Below, one piece after another: positions 1 to 64,000 of a stretch of 64,000 bases of DNA. The notes below the pieces were generated by a model. The model was given only the letters and a program-made list of their open reading frames with translations. It did not search any database and was not told the origin of the DNA. The stretch covers positions 250,480,001 through 250,544,000 of the forward strand of contig NC_091472.1 of NCBI RefSeq assembly GCF_036971445.1, read 5' to 3'. Position 1 is the first letter of the stretch. Each line of letters starts with the position of its first letter. Made by a program: the position numbers and the translations under genes. Source of the stretch: Narcine bancroftii (taxonomy: Eukaryota).

Positions 1-289
1 TTTATTCCTTTAAAGATAATCATGTATTGACTAAATGGAGTTTCCATGACTATCAAATCTCTCAGAAAAACATGGAGGATGGTGGAAGCTGCACTCCCTC
101 TAGAATGACTGCCCATTCATATTTAGGATTAATGATCTTAATGATCTTAATAGATAAACATGCTGCTTTTAGCATGGGGAAGCTTCAAAAATATAAATGT
201 TGACAGGATACTACTGATAAATTGTCAGAAAAACAATCTCAGTGGAGTGCCTCTTTAAAAGAAATCAGTTTGAAATTATAACAATATTT

Positions 290-815
290 AAGAAATGTAT
301 GCCACTTACTTGGAAAGATAGAAATATACTAACTTTAGATAAGTGGTATTTGGAAATGAAATTTTGTTTGACTATGGAAAGGATATCTTTTTCAATTCAG
401 GATAAGATGTCTTTTTATAAGTTAAAGTGGACTCTGTTTGCTAATTATATGCATTTAAGTTTGATTTAAATATATGTTTAAGTGTGATATTTTAGTATTG
501 ACAATTTTTTTTGTTGTTGTTAGAATTTTTTTAGGTTAAGTTTTATCTCTTTTTTGTAAGTGGGTATTTTTTTTTCATATATAATATTATCAATTTTATT
601 AACTCTTCACTCTTTATTTTGGGGGGGAGGGTTGGACTAATTTTAAGTTAGACTATTAATATTGTGTTACAATTAACGGGGGGGGTTATTTTGTGTAGTT
701 TTCTGATGTAATATTGTAATCATACCTTTTTAAATTTTTTTTCTATTTTTCTTTAAATGTAATTCTTTATTGTATTCATGTTATAAAATTTTAAATAAAG
801 TCTTCAAAAAAAATT
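290..815 (+). mobile_element. 3' end of an L1/Tx1-like LINE (same family as 48167-50040)
   Basis: Encodes KKC..TWKDRNILTLDKWYLEMK, nearly the same as the text at 49560-49710; followed by a T/G-rich 3' UTR, AATAAA and an A-tail at ~795-812. Confidence 0.8.
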
Positions 816-934
816 ATATCAATATTAAAAGATTTACTTGAACACAAGCATGCAGTACTGTATTTTTTGGACTGCGGGTAACTGAAACTGTGGAAAGTGA
901 ATCTGCAGATAATGGGAGGAAAACCACTGTTTAG

Positions 935-937
<3 letters not shown>

Positions 938-970
<33 letters not shown>
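938..970 (+). repeat. (CA)n microsatellite
   Basis: Direct reading of the sequence. Confidence 0.95.
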
Positions 971-973
<3 letters not shown>

Positions 974-1045
974 CCTTTGTCAATCTTTCATGTTTCTTAT
1001 ACAGTTTTCAAATGTATCAAACATGATATTAATGGAAATATTTAC

Positions 1046-1483
1046 CAGAAAATGAAGGTAGGAGTCTGCTTAAATCTGGAATTTTCTTTTTCCGCCTTAG
1101 TGCAATAAGAAGTGGTATCAGGAAGGCAATTAACTTGAGGAGAGTAATGTCTCTGTGGATCTCTGCTTTCCTTGACAGATACTTCTCAACAAGTTTCTGG
1201 TGAAGAATCAATCTCTGCTGCAGTCTCTGATATTTTACTAAATCAATTTCTTCTTCGGTAAGTCTAACTGCATCACTAAGAACATAAGCTGCATCATATG
1301 TGAACAAATTTTGATGCTGCTTAACACTTGTCATGTAAAGATGGATTTGAAGTAAAATATTGTTCACATATTTCATAAATAACTCAATTTCTTCACAGCT
1401 GTTGGGATCATATGTTGGATCAATGTATACCTCAGCATTATAGATTCCTTCAAAATCAGGATCAGTTGAAATATCTTTAAGAC
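1046..1483 (-). CDS. ANKAR: ANKAR (ankyrin and armadillo repeat containing) internal coding exon; the gene continues beyond the left edge
   Basis: Acceptor aaaatag| (1485-1484) and donor |gtaaa (1045-1044), phase 1-1. Translates (G)LKDISTDPDFEGIYNAEVYIDPTYDPNSCEEIELFMKY...YQRLQQRL...LKLIAFLIPLL...IPDLSRLLPSFS, matching recalled human ANKAR (DPDF..DPTYDPNS..YQRLQQRL..LKLICFLIPFL). Joins in frame to the 7328-7940 exon. Confidence 0.9.
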
Positions 1484-2582
1484 CTATTTTACAAAGGATA
1501 AATATTTCATTAGAAATACTATTGCCTGAATTATGTATTTATAAGAATGTATAGAAATTACTGTACAGAAGTGCATTGTTCAGTTCATGTGTAACGTTTA
1601 GTGTTCCAGAATGTGAGTTTTGTAGAAGCAAATCTTTCATTATTTATATTATAATTCAGTTTAATAGTTTCCACAACAATCATGTAATTATTTCTCATTT
1701 GATACATGGCATTACAGGATATTTTAATAATTTGATTATTTTCATGATTGAAGCATATTATATGAAATGGATCGAAGTAAGGTTTTTCCCACTCTGTCCT
1801 AAATTAGAAAATGTTCCTCTAACATATCTACATAAAACTTCCATTTTCCTCATAAGCATATAATGTACAGGCCACAAGGGGACATAATTTTTTTAAAAAA
1901 CTGCTTTACCAGAGCAGCAGCTGAAGGGGCAGAGATCTGGCGACAGACTTAACCAAGACCCCTATTTGACCAAATACTTGACCAAATACATCCACACGTC
2001 TGAAATAAGCCCACAGTATTCTGTTTTCAGCTTGGTCTTTTCACTGGGGGTTGGTTAGAAGGTATGTAGTTGTAAATTATTACATCATTCAAAGCATGTG
2101 GCATAAACTGTGATGAGAGTGCTTCATACAATCAGCTTAGAAAGTAGTTTTTCTCTACTTATGTTATCTGATTAATATATATTCCTTCTACATGCCATAA
2201 GTTACAATATTAGTATTTTTGGCAACAATCATCCAGTATGGATTGGAATTACTTAAGATGTAGTGTAAAGCAAGTTAAAGCTGCTCTTTGCTTCAAAGGA
2301 TACCAACAATGGTCCATTATTTCAAAAATGAGTGAAAAATCGGACTATGAAGATTACAGTTCTACTTTATTAGTATAGATAGGCACTTGATGGTCAGCAT
2401 GGACTCATTTAGCTGAAGGAATTGTTTCTGTGCTGTATGACTCTACTCACAAAGTAGGCCAAAAACATTGGACAACTAAGACATTGCTTCCTGAACACTT
2501 TTGGGTGTATTTTATGGATTGTGGGCAGGTGATCATGAAAATCACCTGAAAATGTTCCTATCGCATACCATAGTTTTAGAAA

Positions 2583-3249
2583 TAGGTATACCCCACTTTA
2601 CAAAACTAGAGTGTTCCTAGGAAATCTTTCATAAGCCAAATGGAGTAAAGCAAAGACCCATTCACTATTCTTCTTTTCTTCTTTTCTTTGGCTTGGCTTT
2701 GCGGACGAAGATTTATGGAGGGGTAATGTCCACGTCAGCTGCAAGCTCGTTTGTGGCTGACAAGTCCGATGCGGGACAGGCAGACATGGTTGCAGCGGTT
2801 GCAAGCGAAAATTGGTTGGTTGGGGTTGGGTGTTGGGTTTTTCCTCCTTTGTCTTTTGTCAGTGAGGTGGGCTCTGCGGTCTTCTTCAAAGGAGGTTGCT
2901 GCCCGCCAAACTGTGAGGCGCCAAGATGCACGGTTTGAGGCGATATCAGCCTACTGGCGGTGGTCAATGTGGCAGGCACCAAGAGATTTCTTTAGGCAGT
3001 CCTTGTACCTCTTCTTTGGTGCACCTCTGTCTCGGTGGCCAGTGGAGAGCTCACCATATAACACGATCTTGGGAAGGCGATGGTCCTCCATTCTGGAGTC
3101 GTGACCTACCCAGCACAGTACACTATTATTGAAGGCTATTTTCATCAAAATGAAAACCCATTCAAATCCTTTCATAAAAGTGAACACGGCATTCTTTGTA
3201 AAAGCAAATTTTCATAATTTGAGTATTCATAAAGCGTGGTATACCTGTA
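2583..3249. mobile_element. Tc1/mariner (Tigger-like) MITE split by an RTE insertion
   Basis: Imperfect TIRs taggtataccccactttac / ataaagcgtggtatacctg, the right one followed by TA. Confidence 0.55.
2670..3118 (-). mobile_element. 5'-truncated RTE LINE copy
   Basis: Nearly identical to 47725-48165 (MEDHRLPKIVLYGELSTG...CLSRIGLVSH); (AAG)-rich tail; 7-bp TSD CACTATT at 2663-2669 and 3121-3127. Confidence 0.92.
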
Positions 3250-4816
3250 TAACCTATTTTTGTGATTTCTTGCCACATTTTAAGTCTTCTAGTATATTGC
3301 CCACAGAACAAGCTGTTTTAGTCAGTCCAAGCATACCTGAGCATGCACTCAGGGCAGGTGCCATGCAAATATTGTCTTAGGCCTTGGCATGCTTACTCAG
3401 GATAGATGTAGACTGGCTGTAAAAGCAGCTCACATATGGAGATGCTGTGCATTACATTGATTATAGAATGAATGTTCTCCAGGCAATTGCATAGTGAGTG
3501 CACTTAACAATATCATTTAATGTTTTCAGAAATATCTCGCCAATGTTGTAACAGCTGTAATACATTAAATTACATTTGTGGCAAATGTATGGTTAAGGCT
3601 CAAAGACACAACATGACTACATTTATTAAGAAAGCCTATGAGCTCTACATCAGTTGCAAAATTAGTGACCAAGACAAACTCCGGGTTCCTTGCATTTGTG
3701 GTGCAATATGTGTAGTCAACCCAAGAGCTCAGTGTCACCATCATTATGCAATTAAACATGCTAAATTTAATAAAAATTAATTTAATTTTTCTCTAACTTC
3801 CTACATGATACAGTAAATCTGAAATTATCTTTGTGTTTAACAGTTTTTTTTTCTGGAAGCAAACCTTTTGAAAAAAAATTTCCAGTGGAAAAAGAGACTG
3901 AAATAATAGACCGTGAACAACAAAACAAGTGAACTGGGACAGCATTGTGTAGATGAAACAAAATAATTAAAACATCATCAAAAATTATTTTCAGCTCATT
4001 TTGTATTGCTAATTATTTAGCAATGTCAAAATTTAAAAAAAGTTAAAAAGTTATTTTCTGCTGCCAGAGTGATTGGAGAGAAGATGTTTGTTGCCTGAAT
4101 ATTTAGTCAACTGCACAATGGCAAATATTTTACATGGTTCTAGCCTATTTATTCAAAATTCAATTTATTGTCATTGTAATAAAACAGTGTCACATCACAT
4201 GAAATTGCTTTTGCCTGCTGTAAGGCAGACTGATTCGTCACCAGCAGAAATTGCCTGAAGCACCTCTTAAAGTCAGAGAAGAAGAAGCAAAAGCGAGTCC
4301 TTCAGAATCACGGAGTGTCCAAAGATTCTCCTCCAGTGCTTCCGCAGCCACACAGAGTCTAGTCCAAACCAGTAACAACCTGAGCTCCAGATCCAAACTC
4401 CAAAATTGTCAGGAACCCTTCAGTGCCTTGGCACCCCTCGCATCCTAGTTCTGATACCCCTTCAACCAGTTTCAAGCCAGTCTCCGGCAGTCCGCAGCCT
4501 GATGTGAGTCCCCTGGCAGCAGTCACTGGCACTCCACAGCCTCCATGGGATCCTCACCTCAAGTCGCCAGCAGCCCGCAGCATGTATGAATCTTTCAGCC
4601 TCAGTGCCCCCTCACTGGTCCACTGGCGTGGTCAGCGTACCCGTGGGTTGTCTCTCCATGGGATGGTCTCCACATTTTCTGGTGCCCTGCACCAGTCCTC
4701 TGCTCTCCCGGAGTCTGCAACCTCTTGTGGCTGCTGCCGATCAAAGATGCTGCCATCTTCAGTGCAGACCCCACAGGCCATTCAAAGCCTGTGTGGAGCT
4801 GACAACAGTTGACTGG

Positions 4817-5062
4817 ATGTGTTGATACCACTGCATTATGATTGGTTACTATCTCTGTGTGTATGGCTCGCCCACCTCCGTGCTGACTGTACCAGTGGCT
4901 CCTCCCTTGGAACCCCCTAATAAAGGCTGTTACACCCTGACCCCTACCCCAGTATGAGCTCTGGACTCGGACCAAGCAACATGAGCGTATATTTAGTTTT
5001 AAGCAATTAAAAGTTTATTGTTTTGGCAACTTCAGGTCTTTGGAGTTATTGATGGTGCATCA
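4817..5062 (+). mobile_element. Possible solo LTR
   Basis: About 245 bp, TG...ggtgcaTCA ends, internal AATAAA and ATTAAA; no clear TSD. Confidence 0.3.
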
Positions 5063-6009
5063 AATAATCCTCACTAACGGAAAGATGTTTCTTATGGGCT
5101 TGCAATAATGAAGAAGTTTTAAATGGAATGTGGATTTATATTCGACAGAAAATATAATCTGTTATAAATAATGTAAATTGTTAGAATCAGCACATTACAG
5201 AAACTATTTAAAAACTTCACTGTTGGTTGCTCAACTTATCTTGTTTTACCTGATCATGTGGCTAAATTTATGCAGAAGGGTAAAGGTAATTCTCATTAAT
5301 CAAGTACTGTACTTATATGGAATTAGTTGATTTTATGGGAGAGAAAATTAAACATACAGTGGTAGGTACAATGCAGAGTGAAATATTTTTCAAAGACCAT
5401 TGATTTAGCACAAGATTTATCACATGTATCCAGATCTGTTAATAAGAGGGGAAAACCATAGAATGATTTGAACCACCACAGAATCATAACCCCACAACCT
5501 TGCTGACTGTGCTCCTGCAATGAGAAAGAACTTAAATCTGAATGTTCTCAAATTCTATGACCAATATATTAAGGGAACATGTAAAATTACTAAACCATCA
5601 TATTTGCCATTTTCCAGGGCTGCCCATTCTTTATACAATATTCTAGAAAATAGTCTGACAATACAAAGGTAGATGGGAGAGCAAATTATTTGAAAGTAAC
5701 GGTGCCCACAAAGAAATATAGATATGTTAAGCAAGTGGAAAAATGTATTAATATGCAGGGAAATGTGAAATGACCCACTTTGGTAGGATATATAAAGCAG
5801 AATATTGTTTAGCAAGAGTTCCTGGTGTTAGATTAGGGATCACTCTAGCTTAAAGAAATTACTTCCAAGCTGTCATCAGCACATCTGCAATATCAGAGGA
5901 TTGAACTCTCTTAACTACTGTTATTCTACCATATAAGAAATCCTACCGCTCCATCTTATATGTGCACTTGGTATTGTTAGACCACTTGGCTATGCTTCTC
6001 CTTTCTGTG

Positions 6010-6995
6010 TCAGACAGAAACTGAAGAGTACTGCACAGGTAGGGAAGATGATACAAAGCTGATCTGGGGAGGCAGGAGAGCATCTTTGAGACTATTTCAA
6101 GTCGGTAGACTGGGCCATGTTCAAGGACAGTGGCAGTACTGTACTGAATGAATATGCCACAGTTGTTAGCAACTTTATCAGAAAATGCATGGATGAATTC
6201 CTACAAAGACTATCTTAGTGTATCCTATCCAGAAGCTATGGATGACCCAAGAGATCTGCAACCTGTGGAAAACCAGATCCTTGGCATTTCAAGTAGGCGA
6301 CTCAGAGATATACAATAAATGCAGGTACAACCTCTGGAAGGCTATTACCAATGCAAAAAGACAATTTTAGATTCTCAGAACTCTCAGAAAAACATTTGGC
6401 AGCTGCAGTAGGGCTTGCACATCATCACGTGCAATAAGATGAAACGAGGTGGTATCATAAACTGCAAAATATCTCTTCCAGATGAGTTCAACACTTTCTA
6501 TGCTTACTTTGAAAAGGAAAATAATAATGCACTTTTACAAACCCTCATCCTTATTGTTTTCTCCCATTTTCTGACACTGACATGAAAAGAATCTTTTGGA
6601 GGATGAATCCTCAAAAAGCATCCAATCCAGATGGTATACCCGGCAACATGCTTAAAACCTGCGCGAACCAACTGGCTGAAGGTTTGCAGACATTTTCAAC
6701 CTCTTGCAGCTACAGTCTGAGGTTCCCATCTGCTTCAAAAGGACATTCATCATAACACTGTCCAAGAAGAGCAGGGGGACCTGCCTCAACAACTATCAGC
6801 CAGCGGAAATTATGTCTACTGTGATGAAATGCCTTGAGAGGCTCATTATAGAGCAAATCAACTCCTGTCTCAGGACAAATGTGGACCCACTTCAATTCAC
6901 TGATCTTCACAATAGCTCAACAGTGATGCCATCTTGCTAGCCCTGCACTCTTGCCAATCATCTGGACCAGAAGAACAGCTCAGCATTTAACCCTA
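6010..6995 (+). mobile_element. Degenerate Rex1/Babar-like LINE fragment (RT region)
   Basis: Remnant frames such as CFKRTFII...CLNNYQP...MKCLERL...DPLQF; homologous to 34230-35547 and 55660-56830. Confidence 0.7.
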
Positions 6996-7327
6996 TCATA
7001 CTAGAAAATAATAAATAATCTGTCGATGTGGACTTCCATGTTAATTTTCATGTGAACTTCAGTGAGAGTATTTACTTGATGTTCTCAACATGTTTTCCAT
7101 TGCACACTTGCAGTTAGCAGACAAAGGAAAACCATTCAACAATGCAGGATTTCACCCAATCTAAAAAATAAAAGGACATGAACCAAAACATTTCTATATT
7201 TTCTAAAATGTTAATTACACAATTAGTGTATGCATGCTTTATCCAAAGCAATAGATAGTTCCATGTTTACTGCTTCATATTATCAGTGCTTTATAAATTA
7301 TGATATTAATCAGCAAATGTTAATTAC

Positions 7328-7940
7328 CTGCTTTAAGAAATTCAGAGACTATATCTTTCTCTGTTTTAGAAGTTCCATGAACACCTATATCGATATTGGA
7401 GCGCCACAATTCTGAAAATCGCATCCTTTTCTCCTTTGACATGTAGGCTCCATGCCAAAGGGCTTTCATTGTGTAGTCAACATTTATCAAAATTTGCCCA
7501 ATAAATGTGTCATGGTAAGCAGGTGAGAGAAGGCATGCAGAACTACAATCATAATGACCATCTATATAAATAGATGGAACTTGGTTCATAACATAAATAC
7601 CCACCACCAATTCCCTCAAAATTTGTTGGAATTCTTTATAATTAAATGGGGCATCTGGTACCACTGGAGCTAGAATAATAGCATTGGAATAATTGAAGTC
7701 TTTCATTTGGCTTGACAATCCATTCGGGAACTCCACTGGATACTGAAATTCTTCAGTCGGCTGAAGCCAGCTGCAGGTGGCTGTGGTGAGCAATTCTTGT
7801 AGATCATGCAGATTATATTTGCCAAGGGTAGCACTTGTATTCATCTGTGCAGCCAAATTGGCCTCTTCACTCTTTTGATTGCCTGGTTTTAGTTTAGAGG
7901 AAGCAAGAATGCAAAGTTTCTGTTTTCTATGAGCCTCCTC
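7328..7940 (-). CDS. ANKAR: ANKAR 5' coding exon
   Basis: Acceptor cttttgcag| (7942-7941) and donor G|gtaatt (7327). Translates ...NLAAQMNTS...QELLTTA..SWL...PAYHDTFIGQILINVDYTMKALWHGAYMSKEKRMRFSELWR...SEFLKAG, matching the recalled human ANKAR N-terminus. Lies downstream of ASNSD1 on the same strand, as in human. Confidence 0.92.
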
Positions 7941-8529
7941 CTGCAAAAGAGATAGTTTTAGTTCACTGGTTTAAAACATTTCTGAAGATAAACACAAAAA
8001 CTGCGGATAATTGCATCTTGAGAAAACAATGAGAAGATGGAGAAACTAGGTGGGTCAAGCAACATCAATGATAGAAATGGTCAGTAAATATTTCAAATCA
8101 GGACCCTTTATCAAGATTAAAAATTATATCATGTATATCAAGGAAGTACAAAGGGCTTGGGGGATGAAGCTGGGTAGAGGCTAAGAGGTGCTGGGGTATT
8201 TGGACAGGAGATGGGAAAGGTGGAGAAACAGGTAGAGGTGGGAGCACTGTTGAAGGGGGTGGAGTTAAAGAGAAAGTAAGAACAGGAGTAGTAAAGAAGA
8301 GATGGAAACAGTGGAACTAGATAGAGGTGGGGTTTATCCAAGATGAGAAAAATTGATGTTTATGCCATTGGGTTTAAGGTTGTTCAAGAGGAATGTGATG
8401 TGTTAGTTCTTAAGTTTACCTTTCTTATAATTAATGTGTTCCTTTTCTTTTGAAAATATTTTTATGAGTTTAACTTAATAATCCTACATACAAAGTTTAC
8501 TAATATAACATAAACCATGTTATACCATA

Positions 8530-8975
8530 TCTTCTTCTTTGGCTTGGCTTCACGGACGAAGATTTATGGAGGGGTAATGTCCACGTCAGCTGCAGGCTCG
8601 TTTGTGGCTGACAAGTCCGATGCGGACAGGCAGACACGGTTGCAGCGGTTGCAAGGGAAAATTGGTTGGTTGGGGTTGGGTGTTGGGTTTTTTCTCCTTT
8701 GTCTTTTGTCAGTGAGGTGGGCTCTGTGGTCTTCTTCAAAGGAGGTTGCTGCCCGCCGAACTGTGAGGCGCCAAGATGCACGGTTTGAGGCGATATCAGC
8801 CCACTGGCGGTGGTCAATGTGGCAGGCACCAAGAGATTTCTTTAAGCAGTCCTTGTACCTCTTCTTTGGTGCACCTCTGTCACGGTGGCCAATGGAGAGC
8901 TTGCCATATAACACGATCTTGGGAAGGTGATGGTCCTCCATTCTGGAGACATGACCTACCCAGCGCAGTTAGATC
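8530..8975 (-). mobile_element. 5'-truncated RTE LINE copy
   Basis: Same 3' ~440 bp and (AAG)n tail as 2670-3118 and 47725-48165. Confidence 0.92.
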
Positions 8976-9205
8976 ATTAATATAATTCAAAAAATCCATC
9001 CATAATTGTTGATTTATCATTATTTCTTAAAAATAATTCTGGATAGAAACCAATTGAGTTACATCATATCAACTCTTGTACAGCATAATATCTGTCTAGA
9101 TCATATAATCTGTGTTCCTAACACATACATTTCCTCAAGCATTATTTTGCTATTTATTGCAGACTGTAATAGGCCTTTGTGAATAAAAGCATAACATTTT
9201 AAAAA

Positions 9206-12200
9206 TGTAGTCATTTGTTTGAGTTTAATTGCTTAACAATTCAGTTCAAACATCAAGTTTAATAATTCAACAGTTCAATTCAAATGTCATTATCCATGGT
9301 CAAAAATGTGAGTCAACCTGCCGACTCAGAGAGAGGAAAAGCAACCACCCAGCCTTGTGCTACCAGTCTGCTTCTCCCAGCCCATCACACGTCGGGCACC
9401 CGCTCTTATGAGACCCCGAACCTCCAAACGATGTTTCGAAAACTAAGTAGTGTGATCCACCACATGAACCACATCCCCAGAACCAGAGTATTGGAGATGG
9501 TTAGGTTGTTGAATTGAGGGTGGGGTTGGTTGTGATGGTGGATACCCTCTGCGGAAAAGTTGTGCTGCTTGCACTGGTTGGTCAATGTCCAAGTGTGCCA
9601 ATGTGAGACAGTCCACAGAGACAGTCTCGGGTCTGCTGCCCATGTCAATGAAGAAAACCCTGGCATAGTAGTATGTTGATGGCCCCCTCATATGGCTTTT
9701 GCAGAGGTGTATGGTGGAAATCTCAGCGAAGGAAAATGTACTGGGATCCTGGAGGTCGGGTAGGACATATATGGTTGTGACACCACGATGGGACTAGAGA
9801 AAGCATGCCCACTTTCTCATGGAGGCACATCAGCATGGTCGTGGGTGGTTCTTGATGTCCTTGTGCTGCTGGAATGAGGTCCCTGGTACCATAAGTGGGG
9901 CGCTGTTCACCAGCTCAGCCAAGGAAGTTGCCAGGTCCTCCTTTGGGGCAGTACGTATGCTGAGCATGGCCCATGGAAATTCATCCATCCCATCTAGGCC
10001 CGTAAGCCGTGCTTTGAGGGATCCCTTCATGTGCCAGTGAAAACATTCCACTATGCTGTTTGCTTGCTGGTGGTAGGCCATTGTGTGGTGCAGCTTAGTG
10101 CCAAGCAACCAGGCCATTGCTGACACAGCCCAGAGATGAACTGCGCACCTCTGACAGAGGAAATGTCTGCCAGCAAGCCAAAATGGGCTATCCATTGGAT
10201 GGTGAGGAGACAGGTCACAGTGGAGGTGTTCCAGAGTGGGATGGTCTCTGGCCACCTTGTGAATCTGTCCACAATGGTGAAAAAGTGAGTGAAACCTCAG
10301 ATGGGGGTAGCAGTCCCACAATGTCGAAATGTCAGTGTGTCAGGGCGAAGTTCTGCTGCAGCGCCTTGATGTGTCACTGAATCTTGGAGGTTTGAAAGGG
10401 GATGTACGCTCTTGCTCAGTTGCCAACATGTTTGTGCAACCCGTGCCACATGAACTTGGCTGTAATAAGTTTCTTTGTTGCCCGAAGGGAAGGGTGAGCA
10501 AGGTCATGAATCATGTCGAAGACCTGGCGTCGCCAGGCAGCAGGTTGATGGTCTTGGCTGCCCTGTAGACATATTGCAGAGGAGTGTGGTGTCAGCAGGC
10601 CCAAATCTCACATTCTCTAACTTTAGATTTGAGATGGCAGTGCGGTAGGCAAGCATCTCTTTATCTTCTCGTTGGATGGCTGCCATGGCTGTGTAGTCAA
10701 CACCTGGGCCAGAGTGTGGATGGCATTGATAGTCGTACGGGATAAGCATCTGCGACCTGGTTGCTCTTGCCTGCGATGTGCTGGATAGAAGTCTTATATA
10801 CCGACATGTGGGTCAGTTGGCGTTGCTGTCAGGCTGACCAAAGATCAGACAAAGGCCATCCTGAATGGTTTTTGGTCCATGAAAGCCAAGAAATCCATGC
10901 CCTCGAGAAAATAGCACAAATGCCAGAAAGTGCGGATCTCCCAGTAGAAAGCACTGTATTGCTGCTCGGGGCATCTCAGGTGATGATGAAAAAGGTGAGG
11001 GACTGCCAGGTATCATTGATCAGTTGCTCCAGCACACTGCCCACAGCTATACCAGATGTGTCAACCAGGAGGACGGTTGGTGCATTGGGCCATGGATGTA
11101 CCAGACTAAGTGCCTTTGCCAGCGCTTCCTTAGCATTGTTGAATGCAGTTGTGGTCACATTGTCCCAAAAGTGCTCTTTCGGTTTGTGGCCAGGACCTTG
11201 AAAAGTGGTTGCATATTCCTGGCTGTTGCTGGCAAGAAACAGTGATAGAAATTGATCATGCCAACAAACTCTTGGAGTCCTTTCACAGTAGAGCATTTGG
11301 GAAAGTTGCAAATGGCCTCAACCTTGTACGGGAGTGGGACCACTCTGTGCTGATTGATGTGGTGGCTGAGGAAGTTGATGAAAGTGAGGCCAAACTGAAA
11401 CTTAGCAAGGTTGATCTCCAGGCCATGCTTATCAAGCCTCTGGCAGAGCTGTCAGAGGTGTGCACTGTGTTCTTGGCGAGAGCAGCTGGCAATGAGGATG
11501 TCATTAAGGTAGATAATACAAAGTTGAGTTTGCAGCCTACCATGTCCATAAGCCTATTGAAAGCTTGGGCAGCATTCTTAAGGCTGAAAGGCATGCACAG
11601 GAAGTAAAGAGCCTGAATAGGGAGATGAGAGCCGTCTTGGGGATGTCGTCTGGGTGACAAAAATCTGATGGCAGCCACGTACCAGGCTGATCTTTGAAAA
11701 TACCCTGTCACCATCCAGATTTTCCTTAAAGTCCCAGATGTGAGGGATAGGGTACCGATCAGCTGTTGTGACCTTGCTAATAAGGCAGTAGTCTCCACAG
11801 GGTCTTCAGCCCCCAGAAGTTTTGGGGACTATGTGAGCAGCGAACTGTGCCCATTTCCTCCATCCTGAAGAACTTGTCTTTGGCCAGTTGGTGCTTGTTA
11901 GGAGGGCGGTGGGGGGGGGGGGGGGGCAGCCTGCATCCACATGCATGGAGTGGCAATCCGGTGGGGGGGGAGATATGGTGCTGCACCCCATGCTTGGGGC
12001 TGGCTGTTGTGAACAGAGGAGTTATGATATCTGGGAAATCAGCTGGGATCCTGGCATATTCGTTGTCAGAGAAGGTCACCGAACCAAAGTGGGTGTAGTC
12101 ATTTTGGCATGGTGCAAGGTGATTGGTGAAGGTGAATGTCTTGGAATTGATGAGATGTTGTCCTTTCAAATTGACCAGCAGCAACTGCACCCAGAGGAAA

Positions 12201-13347
12201 TCGGTGCCCAGAAGCATTTGTGAGACATCAGCGATGATAAAGGACAACTTGAAATGGCAGGAGTTGAAGTTGAGCAGGATCATGCAGACCCTGTACATCT
12301 TGATGCTGCTCCTGTTAGCGGTGGTCAGAGGATGCCCCTTCTTTTTAGAATCAGTGTCATTTCTCAAGGAGTGCAGCACACTGACCTCCGCTCTCGTGTC
12401 AACGAGAAAATGCCACCCCAAATGACAATCCCATTTGTAGAGGAGTCGATCTTTTTGGCTGGCCACTGTTGTCTTGACCGACAGCCCGCCGAGGCATTTG
12501 CAAGATGCGTGCAGGGTAGTCAGCATTAGTGGGCCACAGAGCCATATCTTTGGTGGCAATAGCACTACTTGTCCTTGCTAGCACTGTTTGAGGCTGGTGT
12601 CACTGTTGCCCTTTCTGTGGAGGCTGGGCTGTCTGTATCTCTTGGTGAAGTACAAACACCATCTGGTTGATGGTTGCCTCCTCCAGCTTGCTATAGTATA
12701 TCTGCACGAGCTGCCAGTCATCAGGGATGAGTGAAGTCATCATCTGAGAGGAGCAGGCAGATGTCCTCAGGCATTTGAAAGAGCCTGTTCAAAGAGGAGA
12801 CAGGTCCTATGTCCATCCATCAGGGTGAGCATTTCATTCATGAGCATAGATGATTTGCAGTTGCCTAGGCCATCCATGTGCAGCGGTTTTGCCACTCTGA
12901 AACGGGGGAGAGAGCGAATGTATGCTTGAGGAGCATTTTGATCCCTTCTTTCTTATTAATGGCTAGTGGTTGGTGAAGGTAATTGATGATGCACCCAGTG
13001 CTTTCCTGGTCCAGTGCACTGACCACATAGAAGTACTTTGCAGCATCGACAGTTATCTGGTGTATGTGGAATAGAGCTTCAGCCTGTTCAAACCATACTT
13101 GCGGTTGTGATGCCCAGAAGTTGGGCAGTTTGAGTGAAACTGCATCCTGTAGACCTGAATTGTCTCCTTCTGCATTTTGCAATCCAAAAGAGGCTGTTTT
13201 GGATTGTCAGAGTCACCACTGTAGTCGTTTGTGGTGTGGCAAGCTGCACCAAAGGAAAACACAGGCACAGTATAGTTTGGGGAAACACAACTTTATTCCA
13301 CTCACATAAATGTTTAGTTGGCTGCTAGCTGTGCTTACAGTGATCCC

Positions 13348-13419
<72 letters not shown>

Positions 13420-13549
13420 ACATGGTCAGGACCTTGGCTTTATACCATGGGCCCTTTGGGCCCACCTGGTGGTCGGATGTCATTAGGCAGGGTGCCGTTG
13501 TCTCTAGGCCACCTGTTGGCCAAGTGATGTACCATAGTGTATCATCACA
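9206..13549 (-). mobile_element. Degenerate Gypsy/Ty3 LTR retrotransposon, CsRn1-like clade
   Basis: Gag (VSLKLPNFWASQPQVWFEQAEALF, 13182-12865), protease (FLVDTRAEVSVL), RT/RNase H (MPFSLKNAAQAFNRLMD; LQEFVGMINFY; LLVDTSGIAVGSVLEQ) and integrase (HDLAHPS; DRFTRWPETIP) remnants, all with stops or frameshifts. Degenerate tRNA-Trp-type PBS TGGTGACTCTGAC at 13218-13206; PPT-like GGTTCTGGGG near 9475-9484; LTR-like ends at 9206-9464 and 13220-13549. Confidence 0.85.
13351..13418 (+). repeat. (GA)n microsatellite inside the LTR-like segment
   Basis: Direct reading of the sequence. Confidence 0.95.
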
Positions 13550-14438
13550 TGTGAAGTGGGAGAAAAAGAATGGTTAATGTTCTGAGGCAAAACCTTTTAT
13601 CAAGACTGGGGAGATTTAGGAGAAAAGCAAGTGTAAGACAATACAATTCATTTATACTGATATGGTTCTGTTTCAGTGACAGAACTGAAAAGATTAGTTC
13701 TAGGTCATAAAGTTAAAACCAGATTGCACTGATAATTTCATGCTCCTATAGACATATTTCCTGGACTTTTGTGCTGTCCAATATCCCAAATATCTTGTGC
13801 ATGTTCAGTTTAAATCCTTATATCAGTTCTCTGAAACACAACTGATCTGTGATTTTGCTTTAAACTGAACTGGTATATAATCCACTCATTACATCTCATC
13901 TAGTTATAGTTTTCTGTTCCCTGATGTCTTATCACATTCAGCTCTGTCACCAAGGACTGTACAGATGTTGTACTGTGGGTATTTCAAATGAGAAAAATGC
14001 ATCCCCTCACTCTCCACTCCTTTCCATCAAGGCAACTTCATACACTTGTTTTTTCCACTTTTCCAATTCTGATTACTGTTTCTTTCCTTATTGATACTAC
14101 TTGGCTTGCTGTGTGCTTCCAGGATTCTGATTCTTATTGCTTTTAATATTCCTCATCAGATTGCATTCCATAAATAACATCAAAAAAATCAATTCTATTG
14201 CATTTGAAAGCACAACTATCGAAAGTGAAAATAAATGTTAAACTGTTGGTTCATTAAACCTGTATAAAATTATAGTTTTCTCTACAAGAATAAGAAACAT
14301 ATTTTCATCAACAGGATAAATCAGCTATTTTCTCAAATTACTAAAAGAGTTGTTAAAGCCCAGAATCCTATCTGGTCCAACTAGTTATATCAGTTTAGTT
14401 CATAAATAATATTCTTCATATTATACAAAAATACATAC

Positions 14439-14506
14439 CACTGAAATGAACTTTGAATGACAGTTTGTTGTGAGTTGGTCACGAAATTTCCTTTGATAAG
14501 GAGACA
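14439..14506 (-). other. Candidate small upstream exon of ANKAR
   Basis: Acceptor attaactcttag| and donor TG|gtatgt; 68 nt; stop-free in the frame that joins EEAHRK at 7940. No homology support. Confidence 0.3.
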
Positions 14507-15299
14507 CTAAGAGTTAATATATCAGGATAAATAAATTAGTTTGCTAAAACAGCAATTCTCAGAAGATAGCAAATTAATATACAGATTAAGGGAAATAGTT
14601 TTGGTCATTTACAGTTCTCATTAACTTTAAGAGCAGCCAAAGCCCTTTGAAACTGATACAAGTGTTACCCTTTTAATACTGTTCTAAGTAGTGCTCTTAG
14701 ATTTTGTTGAGGTTGGCAACATTTTCCTGTGACGGAATGTTTTCAGTCGAGGGTAGATTGCTGATGAGCTGAACTGGAGGAAGGTCAATGAGGATAAAGA
14801 AGTTCTGATTTGAGAACTGATATATTTTTGTTGTGATTGATAACATCATTGAAGTTACAATGTTAAAATTGGAAGTGTCGACAGGACCGTGGAGTTGTAC
14901 TGAGGTCAGTCGTGTTACTGCAGTTAGCACAATTCCATTGAGAATGATTGGGTTACTTAAGCAGATGTAGCAATGCTGAGGCCAATAAAGAAATGGGAAG
15001 GTTTGTAGGGAGTTGGCAATAGTGTTAGGAGAATATTACTGGAGATTGTCAGTGAATTATCAAACTGAAGATTGGTGGAGTCCTGTTGATGGTAAAGCTT
15101 ATTGAAAATGCCAAGCTGGTACTGACAATGATATGAAACTGGAAAATATCACTTAAGGTTTGTAGAGTTCAAGTTATAATAGATAAAAATAAAATATACG
15201 GGTGAGGTTGTCCCCCACACTGCTGGAGTTAGACGATCGTCACTGAGGGAAGGGGGCTAGAGATGACAGCCTGTCGCTGGGGCAAGCCAACTCGACCTG

Positions 15300-15720
15300 A
15301 AAGTGACAGCACCTCAGTGGTGAGACCGCAGCTGGAGTTGGCACACTGAGGTGGGTGAAACTACAGTGAGGCTAGTCCCTGGAGCGAGGGGAGGAGGTCG
15401 TGTCGCTGGACCCGGTGGGCTGTTCCCGAGCTGCTGGATCGCGCATGCCCCAAGCGCGGTCAGCTCCTTCGCCTGCCCGTGGGCAGTTGAACCTCGCGCG
15501 GCGTCTCCCGGGCAACGCCGCCGGCCCAACCACGAGCCTCTGCGCGGAATGTTGCCTCTTCCGGTTTCCGCTGCTGCCCCGCGCAACCGCCGACGTGCCA
15601 GGTAAAGCTCTGTGCGTTGACTGGGCCCTGCGTTCCGTGGACCCCCCCCCATTGCGAATCGGACGGCTCCGGCTGTTTCATGGCCTTCTCTTTCCATCTG
15701 CAAGCTTTCTGTTCCACTTG
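15300..15720. promoter_or_regulatory. CpG-island bidirectional promoter shared by ANKAR (-) and the nucleotidyltransferase gene (+)
   Basis: Sharp local rise in GC and CpG between two divergent genes. RFX X-box-like GTCTCCCGGGCAAC at 15503-15516, ETS CTTCCGG near 15557, NRF1-like GCGCATGC near 15441, and a plus-strand donor CAG|GTAAAG at 15601/15602. Confidence 0.75.
15545..15601 (+). other. Probable non-coding first exon of the nucleotidyltransferase gene (5' boundary approximate)
   Basis: Donor CCAG|GTAAAG inside the CpG island; matching acceptor tctcttccggcag| at 16110-16111, just before the ATG. Confidence 0.5.
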
Positions 15721-16128
15721 CGGCCAGTCTTGAATAGAAAGCCGCCACGCCGATTAAACGCTCATCTGCATTTTAGGAAAGGCTTGGTCTGACTGGGTCA
15801 CCTGGGACTTCGGATAGGAATTCGCCAGCCAGTGTCAGCTCTTTGCAGCTTGTCCACACCACCCCTTGGTCCTGGGGTGTCACCAGAACCGGGTCAATTC
15901 TCGCACAGCTCCAGTACGTGCGCCAAGTGTTGGAGGAGGAATGGGAAGGGGGTTCTCGTGCATTTTATTATTGAGATGAGTAGCAAAAAGAAACTTTATC
16001 GAATAAAATCCTCGAACTTCAATGGGAAATAGCTTCAAAAAATAGTGGTGATATGTTAAAAAAAAATTGGTGATAGCACGTAAGCTCTGTGTTGTTGATC
16101 TCTTCCGGCAGGATACACTGCAGATACC

Positions 16129-16320
16129 ATGAAAGCTCTTATTCTAGCCGCCGGCTACGGCACAAGGTTGAACCGTGATCTACAGAGTGACGACAGCGGA
16201 GATTTCAAGCATCTCCTTGGCATCCCGAAGCCCCTTCTCCCAGTAGGGCATCAGCCACTTATAAGTCATTGGCTGTCAACGATAAGCAAGATCAACTCTA
16301 TTGATACAGTTTATGTCGTT
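16129..16320 (+). CDS. Sugar-1-phosphate nucleotidyltransferase (NTP_transferase family), coding exon 1 of 8
   Basis: accATG Kozak context; MKALILAAGYGTRL...GIPKPLLPVG signature; donor GTT|gtacgt, phase 0. Confidence 0.92.
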
Positions 16321-17741
16321 GTACGTTGATATATTGATTTTTTCCCCCCGAAAAAGAGACCTGTTTGAACGATCACAGCTATAATTATGACAAGGAATAA
16401 TTTCATCCTGTGCAGAAGACATAAAACTTGGAAATGCAGTAAACTTCAAGGAATATAATAATATAATGATATGGGCAGATAGATGGTTTATTGCAAAAAA
16501 AGGGTACATTAATACTTTGGTAAAAGCATAAGTAGAGACTGTTTGAACAGATGGCTACAATTTTAGGTGACGCAAACAGGAAGCCTGTGTGCACTGAAAG
16601 GCTGCTAAAAATGTGGATTTGGCTCTATAATTAAGTGGAATAGAGCCAAAATTAAAGTTTATACAAAATATGAAAAACACAACTTAGGCCTCAGTTGGAA
16701 TACATTTCCATGCTGGATATCAGATTTTTTTTTTAAAAAAGGACGTCAAGGAAGGATGAAAAATAAAGGGATTTTTATCCTTTAAGTAGATAAAGCTGAA
16801 AGAAGTTTTGATGCTGATTTTAAAAACAATTCTTTATGAATTCTAATGAAGATAACACAGTAAATAACAGATTTCATAGTCATATACAGATTTAAGGTGT
16901 CAGTAAAAGAAGCAGAGGTGACAAAAACAAATTGATGTTATGATTTGTTATAATCTCTAGGTGTTGGAAGCAGATTTAGTAGCTTCCCAAAGTGAAGTGG
17001 AAAGTCAACTCAACCAGAAAAAAAAGAGATGAAGTGAGTGGGATAAATTAGCTCCAAATTGACCAATGAGCCAACTGCCTTACTGGGTTTAAGTTGGAAC
17101 TTTCTGAAAGCCATTATGAAATTATTTTCCTAATTTCTATATTTCAAATTGGTATGAAAACATGGTTATTTGACCTGTTTACAAAATCATTTTGCCCTTA
17201 GGAAATTTATTTAAACAGAAGGTAGATTTTCAGTGCTTTTTTTTTATTTCAAAAAGGCACGTCTTTTTAAAAGTAAAATCAAAGACTTCCACATTGCCTG
17301 CCAAGGTGATGTATTATTTGAAGGTATCAGCCAAAGAAATTGTTGATCAAAAATACCAGGGTCCAAATCAGTACTAGAGATATTAAAAAAATTAAACACA
17401 TTTGATCTTTTTTAAAACCACAAATTGTTCATTGCATGAATTTCAGCACAGAATTGGAAATAGATGGTAATTTTAAATTATAGATGGGAATAATGAGGAA
17501 GTAATTGATTTATTTTCCTCATGCTCCATTTGCATATTCCAAATGCCAAGTCATCATTTTAATTCCCAGTTTAGTTCGTCGTTTATCATGGGTCAATTAT
17601 CTGAATATTATGGAGAAATCATGCTTGAAAATTGAATTTATTTTCAGTATTTTTACATTTATATTTGGGGTCAAATGAAACTTTAATTCCTATAGCCTTA
17701 TTGATTAATGCAAATATGCTAATTGCTAATGATCTTTGCAG

Positions 17742-17831
17742 ACAAATGATCTCTATTATGCAAAATTTGAAGATTGGGCAAAGGAGTTTCAAAATGTTAA
17801 AGTCTTAAATGATGGTACAAGAAGTAACGAG
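17742..17831 (+). CDS. Nucleotidyltransferase coding exon 2
   Basis: ttgcag| TNDLYYAKFEDWAKEFQNVKVLNDGTRSNE |gtgggt; 90 nt, phase 0-0. Confidence 0.88.
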
Positions 17832-18067
17832 GTGGGTATTCTGTTATATCCAGGATCTTCAATCAATGATTTGGGGCTATTGATCTTCAAAAACATTGGA
17901 TAACCAATGAAATTATATACACTTTTTGGATGAAATTAAACCTCAAATCGATTATTATTTTACTTTAATTCTTTTCCAAAAAGTAAGAGAAATACTTGTT
18001 CAGAAAATGAGTATTTATCAGCAATGATGGTGATGATTCATTTATGAATGATTGGTGAATTAAATTA

Positions 18068-18486
18068 CAGTACAACTCTGATTATCCAAAATTAGACTAT
18101 CCAAAATTCTCAGTTATCCAAAGTTTTTTGGACCCAGAAGTGACGTCCTTTTTAGCTCTGAAATGTTTTTTTTTGGATAATTTAGGATTTCATAAAAATC
18201 AGAAATCCTCATTTTGCCTCTGAAAATTTTTGGATAAATGAGGATATCCGAAATAAACAGAAATCCTCATTTATTTGAGTTTTTTTGTGTTGGATTTATC
18301 TTATTTTGTTCAGGTTATTTTTTTGGCGAGAATTAAACATTATTTCATACTTAAAAAGCCTTCCTATGATGTTTAAAGACTGTTACAAGTGATTTGCTGT
18401 TTTAAAAAAATGTCCAGTTAGCCGAAAATATTGTTTATTCGAAATGGGCCCAATCCCAATCATTTTGGATCATCGGAGTTGTACTG
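18068..18486. mobile_element. Tigger/pogo-like MITE
   Basis: TIRs CAGTACAACTCTGATTATCCAAAA / TTTTGGATCATCGGAGTTGTACTG flanked by TA on both sides; internal palindromic repeats. Confidence 0.8.
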
Positions 18487-18559
18487 TATTAGTTTCCAAA
18501 TGTTCTTCCCTTTTACATATAGATAGTGCTTGTATAGAACATTAGAAAGTCGTAACATT

Positions 18560-18740
18560 TAAAAATTTATATTTAGACATACAGCACGATAACAAGCCCT
18601 ACTGGCCACGAGCCTGTGCCGCCCAAATACCGCAATTAACCTACAACCCCCATACGTTTTGAAGGATGGGAGGAAACCCATGCAAAAACTCATAACTAAC
18701 ACTACTGCATTTAAACCCAGATCACTGGCACCAGTGCCAC
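18560..18740 (-). mobile_element. tRNA-derived V-SINE (HE1-like) fragment
   Basis: Homologous to 40678-40920 (gggaggaaac core, aattaacctac, tttagacatacagcac tail). Confidence 0.6.
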
Positions 18741-18779
18741 CCTTATCTATGTTTAGATTAGGTTAGGTTATAATTAAGG

Positions 18780-19760
18780 TTCAAAGTTCAGATTTATTGT
18801 GAGAGCTCATACATATCATCCCATACAACCCTGAGATTCTTTTTTCCTGTGGGCCAGGCAGAATTTCTACTAATAGTAGTGAAAAAAATTGAACGTTGAG
18901 TGAGTGGGGAGAGGGGGAAAAAGGGGAGAAAATGACACTGTGTATATTCAAGAGGTAAATGTTTGTGTGTATTTTGGTCAGTATGGTTCGTAGTGTGAAA
19001 AAAAAAATTAAAAAAAAGAAAGATGGATATAAAAAAAAGAGAAAAGTAAACAAAGAAACAAATGTGAACAAACTGTTCAATACAGAAAAAAATATTCAGT
19101 TATAAATATTGTGCAAAGTAAGAGTCCTTAAATGAGCTTCTGATTGAGTATGTTGTGGCTGAGTCTGATGATGGAGGGGTAGCAACTGTTCCTGAACCTG
19201 ATAGTATGAGCCTTATGGCACCTACACTTCTTTCCTGATGGCAGCACTGAGAACAGAGCATCTCCTGGGTGGTATGGATCCTTGATGATCGGCGCTAGTG
19301 TCTGACGGCAGCATTCCATGTAGACGTTCCCAATGGTGGGGAGATTTTTGCCTGTGATATACTGGGCTGTGTCCACTATTTTTTTGCAGGTCTCAGGTAT
19401 TGGTTCCTCCATACCAGGCAGTGATGCAGCCAGTCAGCACACTTTCCACTACACATTTGTAGAAGTTTACCCTTTTTTCAAAAGTCATACCAAATCTCTG
19501 CAAACTCCTAAGAAAGTAGAGGTGCTGATGTGCTTTCTTCACAATTTCATTTGTGTGATGGGTCCAGGAAAGGTCCTCCAAGATTGACTCCCAGGAATTT
19601 AAATTTGCTCAGCTTCTTTACCTCGAATCCCCCAATGATCACTGGATCGTACAACTCTGGTTTCCCTTCCTAAACCAGCTCCTTGGTTTTGGTGACATTG
19701 AGTGGGAGGTTGTTGTTAGTTCACCATTCAGCTAAGTTTTCAATCTCCCTCCTGTATACT
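18780..19760 (-). mobile_element. Rex1/Babar-like LINE, 3' portion
   Basis: EDLSWTHH..KKAHQHLYFLR..ESVLTGCITAWYG..HPGDALFSVLPSGK..RFRNSCYP; homologous to 27030-28070. Confidence 0.8.
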
Positions 19761-20490
19761 GTATGTATTGAGGTTGAACCTCAGGTTCATACTTGATGAA
19801 CTTGAGCTGATTCAAAATGCTGTAACTTCCTATGATGGTCAGTAAATTCATGCATACAAAATATGGCTTTGGCTCCTCATGCTTATTGCATCATTTCCAG
19901 AAGATCACAATTGATTTGCTACTTCATTGACACTTTTCAGCACTAATCCCATTCCGCTTGATATCGAAAAATAATTTCTTTGGTCTTAAACATGCAATAA
20001 CAAAATACTTAATAAAAATATAAAATAATAAAGTATTGAATAACTGAGTTACCTTGGCCTTCCGAAGACTCACTGCCCTTCAAGTCGTTACTTCTCAGTT
20101 CTTGACCTGAAAGGCCATCTCCTTGATATAAGACAGGATCCTTATTCTAAACACTCAAACCAGAGGAGTATAGACTGATTCCACCTGACCAAATGTGGTA
20201 ATTATGAACATGGAAAGTATATTTTTGATTGGAGATTAACATTGTAATAAAAGTAACATCCAATTCATAAAGGAATTTTGCAAAACTCCATTCTGCAAGG
20301 AAGCTTTTCTTGAAATGCCAAAGAAATAAATAAAAGGATTGTCCCTATCTTTATATTATTTTAATTTATTAACTTGTAAGTACTGTATTTAACACTGACT
20401 AAAATGTTGTTACTATATTCATCTTTAAATTTACAACTTTAATGAACAGTTATCTTGCCTTTTTTTTACACAAGTTTCTTCTCTTCATAG

Positions 20491-20570
20491 GAACGTCTGG
20501 GTGCTATTGCTTGTCTTCAGCTTGCCATTACTCAATTTGACATCAATGATCATGTATTGATTCTAGGCGG
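20491..20570 (+). CDS. Nucleotidyltransferase coding exon 3
   Basis: cttcatag| ERLGAIACLQLAITQFDINDHVLILGG |gtaagc; 80 nt, phase 0-2. Confidence 0.88.
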
Positions 20571-20676
20571 GTAAGCAACAATACAGAAGTGAAGAGCTAT
20601 TGAATAATTTAAATCAATGCAAATTACTTAAAATATGGAATATTTAACATTCTTTAATAACACACTTTTGAGACTA

Positions 20677-20934
20677 CAGTAAACCCCCTATCATCTGGAA
20701 TTCAAGCAGCCAGCAGCTTCAAAGAACTGGCAAAAAAATCCCCACAAAATAAATAGGTAAAAAAATTGAAAGTTTAAAATTGGCACCTTCACCCCTCCTC
20801 TCCATTCAGCCCCCCCCCCCCCACCAACAGTCAGTTCACAAAACCCTCGCAAGACGCAATCTTAAACAACTGCAAATTCACTTACCAGCATCTACCAACC
20901 CCTATAGGTGCCGGTTAATGGGGGTTTTTACTAG
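20677..20934. mobile_element. Tigger-like MITE (same family as 58017-58238)
   Basis: TIR-like cagtaaaccccctatcatctgg / ccggttaatggggggtttttactag; internal sequence shared with 58017-58238. Confidence 0.65.
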
Positions 20935-22524
20935 GCATTGAAAGTTAAAATAAATTCTGTAGCTTTAATTATTCTGTAGCATTGGCTAATAATAATAGTA
21001 CCCTACGATAAATAATTCAAAGAACAAAATAAGTTAGTCATCATTTTGGTAGGAGGGAAAATAATTCACACTTGAGGCTGGAACCCTTCAAGAGAGAATG
21101 CAGAGGGGAGATGGTCAGTATAAAGAGAACAGAGTGGGAGGGTTGGATGAGGGTTAGGAGATTGGTGAACCAGGGAGAGTTGAGTCATGGGAGGCAGATG
21201 CCTAACAAAGGGGAGGTGAGAGAAAAATGGGAATAATGGGGTGGACAAATACAAGTCATCTCACGTGGAATTGGAGTCAGCTAGAGGTCAGTGATAAATG
21301 GAGATAAAGGCTACTAGTGGTGGAATCTGATGAACTGAACATCTGTAGGTTGAGTGTATTCTGAGGGAGAAGATATACATGCACTTAAATGGACACCAGC
21401 TGATTCGGGATAGTCATGACTTAGAAATCTGAGTTTGAAGATGGGACCAACAATGTTGAGAGGGCAGAGCTGTAGACATATATATGGATTTCAGCAAAGC
21501 ATTCAAAGTTTCACACGGAATGAGAGGAATAGAGCAGGTAACTGCACAGCCTTTTGCCCAGAATAGGGAAAATCAGCAATGAGAGGACACAGGTTTCAGG
21601 TTGGTTGGAGACTGGGGGTGGGGGGGGGGGAGATATAATAGAAACCAATATAGATATATATTACACACACACACTATATATGGATAGGATAGTTTGAGAT
21701 AATAAAGGGGTAACAGGCAGGTGCAGAATTTTGGTCATCATGGGAGAGTTGGGTCAAAGGGGGTTGTTTCCACATTGAGTGAATGTGACTTACCAGATTC
21801 AACATCAATCTCTTTTCTTTCCAACCCTTCCAGCCATCTCTAATCCCATCCTGAATAATTGTTTTCCTTAAGCTTCTTTCTTCATCAGACACTTATCAAT
21901 CATCTAACCCTCCCTTCACCATCTAGCTGTCATCCTTTACCCTTCCTTAGTTCATCAATCTCCTACTGGCCTGTTCAACCTCTCCCACTCTATCCTCATT
22001 ATATTGGCTCTCACCACTCTGCACTCTTAAGTCTTCACAAAACATTGAGCATTCTTTTCCTTCCAATGATGAGGCTCGCCTACCAGAATTCCTTTAGCAG
22101 ATTGTTTATTCCTCCATATTCCAACATCTGCAGTCTCTCATATGTCTTAACTTTTGAAATGATCTGGTTGATCTTTAAATATTATCATTCAAATTTCTAA
22201 ACTCAGAAAGACTAAGTCCACTTAACCTGTGCAAACATTACTTGAAGACAACTTGATTACTATCATTATCAATCTTCCTGTTTTATTATCACATTACTAT
22301 ACATTTTTTGTTTGAATCTACCTCTGAAACAATAGTCCTTTTCACATTGGCAACCTGCTAAACTGGCATGTGAACGACCTTTGTTGAAATACCGGGAGGG
22401 CCATTTGTCTTTTAACCTTAAATATCCAGTATTACAGATCAAAGTGGGGGAGAGCCCAAGCTCCAGTGTTGACATCTTAAGTGACTCATTACGTACACAC
22501 AGGGTAGTGAAATAGTAGCGGGAA

Positions 22525-22672
22525 TAAAGCACATATGCGCACAGTTTATGAAAGAGTGGGGAAAAAAAACATGCACAATTTAATAAGACATATGCGCACA
22601 ATGTATAAAAGTGGGAAAAACATGCACAATTCATGAGATATACCCACGCAATTTATAAAAGAATGTGGGAAA
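22525..22672. repeat. Degenerate ~55-bp tandem repeat, about 2.5 copies
   Basis: Repeated acatatgcgcaca..tataaaagtgggaaaaacatgcacaatt units. Confidence 0.6.
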
Positions 22673-22743
22673 ATCTACTGCAGTGGGCTTCAGACTGTTC
22701 AAAATTGTTCTGGCCTTCATTTTGACTATTTATTTTTCCCCAG

Positions 22744-22859
22744 GGATACATTGTTCTACGAGGACTTCAATCTTTCAGATGTCCTTGCAAAATTTGATGA
22801 GCTGCAGAATATTAACTACGATAACAGTTTGGTTTTGTCATACCTATGCCAAAATGAAG
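22744..22859 (+). CDS. Nucleotidyltransferase coding exon 4
   Basis: ttcccCAG| (G)DTLFYEDFNLSDVLAKFDELQNINYDNSLVLSYLCQNE G|gtcaat; completes the GGD motif; phase 2-1. Confidence 0.85.
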
Positions 22860-22939
22860 GTCAATCCAATAAATTATTACAAATTTTATTTTTTTCTTTG
22901 AACCAATATTTGGGTAAAACTAACACATCATCTTCTTAG

Positions 22940-23040
22940 CAGAAACTGCAAAGTTTGGCATTTTAGAAATAAATGAAAATTTTCAAGTCACTGGATTTAA
23001 AGAAAAACCCAGCTCCACTGAAACAGCATCGCGCAGAGCA
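22940..23040 (+). CDS. Nucleotidyltransferase coding exon 5 (tandem TAG/CAG acceptor; may start at 22943)
   Basis: ETAKFGILEINENFQVTGFKEKPSSTETASRRA with the family's FxEKP motif; donor |gtaaga. Confidence 0.88.
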
Positions 23041-23261
23041 GTAAGATTTTTGGTCTTATATTTATTGGCCATTTCTTCTCTTTAAAAAGTCTATTTGGAA
23101 AAAGTAATTTTAAAAGCATCAGTTCATGCTAGTGCATTCTTGCGGAGCTCATTAACATTTTCATCTTTAATTTCTTTCAGTTAAAACATTTGGCACTTCA
23201 GCACAATATGTCTGGATGAATATTGACTCAAGTTTATCTATTTAAATTTTCTATCTTCCAG

Positions 23262-23330
23262 TGCCCATGCTTTTACATATACTCAAAAAATACAGTTCCA
23301 TTAATTGCAAAATTTCTTCAAGACAAATGG
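23262..23330 (+). CDS. Nucleotidyltransferase coding exon 6
   Basis: cttccag| CPCFYIYSKNTVPLIAKFLQDKW |gtaagt; 69 nt, phase 0-0. Confidence 0.85.
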
Positions 23331-23785
23331 GTAAGTGTTGGGAGTAAATCCATTCTATTAATTTTTAGATCATTTTATAACTGGATAAATATCGGGCAGT
23401 TATCAAGTTGATGAATTAAGTATTAATACATTTTGTGCAAACAGTATTCTATATTGCCTGTAAAAGATTAATTAATACAGTATTTTGAAAACTTTGTATT
23501 TAATATTTTCACTTTCATGTACTCCATTTTCATATAAACAACTCCACAACATGCTTCAAATAGGCAGTAAATCTTTTAAAGTCAATTAGTTAAATGAAAT
23601 ATCTTTTGTTACAATTTAGAAAACTATATTTAAATTGTATGCTCAGATCAAATGTTTGAAATGACCCAAAAGTTCCAATAAACTTTTCCTTTCAATCAAT
23701 TTATCATTTAATAATTTCTTGATAAAATAAGAATTATTTTAGTTGTTTATATAAAATACTTATTTGAAATGTTCTTTTTCAATAG

Positions 23786-23844
23786 AATTCACCCTTGGAA
23801 GAGAGAGATGCACCTGGAAATTTTTTACTTTGGCTCTACTCAAG
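23786..23844 (+). CDS. Nucleotidyltransferase coding exon 7
   Basis: ttcaatag| NSPLEERDAPGNFLLWLYS(R) |gtgaga; 59 nt, phase 0-2. Confidence 0.85.
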
Positions 23845-23914
23845 GTGAGAGTGTCTCAATAAATTATTTTAAAATTTTATGCCATTTTTCTAATTTTTAT
23901 TTTCTATATTGCAG

Positions 23915-24008
23915 GAAACCAGTGTTTGTCTATCACATACGTGGCCGTTTTGATGTTGGGAATCTCCCATCATACATTGAATGTTCCAAATATTTCCAGA
24001 AGTCTTGA
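23915..24008 (+). CDS. Nucleotidyltransferase terminal coding exon
   Basis: attgcag| (R)KPVFVYHIRGRFDVGNLPSYIECSKYFQKS*; contains the family's C-terminal DxG motif. The spliced CDS totals 801 nt (266 aa) with no internal stop. Confidence 0.88.
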
Positions 24009-24279
24009 AACTATAATCTGATTGGAAAGCTGTTAACCATTCCAATGAAGTCTTTAACAAAAAACCTACAATTTCTTTTAACATTTAAAAAATTTACTCA
24101 ATGAAAACAAAGAAAATGAAAACTGTTTGCACCTTCTGTTTTTTTCTTTAAATTTGAATGTTCTTATTGTAGTATTAAGCAAATACAAATGAACTTTCAT
24201 GGACTTCTAATTTTAGTTGAAAATATGCATTTATTTCAGCTGAAAGAATTTCAAGCTTATATCAACAACAATGATGAGA

Positions 24280-26265
24280 ATCAACTAGACAGGGTTGTCC
24301 TTTGTCACCAGCTGTTTGCATTGGTTATTGAACTTTGGCACAGATGATTAGGCAAGATAATTTGATAACAGGTATTAGGGTGAATTCTAATGAATATAAG
24401 ATAAATTTGTTTGCAGATGACGTGTTGATATATTTAACTCATCCTTTACGGTCTTTGGAGACCTTACATGAACATTTGCAACAGTATAGAGCGTTATCTG
24501 GTTATAAGGTAAATTGGGAGAAGAGTGAAATTATGCCTTTGGTGGAGATGGATTATTCGTCATGTAGACAGATTGTGAAGTTAGATATTTAGGTATTATT
24601 ATTGATAATAATTATGATTATTTACCATTATTGACTAGAATTAAAAATGATTTAAATAGGTGGAAGAATCTACCAATAATGTTGGTAGGAAGGGTGAATT
24701 GTATCAAAATGAATATTTTTCCTTGAATTCAGTATTTGTTTCAATCTGTTCCATGTAAGATACCTTATAAATTAATTCTTTGATAAGAAATTTTTTGTGG
24801 AAAGACAAAATGGCAAGTTTCATTACAAAAATTAACATGGAAATATGCATTGGGAGGTTTACAACTACCTAATTTTCAACATTATTATGAATCATCTCAA
24901 TTAAAATTTATAAATAGAATGTTTCAAGAGGATAGCTCTTCGGTTTGGGGTATTAAATTTATCTCAGATTGGTGAAAAGAGGATGGACCAATTTATTTAT
25001 TGATGGAATTCTCAGTTAAGTAGTTACAGGTTACCAGTATTGAAACATTTGCTTGAGTCATGGATAAATAAGAATGAGTTTTTAGGTACAGAAGGTAAAA
25101 TCTAGGTTAAGATGCCTTTATTTCAAAATAAGCTTTTACCATTTACGATCAATAATCAAAGTTATGAACAAAATTGAAGTTATGGGAACAAAATGGAATG
25201 AAATTGGTAGAAGATTGTTATGAGGCAGGACATTTTATTTTCTTTCAAAGAATGAGAGAGAAATATGAGTACCTTTGAGTACTCTTTTTACTTATTATCA
25301 GGTTAAAGTTTTACTATTAAATAATTTTGGGCATACTTTGTGACTTCCTAGAAGATCTAAATTTGAGAGTTTAATTATTGATGGTGCTAGGAAGGGTTTT
25401 ATATCAAATATGTATAATTTATTGCAGGTTAAAACCCCAAAGCCAGATAAGACTAGAGTGAAATGGGAGAAAGACTTGGGAATATCTATCTCCCCGGAAG
25501 ATTGGATATCGGTATGTGAAGATAGTATGACTAAAATTGTGAATGTGAGGTTTAGATTGGTTCATTATAATTTTAGTCATCAATTATATTTAAATACTTA
25601 GAAATTGAAATAAATTTAAATATGTCACTTCAGATTTATGCTTTAGATGTCATAAGGAAGTAGGAACCTTCTTACACTCAGTTTGGCTATGTGACACAAT
25701 TAAACCTTTTTGGAATAAAATTAAAGAATTCTTGCAAGTTATGTTTAAATTTAAATTCCATTTGACCCTATGATATTTTTACTGGGTAACATTAAATCAT
25801 TGTGTTTAGAGTTGAATTGGATAAATCTCAAATGCCTTTTTGAGGTTGGTCTTAGCAGTAGCTAGGAAATGTCTTGCAGTTACGTGGAAGAATGAGATTA
25901 AATTGAATATTCAACCATGGCATATGGAAATGAGGTCATGTATTCCCTTAGAGAAGATAACATAATTTACAAAACAATTTTTTTTGTTAAGGTTTGGAGC
26001 CCATACATGGATTGGATGTGTTCTAACTGTTAAAATATTATCCCATACATGGGTGGTGTGGTCCAAAACCATGACACATATCCGAATGTATTGCTTTAAT
26101 TATTCTCCTCCATCTTTCTTTTCTTTCGGAGTAGGTTAGTGGGGGGGTTGGGTGGGAGGGATAGGGATGGGGGGGGGGGAAGGAGGGTTTTATGGAATAA
26201 AATATATCACATTGTATTTTTTATGTATTATCTATTATTAATTATAAATAAAATTTTTAAAAAAA
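24280..26265 (+). mobile_element. Degenerate 5'-truncated L1/Tx1-like LINE
   Basis: RQGCPLSP, LFADDVLIYL and SGYKVNWEKSEI motifs, a C-terminal zinc-knuckle remnant, G-rich 3' UTR and A-tail; many stops. Confidence 0.85.
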
Positions 26266-27029
26266 GGTAAAATGAAATTATTTCCACAAAATTATATTAT
26301 TATTTTTGAATGATGCGTCTTGAGTATATTTGAAAATTTCACTCCAATCAAGGCAGGATTCCTGCAATTACATTTGAAAAATACTGAGCTCATGTGGATG
26401 AAAAGACCACAGTAGAATTAATCTGTCATTCCTGCAAAAAGCTTAAATGGTCTTTCTGAGAAATACCTCCCATTATGCACAAGCTTATAACTGCAAATGT
26501 TTATTGTAGTTGATTGGAGAATGTTACTTAACTGTGATAATTTTGGACCAGATTTCATATCAACAGTAATATTTAAAAATGAAATTCAGAATACTTGTTT
26601 GCAAACTCTTGAGTGGAATTGACAGGAAGATGTCCAGATCTGAGGTTAATTGATAATAATTTCAATTAAATCCTATTGGTTTATCTAATACAAAAGGTTA
26701 AACTTTGCTGGAATTAAATAGATCCAAAATAACCATGCTCAACCATCCAGTTTTTTTAAAAACAATTTAAATCACATTTACCTTACCACTGCTGCAATAG
26801 AAATACTTTTAGTTGCAGGGATGTTTAATGTTTAGGCCAATCTTAGAAATATGAAGTTTCATGCAAAGTTTCTTCAATCAAATAAAATAGTATCTTGATA
26901 TTCATAACGTCTGCCCTCTTAATCTTCAATTGCCATTTAAAATTACAGTATAGCGAAACAAATACATGCAAAGTATCTTAAACAGGTCATTTTATTTATT
27001 TCCAAAACTCTACATTATGGAGTTATTAC

Positions 27030-28070
27030 AAATTCAAATTTATTGTCAGAGAACGTAGATGATACGACATTACAACCCTGAAAATTTTTTTTTCCTGTGG
27101 GCCAGGCAGAATTTCTACTTATTGGTAGTGCAAAAATTATTCTTGACAAGAGAGAAATGTAAACAAACTGACAGAAAATAAATATTCAATAATAAATAAT
27201 GTCCAGAGTCCTTATATGAGTCTCTGATTGAGTTTGTTTAGAAGTCTGATGGCAACTCTTCCTGAACCTGGTGATATGAGTCTGGTGGCACCCATACCTC
27301 TTTCCCAATGGCAGTAGCGAGAACAGAGCATGTCCTGGATGGTGTGCATCCTTGATGAATGCTGCTGCTCTCTGACAGCAGTGTTCCATGTAGATTTTCT
27401 CAATGGTTGGAAAAGTTTTGCCTGTTATATACTGGGCTGTATCCACTACTTTTTGCAGGGCTTTCAACTCAAAGGTATTGGTGCCCCCATACCAGGCTGT
27501 GATGTAGCTGGTCAGCACACTTTCTACAACACATCTGTAAAAGTTTGCCAAGGTTTCGTGGTCATACCAAATTTCCACAAGCTCCTGAGAAAGGCACTGA
27601 TGTGCTTTCTTCATTATGACATTCATGTTTTAGATCCAGGAAAGATCCTTCAAGATAGTGAGTCTCAGGAATTTAAATTCGCTCATCCTCTCCACTATGA
27701 TCCCCCAATGATCACTGGAACATGCACCTCTTTTTCCCTCCTAAAGTCCACAATCAGCTCCTTGGTTTTGGTTTCATTGATGTGAGGTTATTAGCCATGT
27801 TTTCATTCTTCATGCTGACTCATCACCCCTTTTTATAAACCCACTACCACAGTATCATCGGCAAGTTTGCAGATGGTGTTATTGTACCGAGTCACACAGT
27901 CATAGGTGTAAAGCAAGTAGAGCAGGAGAATAAGAATGCAGCCCAGTGGTGCTCTGGTACTGATAGAGATTGTGCAGATGTTCTTATCAATCCCCACTGA
28001 TTGTAGTCTGGAGATGAGGAAATCCAGGATCCAATCGAGGCCTAGGACTTGGAGTTTGCTGATCAGTTTG
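27030..28070 (-). mobile_element. Rex1/Babar-like LINE, 3' portion
   Basis: NFYRCVVESVLTSYITAWYG..HHPGHALFSLLP; 3' tail shared with 18780-18880, 38700-38800 and 44690-44780. Confidence 0.8.
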
Positions 28071-28547
28071 TTTTTAATTTTATGAATTTATCAACTCATG
28101 ATAAACCCAATTATATCTTTCATTTCTTACCTAAAGCTCTTGCTAATAATGCACTATCTACACTATACATTTTTAAAATTTCTAGGTATAAAATCATAAT
28201 TACTTAGTGCTTTTCTTACATCTAAGTCAACATCCATCTCAAATATTGCACTTATATTACATATAGAAGAGATTGCATATATCATTTGCTTTTCTTAAAA
28301 ATTAATGGTTACCTTCAAAGATGGAGGCTACAATATTCTATCCCTACCTCCATTTCTTTTCCAAACACTGATCGGTTTATGGAATCACTATATTTTAATT
28401 GTAGTGGATCATATTTTATGGAAGCTAGGAGTTAGGCAAAGTTAAATTTTGCATTTATTGTTGCACACAGATTTACAAAAATTGTATCTTTACAGATACA
28501 TGACAATGGTGTAAGTTCATATGGCATTTGAATTTATGACAGTTTTA

Positions 28548-28775
28548 AAAAATTTAGACATAAAGCATTGTAACAGGCCATTTAGGCCCACAACTCCATG
28601 CCACCCAATTAACCTACACCCCGGAATGTTTCAAATGGTGGGAGGAAACGAGTCCCTGGGGAAAACCCATGAGGACATGGAGAACGTAAAAACAGACAGA
28701 GCTGGATCGAACCTTGGTCCTAATTACTGACGCTGTAAAGGTGTTCCGCTAACTACTATGCCAACAGTGCTGTCC
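28548..28775 (-). mobile_element. tRNA-derived V-SINE (HE1-like)
   Basis: Reverse complement has A/B-box-like ggcatagtagttagc and ggttcgatcc, plus the tttcctcccac core. Confidence 0.7.
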
Positions 28776-29662
28776 CAGTTATCGATTTTAGAACATGTTG
28801 ATGAAAATTGCAGTGTGTGCCAGATTACTGACAACTACTTTGGATATCCTGCATTAAAGTATGCATGTCAGTATAATCATAGCAAACACCAATAGGTTTT
28901 GCCGTGATTATTGTTACAAAATCTGTATAGTTCACGTTTTAAACTGATAGCTGTATTAATATTGTTATGCAATGCCATTGATAGTTGCAAAATAAATTCA
29001 GCATTTAACACTGTCCTCACTAATGTGCCAAACAACAAGTGCTGACAATCCTACCTTTAATTCCCAGCACAAAATGTCAATTTTTAGCACACATCACTTT
29101 TTGGAAATATAAAACTCTGTCACCTAATTAATTGATGTCAAGTTCGAAGATAGCAATTTCCCATTTTCAATCGAGTTACCAAAACTATATTCCAGTTCTA
29201 TAATACAAATTCACTGGGAGATTCATGCTTTTAATGTATCAAAATGTTGAAGTACCTTGATCCAGTTTAATCCAAACGTCAGACTTCATAAATACATGAC
29301 TTATTGAAATTCAAGACTAATTATTTTGCCTACATACCCATAGTTTTCATCACCATAGGTGATTATTTTCTGTCCAAATTGGTTTGAAGTTGCCACTTTC
29401 GGGAGTAGTTAATATTTTTTGGCTGCTTTACTGAGAGAAAAAAAATGAAACTTAAAAATACAATTATCCTTTTGTCTACATTTAATTACTTCAAAATGTC
29501 TCATCATTTTCCAAAGCATTCAGTTAACTACATAATTAACTGCACAAGTTATAGTATCTACAGAGCAAAGGTGACTAGTCATCCATTTTTTGTCATGAAT
29601 TCATGGAACACTTAAATCTGCTAGCTCTTTACTTTCACTAATAACATTACTAAAAACAATAA

Positions 29663-29918
29663 CTAATGCACCATGTTTTGTAATAATCTGATGCATTTAT
29701 CAGAAGCCTTTTCTCTATGGTTTTCCATCTTTGATATTCTAGACCCAAACTGCATTGCTCTCTTTGGTAGAATAGCAGATGCAGAAAGACCCAGTTCTTT
29801 TGCAGCCATTCGAAGAAGCAGCTTTTCGCCAATTCCACGGGGTAGAGTTAAGTCTGCTTTTTCCCACACAGGAAGTGAATTTAGAAAAGACACCACCGCT
29901 TCATCCAGAAATGGAAAC
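29663..29918 (-). CDS. ASNSD1: ASNSD1 terminal coding exon
   Basis: tttcag| (R)[36 protein letters not shown]...[12 protein letters not shown]...*; matches the ASNSD1 C-terminus. Confidence 0.95.
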
Positions 29919-30512
29919 CTGAAATGATACACATGATAATTATAATATACTTTATCTATAGCCACAGATAAAATGTTCTCAACAATTATGTAACTTCTAT
30001 ATGTTTACGATTGATTATCTGGGCCAATGATATCACTGACCCCAAAGCTCTGTCATTATTTGTCAGGAGATGCTAGTTGAGTCCCACAGTGTGACAGTTC
30101 AAACCAGTTTTTCTTATTTGCACTACTGGACTTCTGCAATGTGATCATATGTCTATCCAGACCTAATTACCAATTATGCTGTCAGACATTTGTTCATTAG
30201 TTTATGAACTGGCAACTTGAATTAATTTAGTACTCGAATACAAAAGATGATCAAGGTTGGGTACTCAGATAGCCCATATTTGGGGTGGCATGGAGAATTA
30301 TAGTGGCCTATCACTGCACTTCTGTAGCAAGGCCCAATGCAAGATTGAGGAACTGCACCTTGTCTGGGAATGTCATGGACTTCTGACTTCATGTCCAAAT
30401 AACTTGTTTCAGATTTCCAATATCTGTAGTTTTTAAAAATATATATTTTCAGGCAAGTTGCTTTCTCTGCCTGCCTCAGAACTGATCTCTTCTGGTGCAA
30501 ATCACCCATGTC

Positions 30513-30641
30513 NNNNNNNNNNNNNNNNNNNNNNNNNNNNNNNNNNNNNNNNNNNNNNNNNNNNNNNNNNNNNNNNNNNNNNNNNNNNNNNNNNNNNNNN
30601 NNNNNNNNNNNNNNNNNNNNNNNNNNNNNNNNNNNNNNNNN
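30513..30641. other. Assembly gap (129 N) in an ASNSD1 intron
   Basis: Run of N. Confidence 1.
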
Positions 30642-31108
30642 GAAGCTCAGATAGGTTGGTGGCCCGGGGCCTGGGCAGGCAGGGTGTGGGGGTCGACTTT
30701 ACACAGTATCAATTATGACATGGTATTGACTATCACATGCATATATATAATTTTTTTCCTCTCCTATAGTAACAACCAGACCTTTGAATGTCACATAGCC
30801 CTGCAATTTGCAATTTATTAAGCTTCTTTGTTGTACTGTCACTCTCCCTCTACTCCCATTAACACATTTGACCAGAGGACCACACAACCTATACCCCTGC
30901 CTTTACTATCACGTATTCCCTCTGTCTTGCCCATCCTCTCCCACGTCTTCTGCAGTTGAAAATGAACACGCTTTCTCTTTTTTCTCATCTTAATGAATCA
31001 ACCTGAAATATTTCTCTATCCATAGATGTTGCCTGACCTGAGTCTTTGCAGCATTTTCATTACATTTAAAAACACCCAACAACATACAGAAAAGTTGGCA
31101 AAATTCAC

Positions 31109-31290
31109 CTTGCTTCTTTCCCATGATCACCAATAACTCGGTCATCCCTTCCAAGGTTCCGTGAGGAGATGCGACTAAGTTCCATCTCTAGTTCGTTGAC
31201 AAGGCCTTTGAAACCTGATGTTTTGTAACAGATGCGGTGACGGGAATAACCTGCAAGTTGTTCATCAGCACCTATTCCGGTTAATACCAC
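31109..31290 (-). CDS. ASNSD1: ASNSD1 internal coding exon
   Basis: tttttag| [19 protein letters not shown]...[17 protein letters not shown](R) |gtgaat; 182 nt, phase 0-2. Confidence 0.95.
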
Positions 31291-32254
31291 CTAAAAAGTA
31301 CAAATTTATACAGTCTTTCACTGCAAATCTTAATACTAGTTAAATGACGAGGAACTGAATTGCCCACTATTATTTTACAAAATATTACCTTTCAACCAAA
31401 AGTTAACTGTAACATAATACAGTATTATACATTATATGGAAACATTTAGACAATAGGAGTAGCAGGAATGTCTAGGATTTGTAACTATTATTATACAGGA
31501 AGGCTGTTCAGAGTAAAAAGCTGAAAACCAAATGTTAGAAGTACTTTTCAATCCTTAACCTGAAGCATTAGCTCAGGTTTTCTGCAGTGGATGCCTGACA
31601 TGATATTTATACCATTTTCAGTTATTTCCTATTTCTACCATCTGTAATTTTTGGTTTTGGATGTTATGGACAAAAATTGGGTGTGGATCAAGCTTTGAGG
31701 CATTTGAAAAACAGGGGAAGCAGAATTCAATTAAAAATTCAAAATATATTTAAAGAACTTCAATGCATGCAGCATTTGCTTTAAGAAAGTAATAGGTGGG
31801 GGATACAGTAAAAGGTAAAATACAACAAGGATAACTGACCAGTGAAGATAACCGATGAGTGAATATATAGGGACAAGAAATCAGAAGTGCTTAGGTTTGC
31901 AGCAACAGTCATGACATAATTTGTCAACTCAACCACGTGGAAGGTAAAGTTAAGAGTAAGCTTTGGACAGAAAAAAGCACTTCACAATATTGAATAAAGG
32001 CAAAACCTGCTGAATTATTTCAATTCTTCTTGTGCATCAGGCCCCACTGGAGGTTAGGATTATTTTAGAGACGCCAAGTCTTGTCTTACTTGGAAATAGA
32101 TTTGAATAAAATGTAAATTCTCTTTAAATACTGAGATAAGAAGCCACACACAATGTGTGACATGAATTCTTCATTAAAATGTGCATCATATCAATGTTTG
32201 TATTCCAAATGATGGGCAACCTTTTATTTAAAAGAAAAGAATTCAACTCCTCAC

Positions 32255-33658
32255 CTTTGCATTACTGATGTATGGCTGCATTTCTCCATTAATGATGTTG
32301 ATACCAGTACCTCTTGCAGCAAACCATACTGCACAGCCAATGCTGTCATCCAAAACAGTGTCCAGAGGTTGTACTAACTGGCTAATCCGGAGTTGTCTCA
32401 TTTCTTTTAGCTCTTCTAATGTGATATTGATTTCTATAAAATTCCAATGTCTGGAAGGGTTTATAATTTGCAATTCTTTTAAACCACAATGGCCAGTGAT
32501 CCGGTCAGGCACGTTAAAAGCAGTCTTCTCTTCAATACACTCCTTTTCTGGTGCTCCAGAGGTATTGCTTTGCTTCTGCTTTTTCTTTGAGATCCTCTGC
32601 CCTTTCCTCTCTTGCTGCTCAAAGGCTACATTCAACAAGTCAATAGGTTCATTTGGTGGAACATGACGGTCAGCCAAGGCAGACAGAACCATAGAATCAA
32701 CACCCCCAGAAAAGAGAATTGCTACTTTTGCTTGGTTAGAATTTACTACCCGAGCTGCAGAATCAGATGGATTTTGGTTTCTTGGTAAAAAGAGCACTCG
32801 TTGTCTGACAGAGTCACTTAAAACACCAATAAATCGATGAACAAGTTTTTTCCTGTTTTCATCTGAAAGACAAATGTCAAGATTTGTCACAGAATATTTC
32901 TGATCGATACTTGGATCTGGAATACAGCAATTCATAGGAATTATGGGGGCTGTGAGGTAAAGCTTTGATTCATTCAAAAACACAGAAACAAAATGAGGAA
33001 GATCTTCAATGAACTGAGCTTCTCTGTGAGAAACAGATTCATCATCACTTGACATAGGTTTCCATGGATACCATGTTATTGCCAGTGAGGTGGCATTGCA
33101 TTGTTTCTGAAGGTCAATTTTATAAAGTCCTTTTGCTGGCACCTCATGCCAAGGGGCATTTATATACTTTGAGAGAGCACCCACTGATGCAAGAGTCAGG
33201 CAGGGATTTTTAAACTGCCATAATAAACTCCGCCGACCAAAATAGTCTCGACCAAACCACAAGCAGTGAGTGGATGGTTGGTAGTATATAAAAGCCCATG
33301 GTCCCCGAATAGATGAAAAGACAGATAAAATGGCTTCTTCACTGTTACATGAAGACAGATGCTGAAGAATAATCTGAGTGTCATTATCTTCAGGATTAAT
33401 TTCGATACCTCCAAACACCTCCCCATTCCAAAGGAAGACATTTCCTTGACCATCCTGCATGGGCTGTGGATTTAAGCACCCTCTCATGTGCAGCACATGA
33501 CCAGAGAAACAACAATTATAACCCAGCTCAGGCACCACTCTTGATAATTGTTGACTGCAGTGAGGACCTCTCCGTTGAAGGTTTTCAAGCATATCCTTTC
33601 CCAAAATAACAGGATCATCTTGGGGAACTAAAACTAACATGCAACAAATTCCACACAT
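32255..33658 (-). CDS. ASNSD1: ASNSD1 (asparagine synthetase domain-containing 1), first and largest coding exon; full CDS 613 aa
   Basis: MCGICC Ntn-amidotransferase start, RRGP, LWNGEVF, FGRDYFGRRSLL and ILFSGGVDS motifs; donor AAG|gtgagg at 32254. Confidence 0.97.
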
Positions 33659-33715
33659 TTTGTGTTTTTTAATTTATCCATCCAATCAAATATGCAGACA
33701 CTTTGACATTTTTGA

Positions 33716-33780
33716 TTACTTCTTCATTTTCTTAGTATTTTCCAATTCCTGGTGTTCTTTTCTCATCTCATCAAGGGAAC
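33716..33780 (-). CDS. ASDURF: ASDURF exon 4 (shares its exon with the ASNSD1 start; stop lies 57 nt before the ASNSD1 ATG)
   Basis: ttttatag| (C)[20 protein letters not shown], compared with recalled human [22 protein letters not shown]. Confidence 0.9.
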
Positions 33781-34229
33781 CTATAAAATTACAAAGTTTG
33801 CAAAGATTTCTTAACCTTAGCTGGAAATGCAATACCCTGTAGCATCTGTAATTTTCACAGAACCAAATTGATCTAGTACTTTTGTTTTTAAGAACATCTA
33901 TACAGTTCAAAAAAATTGTGAAAATAGAAAGCAGCATCTGATTAAATTTAAGATTAACACAAAGAACAAACAATTTCTCTTCAAGGCAAAAGTATAATAA
34001 ACAGATTTAACATCCAGTCAGGATAAAAGTACTATAATCAATATGAACAAATTCAACAGAAGTGCCTTTTATAAAAGATTTTAGTACTTTCTCAGCTCTT
34101 TCCATAGATTTAGATATTGAAACATATTCTTCCTTTAAAACATCCAATACAATTTCACAAATATTGTATCTATTACAGATTGTCTGTAAAATATGCCATT
34201 AACGGTTTAATTTGACGCATTTGAGGTTG

Positions 34230-35547
34230 AAGAACAGTCAGTGGGATTGAACAGTGTTCAAGAACTCAACTGAGGATCTGAATGATTACACCACAGCTGT
34301 CACAGACTTTATCAAACAGCTGTGGACAAGTGGCCCCCCCACAAAATAGTTCAGTGTTTTCCCCAACCAGAAGCCCTGCTTGTACAATGAAATCTGGAGC
34401 GTGCTGAGAGCCAGATCACAGGCATTTAAATGCAGAGATCTACAACACTACACAATGAATCAGAATTTATTCTCACGAAATCTGTTGTTTTGTGTCACAG
34501 TGCAAATATTTATATAAACCACCTTACAAAAAAGTACTGGGTAAAGTGGTGACATAGCCTGCTGCAAAACCAAATCCAGTGTAGTAGGAGACAGTAGAGC
34601 ATCACTCCCAGATGAACTCAATGACTTTGATGCCTGATTTGACCACCAGAACAAGGAAGAAACACTGCGCACCCCAATGTCCCCTGATGATACTCAACTG
34701 TCAGTATCTGAGGGTACACTCTGGATGGAATACTCAGCTGGGTACTAAAATGTTGTGCTGAACAACTTGCTAATGTATTCATAGATACCTTCAACATCTC
34801 ACTTCGGCAGGGTGAGGTACCCACTTGTTTCAAACAGGCCTCAATTGTACCAGTGCCCAAGAAGAGTGCAGTAACCCACATAAATGACCAGTGGCACTCA
34901 CATCCAGCGTGATGAAGTGTTTTGAGAGGTTGGTGTTGAAGTATATCAACTCCTGTCGGAGCAACAACGTGAATCCTTTCTAATTTGCCTAATGCAGCCA
35001 CAGGTCTACAGTAGATGCCTTTTCACTGGCTCTACACAAAGCCCTGGAGCAGCTGGACAGCAAAGATGCATATATTAGGATGCTTTTTGTCGACAAGTTT
35101 TGCAATCAACACGATCATTCCTCAAAACTGATCAGCAAACTCTAAGTCCTTGACCTCAATACCCCATTGTGCAATTGGATCCTGGAATTCCTCACCTCCA
35201 CACCACAATCAGTGAGGATTGGTAAGAACATCTCCATAAGTACTGGAACACAACAGGGCTGTGTACTTATCCCCCACTCTGCTCACTTTACACCTATGAG
35301 TGTGAGGCTCAGTACGACACTACCACCATCAACACATATGCTGACGATACCACACAAAAAGGGGCGATGAGTCAGCATACAGGAGGGAGATTGAAAACTT
35401 GGCTAAATGCTGTACTAACTACAACCTCACATAATGTCATCAAAACCAAGAAGCTGATTGTGGACTTTAGGAGGGGAAAACCAAATGTGTATGATCCAGT
35501 GATCATTGGGGGATCAGAAGTGGAGAGGGTAAGCAAACATCAAGGAT
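34230..35547 (+). mobile_element. Degenerate Rex1/Babar-like LINE (resumes at 36957-37100)
   Basis: RT-region remnants (CAEQLA..FNISL..VPTCFK..IVPVPKK; [15 protein letters not shown]). Confidence 0.75.
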
Positions 35548-36956
35548 ATATACCACCGATATGAAGCTACATTCAAATGATCTCTATCTTTTTTTTGGTA
35601 TAACCATTATTATTGCACTTAAACATAAATCTGGTAGAGCTTATTCCTGCGTTACTTGATGAAGAACATCCATAAATAAAGAGGACAGCTCATCATAAAA
35701 AACTATAAAATTCAACAGTGAACCCATCATCTCCTGGAGACTTCCCGTTAGGCATTTGTTGAATAACATCCTTTATTTCTAAATCTGTAAAAGGAGAATC
35801 CAGTTTCCTCACATCATCTTCCCCTAATATTGACAAATTTAGTTCTGACAAAAAAGATTCAATGGAACCATCATCTCGAACTCCCTCAGAAACATATAAT
35901 TTCTGATAAAAATTGGTCATTGACTTCCTGAGGTTTAAAAGTAACTGAGTTATCCTTCCTCACAGCATTAATAGTTCCTGATGCTTTTTCTGTTTTCAGT
36001 TGTCACGCTAAAACTTTATGGGCTCTGTCCCCTAACTCATAATAACATTGTTTAGATCTTTGAATCAAACATTCAAATTGATATGTTTGTAGTGTATTAT
36101 ATTGTGAGTTCAATTTAGTCAAAACTGCCTTATTAACCTCCGCACAACTCCTCTGAAATTCCTTTTCCAAATCAGCTATCTGTTTTTCCAATGACCGAGT
36201 CTCTGCCAAAAATTTCTTCTTTTCCTTTGATGCATAGCTAATAATTTGACCATGTAAAAATGCCTTCAAAATATACCAAAAAACCCAGAGATCTTCTTCC
36301 TAAGTAACAAAGAATTTGGACTTGATTTGGATGGTGCACAAAAAAGATTTGTTAAGATAGTTCTAGCCGTAGCAAAAAAATGTATTATGTCAACCTGGAA
36401 ATTGGAAGATAATTTGAGAATACAACAATGGTATATAGAAATGAATAAATGTATTCCATTAGAAAAAATAACATATAGTTTAAGAAATAATATTGAAATA
36501 TTTGAACAAATATGGGAGCCATAAATGAAACACAATAGAGAAAACCTACCGGGGACATTTACCACCTAAATTAACGAAAGGAGAAGGAAATTAAAAGAAT
36601 TGACTCAGTGGAATTTCTTGTTTATTTTTATTGAATGACAACATTGTTTGACTGGTTTAATATATCTTAGATTTTGTACTTTAAATGGATGGGGAGGGGA
36701 GGTGGGGAGGGTGGGATGGGAGGGGGGGGGGAGAAAATGACACTGTATATATTTGAAAAGGAAAATGTATGTATCATGGTCAATGTGGTTTATGGTGTGA
36801 AAAATAAAAAATTTAAAAAAAAAAGCATCCCATAAAGTAAAATCATTCTGAACTGTATTCCTATTCAAATCCAAAAAAGAAATGATTTGATCCTTAATGA
36901 ATTTTACAAATTCCGGTTTTTTTCAATAACATTGCATTAAACCTCCACTGAAAAGT
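35548..36956 (-). mobile_element. Internal L1/Tx1 ORF2 fragment (minus) containing a nested plus-strand L1 3' end at 36267-36823
   Basis: TLWDA (near 36825) joins KAFLHGQII (36266) across the insert; GKSPGDDGFTVEFY motif; the nested copy ends in AATAAA plus a poly(A) tail. Confidence 0.75.
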
Positions 36957-37763
36957 TGATCATTGGGGGATCAGAAGTGGAGAGGGTGAGCAAACATCAA
37001 GGATCCACACCACCCAGGACATGCTCTGTCCTCGCTGCTGCCATCAGGAAAGAGGTATATGTATCACAAGACTTGAACCACCAGGTTCAGAAACAGTTGG
37101 CGGAACAATATTCTGTCTGGCAACTCTCCAACCAGATGGCATTAACATTGACCTCCATTTTCATTAGGCCCCTCTCCCATTTCTTTCCCTACCCCTGTCA
37201 CCTTTCCTCCAGTTCCCCACCCACCTTGCTCTCCATTCAGAGATCAAACCCCTCCCCATCACTTCTCAACATTTTTTCCTCTTCTGCCCTCCCACTCATA
37301 TCTATCTTTTGAGTTGGCCTGCATTCTTTCTCCTATTCTTCCATCCTTCCTCTCCTTCCCTCATATTTTTAATTCAGGCCCATGCCTGCTTTCTGCTCAT
37401 TCCTTGACAAAGGGCTCAGGCCTGAAATATTGGCTACCCTTTGCTTCCGGTTGATGGTGTGTGATCTGATGAATTTCTCCAGCAGTTTTGTTTGCATTAA
37501 ATGACCTTATTCCACTGTTGAGAAGATATAATGGCCACTCCTGAAGGTGCCCAAAAGTGAACGTGAGTTAAGGGATCAAACAAAAGGAAAAGCATCTTAT
37601 GAATGTGTGAAAGAAAGGAAATTAAAAGTGGCAGAAAAGCACAACCAAAATCTCAATAGATATAATATAAAAATCAAAGAAAAAATACCCATGAAAAATA
37701 TTTTCTACCTTTCAAATTTGTACATCCTCATTTGACAAAATATGCTCAAAATAAATAACTTAC

Positions 37764-37839
37764 ATTTACATTCACTTAGTGTCTGTGTTCGATCTGCTAT
37801 GAAAAATATATTGCTGTTGGGCTGCTGCTTATAAACTCT
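37764..37839 (-). CDS. ASDURF: ASDURF exon 3
   Basis: tttttctag| [25 protein letters not shown] T|gtaagt, compared with recalled human [25 protein letters not shown]; 76 nt, phase 0-1. Confidence 0.93.
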
Positions 37840-39086
37840 CTAGAAAAAAGAGTGGGAACAATTATTGTCAAAGAAAACCAAAATTAATCACAGAATCACT
37901 TTAAAATAAATAAGCTCCATGAATGCAGCTTATCTCTTAGGAGTTTTATATTAAGCACTTATTGTTATGAAATCTGCCCCGCCCTCAACCATTTCTGAAG
38001 GAAATTTCATATGCTGAATGTTCAAAGCCAATAAACATTCCACCATCACAAGGAGATATTCAATAAAGTTGGGAATTTTCAATTCTATTTACAAATCCCT
38101 GCATTAGAATCCAAACCTGTAAGTAGCCAGTCTTTGGTCTGCCAAGTGAGAAGAAACAGTTGAAGGACACAACTGTTTTGCAATAATAATACTCAATGAG
38201 ATAGTTTTACTACTTACATCTGGCATTCAAGCCAGTAGAATAAATACATTAATAAGGGGAAAGGGGAGGCGAGTCATCATTGATACAAATCCAAACCATG
38301 ACAAAAATACCAAACTCTATCCAGGTAATCCACAGAAGGTGAGAAATTTCTAACTCCCTAAACTTTATTCATCAATGATAAGGCACAGACATAATGAAAT
38401 TCTCTCCACTAATGAGAAGTAGAGTTCAAAAACCACTCAAGAAACTGGATACTATCCTGGACCAACTTGCATGACAAGCAAATCATCCACTATCCCCAGG
38501 CTTTAGTTTTATGTCGGAGAAAGTCCAGATTCTGGTGAGGGGAAATTTAGAAAGCTGAAAAGAAAGGACAAAAATATGGTGCAGGGACTCATTTAAGGAC
38601 TCTTGCTTTTGGCACTCCATTGATTTTTTTCTCTCTCTGTATTGCACAATTTATTTAAATTTCTTTATTTGTTTATATATACACAGTGTGTACAGTTTTG
38701 TTTTGCACTACCAATAAGTGGTAATTCTGCCTTGTCAGCAGGAAAAAGCATCTCAGGATTATATGTGATGTCATGTATGTACTCTGACAATAAATATGAA
38801 ACTGAAAAATGGGTAATGTTAACACAAACCTGTCAGTGAAGGGCTGTGCATACAAATGAAGAAGTAATTATTCACTGAATTGAAGCAAGGGGTAAAAGGT
38901 GAACTGAAAATAGTAGAATGTGCAAATGAATGAATACAACATTATAAAACTCATATGTGAATTAACACAAGTAGAAATAAATGAGTATGATCTAATAACC
39001 ATTTCAGAGATGTAGCTTTTAAGTGACCAGGGCTGGCAATTACATTTTCTGAGATGCTTTACAAATCAAAATTAAAGAATGGAATA

Positions 39087-39290
39087 AAGGTGAAGGTTCC
39101 ATTATTATCACATAACACTACATTTAGAATGTAACGTACATGAAATTCTTTAACATTTGTCTACCGCAAGGCAGACAGAGAGTCGCCACCATGTCCAGTG
39201 CCCTGGTGTTCCCAGGCAGTCTCCCCTCCAAGTAATGTGCCTGCTTAGCTTCCAAGATCAGATAATCCCAGGCATATTCAGGCTATTAGG
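39087..39290 (-). mobile_element. 5S rRNA-derived SINE (SINE3-like): 5S head at ~39283-39201 plus a LINE-like tail
   Basis: Minus strand reads cctgaatatgcc..tctgatcttggaagctaagcagg..tacttggaggggagactgcctgggaacaccagg, colinear with vertebrate 5S rRNA but with an internal deletion; an unrelated ~110-nt tail follows, ending in accttcacctt. Confidence 0.75.
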
Positions 39291-40677
39291 TGCATAAAAG
39301 CTTTAGAAAAGAAGGATTTTGATTCTACTTATTGATTTTCAGTACCAATTTAGTTGGAGATAAGGAAGATCAAAAGCCACCAAATAGTTCTGGTTGTTGT
39401 ATTACAGCCTCAACAGATCATAATCCAGATCATAATCCAAATTAGGATCCAATGGAATTGTTTATTGTCACGTGTACTAAGAAAGCAATTTTGCATGGTA
39501 ACCAGGCATCAAGTACAGCAGATAGAGCAATAATAAAACACAGTGTAGGGTATTGTGTTACTAAGACAAGTGCAGGATATAGAGGAAAGTATTGGTACAC
39601 AGTCCAAGGACATCATATTTTTAGCAATAAGAGGTGCATTCAAGAGTTTATTAACAGCAGGATAAAAAAAAGTGAAGGAAAATAAATTAGAGATCCATAT
39701 AACAAAGGTAATATAATCATGGGTGACTTCAGTCTATATATAGAATGGCCAAACCAAATCAGCTGTAATAGAGTTGAGTATAATATGGTAATGGTAGTAG
39801 AGTACAACATAAAAGAACGTGATTTAGTTTAATCTGAATCCAGAATGAAACCTAAATAAAGCTACAAAAACAATGCATTGATTATGGTAGATAAGGGAAC
39901 TTAAAAGATACAATAATAATCTAGCTAGGGTAACTTTTCAAATATTTAATATAAAGTTTGCAATACTTTAAAGCAAAAAAAAAACACAAGAAAGGTGGTC
40001 TAACATATCTGTCCTTATTGCAAAAGGATTAGAATTTGGAACAGAATGTGGTAAGTCACCCTGAAGTATTACAAGCCTTTTATTTAAGGAACACAGCACT
40101 AGTAGTCTAGAAAAGATTCACAAGGTTAATTTTGGGATGGGATATTTATCCTAGCACACGAGCCAAAATAGTTGGAGCTTTATTCATTTTAGTTTAAATA
40201 AATAAAGGACAATCTTATTAAAATTCGAAGGAAGCATGACAGGGGAGATATTTTCCATTAGTGGGAGAATCTCAAATGGGGAGATGGTTACAAGAAAGAG
40301 CAGTAATTTAAAACTGAGGTGCATATGAATTGTTTCTCACAGATGGTGGTTTTGCATTTACACAGATGATTTTGGATGTTAGATCACTGGAGATGCTTAA
40401 AGATTAAGAATAATTCTTGGACACTTGGAGAATTAAGGCCAATGAGGCAATGAGGCCAAGGGCGTATCAGCCATAACTATACTCAGTATCAGAATATGCT
40501 TGTAAAGCCTGATGCCCATGCTCCTGCTATTTGTGTTCTTATGTTAGGGTTTATAATGTTGCCAAAAGAAAGAGAAAATCTGAGAATTGGGAAAATGATT
40601 GACTTTGATAAGAAAAGAGAAAGTACAAAAGCTTCAACAAATATATAGAAAGCACAATGAATATCCAGGATTAATTA

Positions 40678-40920
40678 GGGTAGCATGGTTGGCATAGTGT
40701 TTAGCACAACATCATTACCATGCCAGCAATCAGGACCAGGGTTTGAATCCCGCGCTGTCTGTAAGGAGTTTGTACATTCTCCCAGTGTCTGCTTGGGTTT
40801 TCCCTGCAGGCTCCGGTTTCCTTCCACTGGTCGAAATGTACTGGGGGTCGTAGGTTAATTGGGCGTAATTGGACAGCACAAAATGACCTGCTACTGTGCT
40901 ACATGTCTGAATTTTAAAAA
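40678..40920 (+). mobile_element. tRNA-derived V-SINE (HE1-like)
   Basis: A box tggcatagtgtttag, B box ggtttgaatcc, V-domain-like tgtaaggagtttgtacattctcc..ggctccggtttccttccac. Confidence 0.8.
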
Positions 40921-41484
40921 TGTGGATTGTCACAAACTGGAGAGGGAAAAGTTGTGTGAAGAATACACAAATGGCAATGAAATCGAACAAATATTTTGTG
41001 TCTGGTTCCACAAAAGACAGAAAACATCCTGGAAATAAAGGAATCTATTGGTCAGTGAAGAATTAAAGATATTAGGAAGAGTAAAATAAAATTGTAACAG
41101 ATCAAAGTCAGAACAGACAGCAAAGAAACAAGCCCTTCGGCCATCTGTTCATGCTGACTGAGACCTATTTTCCAGCATTTGGTCCATTTTACCTGCAGTA
41201 CCATCCCCTTTGGCAACTCTCTCCATATACCTTATGAAAAAAGAGACTCCTTTTAAATATTTTTCTTCTTACTTTAAACATATATCCCCTAGAGACTCCT
41301 CTATCTTTGGAAAAAGAACCATGTTCTGAAGGAATCTGAGGTTCAAATTCTTAAGTAGAATTTTCATATTGCGTCTTCTAAATTTTATCTTTGAGAAATA
41401 TATTGTATTCCATTTTTCTGAACAGTACTATCAATTTATAAAAAACTGTGGAGTGTCATCATGATTATAATAGAATCTTTTTTA

Positions 41485-41712
41485 AAAAATAACTTACAGC
41501 AATGGTAACAGGCCCTTCCATCCTATGCCACCCAATTATATTCTATTGGCCTACAATCCTGGTACATTTTGAAGGGTGGGAGGAAACCAGAGCACCCGGA
41601 ATAAACTCACAGAGACACAGGGAGAATGTACAAACTCCTTCCAGACAGCGCAGGCTTCGAACCCCGATCGCTGGCGCTGCAACTACATTGCGCTAACCAC
41701 TAACCGTGCTGC
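41485..41712 (-). mobile_element. tRNA-derived V-SINE (HE1-like)
   Basis: Inverted homolog of 40678-40920; ends about 40 nt from the ASDURF exon 2 donor. Confidence 0.8.
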
Positions 41713-41753
41713 TCTTCAAGTATAAACCCAAGATTTGCATCACATTAACTTAC

Positions 41754-41807
41754 CCGATTTTTCTTCAGATTGGAAAGTTCATCAATGAGAATAACTTGTT
41801 CTTTTAT
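41754..41807 (-). CDS. ASDURF: ASDURF exon 2
   Basis: tttttacag| [18 protein letters not shown] |gtaagt, compared with recalled human [18 protein letters not shown]; 54 nt, phase 0-0. Confidence 0.93.
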
Positions 41808-42469
41808 CTGTAAAAACAAAATTACATTGGACACTGGAATGGCAAATATAAACAAATTGAAGTTGTCTGTTTTTTATGATTTATCTTGGGTAATTTAAAA
41901 GGAGCTTGTTTGCCTAATAATATTTGGCAAAGACACAATGGCCCAGAATTTCATAGCAGCAATAACCCACTTGTGGCACAATTAACCGAATTGTCAAAAT
42001 ACTAAGTTACGGTATGTGAAATTCTTCTCTCTTCCTAAAAGGATTTCATCTCCATTTAAAAGGTGGAATTTCTGCAACATATTATGCTTATATTTTAAAC
42101 ACAAATATTCATGCAATATCCTAAACCTGAGAAACCAATTTGTCCTCTGCTTCATTAACTACCTACAAGCCTACAAGGTAAGGCTCCTCAACAATTCCTC
42201 TGCTTCATTAATAACTGCTTAGGTGCTGCCCCATATATCATTATGAGCTTGATAAATTTATCTACTTTGCTGCCAACTTCCATCCCACCGCAAATTCTCC
42301 TGGACCATTTCCAGGAACATTCGTTTCCCTTCTCGATTTCTCAAGTCTCCATCTCGGGAAACAAACTCTTGACAGACTTTTTTTTAAACAAACCCACCAA
42401 CTCCCATAGCTACGTCGATTACGTTGGATGAACAACACCTCATATTTCATCTGGGCACCCTCTATCAGT

Positions 42470-43670
42470 CAAGACAGAGCTTAAAAAGAGAGGTGCCAGA
42501 GATCAGGACATACAGAAGGTGGTCGTGGGAGGCAGAAAAACAGTTACAGGACTGCCTTGAGTCAGTGGATTAGGGAGGGATCAAGAACTCAGCTGAGGAT
42601 CTGAATGATTACTCCATGCAGACTTTATCAAAACAATGTAGACGACTGTGCATCCACAAAATCATTTAAGGTTTTCCCTAACTACAAGTCCAGGATGAAC
42701 AATGAAATCTGGACCTTGCTGAGAACCAAATACAAGCATTTAATTCCCGAGATTCCTAACACTACACCAGGAGCAGGTACGTCCTATGAAAAGCCATCTC
42801 CCACCCTTTTGGATAGAATTAGCATTTTTAGACTAGGTTATGAAAGTCAAATTTCCTCAAGATCCAATGATTTTCTTGCTAGAAAACGTTTCTGAGATTA
42901 GGCCAAAATTAAAACTTAACATGTTTCAAAAGAAATTTCTGAAAATTGCATTGCCAGTTGCAAGGAAACCTATAGCAGTCTCATGGAAATTAATTTAAAT
43001 TTGGGAATAGATAGCTGGCATGATGAAATTCATAGTTGTATACCTCTTGAAAAAAATTACATACAATTTAAGAAATAAATATGGTAATTTTAAAAATATT
43101 TGGTGCCTATACTTACACACTGTAGATATTACACTTTGAAAATATTCCCTAAACCTCAAACCTTATCAACTTCTTTGTGAATTTGATTGAATTTACTGTA
43201 ATTTTTGTAACCAGATATCTTTCTTTTTTTTCTTACTTTTTCTTTCTTTCTATAATTCTTTCTCTTTATGTTATTGGGCTTATTATTATTTTGGGGGAGG
43301 ATATGGGGGAACAAAAAATACTATGTATTGTTATTGTTTATATAATAATGTAGGATTTTTCTGTATTTGGACACTAATATGTATGAAATTTAAATAAAAT
43401 TTTCAAAAATAAAGAAAAGCCATCTCCTGGGAAATTCTGGATGAGAATGGAAACAATCAAGGATACCTGTCAGCTGCAGCAGGGCCTAAATGACATAACC
43501 TGCTGCAAAACCAAATCCAGTGTAGTAGGAAACAGTCAAGCTTCACTCCCAGATGCACTTAATGCCTTCTACACCTGATGTAACCACCAGAACAAGGAAG
43601 AACCATTACACAACCCTATGTCCTGTGATAATCCTCTACTGTCAATATCTGAGGATGATGTGCGGGCGGC
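42470..43670 (+). mobile_element. Rex1-like fragment interrupted by an L1 3' end (42802-43413)
   Basis: 14-bp TSD GAAAAGCCATCTCC at 42788-42801 and 43414-43427 flanks an A-tailed L1-like piece; the outer parts match 34230-34710. Confidence 0.7.
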
Positions 43671-43802
43671 CTTTGTCACTCATATGCACTGTGTACTGGG
43701 GGAACTACTTTTAGATCTATATTAAACAATGAATGAAGCATCATGTCTCCATGAACAGTGGTTTCTGAACATCAAATACATGACACAGCAAAGCAGTCAT
43801 CG

Positions 43803-44030
43803 ATGTAGCAGAGCGTAGCGGTTAGTGCCACACCTTTACAGTGCTAGCAATTGAGATTTGAGTCCTGCACTGTAAGGAGTTTGTATATTATCCCCATGTA
43901 TGCATGGGTTTTCTCCGGGGGTCCAGTTTTCTCACACAGTTCAAAACATACCGTGGGTGAAGGTTAATTGGATGGCATGGACTCATGGGCTGAAATGGCC
44001 CATTACTGTGCTGTATGAATAAATTAAAAT
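43803..44030 (+). mobile_element. tRNA-derived V-SINE (HE1-like)
   Basis: Homologous to 40678-40920. Confidence 0.7.
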
Positions 44031-44119
44031 TAAGGACTATACATTATTTTTTTCTTCTGTATTGCTGTTTGTTTACATTTCCCTCTTTTGTATATGCATC
44101 TTTACTCGAGTACGCTGAG

Positions 44120-44680
44120 CTTCGTTATGGTATGCTGGGCTTCATTAATCAGGGAATTGAGTTCAGGGTTTGTGAAAATATTGCAGCTCTATAAATCTTT
44201 GGTGAGACCAGTTAGAATATTGTGTTCAGTTCTGGTCACCTCATTACAGGAAAGATTGGAAGCTATGGAGAGGGTACAGAGGAGATTTTACCATGATGTT
44301 GTCTGGATTGGAAAATATGTCTTATGAGGCAAGGTTAGCTCCCCTTGGAGCAAAGAATGAGGTGACTTAATAGAGGTCTACAAAATCATGAGAGGCCTAA
44401 GGTAGATAGCACTTTTTTTTCCCCAGGGCAGGAAGAGCAAACACCAGAGGACATCTGTACAAAGTGAAGAGGTAAGTTAAAATTTTTTTTTTAATGCACC
44501 CAGAGATGAGGATGCCTTGCTGCAGTTGGTGTAGAGGTTGGAAAAATAGGAGCATTTAAGATAGGTGCATGAATGAAAGGAAAATAGAGGATCATGAAGT
44601 ATGGAGGGTTTTTTTTGAAAAAAGGTATATATGGGTCAGCATAACATCATGGGCCAAAGTGCTGTAATGTTCTATGTAGG
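44120..44680 (+). mobile_element. CR1-like LINE, 3' fragment
   Basis: LQLYKSLVRP..EYCVQFWSP..ERVQRRF..DLIEVYKIMRG remnants. Confidence 0.7.
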
Positions 44681-45343
44681 TTTTTTGCACCATCAATAAG
44701 TAGAAATTCTGCCTGGTGCACAGGAAAAATAATCTCAGGGTAGCATAGGATGTCATGTATGTACTGACAATAAATCTGAACTTTCCACTGGATTCCACTA
44801 ACATTGTCCTCCTGTTTCCTCTTCTCTATTTCTGTATTCGTCCAGCTTTTTTCTTCCCCTCGTCTCCTTTCCTTCTGCTCTGTATTCACAGAGACATCCT
44901 CTCCCCCAATCAATGCTGTCCTTTCCTCTCCTATTCCCCCTATCTATTGTCCAATTATCACCTTTCGTCTGTTGAATTGTGCTTCTCCCACCCCCACCCC
45001 TTTCTTTCCCCCTCCCCAATCCTTGATGCTCTCTATGTTTTGAAGAAGGGCTCAGGCCCGAAACGTCGGTTGTATATCTTTACCTCCTACGGAGGCTGCG
45101 AGATCTGCTGAGTTCGTCCAGTATTCTTGTTTTTCTACTTTAGACCAATTTTAACAATGATAAATTCAGAAACAAATTTCCAATGCAGGGTTTTACCTTT
45201 GAAAATTTAATCTGATGCCGCCTGATCAGTGTTTTCTGCTTTTATTTAAAATGACCCGCTTCTGCGGTTGCTTGTGGCTGTCAAAACATAATGGTGAAAT
45301 AACAAGCTTCCCAGAGAGGAATTATACTGACCAAGAGCCATAC

Positions 45344-45379
45344 CTGCTTATTCAACATTTCCTTCCTAGACGGCTCCAT
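45344..45379 (-). CDS. ASDURF: ASDURF exon 1 coding part; full microprotein 76 aa
   Basis: ATG GAG CCG...AAG CAG|gtatgg gives [12 protein letters not shown], joining IKEQ in phase 0. An in-frame TGA lies immediately 5' of the ATG, and the exon sits in a CpG-rich patch. Confidence 0.8.
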
Positions 45380-45399
45380 TCATCGAGGCCAAACAAACA

Positions 45400-45540
45400 G
45401 CTCCACTGCCTACAAATTGAGTCCATGTGAGACTCCCGGAAGTGTGTCAAGTCGCTGCGAGCAAGCGCAGTGGAGTGGATGAGGGGAGCTTTACCGCAAC
45501 AGCGCCATCGGCGATGAACAGGATGGGAGGGACGAGCTGA
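45400..45540 (-). promoter_or_regulatory. ASDURF/ASNSD1 promoter (small CpG-rich patch with an ETS/GABP site)
   Basis: CCGGAAGT at 45436-45443 and a CpG cluster directly upstream of the first exon. Confidence 0.6.
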
Positions 45541-45941
45541 AGCAGTAGAGGATCCCAGGCCAACAGAGAATGTTCATCACAGTTCATGCACACTACCAAA
45601 TTCTGTTTATCGAAAAGGGGAAACTGAGTTGTGTAAGGGATCATAAAAGGAACTCAGCGGGCGAAGGAGGCCCTGGGCTGCACATAGGACTGGTTGTGCT
45701 ATTGCAAGCCATTTGAGCAATGTGAAATTTATGTCTCTTTTAATTTAATGCAATTAGTTTACTATTGTAGATTTTCTTTATGTACCTGTTTGACTGAATT
45801 TGTGCATATATGTACATTGTATAATGTGTATGACAATAAACTCGTTATCATCAGATGCTGCTCTCTGGACCCTGATATTTCTTTACCAGCAATTCAAGAA
45901 TCTTTAGAAAATTATGGTCAATTATCTGGCTATAAGGTAAA

Positions 45942-46096
45942 TTGGATCTCCCGGAGTTTGCGCTGAAGATGGCTGCATGCGCGACGGAAGGCTTGTTTCT
46001 TCTCTGGACAGGACGGCTTTGTAAGGTGAGCCTGGTGGGCAGCTCGCCTTCCGTCGCGCATGCAGCCATCTTCAGCGCAAACTCCGGGAGATCCAA
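45942..46096. repeat. Perfect 51-bp inverted repeat with a 53-nt loop
   Basis: 45942-45992 is the exact reverse complement of 46046-46096. Confidence 0.95.
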
Positions 46097-48166
46097 AATG
46101 AGTGGTGGACTAGCCTCGCCAAACGAACACAGCTCAGCGCGGACATTGGCGACTTCAGGGGTTTCTACGAGGCTCTAAAGGCTGTGTACGGCCCCTCACC
46201 CCAAGTCCAAAGCCCGCTGCGCAGCTCAGACGGCAAAGTCCTCCTCAGCGACAAGATCTCCATCCTCAACCGATGGTCAGAACACTTCCAATCTCTTTTC
46301 AGTACCAACCGCTCAGTCCAAGATTCCGCCCTGCTCCAGCTCCCTCAACAGCCCCTAAGGCTAGAGCTGGATGAGGTTCCCACCCTGGATGAGACATATA
46401 AGGCAATCGAACAACTGAAAAGTGGCAAAGCAGCAGGTATGGATGGAATCCCCCCAGAAGTCTGGAAGGCTGGCGGCAAAACTCTGCATGCCAAACTGCA
46501 TGAGTTTTTCAAGCTTTGTTGGGACCAAGGTAAACTGCCTCAGGATCTTCGTGATGCCACCATCATCACCCTGTACAAAAACAAAGGCGAGAAATCAGAC
46601 TGCTCAAACTACAGGGGAATCACGCAGGCAAAATCTTCGCTAGGATTCTACTAAATAGAATAATACCTAGTGTCGCTGAGAATATTCTCCCAGAATCACA
46701 GTGCGGCTTTCGCGCAAACAGAGGAACCACTGACATGGTCTTTGCCCTCAGACAGCTCCAAGAAAAGTGCAGAGAACAAAACAAAGGACTCTACATCACC
46801 TTTGTTGACCTCACCAAAGCCTTCGACACCGTGAGCAGGAAAGGGCTTTGGCAAATACTAGAGCGCATCGGATGTCCCCCAAAGTTCCTCAACATGATTA
46901 TCCAACTGCACGAAAACCAACAAGGTCGGGTCAGATACAGCAATGAGCTCTCTGAACCCTTCTCCATTAACAATGGCGTGAAGCAAGGCTGTGTTCTCGC
47001 ACCAACCCTCTTTTCAATCTTCTTCAGCATGATGCTGAACCAAGCCATGAAAGACCCCAACAATGAAGACGCTGTTTACATCCGGTACCGCACGGATGGC
47101 AGTCTCTTCAATCTGAGGCGCCTGCAAGCTCACACCAAGACACAAGAGAAACTTGTCCGTGAACTACTCTTTGCAGATGATGCCGCTTTAGTTGCCCATT
47201 CAGAGCCAGCTCTTCAGCGCTTGACGTCCTGCTTTGCGGAAACTGCCAAAATGTTTGGCCTGGAAGTCAGCCTGAAGAAAACTGAGGTCCTCCATCAGCC
47301 AGCTCCCCACCATGACTACCAGCCCCCCCACATCTCCATCGGGCACACAAAACTCAAAACGGTCAACCAGTTTACCTATCTCGGCTGCACCATTTCATCA
47401 GATGCAAGGATCGACAATGAGATAGACAACAGACTCGCCAAGGCAAATAGCGCCTTTGGAAGACTACACAAAAGAGTCTGGAAAAACAACCAACTGAAAA
47501 ACCTCACAAAGATAAGCGTATACAGAGCCGTTGTCATACCCACACTCCTGTTCGGCTCCGAATCATGGGTCCTCTACCGGCACCACCTACGGCTCCTAGA
47601 ACGCTTCCACCAGCGTTGTCTCCGCTCCATCCTCAACATCCATTGGAGCGCTCACACCCCTAACGTCGAGGTACTCGAGATGGCAGAGGTCGACAGCATC
47701 GAGTCCACGCTGCTGAAGATCCAGCTGCGCTGGATGGGTCACGTCTCCAGAATGGAGGACCATCGCCTTCCCAAGATCGTATTATATGGCGAGCTCTCCA
47801 CTGGCCACCGTGACAGAGGTGCACCAAAGAAAAGGTACAAGGACTGCCTAAAGAAATCTCTTGGTGCCTGCCACATTGACCACCGCCAGTGGGCTGATAA
47901 CGCCTCAAACCGTGCATCTTGGCGCCTCACAGTTTGGCGGGCAGCAGCCTCCTTTGAAGAAGACCGCAGAGCCCACCTCACTGACAAAAGGCAAAGGAGG
48001 AAAAACCCAACACCCAACCCCAACCAACCAATTTTCCCTTGCAACCGCTGCAATCGTGTCTGCCTGTCCCGCATCGGACTGGTCAGCCACAAACGAGCCT
48101 GCAGCTGACGTGGACTTTTTTACCCCCTCCATAAATCTTCGTCCGCGAAGCCAAGCCAAAGAAAAA
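45942..48166 (+). mobile_element. Young RTE-clade LINE, 5'-truncated and 5'-inverted, with one frameshift
   Basis: ORFs 46184-46654 and 46735-48108 encode the RT (VDLTKAFDTV, GVKQGCVLAP, LFADD, YLG) and a C-terminal CxxC..H finger. A small deletion near 46624 shifts the frame. 12-bp TSD AAGGTAAATTGG at 45934-45945 and 48167-48178. Confidence 0.95.
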
Positions 48167-51100
48167 AAGGTAAATTGGGCTAAAAGTGAAATTTTGTCAA
48201 TTTGTAAAGATGATTATTCAATATATAAAAATATTACGAAATTGAAGTGGACAAAACAAATTAAATATTTGGGAATTAATGTCAATACAGAATATCAAGA
48301 TTTATATTCAATTAATTACCTTCCTTTAATAAAAAAGATTAAACTAGACTTGATTAGGTGGAAGGACTTACCTTTAGGTTTATTGGGGAGGATTAATACT
48401 ATAAAAATGAATATTTTTCCTCGGATGTAATATTTATTTCAATCAATTCCTTTTTTTAAGGATTTATACAAAGCAGTTAGAGAATTTTTATGGAAGGGAA
48501 AATTTCTGAGGGTAGCAATGAAAAAATTGATGTGGGACTTTCAATTTGGAGGTTTGAGATGACCTAATTTTCAATATTATGAGGCAGCTCAATTTAAATT
48601 TCTTAGTGCACTAATGAATATGGAGGATCCGCCCAGTTGGGCAAAGATAGAACTGGCAGTTATTTTAGAAAAATCTCCACGTGAATTTTTGTTTCAATGG
48701 AATAAAAATTTGTTACGAACTTATGATGTACCAATATTGAAACATTTATTGAATCTATGGAAGAGTAAACTTGACAAAATGGGGCTTAAAAATAAATGGT
48801 CTGGGCGATTGCCATTATATAATAATCAACTTGTTCCTTTTACGGTCTCCAATATCACTTTGAAACAATGGGAAAGGAAAGGAATCAAAAGCTTATCTGA
48901 TTGTTTTTTTGAAGGATGTTTTTGTTCTTTTGAGGAATTACAAAGGAAATTTGGTATTAGTGGAAATTCTGTATTTGTGTACTATCAGTTAAGATCATTT
49001 GTAAAACAGATATGTGGACGGCAAATGACTTTATTACCCGAAACTAGCTTTGAGAAATATTTACTTTCAGTACCAGAAAAGGGGTATATATCTGATTTGT
49101 ATTGTATTTTACAAGAAAATGAAAGTAAGAAAGATTGGGATAAAGATAAGTTGAAAATGGGGAAAAAGATTTAGGTTCTACAATAGCTGAAGAAGCTTGG
49201 ATGGAAATTTGTCAAAACAGTATTCGGAAATTGATTAATGCTAGATTACCGATGATTAATTATAATTTTATACATCAATTATACTTAACACCAGAAAAAT
49301 TAAAAAAATTTGGTCTTAGTAAGTCAGATTGTTGTTTTCGTTGTGACCAGACAGCCAGTACTTTTTTACATACTGTCTGGTCCTGTGACCGATTACAACA
49401 GTTTTGGAAAGGTATTCAATCTATATTTAATAGATTATATAATATTTGTGTTGTATTAGATCCTGATATATTTTTATTAGGGAATATGCAATCATTAATT
49501 GATTTAGGATTAAATAATTATCAGATTTCTTTTATCTATTTAGCTTTAGCAGTGGCCAAGAAATGTATAGCGTCTACTTGGAAAGATAAAAATATACTAA
49601 CTTTGGACAGGTGGTATTTAGAGATGAAGTCTTGTTTAATTATAAGATGTCTTTTTATAAGTTGAAGTGGACTCCATTTGTTAAGTATATGCAATTAAGT
49701 TTGATTTAAGTATGCTCTTAGATGTGATATTTTAGATCTGATAAATCTTTTTTTTAATTATTTTTATTTGTCATATTTTTTCTTTTTTTTGTGTGTTTTT
49801 TTAATACATAATATTATTAATTTTACTAATTCTTCACTCTTTATTTTGGGGGAGGGGAAGGGTGGTTTTTTTTATATATATAGATTTTTAGTTCTTGTAT
49901 ATGTAGGGGGGGTTTAGATTGAATTAAGTTAGGTTATTAATGTTGTATTGTAATTATATTATTTTATTTTATATCTTTTCTTTAAATGTAATCTTTCTTT
50001 TTATTCCTGTGATAAAACCTTTAAATAAAGTTTTAAATAAAAAGATGCCTGCTCTCCCTGCTGAGATCTTTGAGCAGGTTTCCCCCCCCCCCCCCCCCAA
50101 GTTTCCTGCATTTGCATTTGCTCTTGAGTGTAATAGGCCCACTGGTTTACAAAATTGCACAATTCCCACATCAGTACATGCTCAAAAGATGTTTTGATGG
50201 ATATGTGGATTGGAAAAGGACATGGATCTAATGCAGGCAAATGGTTCTAGACCAGAATGTCAATTTGGTCAGCATGAACAAGTTAGGCCAAAGGGGCTGT
50301 TCTTTGTGTTATGTGACTATATGTTCATCTTGTCTACAAAAATACTTGTCAATCATTTTCTTGAAACTGATTCATTAATCATTATTGCTTGTATCTATGA
50401 AAAAAACCACTAAAAATTAAATTTTGCTCAATGTACAAAGTTAATTGCATGAATTTCTGTCTTATTTGAATAAGAATCAAAACTTGGAAAAACTAACATT
50501 CATTTAAATAAAAATTTTTAAAATCAGCAGATGCTGGAAAACAAATAAAAAAATTGGAAATGTAGGAAACACACAGCAGGTCAGGTAACATCTGTTAAAA
50601 GGAAAACTGTTGATGTTTCAGGTCCAACAGACTTCATCAGAACTGGTAGTAACAGAAAACAATTTGGTTTTAATTTTCAAAGACAGGGGAAAGGATGGAT
50701 CGAACAAAGAGAATGTCTCTGATGGAGTGAGGCCAGGTTTGCTCTGTGGATAACTGTAAATTAGGTAATTGGTTGGTTGTTTAAATGGGAGCAGTTATGG
50801 AGAGAAAACATTGACTACATTCCTAAAATGAATGCAGCTGGGCAGAGAAAAGAATGTAAAAGTTATGAAGTCCAGAGCTTTAGGACATGCCCAAAGATTC
50901 AGGCTGTGCGAATTGAAAAGAGAAAAAAACCTCAACAAATATTACTAATGGATGACTTATCTTGTAAGAAATGTTGGTTTCTTCCATGTTCACTGAGATG
51001 GAGACATTAAGAAAGGGAAGGGACAGCCAGAGATTGATCATATGAAAGTGAAAGCAGGGGAATGAAACAAGGAGAAAAGATGAAGTCAAAGCAGGAAGAA

Positions 51101-51942
51101 GTGTTTCAATTATAAGAACAGGCTGAAAAAAAAATGTATCCTCAGACAACCCCTCATGGATCTTTGGCAAGAGTCTTGTGGAACACTTGTATGTTGTCTG
51201 AGCTTCCCACTATCTACTACTTTAATTCTCAATCCCACTTTTAATCTGACCTATCAGTCCAGTACAAGCTTGAGGAACAGCATCTCAAGTTCCGCATGGA
51301 CAAGTTGCAGCTGTTTGGATTCAATATTGAATTCTATAACTTAATATCTGTCTTTATCAGTTGTCCACATGTGATACTAACTCAAGCAAACAATGAATAG
51401 CTGGAGGGACTGTGTCAGGCTGAGAGAAATCCATGGAGAGAAATAGTTAACATTTTGGGTCAGGATTTCTGCTGAGAACTGATTGCTTAGGATCAAAGAG
51501 GGATAAACAAAAGGCATGGTGAAAATACAGCAAGGAGTGAGACTGGGGGAGAGGTGGGGATCAGAGAATGAAAGAAAAGAAAGATCTTGAGAGTTACTGG
51601 AATTCAAAAGTTTGCAATCTTTACTATTTGTAGGAAGAAAAAGGGTAATCTATTGCAGCACCATATACAATGAAGAATAATGTGGACTGCAGACTAGGAT
51701 AGACATTCTCTTTGTCCTATTCATCTCCATCCTCTCTCCAACTTAATACTAACTTGGTATCCTGCATCCTAATGTTTGACCTGAACATTTCCCTTTCCAC
51801 TCTGCCTGAATTACTGAGTGTTTCCTGAACTTTCAAGAATTGGCTTCTTTGAGAGAAAACCCCAGTTATCAGAGCAAAAAGAAATGTAAACATTAGAAAT
51901 TAAGTTATGCAAAGGCATTCCAGATGTAATTAGAAAAGGCAG

Positions 51943-54900
51943 TGTACTGACAATAACCACACCAGCAGAGTGTGTACAAGACAGCTTTAATAAACTAATA
52001 TGTACACTAAGAGGTCTTGTCTCTCTGCAAGACGAACCTGGAAGGCTAGAATGTAGCTCTGGACTGCTTTATATACAAGGTCACTGGGATGACCCCTGGT
52101 GACCTAGTGGTGTAATTACATATCACCACATTCACCCCCCCTTAAAAAAATTGTTATCCCCCCGCCACCCCCCCCCTCCTTCCCTTGTTTGTAAGTTCAT
52201 AAGTCCAAAATTTTTCATGGTTTCTGTTGCCTTCTGGACCTCCTTGGTAGTGGTATAGGGGTGGGGAGTGCAGTCTGCCTTTCGGCCTTTCTCGGTGGAG
52301 GTGTGGGAGTGGGAAGTACTAAATGGCCATGTGGCTGTGTGGGCTGGGGATCCTCTTGATTGGGATTAGGTCCTGCCATCAAGTCTAGGGTGGTGATATT
52401 TTGTGGGGTGGGTGTACCCAGGGTCCTGATTTCTGGGGTGGGTGGTATAGTCCTCTGGGGTGACTTGATGGACGACTGTTCTAGTGACTGCTGCTGTACT
52501 CCTTGTTGATCCATAGACATCTGAGTTTCCTCCACATTGTTCACACAACCGACCGGCGCGAGATCCCTGGTGGCCACCGAGTCTTCTCTTCCATCTGGAA
52601 ATGTGATGAAGGCGTACTGAGGGTTCGGGTACCTCAACTCCACTTGATCCACCAGCGGGTCGGCTTTGTTGGATCTGCAGTGCTTCCGGAGGAGAACAGG
52701 TCCCGGTGTCATCATCCATTTAGGCAGCACTGTGCCTGTCATGGCTTTCCTTGTGAAAGAAAAGATATGTTCATGTGTGGTCATGTTAGTGGGAGTACAC
52801 AACAAAGAACGTATAGAGTGTAGGGCTTCTGGCAACATTTCTTGCCATATAGTAATAGGCAGGTCTTTTGCTTTTAAGGTCAAGAGGACCGTTTTCCAGA
52901 TAGTTGCATTTTCCCTTTCGACTTGTCCATTCCCCCTGGGATTTTAACTTGTAGTGTGGCTGGTAGCAATCCCTCTCTCGTGCAGATACTGCTGTACTTC
53001 TGCACTCATGAGTGTAGCACCCCTGACTGTGTGTATGTAGTTCAGGTACCCAAATATGCTGAAGATGGGTTGGAGGCATTTTATAACAGTGGCTGCTGAT
53101 ACATCAGAACACGGGATTGCGAAGGGGAAATGGGAATATTCATCTATTAAGTTTAGGAAATAGACATTTCTATTATTGGACGGGAGCAGGCCTTTAAAAT
53201 CGAGGCTGAGGTGCTCAAAAGGTTTGGTAGCTTTTATCAGGGTGGCTTTGTCTGGCTGGTAAAACTGCAGTTTGCATTCCGCACAGATGGGGAAGTTCTT
53301 GTTCACTGACCTCACTTCCTCTACCGAAAATGGGAGGTTTTGGGTTTTAATGGAGTGAAACAGTCTAGTGACCCCCGGGTGGCCCAGCTCATTGTGTAAG
53401 GTCTGCAACTGGGACGTGTGATTAAGGATGGCACAAGTGGCCCTGGACAGCACGTCCGGGGACTCGTTGAGTCTCCCGGGGCGGTATAGAATGCCGTAGT
53501 TAAATGTAGACAATTCTATCTGCCAGCGCAGGATTTTGTCATTCTTAATTCTCCCGCTGTTCTGGTTATCGAACATAAAAGCCACAGACCATTGGTCCGT
53601 GACGAGGGTGAAGTGTTTGCACGCCAGATAATGTCGCCAGTGCCTTACTGCTTCCATAATGGCTAGGGCCTCCTTCTCTACTGCTGAGTGTCTTACCTCT
53701 GACCCCTGTAGAGTTCGCGAGTAAAAGGCCACCGGTCATCCATCTTGGTTTAGGGTGGGTGCCAGAGCCACATCGGTTGCATCCGTTTCTACTTGAAATG
53801 AGATTGACTCATCTATGGACTGCATGGTAGCTTTAGCGATATGGTCCCTAATGTCCTTTAATGCTCTGGTAGCTGCTGGGCACAGTGGGAAAACTGAAGC
53901 TTTTATAAGTGGGCAGGCCCTGTCAGCGTAGTTGGGGACCCATTGGGCATAGTAAGCGAACAGTCCCAAACACCTTTTTAGTGCTTTCAGCGTGTGTGGC
54001 ACTGGGAGGTCTAGGAGATGGCACATACGGGCTGGGTCTGGGCTGATTTCCCCATTCTGGACTATGTAACCCAGGACTGGCAACTTCCTGGTACTAGAGA
54101 CGCATTTGTCTCTGTTGTATGTTAGGTTCTTTCCTCGGCTGCCTGGAAGAAGCATTTTAAATTCATGTCATGATCCTCCTGAGTGTGGCCACAGATTGTC
54201 ACTTTGTCTAAGTAGGGGAACAACGCTTTCAGTTGGAACTCATCTACTATTCAGTCCATTTCTCTCTGAAACAGGTGACACCAAAGGGGAGTCGCAGAAA
54301 TTGAGACAGCCTGCCATCTGCCTCAAATGCCGTGTAAATGCGATCGTTGTTTCTCATGGGCAGTTGGTGGTATGCTGCCTTCAGGTCTATGGTGGAGAAC
54401 ACCTTATAGTGTGCAATGTTGTTGATCATGTCTGCTATGCGTGGCAGGGAGTAGGCATCTAGTTGTGTAAATTTGTTGATTGGCTGTAATCCACTACCAT
54501 GCGCAGTTTTTCTCCTGACTTTACTACAACCACCTGGGCTCTCCAGGGGCTGGTGTTCTGCTCTACGATGCCCTCCTGTAGTAGCCTGCAAACCTCTAAT
54601 GAAGGCTCTGTCCCTCGGGCTGTACCTCCTGCTCTTTGTGGCTATTGGTGTGCATTCTGGGGTCAGGTGTGTGAACAGCGGAGGGGGTTCTATGTTCAGG
54701 ACAGACAGGCTGCAGTGTTGTTGCTTCATAAGGCGTAGTGGGGGGTGAGGCCCATTGTGCACTATTGTAATGCTTTCTATCTGGCCCTGGAGTGGTCGGG
54801 AATCCTGCACATACGTGGCGATCGGGAGCACGACTTGTGGAGATCCTTCCACCCACGCTTGTAGAGGCCCCTTTCTGATTGGTTCGGGGTTTAGGGTTGG

Positions 54901-55345
54901 CGGCGCCTGTACCGACAAACCCAAGGGCAGACAGGGCTCTTGGCTGTTTCTTACCTGCCCTATCATACTTCTGTGGTCTTCCCCGCATTCCACCACGATT
55001 CCAGTACAGCAGTCCCTCGCCATCTTTGTCCTCAGATGCACGTGCATGCTAGTCGTCACCGGTTTCCATTCCTCGGGAAGAGTCTCCAGGTGGTCGGGAA
55101 TGCACATTGGAGCAGAAGCAGCTTCCATCCTAATAGCTATCATATTAGTTTATTAAATTGTACTGACAATAACCACACCAGCAGTGTGAGTATAAGACAG
55201 CTTTAATAAACTAATATGCACACGAAGAGGTCTTGTCTTTCTGCAAGATGAACCTGGAAGGCTAGACTGTAGCTCTGGATACTTTATATACAAGGTCACC
55301 GGGATGACCCCTAGTGACCTAGTGGTGTAATTACATATCACCACA
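51943..55345 (-). mobile_element. Gypsy/Ty3 LTR retrotransposon with both LTRs, internally deleted and degenerate
   Basis: LTRs TGT...ACA at 51943-52130 and 55159-55345 (about 94% identical by hand count); 5-bp TSD GGCAG at 51938-51942 and 55346-55350; PPT at 52131-52143; RT (FSTIDLKAAYHQ, LPFGVT), RNase H (ETDATD, EKEALAI, TDQ) and integrase (H..LGHPG..C..C, LDFKG, GQVE) remnants. Confidence 0.95.
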
Positions 55346-55659
55346 GGCAGCACCAGTACGAATTATTGGCAAAATAAATATTCATTAAAAACTTTAAAAC
55401 TTTCCCATTTCTTAAATAGTAAATGTCTCAAAGTACATATTGTTTCTGGTTGAAACAAGTAACTATACACAAAATGTTTAAAGGGATTATTTTGTCCCTG
55501 GATGCCAACATTAAATCCATGCTTGAGAAGAGACCACTCGCTTCACTCAATTTCATACATACAGTTCCATTAACTCAGACAATAGTGAATGAGCAGAAGC
55601 GAACACAACCAGTTGCTGATACAGTCATTTTGCTCAGTGCTATTGACGAAAGACAAATT

Positions 55660-56830
55660 AATGGGAAGCTGGGTGGAGTGTTCACCGATATCTTCAACCT
55701 CTCTCTCCAAGTGGCTGAAGTACCCACCTGCTATAGGAAGGCCATTATTATCCTGATGCCGGAGGAATGAAGTGATGGGCCTAAATAACTCAGGGGTGGT
55801 AGTTCTAACATCCACCATCATGAAGGGCTTCACGTGGTTAGTCATGGCTCACATTAACTCCAGCCCTCCAGCCACCCTCGACACACACCAGGTCAACAGA
55901 AGATTCCATCTCCATGGCCTTGCACTCATCCAAGAACACCTGGAAAACAAGGACACCTACATCAGATGATGTTTCACTGACTATAGGGCTGCCTTCAGCA
56001 TATTCATCCCAAATAGACTCATCTTCAAACTACATGACCTTGGTCTCAGCACACATTTCTACAGTTGGAGCCATGACTTCCTATCCCGCAGGCTGCATCT
56101 TCTCCATGGTCATCCTCAACATCTGGGGTGTACAACTCTGTGTGCTCAGCACCCAACTATGCACCTCTATATGTGTGGCCAAACACTGCTCCAACTCCAT
56201 CTATAAATTTGAGGATGACACCACCGTCATGGATAGGAGCTTCAATAACAAAAGGGAGATAGAGGCCTTGTCCCAGGACACCAATCTCTCCCTCAAGGTC
56301 AGTAAGACCAAGGAGCTGGTCAACCCCTGAAAGAGTGCTGGAGATCACTCCCTGGTCTACATCAACAGGAATGAGGTAGAGATTGTCAACAGCTTTAAGT
56401 CCCTAGGTGTAAACCTCTCCAATGAATTGTCCTGGTCCACCCATGTTCATGCAATGGCCAAGAAATCTTTTCAGTGCATGTACTTCCCCAGAAGCCTGAG
56501 GACATTTGGTGATGTTACCAGCATTCCTGACCACTTCTACAGGTGCATCAATAAAAACATTCTATAAGGGTGCATCACTGCAGGGTACAGGAACTGTCCA
56601 CTCAAGATTACAAAAAACTTCAGGGGGCTGTGAACACAACTCAGGCCATCACATACACTCTCTTCCCTTCCATCGACTCAATCTATAACATTCCCGGTCA
56701 ATACATTAAAAGACTCATCCCATCCCACCTACATTCTCTTCCCATCAGGTCAAAGATTCATTAGTGTGAGTTCACGCACTGCCAGATTCATTTCTTTCCC
56801 ACTGTTATCAGACTCCTGAATGAACCTCAA
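55660..56830 (+). mobile_element. Degenerate Rex1/Babar-like LINE
   Basis: VFTDIFNLSL..VPTC, YKFEDDTTV, SKTKELV and FKSLGVNLSNELSW remnants. Confidence 0.7.
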
Positions 56831-58016
56831 AATAGTAAAATTGTGTTGCCTTTGCTCTGTACCATCTGATTTATCTGTGTAACTCTACACGTCTGTTCAG
56901 TGTTCACTATTTTTGAAATGTTTAATCAATCTGCTCACAAAACAACCCCTCTCTGAATCTTGAGACATGAGACAATAAACTTGAATTCAAACATGTTTTT
57001 AAAAAAAGGTTAATATATCAATGAAAAGCTAAGAGATTTATATAGTCCCATAATTTTGAGGAAGGAGTGAGTTGGAGCAGGAGACAGAAATGGTCAGTCT
57101 TAGCACCAGGAAAAGGGAAACCTAGTAGGATATTGGAGAGCTAAGCAACAAGTGGAATTAAAGTAATTTGGATATTAATTCAAATGAGAAGAGAGACAGA
57201 TAACTTTTCAAGTCAATGAACCTTCATCAGAACTGTGCAAATAAATAAAAGATCATGAACCCGAAATACTGCTCGTTTTCCTGTGCATAGGAGAGGCCAG
57301 ATCTGCTGAGCATTGTCATATTTTCTGTATTTTTTTAGATTTCCAGTATCTGCAGTATTTTTTCATTTGTATTTATATATGTAATCTTTTTGTAATATTA
57401 CAAGGTTAAGTTCATCATAAGGAGTGGTGCATGTGCCTGAAAGAGTAAAAGTGATTCAAGCATGTGAGAGGTAATTTGATGAGTTTCTGCTGTGGCAGTT
57501 GCCAAACTTCATTATTCTGCAAATTTGGAACTTAATTATTGTCCATGGACTAATATCACACATATGTTAGAAAGACTAAACTCAAGAGCTGAAACAAAAT
57601 ATCATGGTTTTATTTAAGAATTATTTGAGCTATTCGGCCAGCAGATGAGATCAAAATATTTTGAACAATGCAACATATTATCAAGGGGGATTAAAAAACA
57701 CATGCTAAAAAATACCAGTTTTGGCTGTTGCAGATTTTAATCCACTCTATTGTTTATGTTGGAGCATTGAAATATTCAATTGTCAAAATATGCAGCAGAT
57801 CACAGCAGCTTACCCTCAAAAATTCTATCACGTAACATTTAACACTCGTTAAATGTGCTACCTGGATTATGTTCAGTCTCTTAATATGAATAAAACCTTA
57901 CAAAAACAGCATGTAATTTAAAACTTTATGTTGCAATAAATCGATCACTGAAAAACTGAATAAATTTTTGCTTGAAATTAACAATGGACATATGCAAAAT
58001 GAATTGAAAGAAAATA

Positions 58017-58238
58017 TAGTAAAATCTCCATTATCTGGAATTCAAGCAAGCAGCAGACTCAAGCAACTGGCAAAAAAAAAGCAGAAAATAATAGGTAAAA
58101 AATACAAAGGTTTAAAATTGGCACCCCTAGTGGTCAGTTTGCCAATCACACAACACACAATCTCAAGCAAGCGGAAAATTAACTCATCTGGCATCTACCA
58201 ATCCCCATAAGTGACAGATACTAGGGGGATTTTACTGC
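58017..58238. mobile_element. Tigger-like MITE
   Basis: TIR-like tagtaaaatctccattatctg / cagatactagggggattttactg; homologous to 20677-20934. Confidence 0.65.
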
Positions 58239-58829
58239 AGTGAAAATGAGATTGAACATAATCCAAGTAGCATGCAACTAATCTGCATAGTTTGATCATA
58301 GAATATTTCAATTCTATAACAAATAACTGTATTGTAAGTAAGCATGCCTTGACAGGTTTTAGTTTTCATTATACAAGAGGATTTAATTTAGATTGTCAGA
58401 TTAATAGCTCATATAATTCTACCATGAAAATTATCCTTCTAGGTATTTATGGCTTGAGCTTGGACATTGTAAGACAAGTGGCTTTTGCACTATCAGAACA
58501 TAGGCATTGAACATTCCCTTACTATGGGCCATTCTTTTAAGGATTGATTCATCTTACCAACTCCTGCTTAGAGTTGTAATAGACAGAAAATTTGAGCAAG
58601 TAAAACCATACATAAAGGCAAGGGGATGGCTGGTATTTTGGGTTAAGATCCTGCATCGGGACTGAGATGGGGAGATAGAATAAAAAGATGAGGCAAAGGG
58701 GAGTGTCAGGAGTTGATAAACTAAAAGTGGCATTCAAAATCACAGAGGAGGAGTAGTGAGATAGGGTGTCAAAGAACTCCCATTGAAGGGGGGAGGAGGA
58801 ATACTCTTTCAAAGTGGGCATATCTTCGT

Positions 58830-59290
58830 TTATCATCTGACTGTACATATACTCCAGATGAAATAGCATTCCTCCAGATCACAGTGCACACACATAAACA
58901 CAATAAATGGCACATAATAGTCACATACAGAACATACGTAAAGATATAATTTAAAATAAATATAGAAATATTTTGGAATAATTTCCTCACTTCATTTATA
59001 GAGAACCAAGGATACAAGATGCCATTCGTCATTCTCTCAGCCTGCAGGAAGAAGCTACAGCCCAGCCTGGCAGTCCTGATTTTGATGCTCCTGAACCTCC
59101 TTCCTGATGGTAGTAGGTCAAATATACTGTGGGCTGGATGGTAGTGGGTCCCCAATCATTTCTTGGACCCTATTTCAGCATCACTCCCTGTGAACATCGT
59201 CAATCGAGGAAAGGGAGACCTCAGAGATCATCTTAGCCATTTTAATGATTCCTCTGTTTTGACTTCTAGTTCAGTGCTTTGCATCTTCTA
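58830..59290 (-). mobile_element. Rex1/L2-like LINE, 3' fragment
   Basis: HPAHSIFDLLPSGRRFRSIKIRTARLGCSFF motif followed by a 3' tail. Confidence 0.65.
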
Positions 59291-60167
59291 TATCTCAAGG
59301 GTCTTCACATGGAACAGTATAATGGAGACACAAGTAACTGCAGATGTTGAAATCTGAAGCAAAAAACAAACTGCTGGAAGATCCCAGCAAATCAGGCAGC
59401 ATGGTTGAGATTTTTGAGTTGAGGTTTTGGATCAGGATTGAGGGTATAAAGTGGAGAAGCATAAATAAGAGCTGTTTGAACAAAAAGCAGCTGAAGAATG
59501 CCAGCTTTCACTGGACATTGATCATGTTAATTCTGTTGACAATTTAAATTGCCGACTATTTCTAATATATTAGAGAGTGAATGAGGGACATACTTTTAAT
59601 TTTGTTTTCTGGAATTTTTTTAATGATAATCTATGATTTGGGTGTTGTAGATCATCTGAATATTGCTGAATTATTTTGCTTTTAGCTTAATGCTGTGTGA
59701 TATGTAAATTGTGGAGAAACACATGGCCTCCCTGCCTGCCTGGAATATTGTGGTTTGCGGGTGGTCATGTCTCCTCTCCGTCTGAAACTTCTTCAGAAAT
59801 CACATGACTTGTTGTGACGGTTGGACTCTGGTCACCCATTAGTGCACACCTTGCTATTGGCTCATTTAAATTACCTAGGGTCATTATTGGCGAGGTGCCC
59901 AGATCAGAACTGTATATAACATAAATGCATAGCACATATCTTTCTCTTTGCCTCATAGTCAAAGCTCAAGACATCAGTCCATGTCAGGCTGCTACTGTAG
60001 ACATTGCTGGAAATGTGACGGGTAAGATAAAGTGTGCACTACATTTAATCTGAGCCCTAGTACTGCAATAGATCAGTGCTTGCAGAGAGCCACCCACTCC
60101 ACCACCCCACCCCCCCCCAAGTTGGTACAGGGAACCAGGAGTGTACATTTAAGTCCCTGTTTTATTG

Positions 60168-60336
60168 GAGAGTGTTAGTAACCATATATTACTTAACAAC
60201 TGAGCTGCACTTCGAGGTACAGGGATCGGGAGTGTCTGCTGAAGCCCATCTTGTTAGAGTGTGTTAGTAACCCTATATTACTTAACAATGAGCCACACCC
60301 CAAGGTATAGGGATCAGGAGTGTCTGCTGAAATCCC
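60168..60336. repeat. Two-copy ~88-bp tandem duplication
   Basis: gtgttagtaacc.tatattacttaacaa..gag..ggta.agggatc.ggagtgtctgctgaa occurs twice. Confidence 0.75.
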
Positions 60337-61149
60337 TGTCTGTGAGTGTGTACACATGCGGAAGGGTGTAGATAGGCAGTCACTGGTATCAGTGTCATGT
60401 CTATAGTTGTTAAGTAGTAGAGTAATTAAGTATCTAGGGGAGTGGGTGATGTCTGGGCCTGATGTCCCGCTCACTCAGAGAAAGTGCATGCATAATACCT
60501 TTCTCAGTGTAGTGATCACCACCTGGCCACTGTCTGGCTTGCCAGGCAGGAGATCACTGCAAATGGCTTCCCCTACATTATTGCGTTCATAGCAACACCT
60601 TCTCGTTGGTGTCCCTTGTTTTCACTGAGTTTGCTACGTCATGGTGTTACTGAGTGTCTGGTGGTATAACTGGATGGGTAGGCTGGACTCATTACCCTTG
60701 TTTGGCAGTCAGCCTAAGAGAAGGAAAACTGATTTCAAACCCAGGCAGATGGGGCTCATTAGCCTCGTCAAGCCATTCTTCGAAGAAAAGGACACTATGA
60801 CCCAAGGACCTGGCTGTCACCATCCAAGCTTGCTAGGCCATGGCATATAAACACTTGGTTTGTAAAGGATGGGGCCAATACTGCACACATTACAGTACAC
60901 CTAAAAAAAAATCCATTGAGCAGGCTCGGACATGCCCATGTCTAAGATCCTTCCTAAATCTTCATTCATGAAGCCAAGCCATGAATTAAATATCATTTGA
61001 CATTCTCCTTTCTTTGCCTTCCGTATGTTAATTGAAATTACCTGTGATTGTAACACTTGTGTCCAGTCTCGTCTCTCTGTAAAAGCACCATTCTTCCAAA
61101 CACTACATGCTGATATTTGGAATATGTAGCCTTGGATCTTCAATGTTAA

Positions 61150-62640
61150 CTGCAGAAGGGGAGATAGACAGGAGTTAGAGGGATGCTGTCATCTAGGAGG
61201 CAGGAGGAAGGTAAGTGGGTGACAGTCAGGAGAGGGAAAGGAAACCAAAAGTCCAGGGCACCCATGTGGCCATTCCCCTCAATAGCACGTATATAGTTTT
61301 GGATACTGTTGAGGGGGGAATAACCTATCAGGAACAAGCTAAAGGTCAGGTCTCTGGTACAGAGTCTGCTCCTGTGGCTCAAAAGGGAAGGGAAGAGAAG
61401 AGACAAGCTGTAGTGATATAGGGGATTTCATGGTTAGGGGGACAGATAAGAAATTCTGTGGAAGAGGTTGAGTATCCTGGGTATTATGTTGCCTTCCTGG
61501 TGCCAGGTTCCAAGATATCTCATCAAGTTCACGGCATTCTGAGAAGGGAGGGTGAGCAGCTAGATGTCATGGTCCATGTAGGGACCAATGATGTGGGTAT
61601 GAAGGGTGAGGAGGTCCTGTATGGAGAATTCAGGGAGTTAGGCACTAGGCTGAAGGACAGGATTTCCAGGGTTGATCTCAGGATTGCTACCTGTGCCATG
61701 TGCTAGAGAGGTTAGAAATAGGAGGATTATACAGCTTAACATGTGGCCAAAGAGATGGTGCAGGAGGGAGGGTTTCAGGTTTCAAGCTCATTGGGCTCTC
61801 TTCCAGGGAAGGTGGGACCTGTTCCAGTGGGACTTGTTCTGATGCACCCGAACTGGAGGGGCACCAATATCCTTGCAGGAAGGTTTGCTTGCGCTAATCC
61901 AGTGGTGGGGAGGGGGAGGCAGTGTTAAACTAGATTTGCAGGGTGCTGGGAACCAGAGTACCAGAGTAGATAAAGGAGTGAATGAGGAAAAAGATGGTGA
62001 AGATTGAAAGTAAGTCAGAGGGTTGTACATGATGGCAATTTTCTCAGGCACATCTATTTCAATGCAAGTATTGTAGCAAAAGCAGATGAGCTTAGAGAAT
62101 GGGTTGGCGTGTGGAATTATGAAATTGTGGCCATTAGTGAAAATTGCTTGAGAGAGGGGCAGGACTGGGAGCTCAATGTTCTGGGCTTCCGTTGCTTCAG
62201 ATGTGATAGAATTGAGGGAATGAAAGGGGGAGAAGTGGCATTGTTCATCTGGGAAAATATCACAGCTCCGCTCAGGCAGAACACATCACAGGGCTCATTT
62301 ACTGAAGCTATATGGGTGGAATTGAAGAATGGGAAATGTATGACCACACTCACAGGGTTGTATTATAGATCTCCCAATAGACAGTGGGAATTGGAGGAGC
62401 AAATCTGTAGAGAGATAGCAGACAGCTGCAGAAAACAAAGTTGTAATAGTCGGAGTTTTTGACTTTCCACATATTCACTGGGACTCCCAAACTGTAAAAG
62501 GGCTGGATGCCTTGGAGTTTTCTAAACCAGTATATAGAGGAACCAACTAGAGAGAGTGCATTACCAAATCTCCTGTAAGGGAACAAGGGAAGACAGGTGA
62601 CAAGTATGTGTAAGGGAATATTTGTGTCCAGTGATTATCA
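61150..62640 (+). mobile_element. Degenerate CR1-like LINE (ORF1 esterase and ORF2 endonuclease region)
   Basis: VVIxGD, VHVGTND and HPNWRG (SGNH/GDSL-like ORF1); YFNA.SI..KADEL..IVAISE..GFRCFRCDR..GGEVAL..YYRSP (APE endonuclease). Confidence 0.8.
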
Positions 62641-62659
62641 TGGCCCATCCCTTTGTGAG

Positions 62660-64000
62660 CGGAGATGAAAACGGTGCCTTTTAGCTCTTCTGCCCTCACA
62701 GAACTTTTCATAGTTGTTGGCACATTGTGCTGAGTCACTGCGAATCGTGGAATCCATGCAGTGTGATTTTTTGCGAGGTCCTCCCAGTCAGCATGGTTGA
62801 CATGGAATGACTGGAGATCACGATTGATTGCGTTTTTGTAGTGAAGACGTGGGTGGCCAACAGTGGGGGTAGCATCTGGTAGCCCACCATAGAGGACATC
62901 TTTGGGCAATCGGCCGTGCTCTATTCGGACAATGTGGCCAGCCTACCGCAGGTGGCGAGCGTGGATGATTGTGTAGCGGTCCATACTTCCAGTCTTCTCC
63001 AGGACTTGGACGTTTGTGATTCTGTTGTGCCATGAGTAGCCTAGGATGGATCTGAGGCAGCAAAAATTGAATGCATTAAGGCAGTGTTCTTGCTTTCTGT
63101 ATGTGACCCAGGATTCACAGCCATAGAGAAGAGTACTCAGCACTCAGGCTTCATAGACTCGGATCTTCAACTTGGTGGAGAGGTGGCAGTTATCCCACAC
63201 GCGAGCACGGAGGCATCCGAAGGTAGTGAATGCTTTTCCCAGGTGTGTGTCCAGTTCTGCGTCGAGTGAGTTCATTGTTGTCATGGTGGAGCCCAAGGAG
63301 CAGAATTTCTCTGTTGTCGAGCACTGACCCATTGATGGTAATTGATGAAGTGTCGTGGGTTTGTTGGCTAAAGATGACTGTCTTGCCCAGGCTGATTTTC
63401 AGACCAAATTCAGAGCAGGCAGATGCAAATGTGTCGCACAACACTTGAAGCTCTGGCTGGGAGTGAGCCACGAAGGCAGCATCATCTGCATAGAGCAGTT
63501 CTTGAAATCATAACTCTTCTGATTTTGGTCTTGGCCCGGAGCCGTAACAGATTAAAAAGTTTTCCGGAGCTCTTTGTGTGCAGGGCTATGCCTGAAGCTT
63601 CTGGAAAGGCACGGCTCAGAAGGACAGAGAAGAAAATGCCAAATAGAACTGGAGCGAGTACGCAGCCCTGTTTTACGCCGCAGCAGATTGGGAACTCTTG
63701 TTCTTGAGGCATCGAATTGGGTAGTGGCCTGCATATTGTTGTGAAACTGGACGATGATGGACAGTACTGTGTCAGGGCAGTCAAGACGTTTTAAGACATG
63801 GAATAGGCCTGAGCGACTAGCATAGTCAAAGATCTTGGTGAGGTCGATGAAGCACACATAGAGGGTTTTGCATTGTTCGATGCATCTCTCTTGCAGTTGG
63901 CAGAAGGTGAAGACCATATCGATAGTTGATCGAGATGATCGAAAGCCACATTGGCTTTCAGGCAGTATTCTGTTGGCGATGGTTTGCAAGCGAATGAGGA
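62660..64000 (-). mobile_element. Older, degenerate RTE LINE of a second family, running off the right edge
   Basis: LPESQCGFRSSRSTIDMVF, FIDLTK, GVKQGCVLAP, YADD, STLLYGCESW and PKDVLYG motifs with frameshifts; clearly diverged from the 46-48 kb RTE. Confidence 0.88.

Follow-up and report, generated by a model that had tools for sequence, protein, structure and literature searches.

A stand-alone relative of the gkup N-terminal domain in the ray Narcine bancroftii as a candidate enzyme for the second step of glucuronate salvage

Introduction

Does a single-domain sugar nucleotidyltransferase gene in a ray genome encode the enzyme that completes glucuronate salvage in animals? The gene lies in a 64,000-nucleotide stretch of Narcine bancroftii contig NC_091472.1 (the window; positions are counted from its first letter). 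To account for the cartilage matrix that remains in ugdh (jekyll) mutants, Gangl et al. put forward an additional pathway to UDP-glucuronate for fishes and frogs; they did not obtain a working second step, called a fully functional homologue missing and considered that a partner protein was perhaps required (PMC3938481). A first-pass annotation of the window suggested an orphan vertebrate gene, part of a salvage system retained in fishes, whose product might form UDP-glucuronate, possibly in complex with gkup (glucuronokinase with putative uridyl pyrophosphorylase).

Results

The gene is real. Eight coding exons on the plus strand, all with GT-AG introns, splice into an open frame of 265 amino acids, in agreement with the exon structure first proposed. 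A non-coding first exon (15463..15601, plus strand) lies in a GC- and CpG-rich stretch (GC 0.71 and CpG observed/expected 1.09 at 15401-15600); spliced contigs begin at 15463 in 4/4 sequencing runs and skip the 5' UTR intron (15602-16111) in the same four runs, whose RNA nature is a program's guess and not on record. Coding exon 1 (16112..16320, coding from the ATG at 16129 to 16320) carries the Gly-rich loop with Arg13, the insert of the family and Lys34. It is followed by exon 2 (17742..17831; the NDG..NE segment with Asn93), exon 3 (20491..20570; the RLGA motif and the start of GGD), exon 4 (22744..22859; Asp122, the first Asp of the predicted Mg site), exon 5 (22943..23040; the EKP motif), exon 6 (23262..23330; the CPCFY strand), exon 7 (23786..23844; the DAPG motif with Asp223) and exon 8 (23915..24008; RFDVG with Arg246 and Asp248, and the stop codon). 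The 3' UTR extends at least over 24009..25420, since one spliced contig of 2366 nt from one run spans 23913-25420. All seven coding introns were joined in contigs of 4/4 probable RNA runs, all from one study. Between exons 4 and 5 the joint listed was that of the 265-aa form, in a listing that stopped short of 46 further joints. Use of the tandem acceptor 22940 instead of 22943 adds one residue and gives the 266-aa form of the first-pass annotation.

The gene is also already annotated in RefSeq. The 265-aa product is identical to XP_069790822.1 and the 266-aa form to XP_069790820/821.1, and its orthologue zgc:136439 is likewise uncharacterised. On the minus strand, a gene with an asparagine-synthase domain, presumably ASNSD1, ends at about 29.7 kb, and ankyrin-like exons of an upstream minus-strand gene, which we take to be ANKAR, lie about 36 kb before the window. 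This ankyrin-like neighbour was absent from the output of a genome-wide ankyrin search in which 150 of 711 candidates were scored.

The spliced protein contains the motifs LAAGYGTRL, PKPLLP, GGD, FKEKP and FDVG, as reported earlier, and matched Pfam PF00483 over residues 2-262 with 84.2 bits (curated cut-off 21.2). In the AlphaFold model (pLDDT 97) a Rossmann-like catalytic fold covers the whole chain. This model resembled 3hl3 (Z 26.6; 231 residues superposed with rmsd 2.2) as well as RmlA, GalU and the catalytic domain of GMPPA/B (Z 25-27). The first-pass statement that a C-terminal beta-helix is absent was upheld, none being found in the predicted model or the Pfam matches of the 265-aa protein. 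A C-terminal GHMP glucuronokinase domain is absent too: the frame stops at 24008 and the spliced contig runs on as 3' UTR. The predicted active-site set of the PF00483 class is complete (Arg13, Lys34, Asp122, Glu180-Lys181 and Asp248). Equivalence to the plant enzyme VTC1, for which PMC9168903 gives Arg13, Lys23, Asp111 and Asp219 as residues of the active site, was taken from motif alignment, and the role of Asp122 from its match to VTC1 Asp111. On sequence and model, the protein is thus of the single-domain sugar-1-phosphate nucleotidyltransferase fold class, with its predicted catalytic residues intact.

For the ray protein, none of 22 NCBIfam equivalog families scored above its cut-off (best 51 bits vs 292; rmlA 41/361, galU 27/327 and glgC 36/425 bits), and PF01704 gave no match at E 0.01. 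No solved structure of the subfamily was found (lowest E values 9e-6 with the single sequence and 6e-22 with a profile), the best profile matches being glucose-1-phosphate enzymes. With the bacterial glucose-1-phosphate thymidylyl- and uridylyltransferases RmlA and GalU the protein shares the core catalytic motifs and a single-domain fold without beta-helix (TM ~0.7), but it is only about 20% identical to them and they fall outside its clade. In a tree of 72 rows without human GMPPA/B, the family was split from RmlA, GalU, GlgC, GlmU, RfbF and Man-1-P-guanylyltransferase-like rows (100/99), its eukaryotic stand-alone and kinase-fused rows formed one clade (100/99) and the animal-type gkup domains grouped together (100/99). 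The kinship with the gkup N-domain that the first-pass annotation suggested was borne out, and the tree places the ray protein in the zgc:136439/gkup clade as a paralogue of that domain. The divergence of stand-alone from fused copies predates animals.

The gene is neither an orphan nor confined to fishes. Relatives were found in amphibians, starfish, an annelid, sponges, a choanoflagellate, a jakobid, Mucoromycota and prokaryotes, and five weak matches came from phage records, three of them without annotation and the other two named as RmlA-type. Word-indexed searches, which do not establish absence, gave no amniote name in sets of 41 and 37 matches or in the 120 that were listed out of 389 kinase-fusion matches. 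Both the stand-alone protein and gkup were obtained from three named teleost species. Several crustaceans matched gkup with no named stand-alone copy among the matches, which would count against the reading that we prefer below. The commonest fusion partner among eukaryotic records was glucuronokinase: intact family domains are fused to a kinase of this type in red algae, a chlorarachniophyte and protist-like records, the closest being 39-43% identical to the ray protein and one red-algal-type fusion 33%. Other partners point away from glucuronate (GalE, GalK, aldo-keto reductase in two starfish, and MetK).

In the ray, gkup is a separate locus on a different contig, recovered with a frog query and missed by a distant protist kinase query. 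Its motifs are degenerate, the loop reading VAGHGTLL without the Arg, as the first-pass annotation had stated for gkup. It was spliced in the same four probable RNA runs as the stand-alone gene, and the intron positions of the two genes differ. The ray protein is about 31-35% identical to animal gkup N-domains. It shares with that of zebrafish GKUP (PMC3938481) the insert after the Gly loop and the NDG..RLGA, EKP and SR motifs, but it has no kinase domain and keeps Arg13, Asn93, Asp223 and Asp248, which are mostly lost in gkup. In a census of 217 full domains, whose rows are not independent, Arg13 was present in 118, Asp223 in 118 and Asp248 in 113 of the 118 stand-alone rows, and each of the three in all 28 intact algal or protist kinase fusions; of the 41 animal-type gkup rows, 5 had Arg13 and none had either Asp. 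Equivalents of Lys34, Asp122 and EKP remained in 40-41 of the 41. The zebrafish and frog proteins were active as kinases with almost no pyrophosphorylase activity (PMC3938481), which fits the residue losses. Yet the gkup N-domain is 60% identical between fish and sponge (the stand-alone protein, 50% between ray and sponge), suggesting a constrained non-catalytic job.

Prokaryotic neighbourhoods differed by branch. In 79 loci of the branch nearest the eukaryotic clade, a GHMP sugar kinase occurred in 46, a nucleotide-sugar dehydrogenase in 32 and an epimerase in 29 (20, 8 and 7 of 36 clusters at 70% identity), counts that are biased because the query of the scan was taken from a kinase fusion. 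The dehydrogenase matched UDP-glucose dehydrogenase. The epimerase, which may be a UDP-glucuronate 4-epimerase, matched 5u4q (E 2e-121), labelled a dTDP-glucose dehydratase by its depositors. Together with the kinase fusions, these loci agree with the uronate-salvage context suggested earlier. Two observations count against it: the operon kinase is galactokinase-like, under the GalK cut-offs, and not a glucuronokinase; and of 51 loci with a bacterial homologue of glucuronokinase, 23 have a neighbour of GalU type and only 3 a member of this family. Among 80 loci of the other branch we found no uronate link (glucuronokinase 0/80, galactokinase 1/80), and most sit among ptsI/metK/ahcY-like genes. 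Two residues before the second Asp, a Trp was present in 86 of 159 prokaryotic loci, which lie in housekeeping clusters and never adjoin the operon-type kinase, whereas the Arg form had this kinase in 41/50, all one branch and so not independent. Eukaryotic members mostly have this Arg form known from kinase operons.

A W224H variant of RmlA reportedly accepts glucuronate-1-phosphate. W224 occupies the same position as Arg246, and PMC9415975 describes broader sugar tolerance for the variant. Arg246, considered as a carboxylate clamp, is not diagnostic of acidic sugars, glucose-specific GalU also having Arg there. Replacement of GalU by prokaryotic members was rejected as unsupported: 50 carrier genomes (50 of the 80 loci) had GalU in 3/50 and a PF01704 enzyme in 3/50, and in one carrier phylum (121 genomes) GalU was equally rare with and without the family (1/6 vs 22/115).

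Discussion

We propose, with moderate confidence and from sequence and context, that the ray protein is a glucuronate-1-phosphate uridylyltransferase (EC 2.7.7.44). The gkup kinase would supply glucuronate-1-phosphate, and the stand-alone protein would convert it with UTP into UDP-glucuronate, probably acting separately rather than in a fixed complex. By family knowledge, the NTP would be bound at the Gly-rich loop through Arg13 and Lys34, Mg2+ held by Asp122 and Asp248 and the sugar phosphate placed at Glu180-Lys181, and a single in-line displacement would release pyrophosphate; the sugar (glucuronate) and the base (uracil of UTP) are suggested by context only. We found no measured activity for any member of the stand-alone family in the literature. 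Plant UDP-sugar pyrophosphorylase (USP), presumably a PF01704 member, is larger and belongs to a different family. In the plant route through GlcAK and USP (PMC2823444, PMC3938481), the job proposed here corresponds to the USP step after glucuronokinase. An early eukaryote may have possessed both a stand-alone and a kinase-fused copy; in the animal and fungal line the fused copy would have lost its catalytic residues but remained under constraint, perhaps sensing a ligand, while the stand-alone copy retained the chemistry.

It is possible, if on the doubtful side, that the protein is a salvage nucleotidyltransferase for other or many sugars (glucose-, galactose-, galacturonate- or xylose-1-phosphate) and has no particular link with gkup. 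The Trp-form members away from the kinase, the GalE and GalK fusions and the glucose-1-phosphate enzymes among the structural matches point that way, and a split before animals left enough time for a change of substrate. However, the Arg form of most eukaryotic members, the prevalence of glucuronokinase among their fusion partners and the complementarity of intact and degenerate copies argue against it.

An unlikely reading keeps the same chemistry and has the active protein bind the inactive N-domain of gkup for channelling or feedback, as in GMPPB-GMPPA, where an intact paralogue also stands beside a conserved degenerate one and the catalytic fold is shared (7d72, Z 25.5). It would account for the conservation of a domain without catalytic residues and for the partner that Gangl et al. 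suggested, and splicing of both genes was seen in the same runs. In the human complex, however, the beta-helix domain makes most or all of the contact at each of the three interfaces (PMC9168903). This left-handed beta-helix is absent from both ray proteins, so the GMPPA/GMPPB-like complex first imagined was weakened; the degenerate copy here is also kinase-fused. A cis sensor role on its own kinase would explain the constraint on the gkup domain equally well. It is very improbable that gkup performs both steps in vivo when correctly activated, leaving the stand-alone protein dispensable for the pathway or non-enzymatic. With full-length zebrafish gkup, a trace of UDP-glucuronate formed within 70 h when neither domain alone gave any (PMC3938481), and Lys34, Asp122 and EKP equivalents persist in its domain. 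But nearly all 41 rows have lost the Arg of the loop and the two C-terminal Asp, and every motif is kept in the stand-alone protein; many activation conditions and yeast expression were also unsuccessful (PMC3938481). A more specific scheme, itself rather unlikely, is a split salvage in animals below amniotes and some fungi, where gkup would join the kinase to a catalytically inactive nucleotidyltransferase domain, there to sense UDP-glucuronate and to dock the zgc:136439-type enzyme; enzyme and pseudo-enzyme would pair without the beta-helix that GMPPA/GMPPB use.

On our preferred reading, a separate UDP-glucuronate-forming enzyme, the ray/zgc:136439 protein is a concrete candidate for the functional homologue that Gangl et al. 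called missing, and the residue losses in the gkup N-domain would explain their negative pyrophosphorylase result. If it is true, automatic names such as ADP-glucose, dTDP-glucose or GDP-mannose enzyme would be corrected across many genomes. Within the specialist field of carbohydrate metabolism, it would complete the animal glucuronate salvage pathway and bear on the interpretation of zebrafish models of human UGDH disease.

Gene model and neighborhood

The coding part of the stand-alone sugar-nucleotidyltransferase gene spans 16129..24008 on the plus strand of the window. All eight proposed exons were present there with GT-AG boundaries throughout, and their translation, an open frame of 265 codons, was 100% identical to P0001, a protein given by its source as Narcine bancroftii RefSeq XP_069790822.1. 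The first-pass annotation had given a product of 266 aa; this form exists as isoform P0042, through a tandem acceptor at 22940, but the eight exons as given above encode 265 aa. All seven coding introns were spliced out, and the 5' UTR intron (15602-16111) was likewise joined, in contigs of four of four runs (one study; RNA by the tool's guess). Among the joints listed, that of exons 4-5 corresponded to the 265-aa form, and one contig extended to 25420. Furthermore, only a single genomic locus matched the ray protein at E 0.001 in our search of the Narcine genome. In the 5' UTR exon, an upstream ATG opens an out-of-frame ORF of 39 codons (15549-16178, plus strand, spliced), the stop of which lies 50 bases beyond the main start codon; it is a possible translational control element.

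An asparagine-synthase-domain gene, presumably ASNSD1, adjoins the gene tail-to-tail, and a minus-strand gene with ankyrin-like exons, which we take to be ANKAR, adjoins it head-to-head. The CpG-rich stretch within 15000-15601 may be a promoter common to the gene and the minus-strand ankyrin-repeat gene, because the first exon starts at 15463 and a second contig ends at 15341, running on past 15000. Long frames similar to LINE-type reverse transcriptase and to parts of Gypsy-like retroelements were recognised by eye at 46025-48105, 52218-54641 and 62550-63998.

Relationship to gkup

The ray protein passed PF00483 in Pfam (84 bits vs 21) and scored far below the cut-offs of all 22 NCBIfam families scored. 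Its AlphaFold model (pLDDT 97; input alignment of 105 rows) is one catalytic domain, which bears out the reported absence of a beta-helix, and is about equidistant from the catalytic domains of RmlA, GalU and GMPPA/B (Z 25-27, ~20% identity). No solved structure of a subfamily member was present among the PDB sequences searched. The fold and reaction class are already known and the gene is already annotated; what is new here is the functional assignment and a split between intact and degenerate domains inside an uncharacterised subfamily.

Kinship with the N-terminal domain of gkup (glucuronokinase with putative uridyl pyrophosphorylase) had been suggested and was upheld: animal gkup N-domains showed ~31-35% identity to the ray protein (E 1e-26 to 1e-41). 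In maximum likelihood trees (LG+G4, without mixture model) of 70 and 72 hand-chosen rows lacking human GMPPA/B, the family, i.e., the zgc:136439/gkup-N clade, stood apart from RmlA, GalU, GlgC, GlmU, RfbF and Man-1-P-guanylyltransferase-like rows (support 100/99). Eukaryotic stand-alone proteins, intact family domains fused to a glucuronokinase-type kinase and animal-type gkup domains formed one clade (100/99), inside which the animal-type gkup domains were again a clade (100/99); the branching order within the eukaryotic clade was poorly resolved; a quick tree of 105 rows was additionally built.

The residues were tallied over 217 full single domains from 282 profile-matched proteins, isoforms and close kin included, so that the counts are not independent. 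Arg13, Asp223 and Asp248 were found in 118/118, 118/118 and 113/118 stand-alone rows, in 28/28 intact kinase fusions each, and in 5/41, 0/41 and 0/41 animal-type gkup rows; Lys34, Asp122 and EKP were retained in stand-alone and animal-type gkup rows alike. In plant VTC1, Arg13 together with Lys23 binds pyrophosphate, and the residues described as critical to catalysis are Asp111 and Asp219 (PMC9168903). Motif alignment equates these residues with those of the ray protein. Narcine gkup, on a separate contig (C17), reads VAGHGTLL, confirming that its loop lacks the Arg, and GFQLIGQ where intact motifs would stand. Its intron positions differ from those of the gene, and its spliced contigs were found in the same four runs. 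The degenerate domain is nevertheless strongly conserved (60%, fish vs sponge). In three Mucorales-type gkup proteins (P0329, P0338, P0322), the N-domain of the fungal kinase fusion is eroded far beyond the animal ones, and Mucoromycota also have a cluster of stand-alone members.

Distribution and gene context

The family is wide, a search at E 1e-30 giving 185 representatives and one at 1e-10 giving 1314, and fish relatives were named zgc:136439 or automatically, for example glucose-1-phosphate adenylyltransferase. Named stand-alone members occurred in sharks, rays, chimaera, sturgeons, teleosts, caecilians and frogs, and in starfish, Capitella, Oikopleura, sponges, Monosiga and Andalucia; one Atlas cluster of stand-alone relatives was mostly Mucoromycota. 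Because of these members the gene is neither vertebrate-specific nor restricted to fishes, and the earlier description as a vertebrate orphan kept in fishes has to be abandoned. No amniote name appeared in the word-indexed match lists, which do not show absence. Glucuronokinase was reported in amphibians, fishes and cnidarians and not in mammals by Pieslinger et al. (PMC2823444). An ESM Atlas cluster of 51 members that carries a viral label, with the phylum given for a single one of them, scored 0.97 by features against the ray protein. In two starfish (P0046, P0047), the stand-alone domain is annotated as joined to an aldo-keto reductase, either a real fusion or merged neighbors, and in an unnamed eukaryote-like protein (P0111) GalE is fused ahead of the family domain.

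The first prokaryotic branch comprised 80 loci, largely from Omnitrophota and Verrucomicrobiota. Their surroundings were housekeeping genes; one locus had a galactokinase and none a glucuronokinase. In Omnitrophota-type genomes (loci L019-L098), a conserved cluster unites the family gene with genes like ptsI, metK, ahcY, yvcK and pfk, and MetK is fused to the family domain in two Chlamydiae-labelled records. Of 79 metagenome loci from the branch closest to the eukaryotic clade, 46 carried a galactokinase-like GHMP kinase, 32 a UDP-glucose-dehydrogenase-like gene and 29 an epimerase, or 20/36, 8/36 and 7/36 after clustering at 70% identity; the kinase count is inflated because a kinase fusion supplied the query. 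The four-gene set is repeated in a polysaccharide cluster of Lactococcus garvieae plasmid CP066001.1 (L143:5737-10025), where epimerase, GHMP kinase (split by the annotation into two hypothetical proteins), family nucleotidyltransferase and nucleotide-sugar dehydrogenase are consecutive. Where the residue two before the last Asp was Arg, the GHMP kinase was present in 41/50 loci, and where it was Trp in 0/86, but the association comes from one branch, and GalU too has Arg at this position. Furthermore, 58 of 903 genomes sampled from three phyla matched glucuronokinase homologues, giving 51 loci with 1.5 kb flanks. Bacterial glucuronokinase homologues often travel with a nucleotidyltransferase, yet not with this family specifically, because the neighbor was GalU-type in 23, a family member in 3 and neither in 25; in the Planctomycetota and Acidobacteriota samples (L226-L270), a GalU-type gene often adjoins the homologue (the same 23/51 loci).

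Proposed function

The gene is spliced and conserved, has a full catalytic motif set, and is a paralogue of the degenerate domain that gkup joins to its glucuronokinase. Its product would catalyze Mg-dependent transfer of a nucleotide monophosphate onto a sugar-1-phosphate. From context, the most likely substrates are glucuronate-1-phosphate and UTP, with the enzyme acting after gkup as a protein of its own, a reading to which we give about an even chance. A different or broad substrate is a weaker but serious candidate; the housekeeping setting of the first prokaryotic branch speaks for it, and the kinase-rich loci of the branch nearest eukaryotes speak against it. The same chemistry inside a physical complex with gkup, as proposed earlier by likeness to GMPPB/GMPPA, seems improbable: a docking role would fit the conservation of the gkup N-domain, but GMPPA-GMPPB contacts depend on the beta-helix (PMC9168903), which both proteins here lack.

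That gkup is self-sufficient for both steps appears least probable, indeed very doubtful. In Gangl et al. (2014, PMC3938481), zebrafish and frog gkup were specific glucuronokinases with no pyrophosphorylase activity in standard assays, and gave no more than traces of UDP-glucuronate after 70 h. In the same study, BLAST found no further zebrafish homologue, a fully functional homologous enzyme was lacking as control, and the need for an unidentified protein was raised as a possibility; their distance tree, labelled by gi numbers, may already include stand-alone members. No functional study of a zgc:136439-type protein was found in the literature searched, mostly without subscription papers or supplements. 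The case for a separate UDP-glucuronate-forming enzyme rests on context rather than activity, and its meaning, for a specialist field, is that a stated, decade-old gap becomes directly testable.
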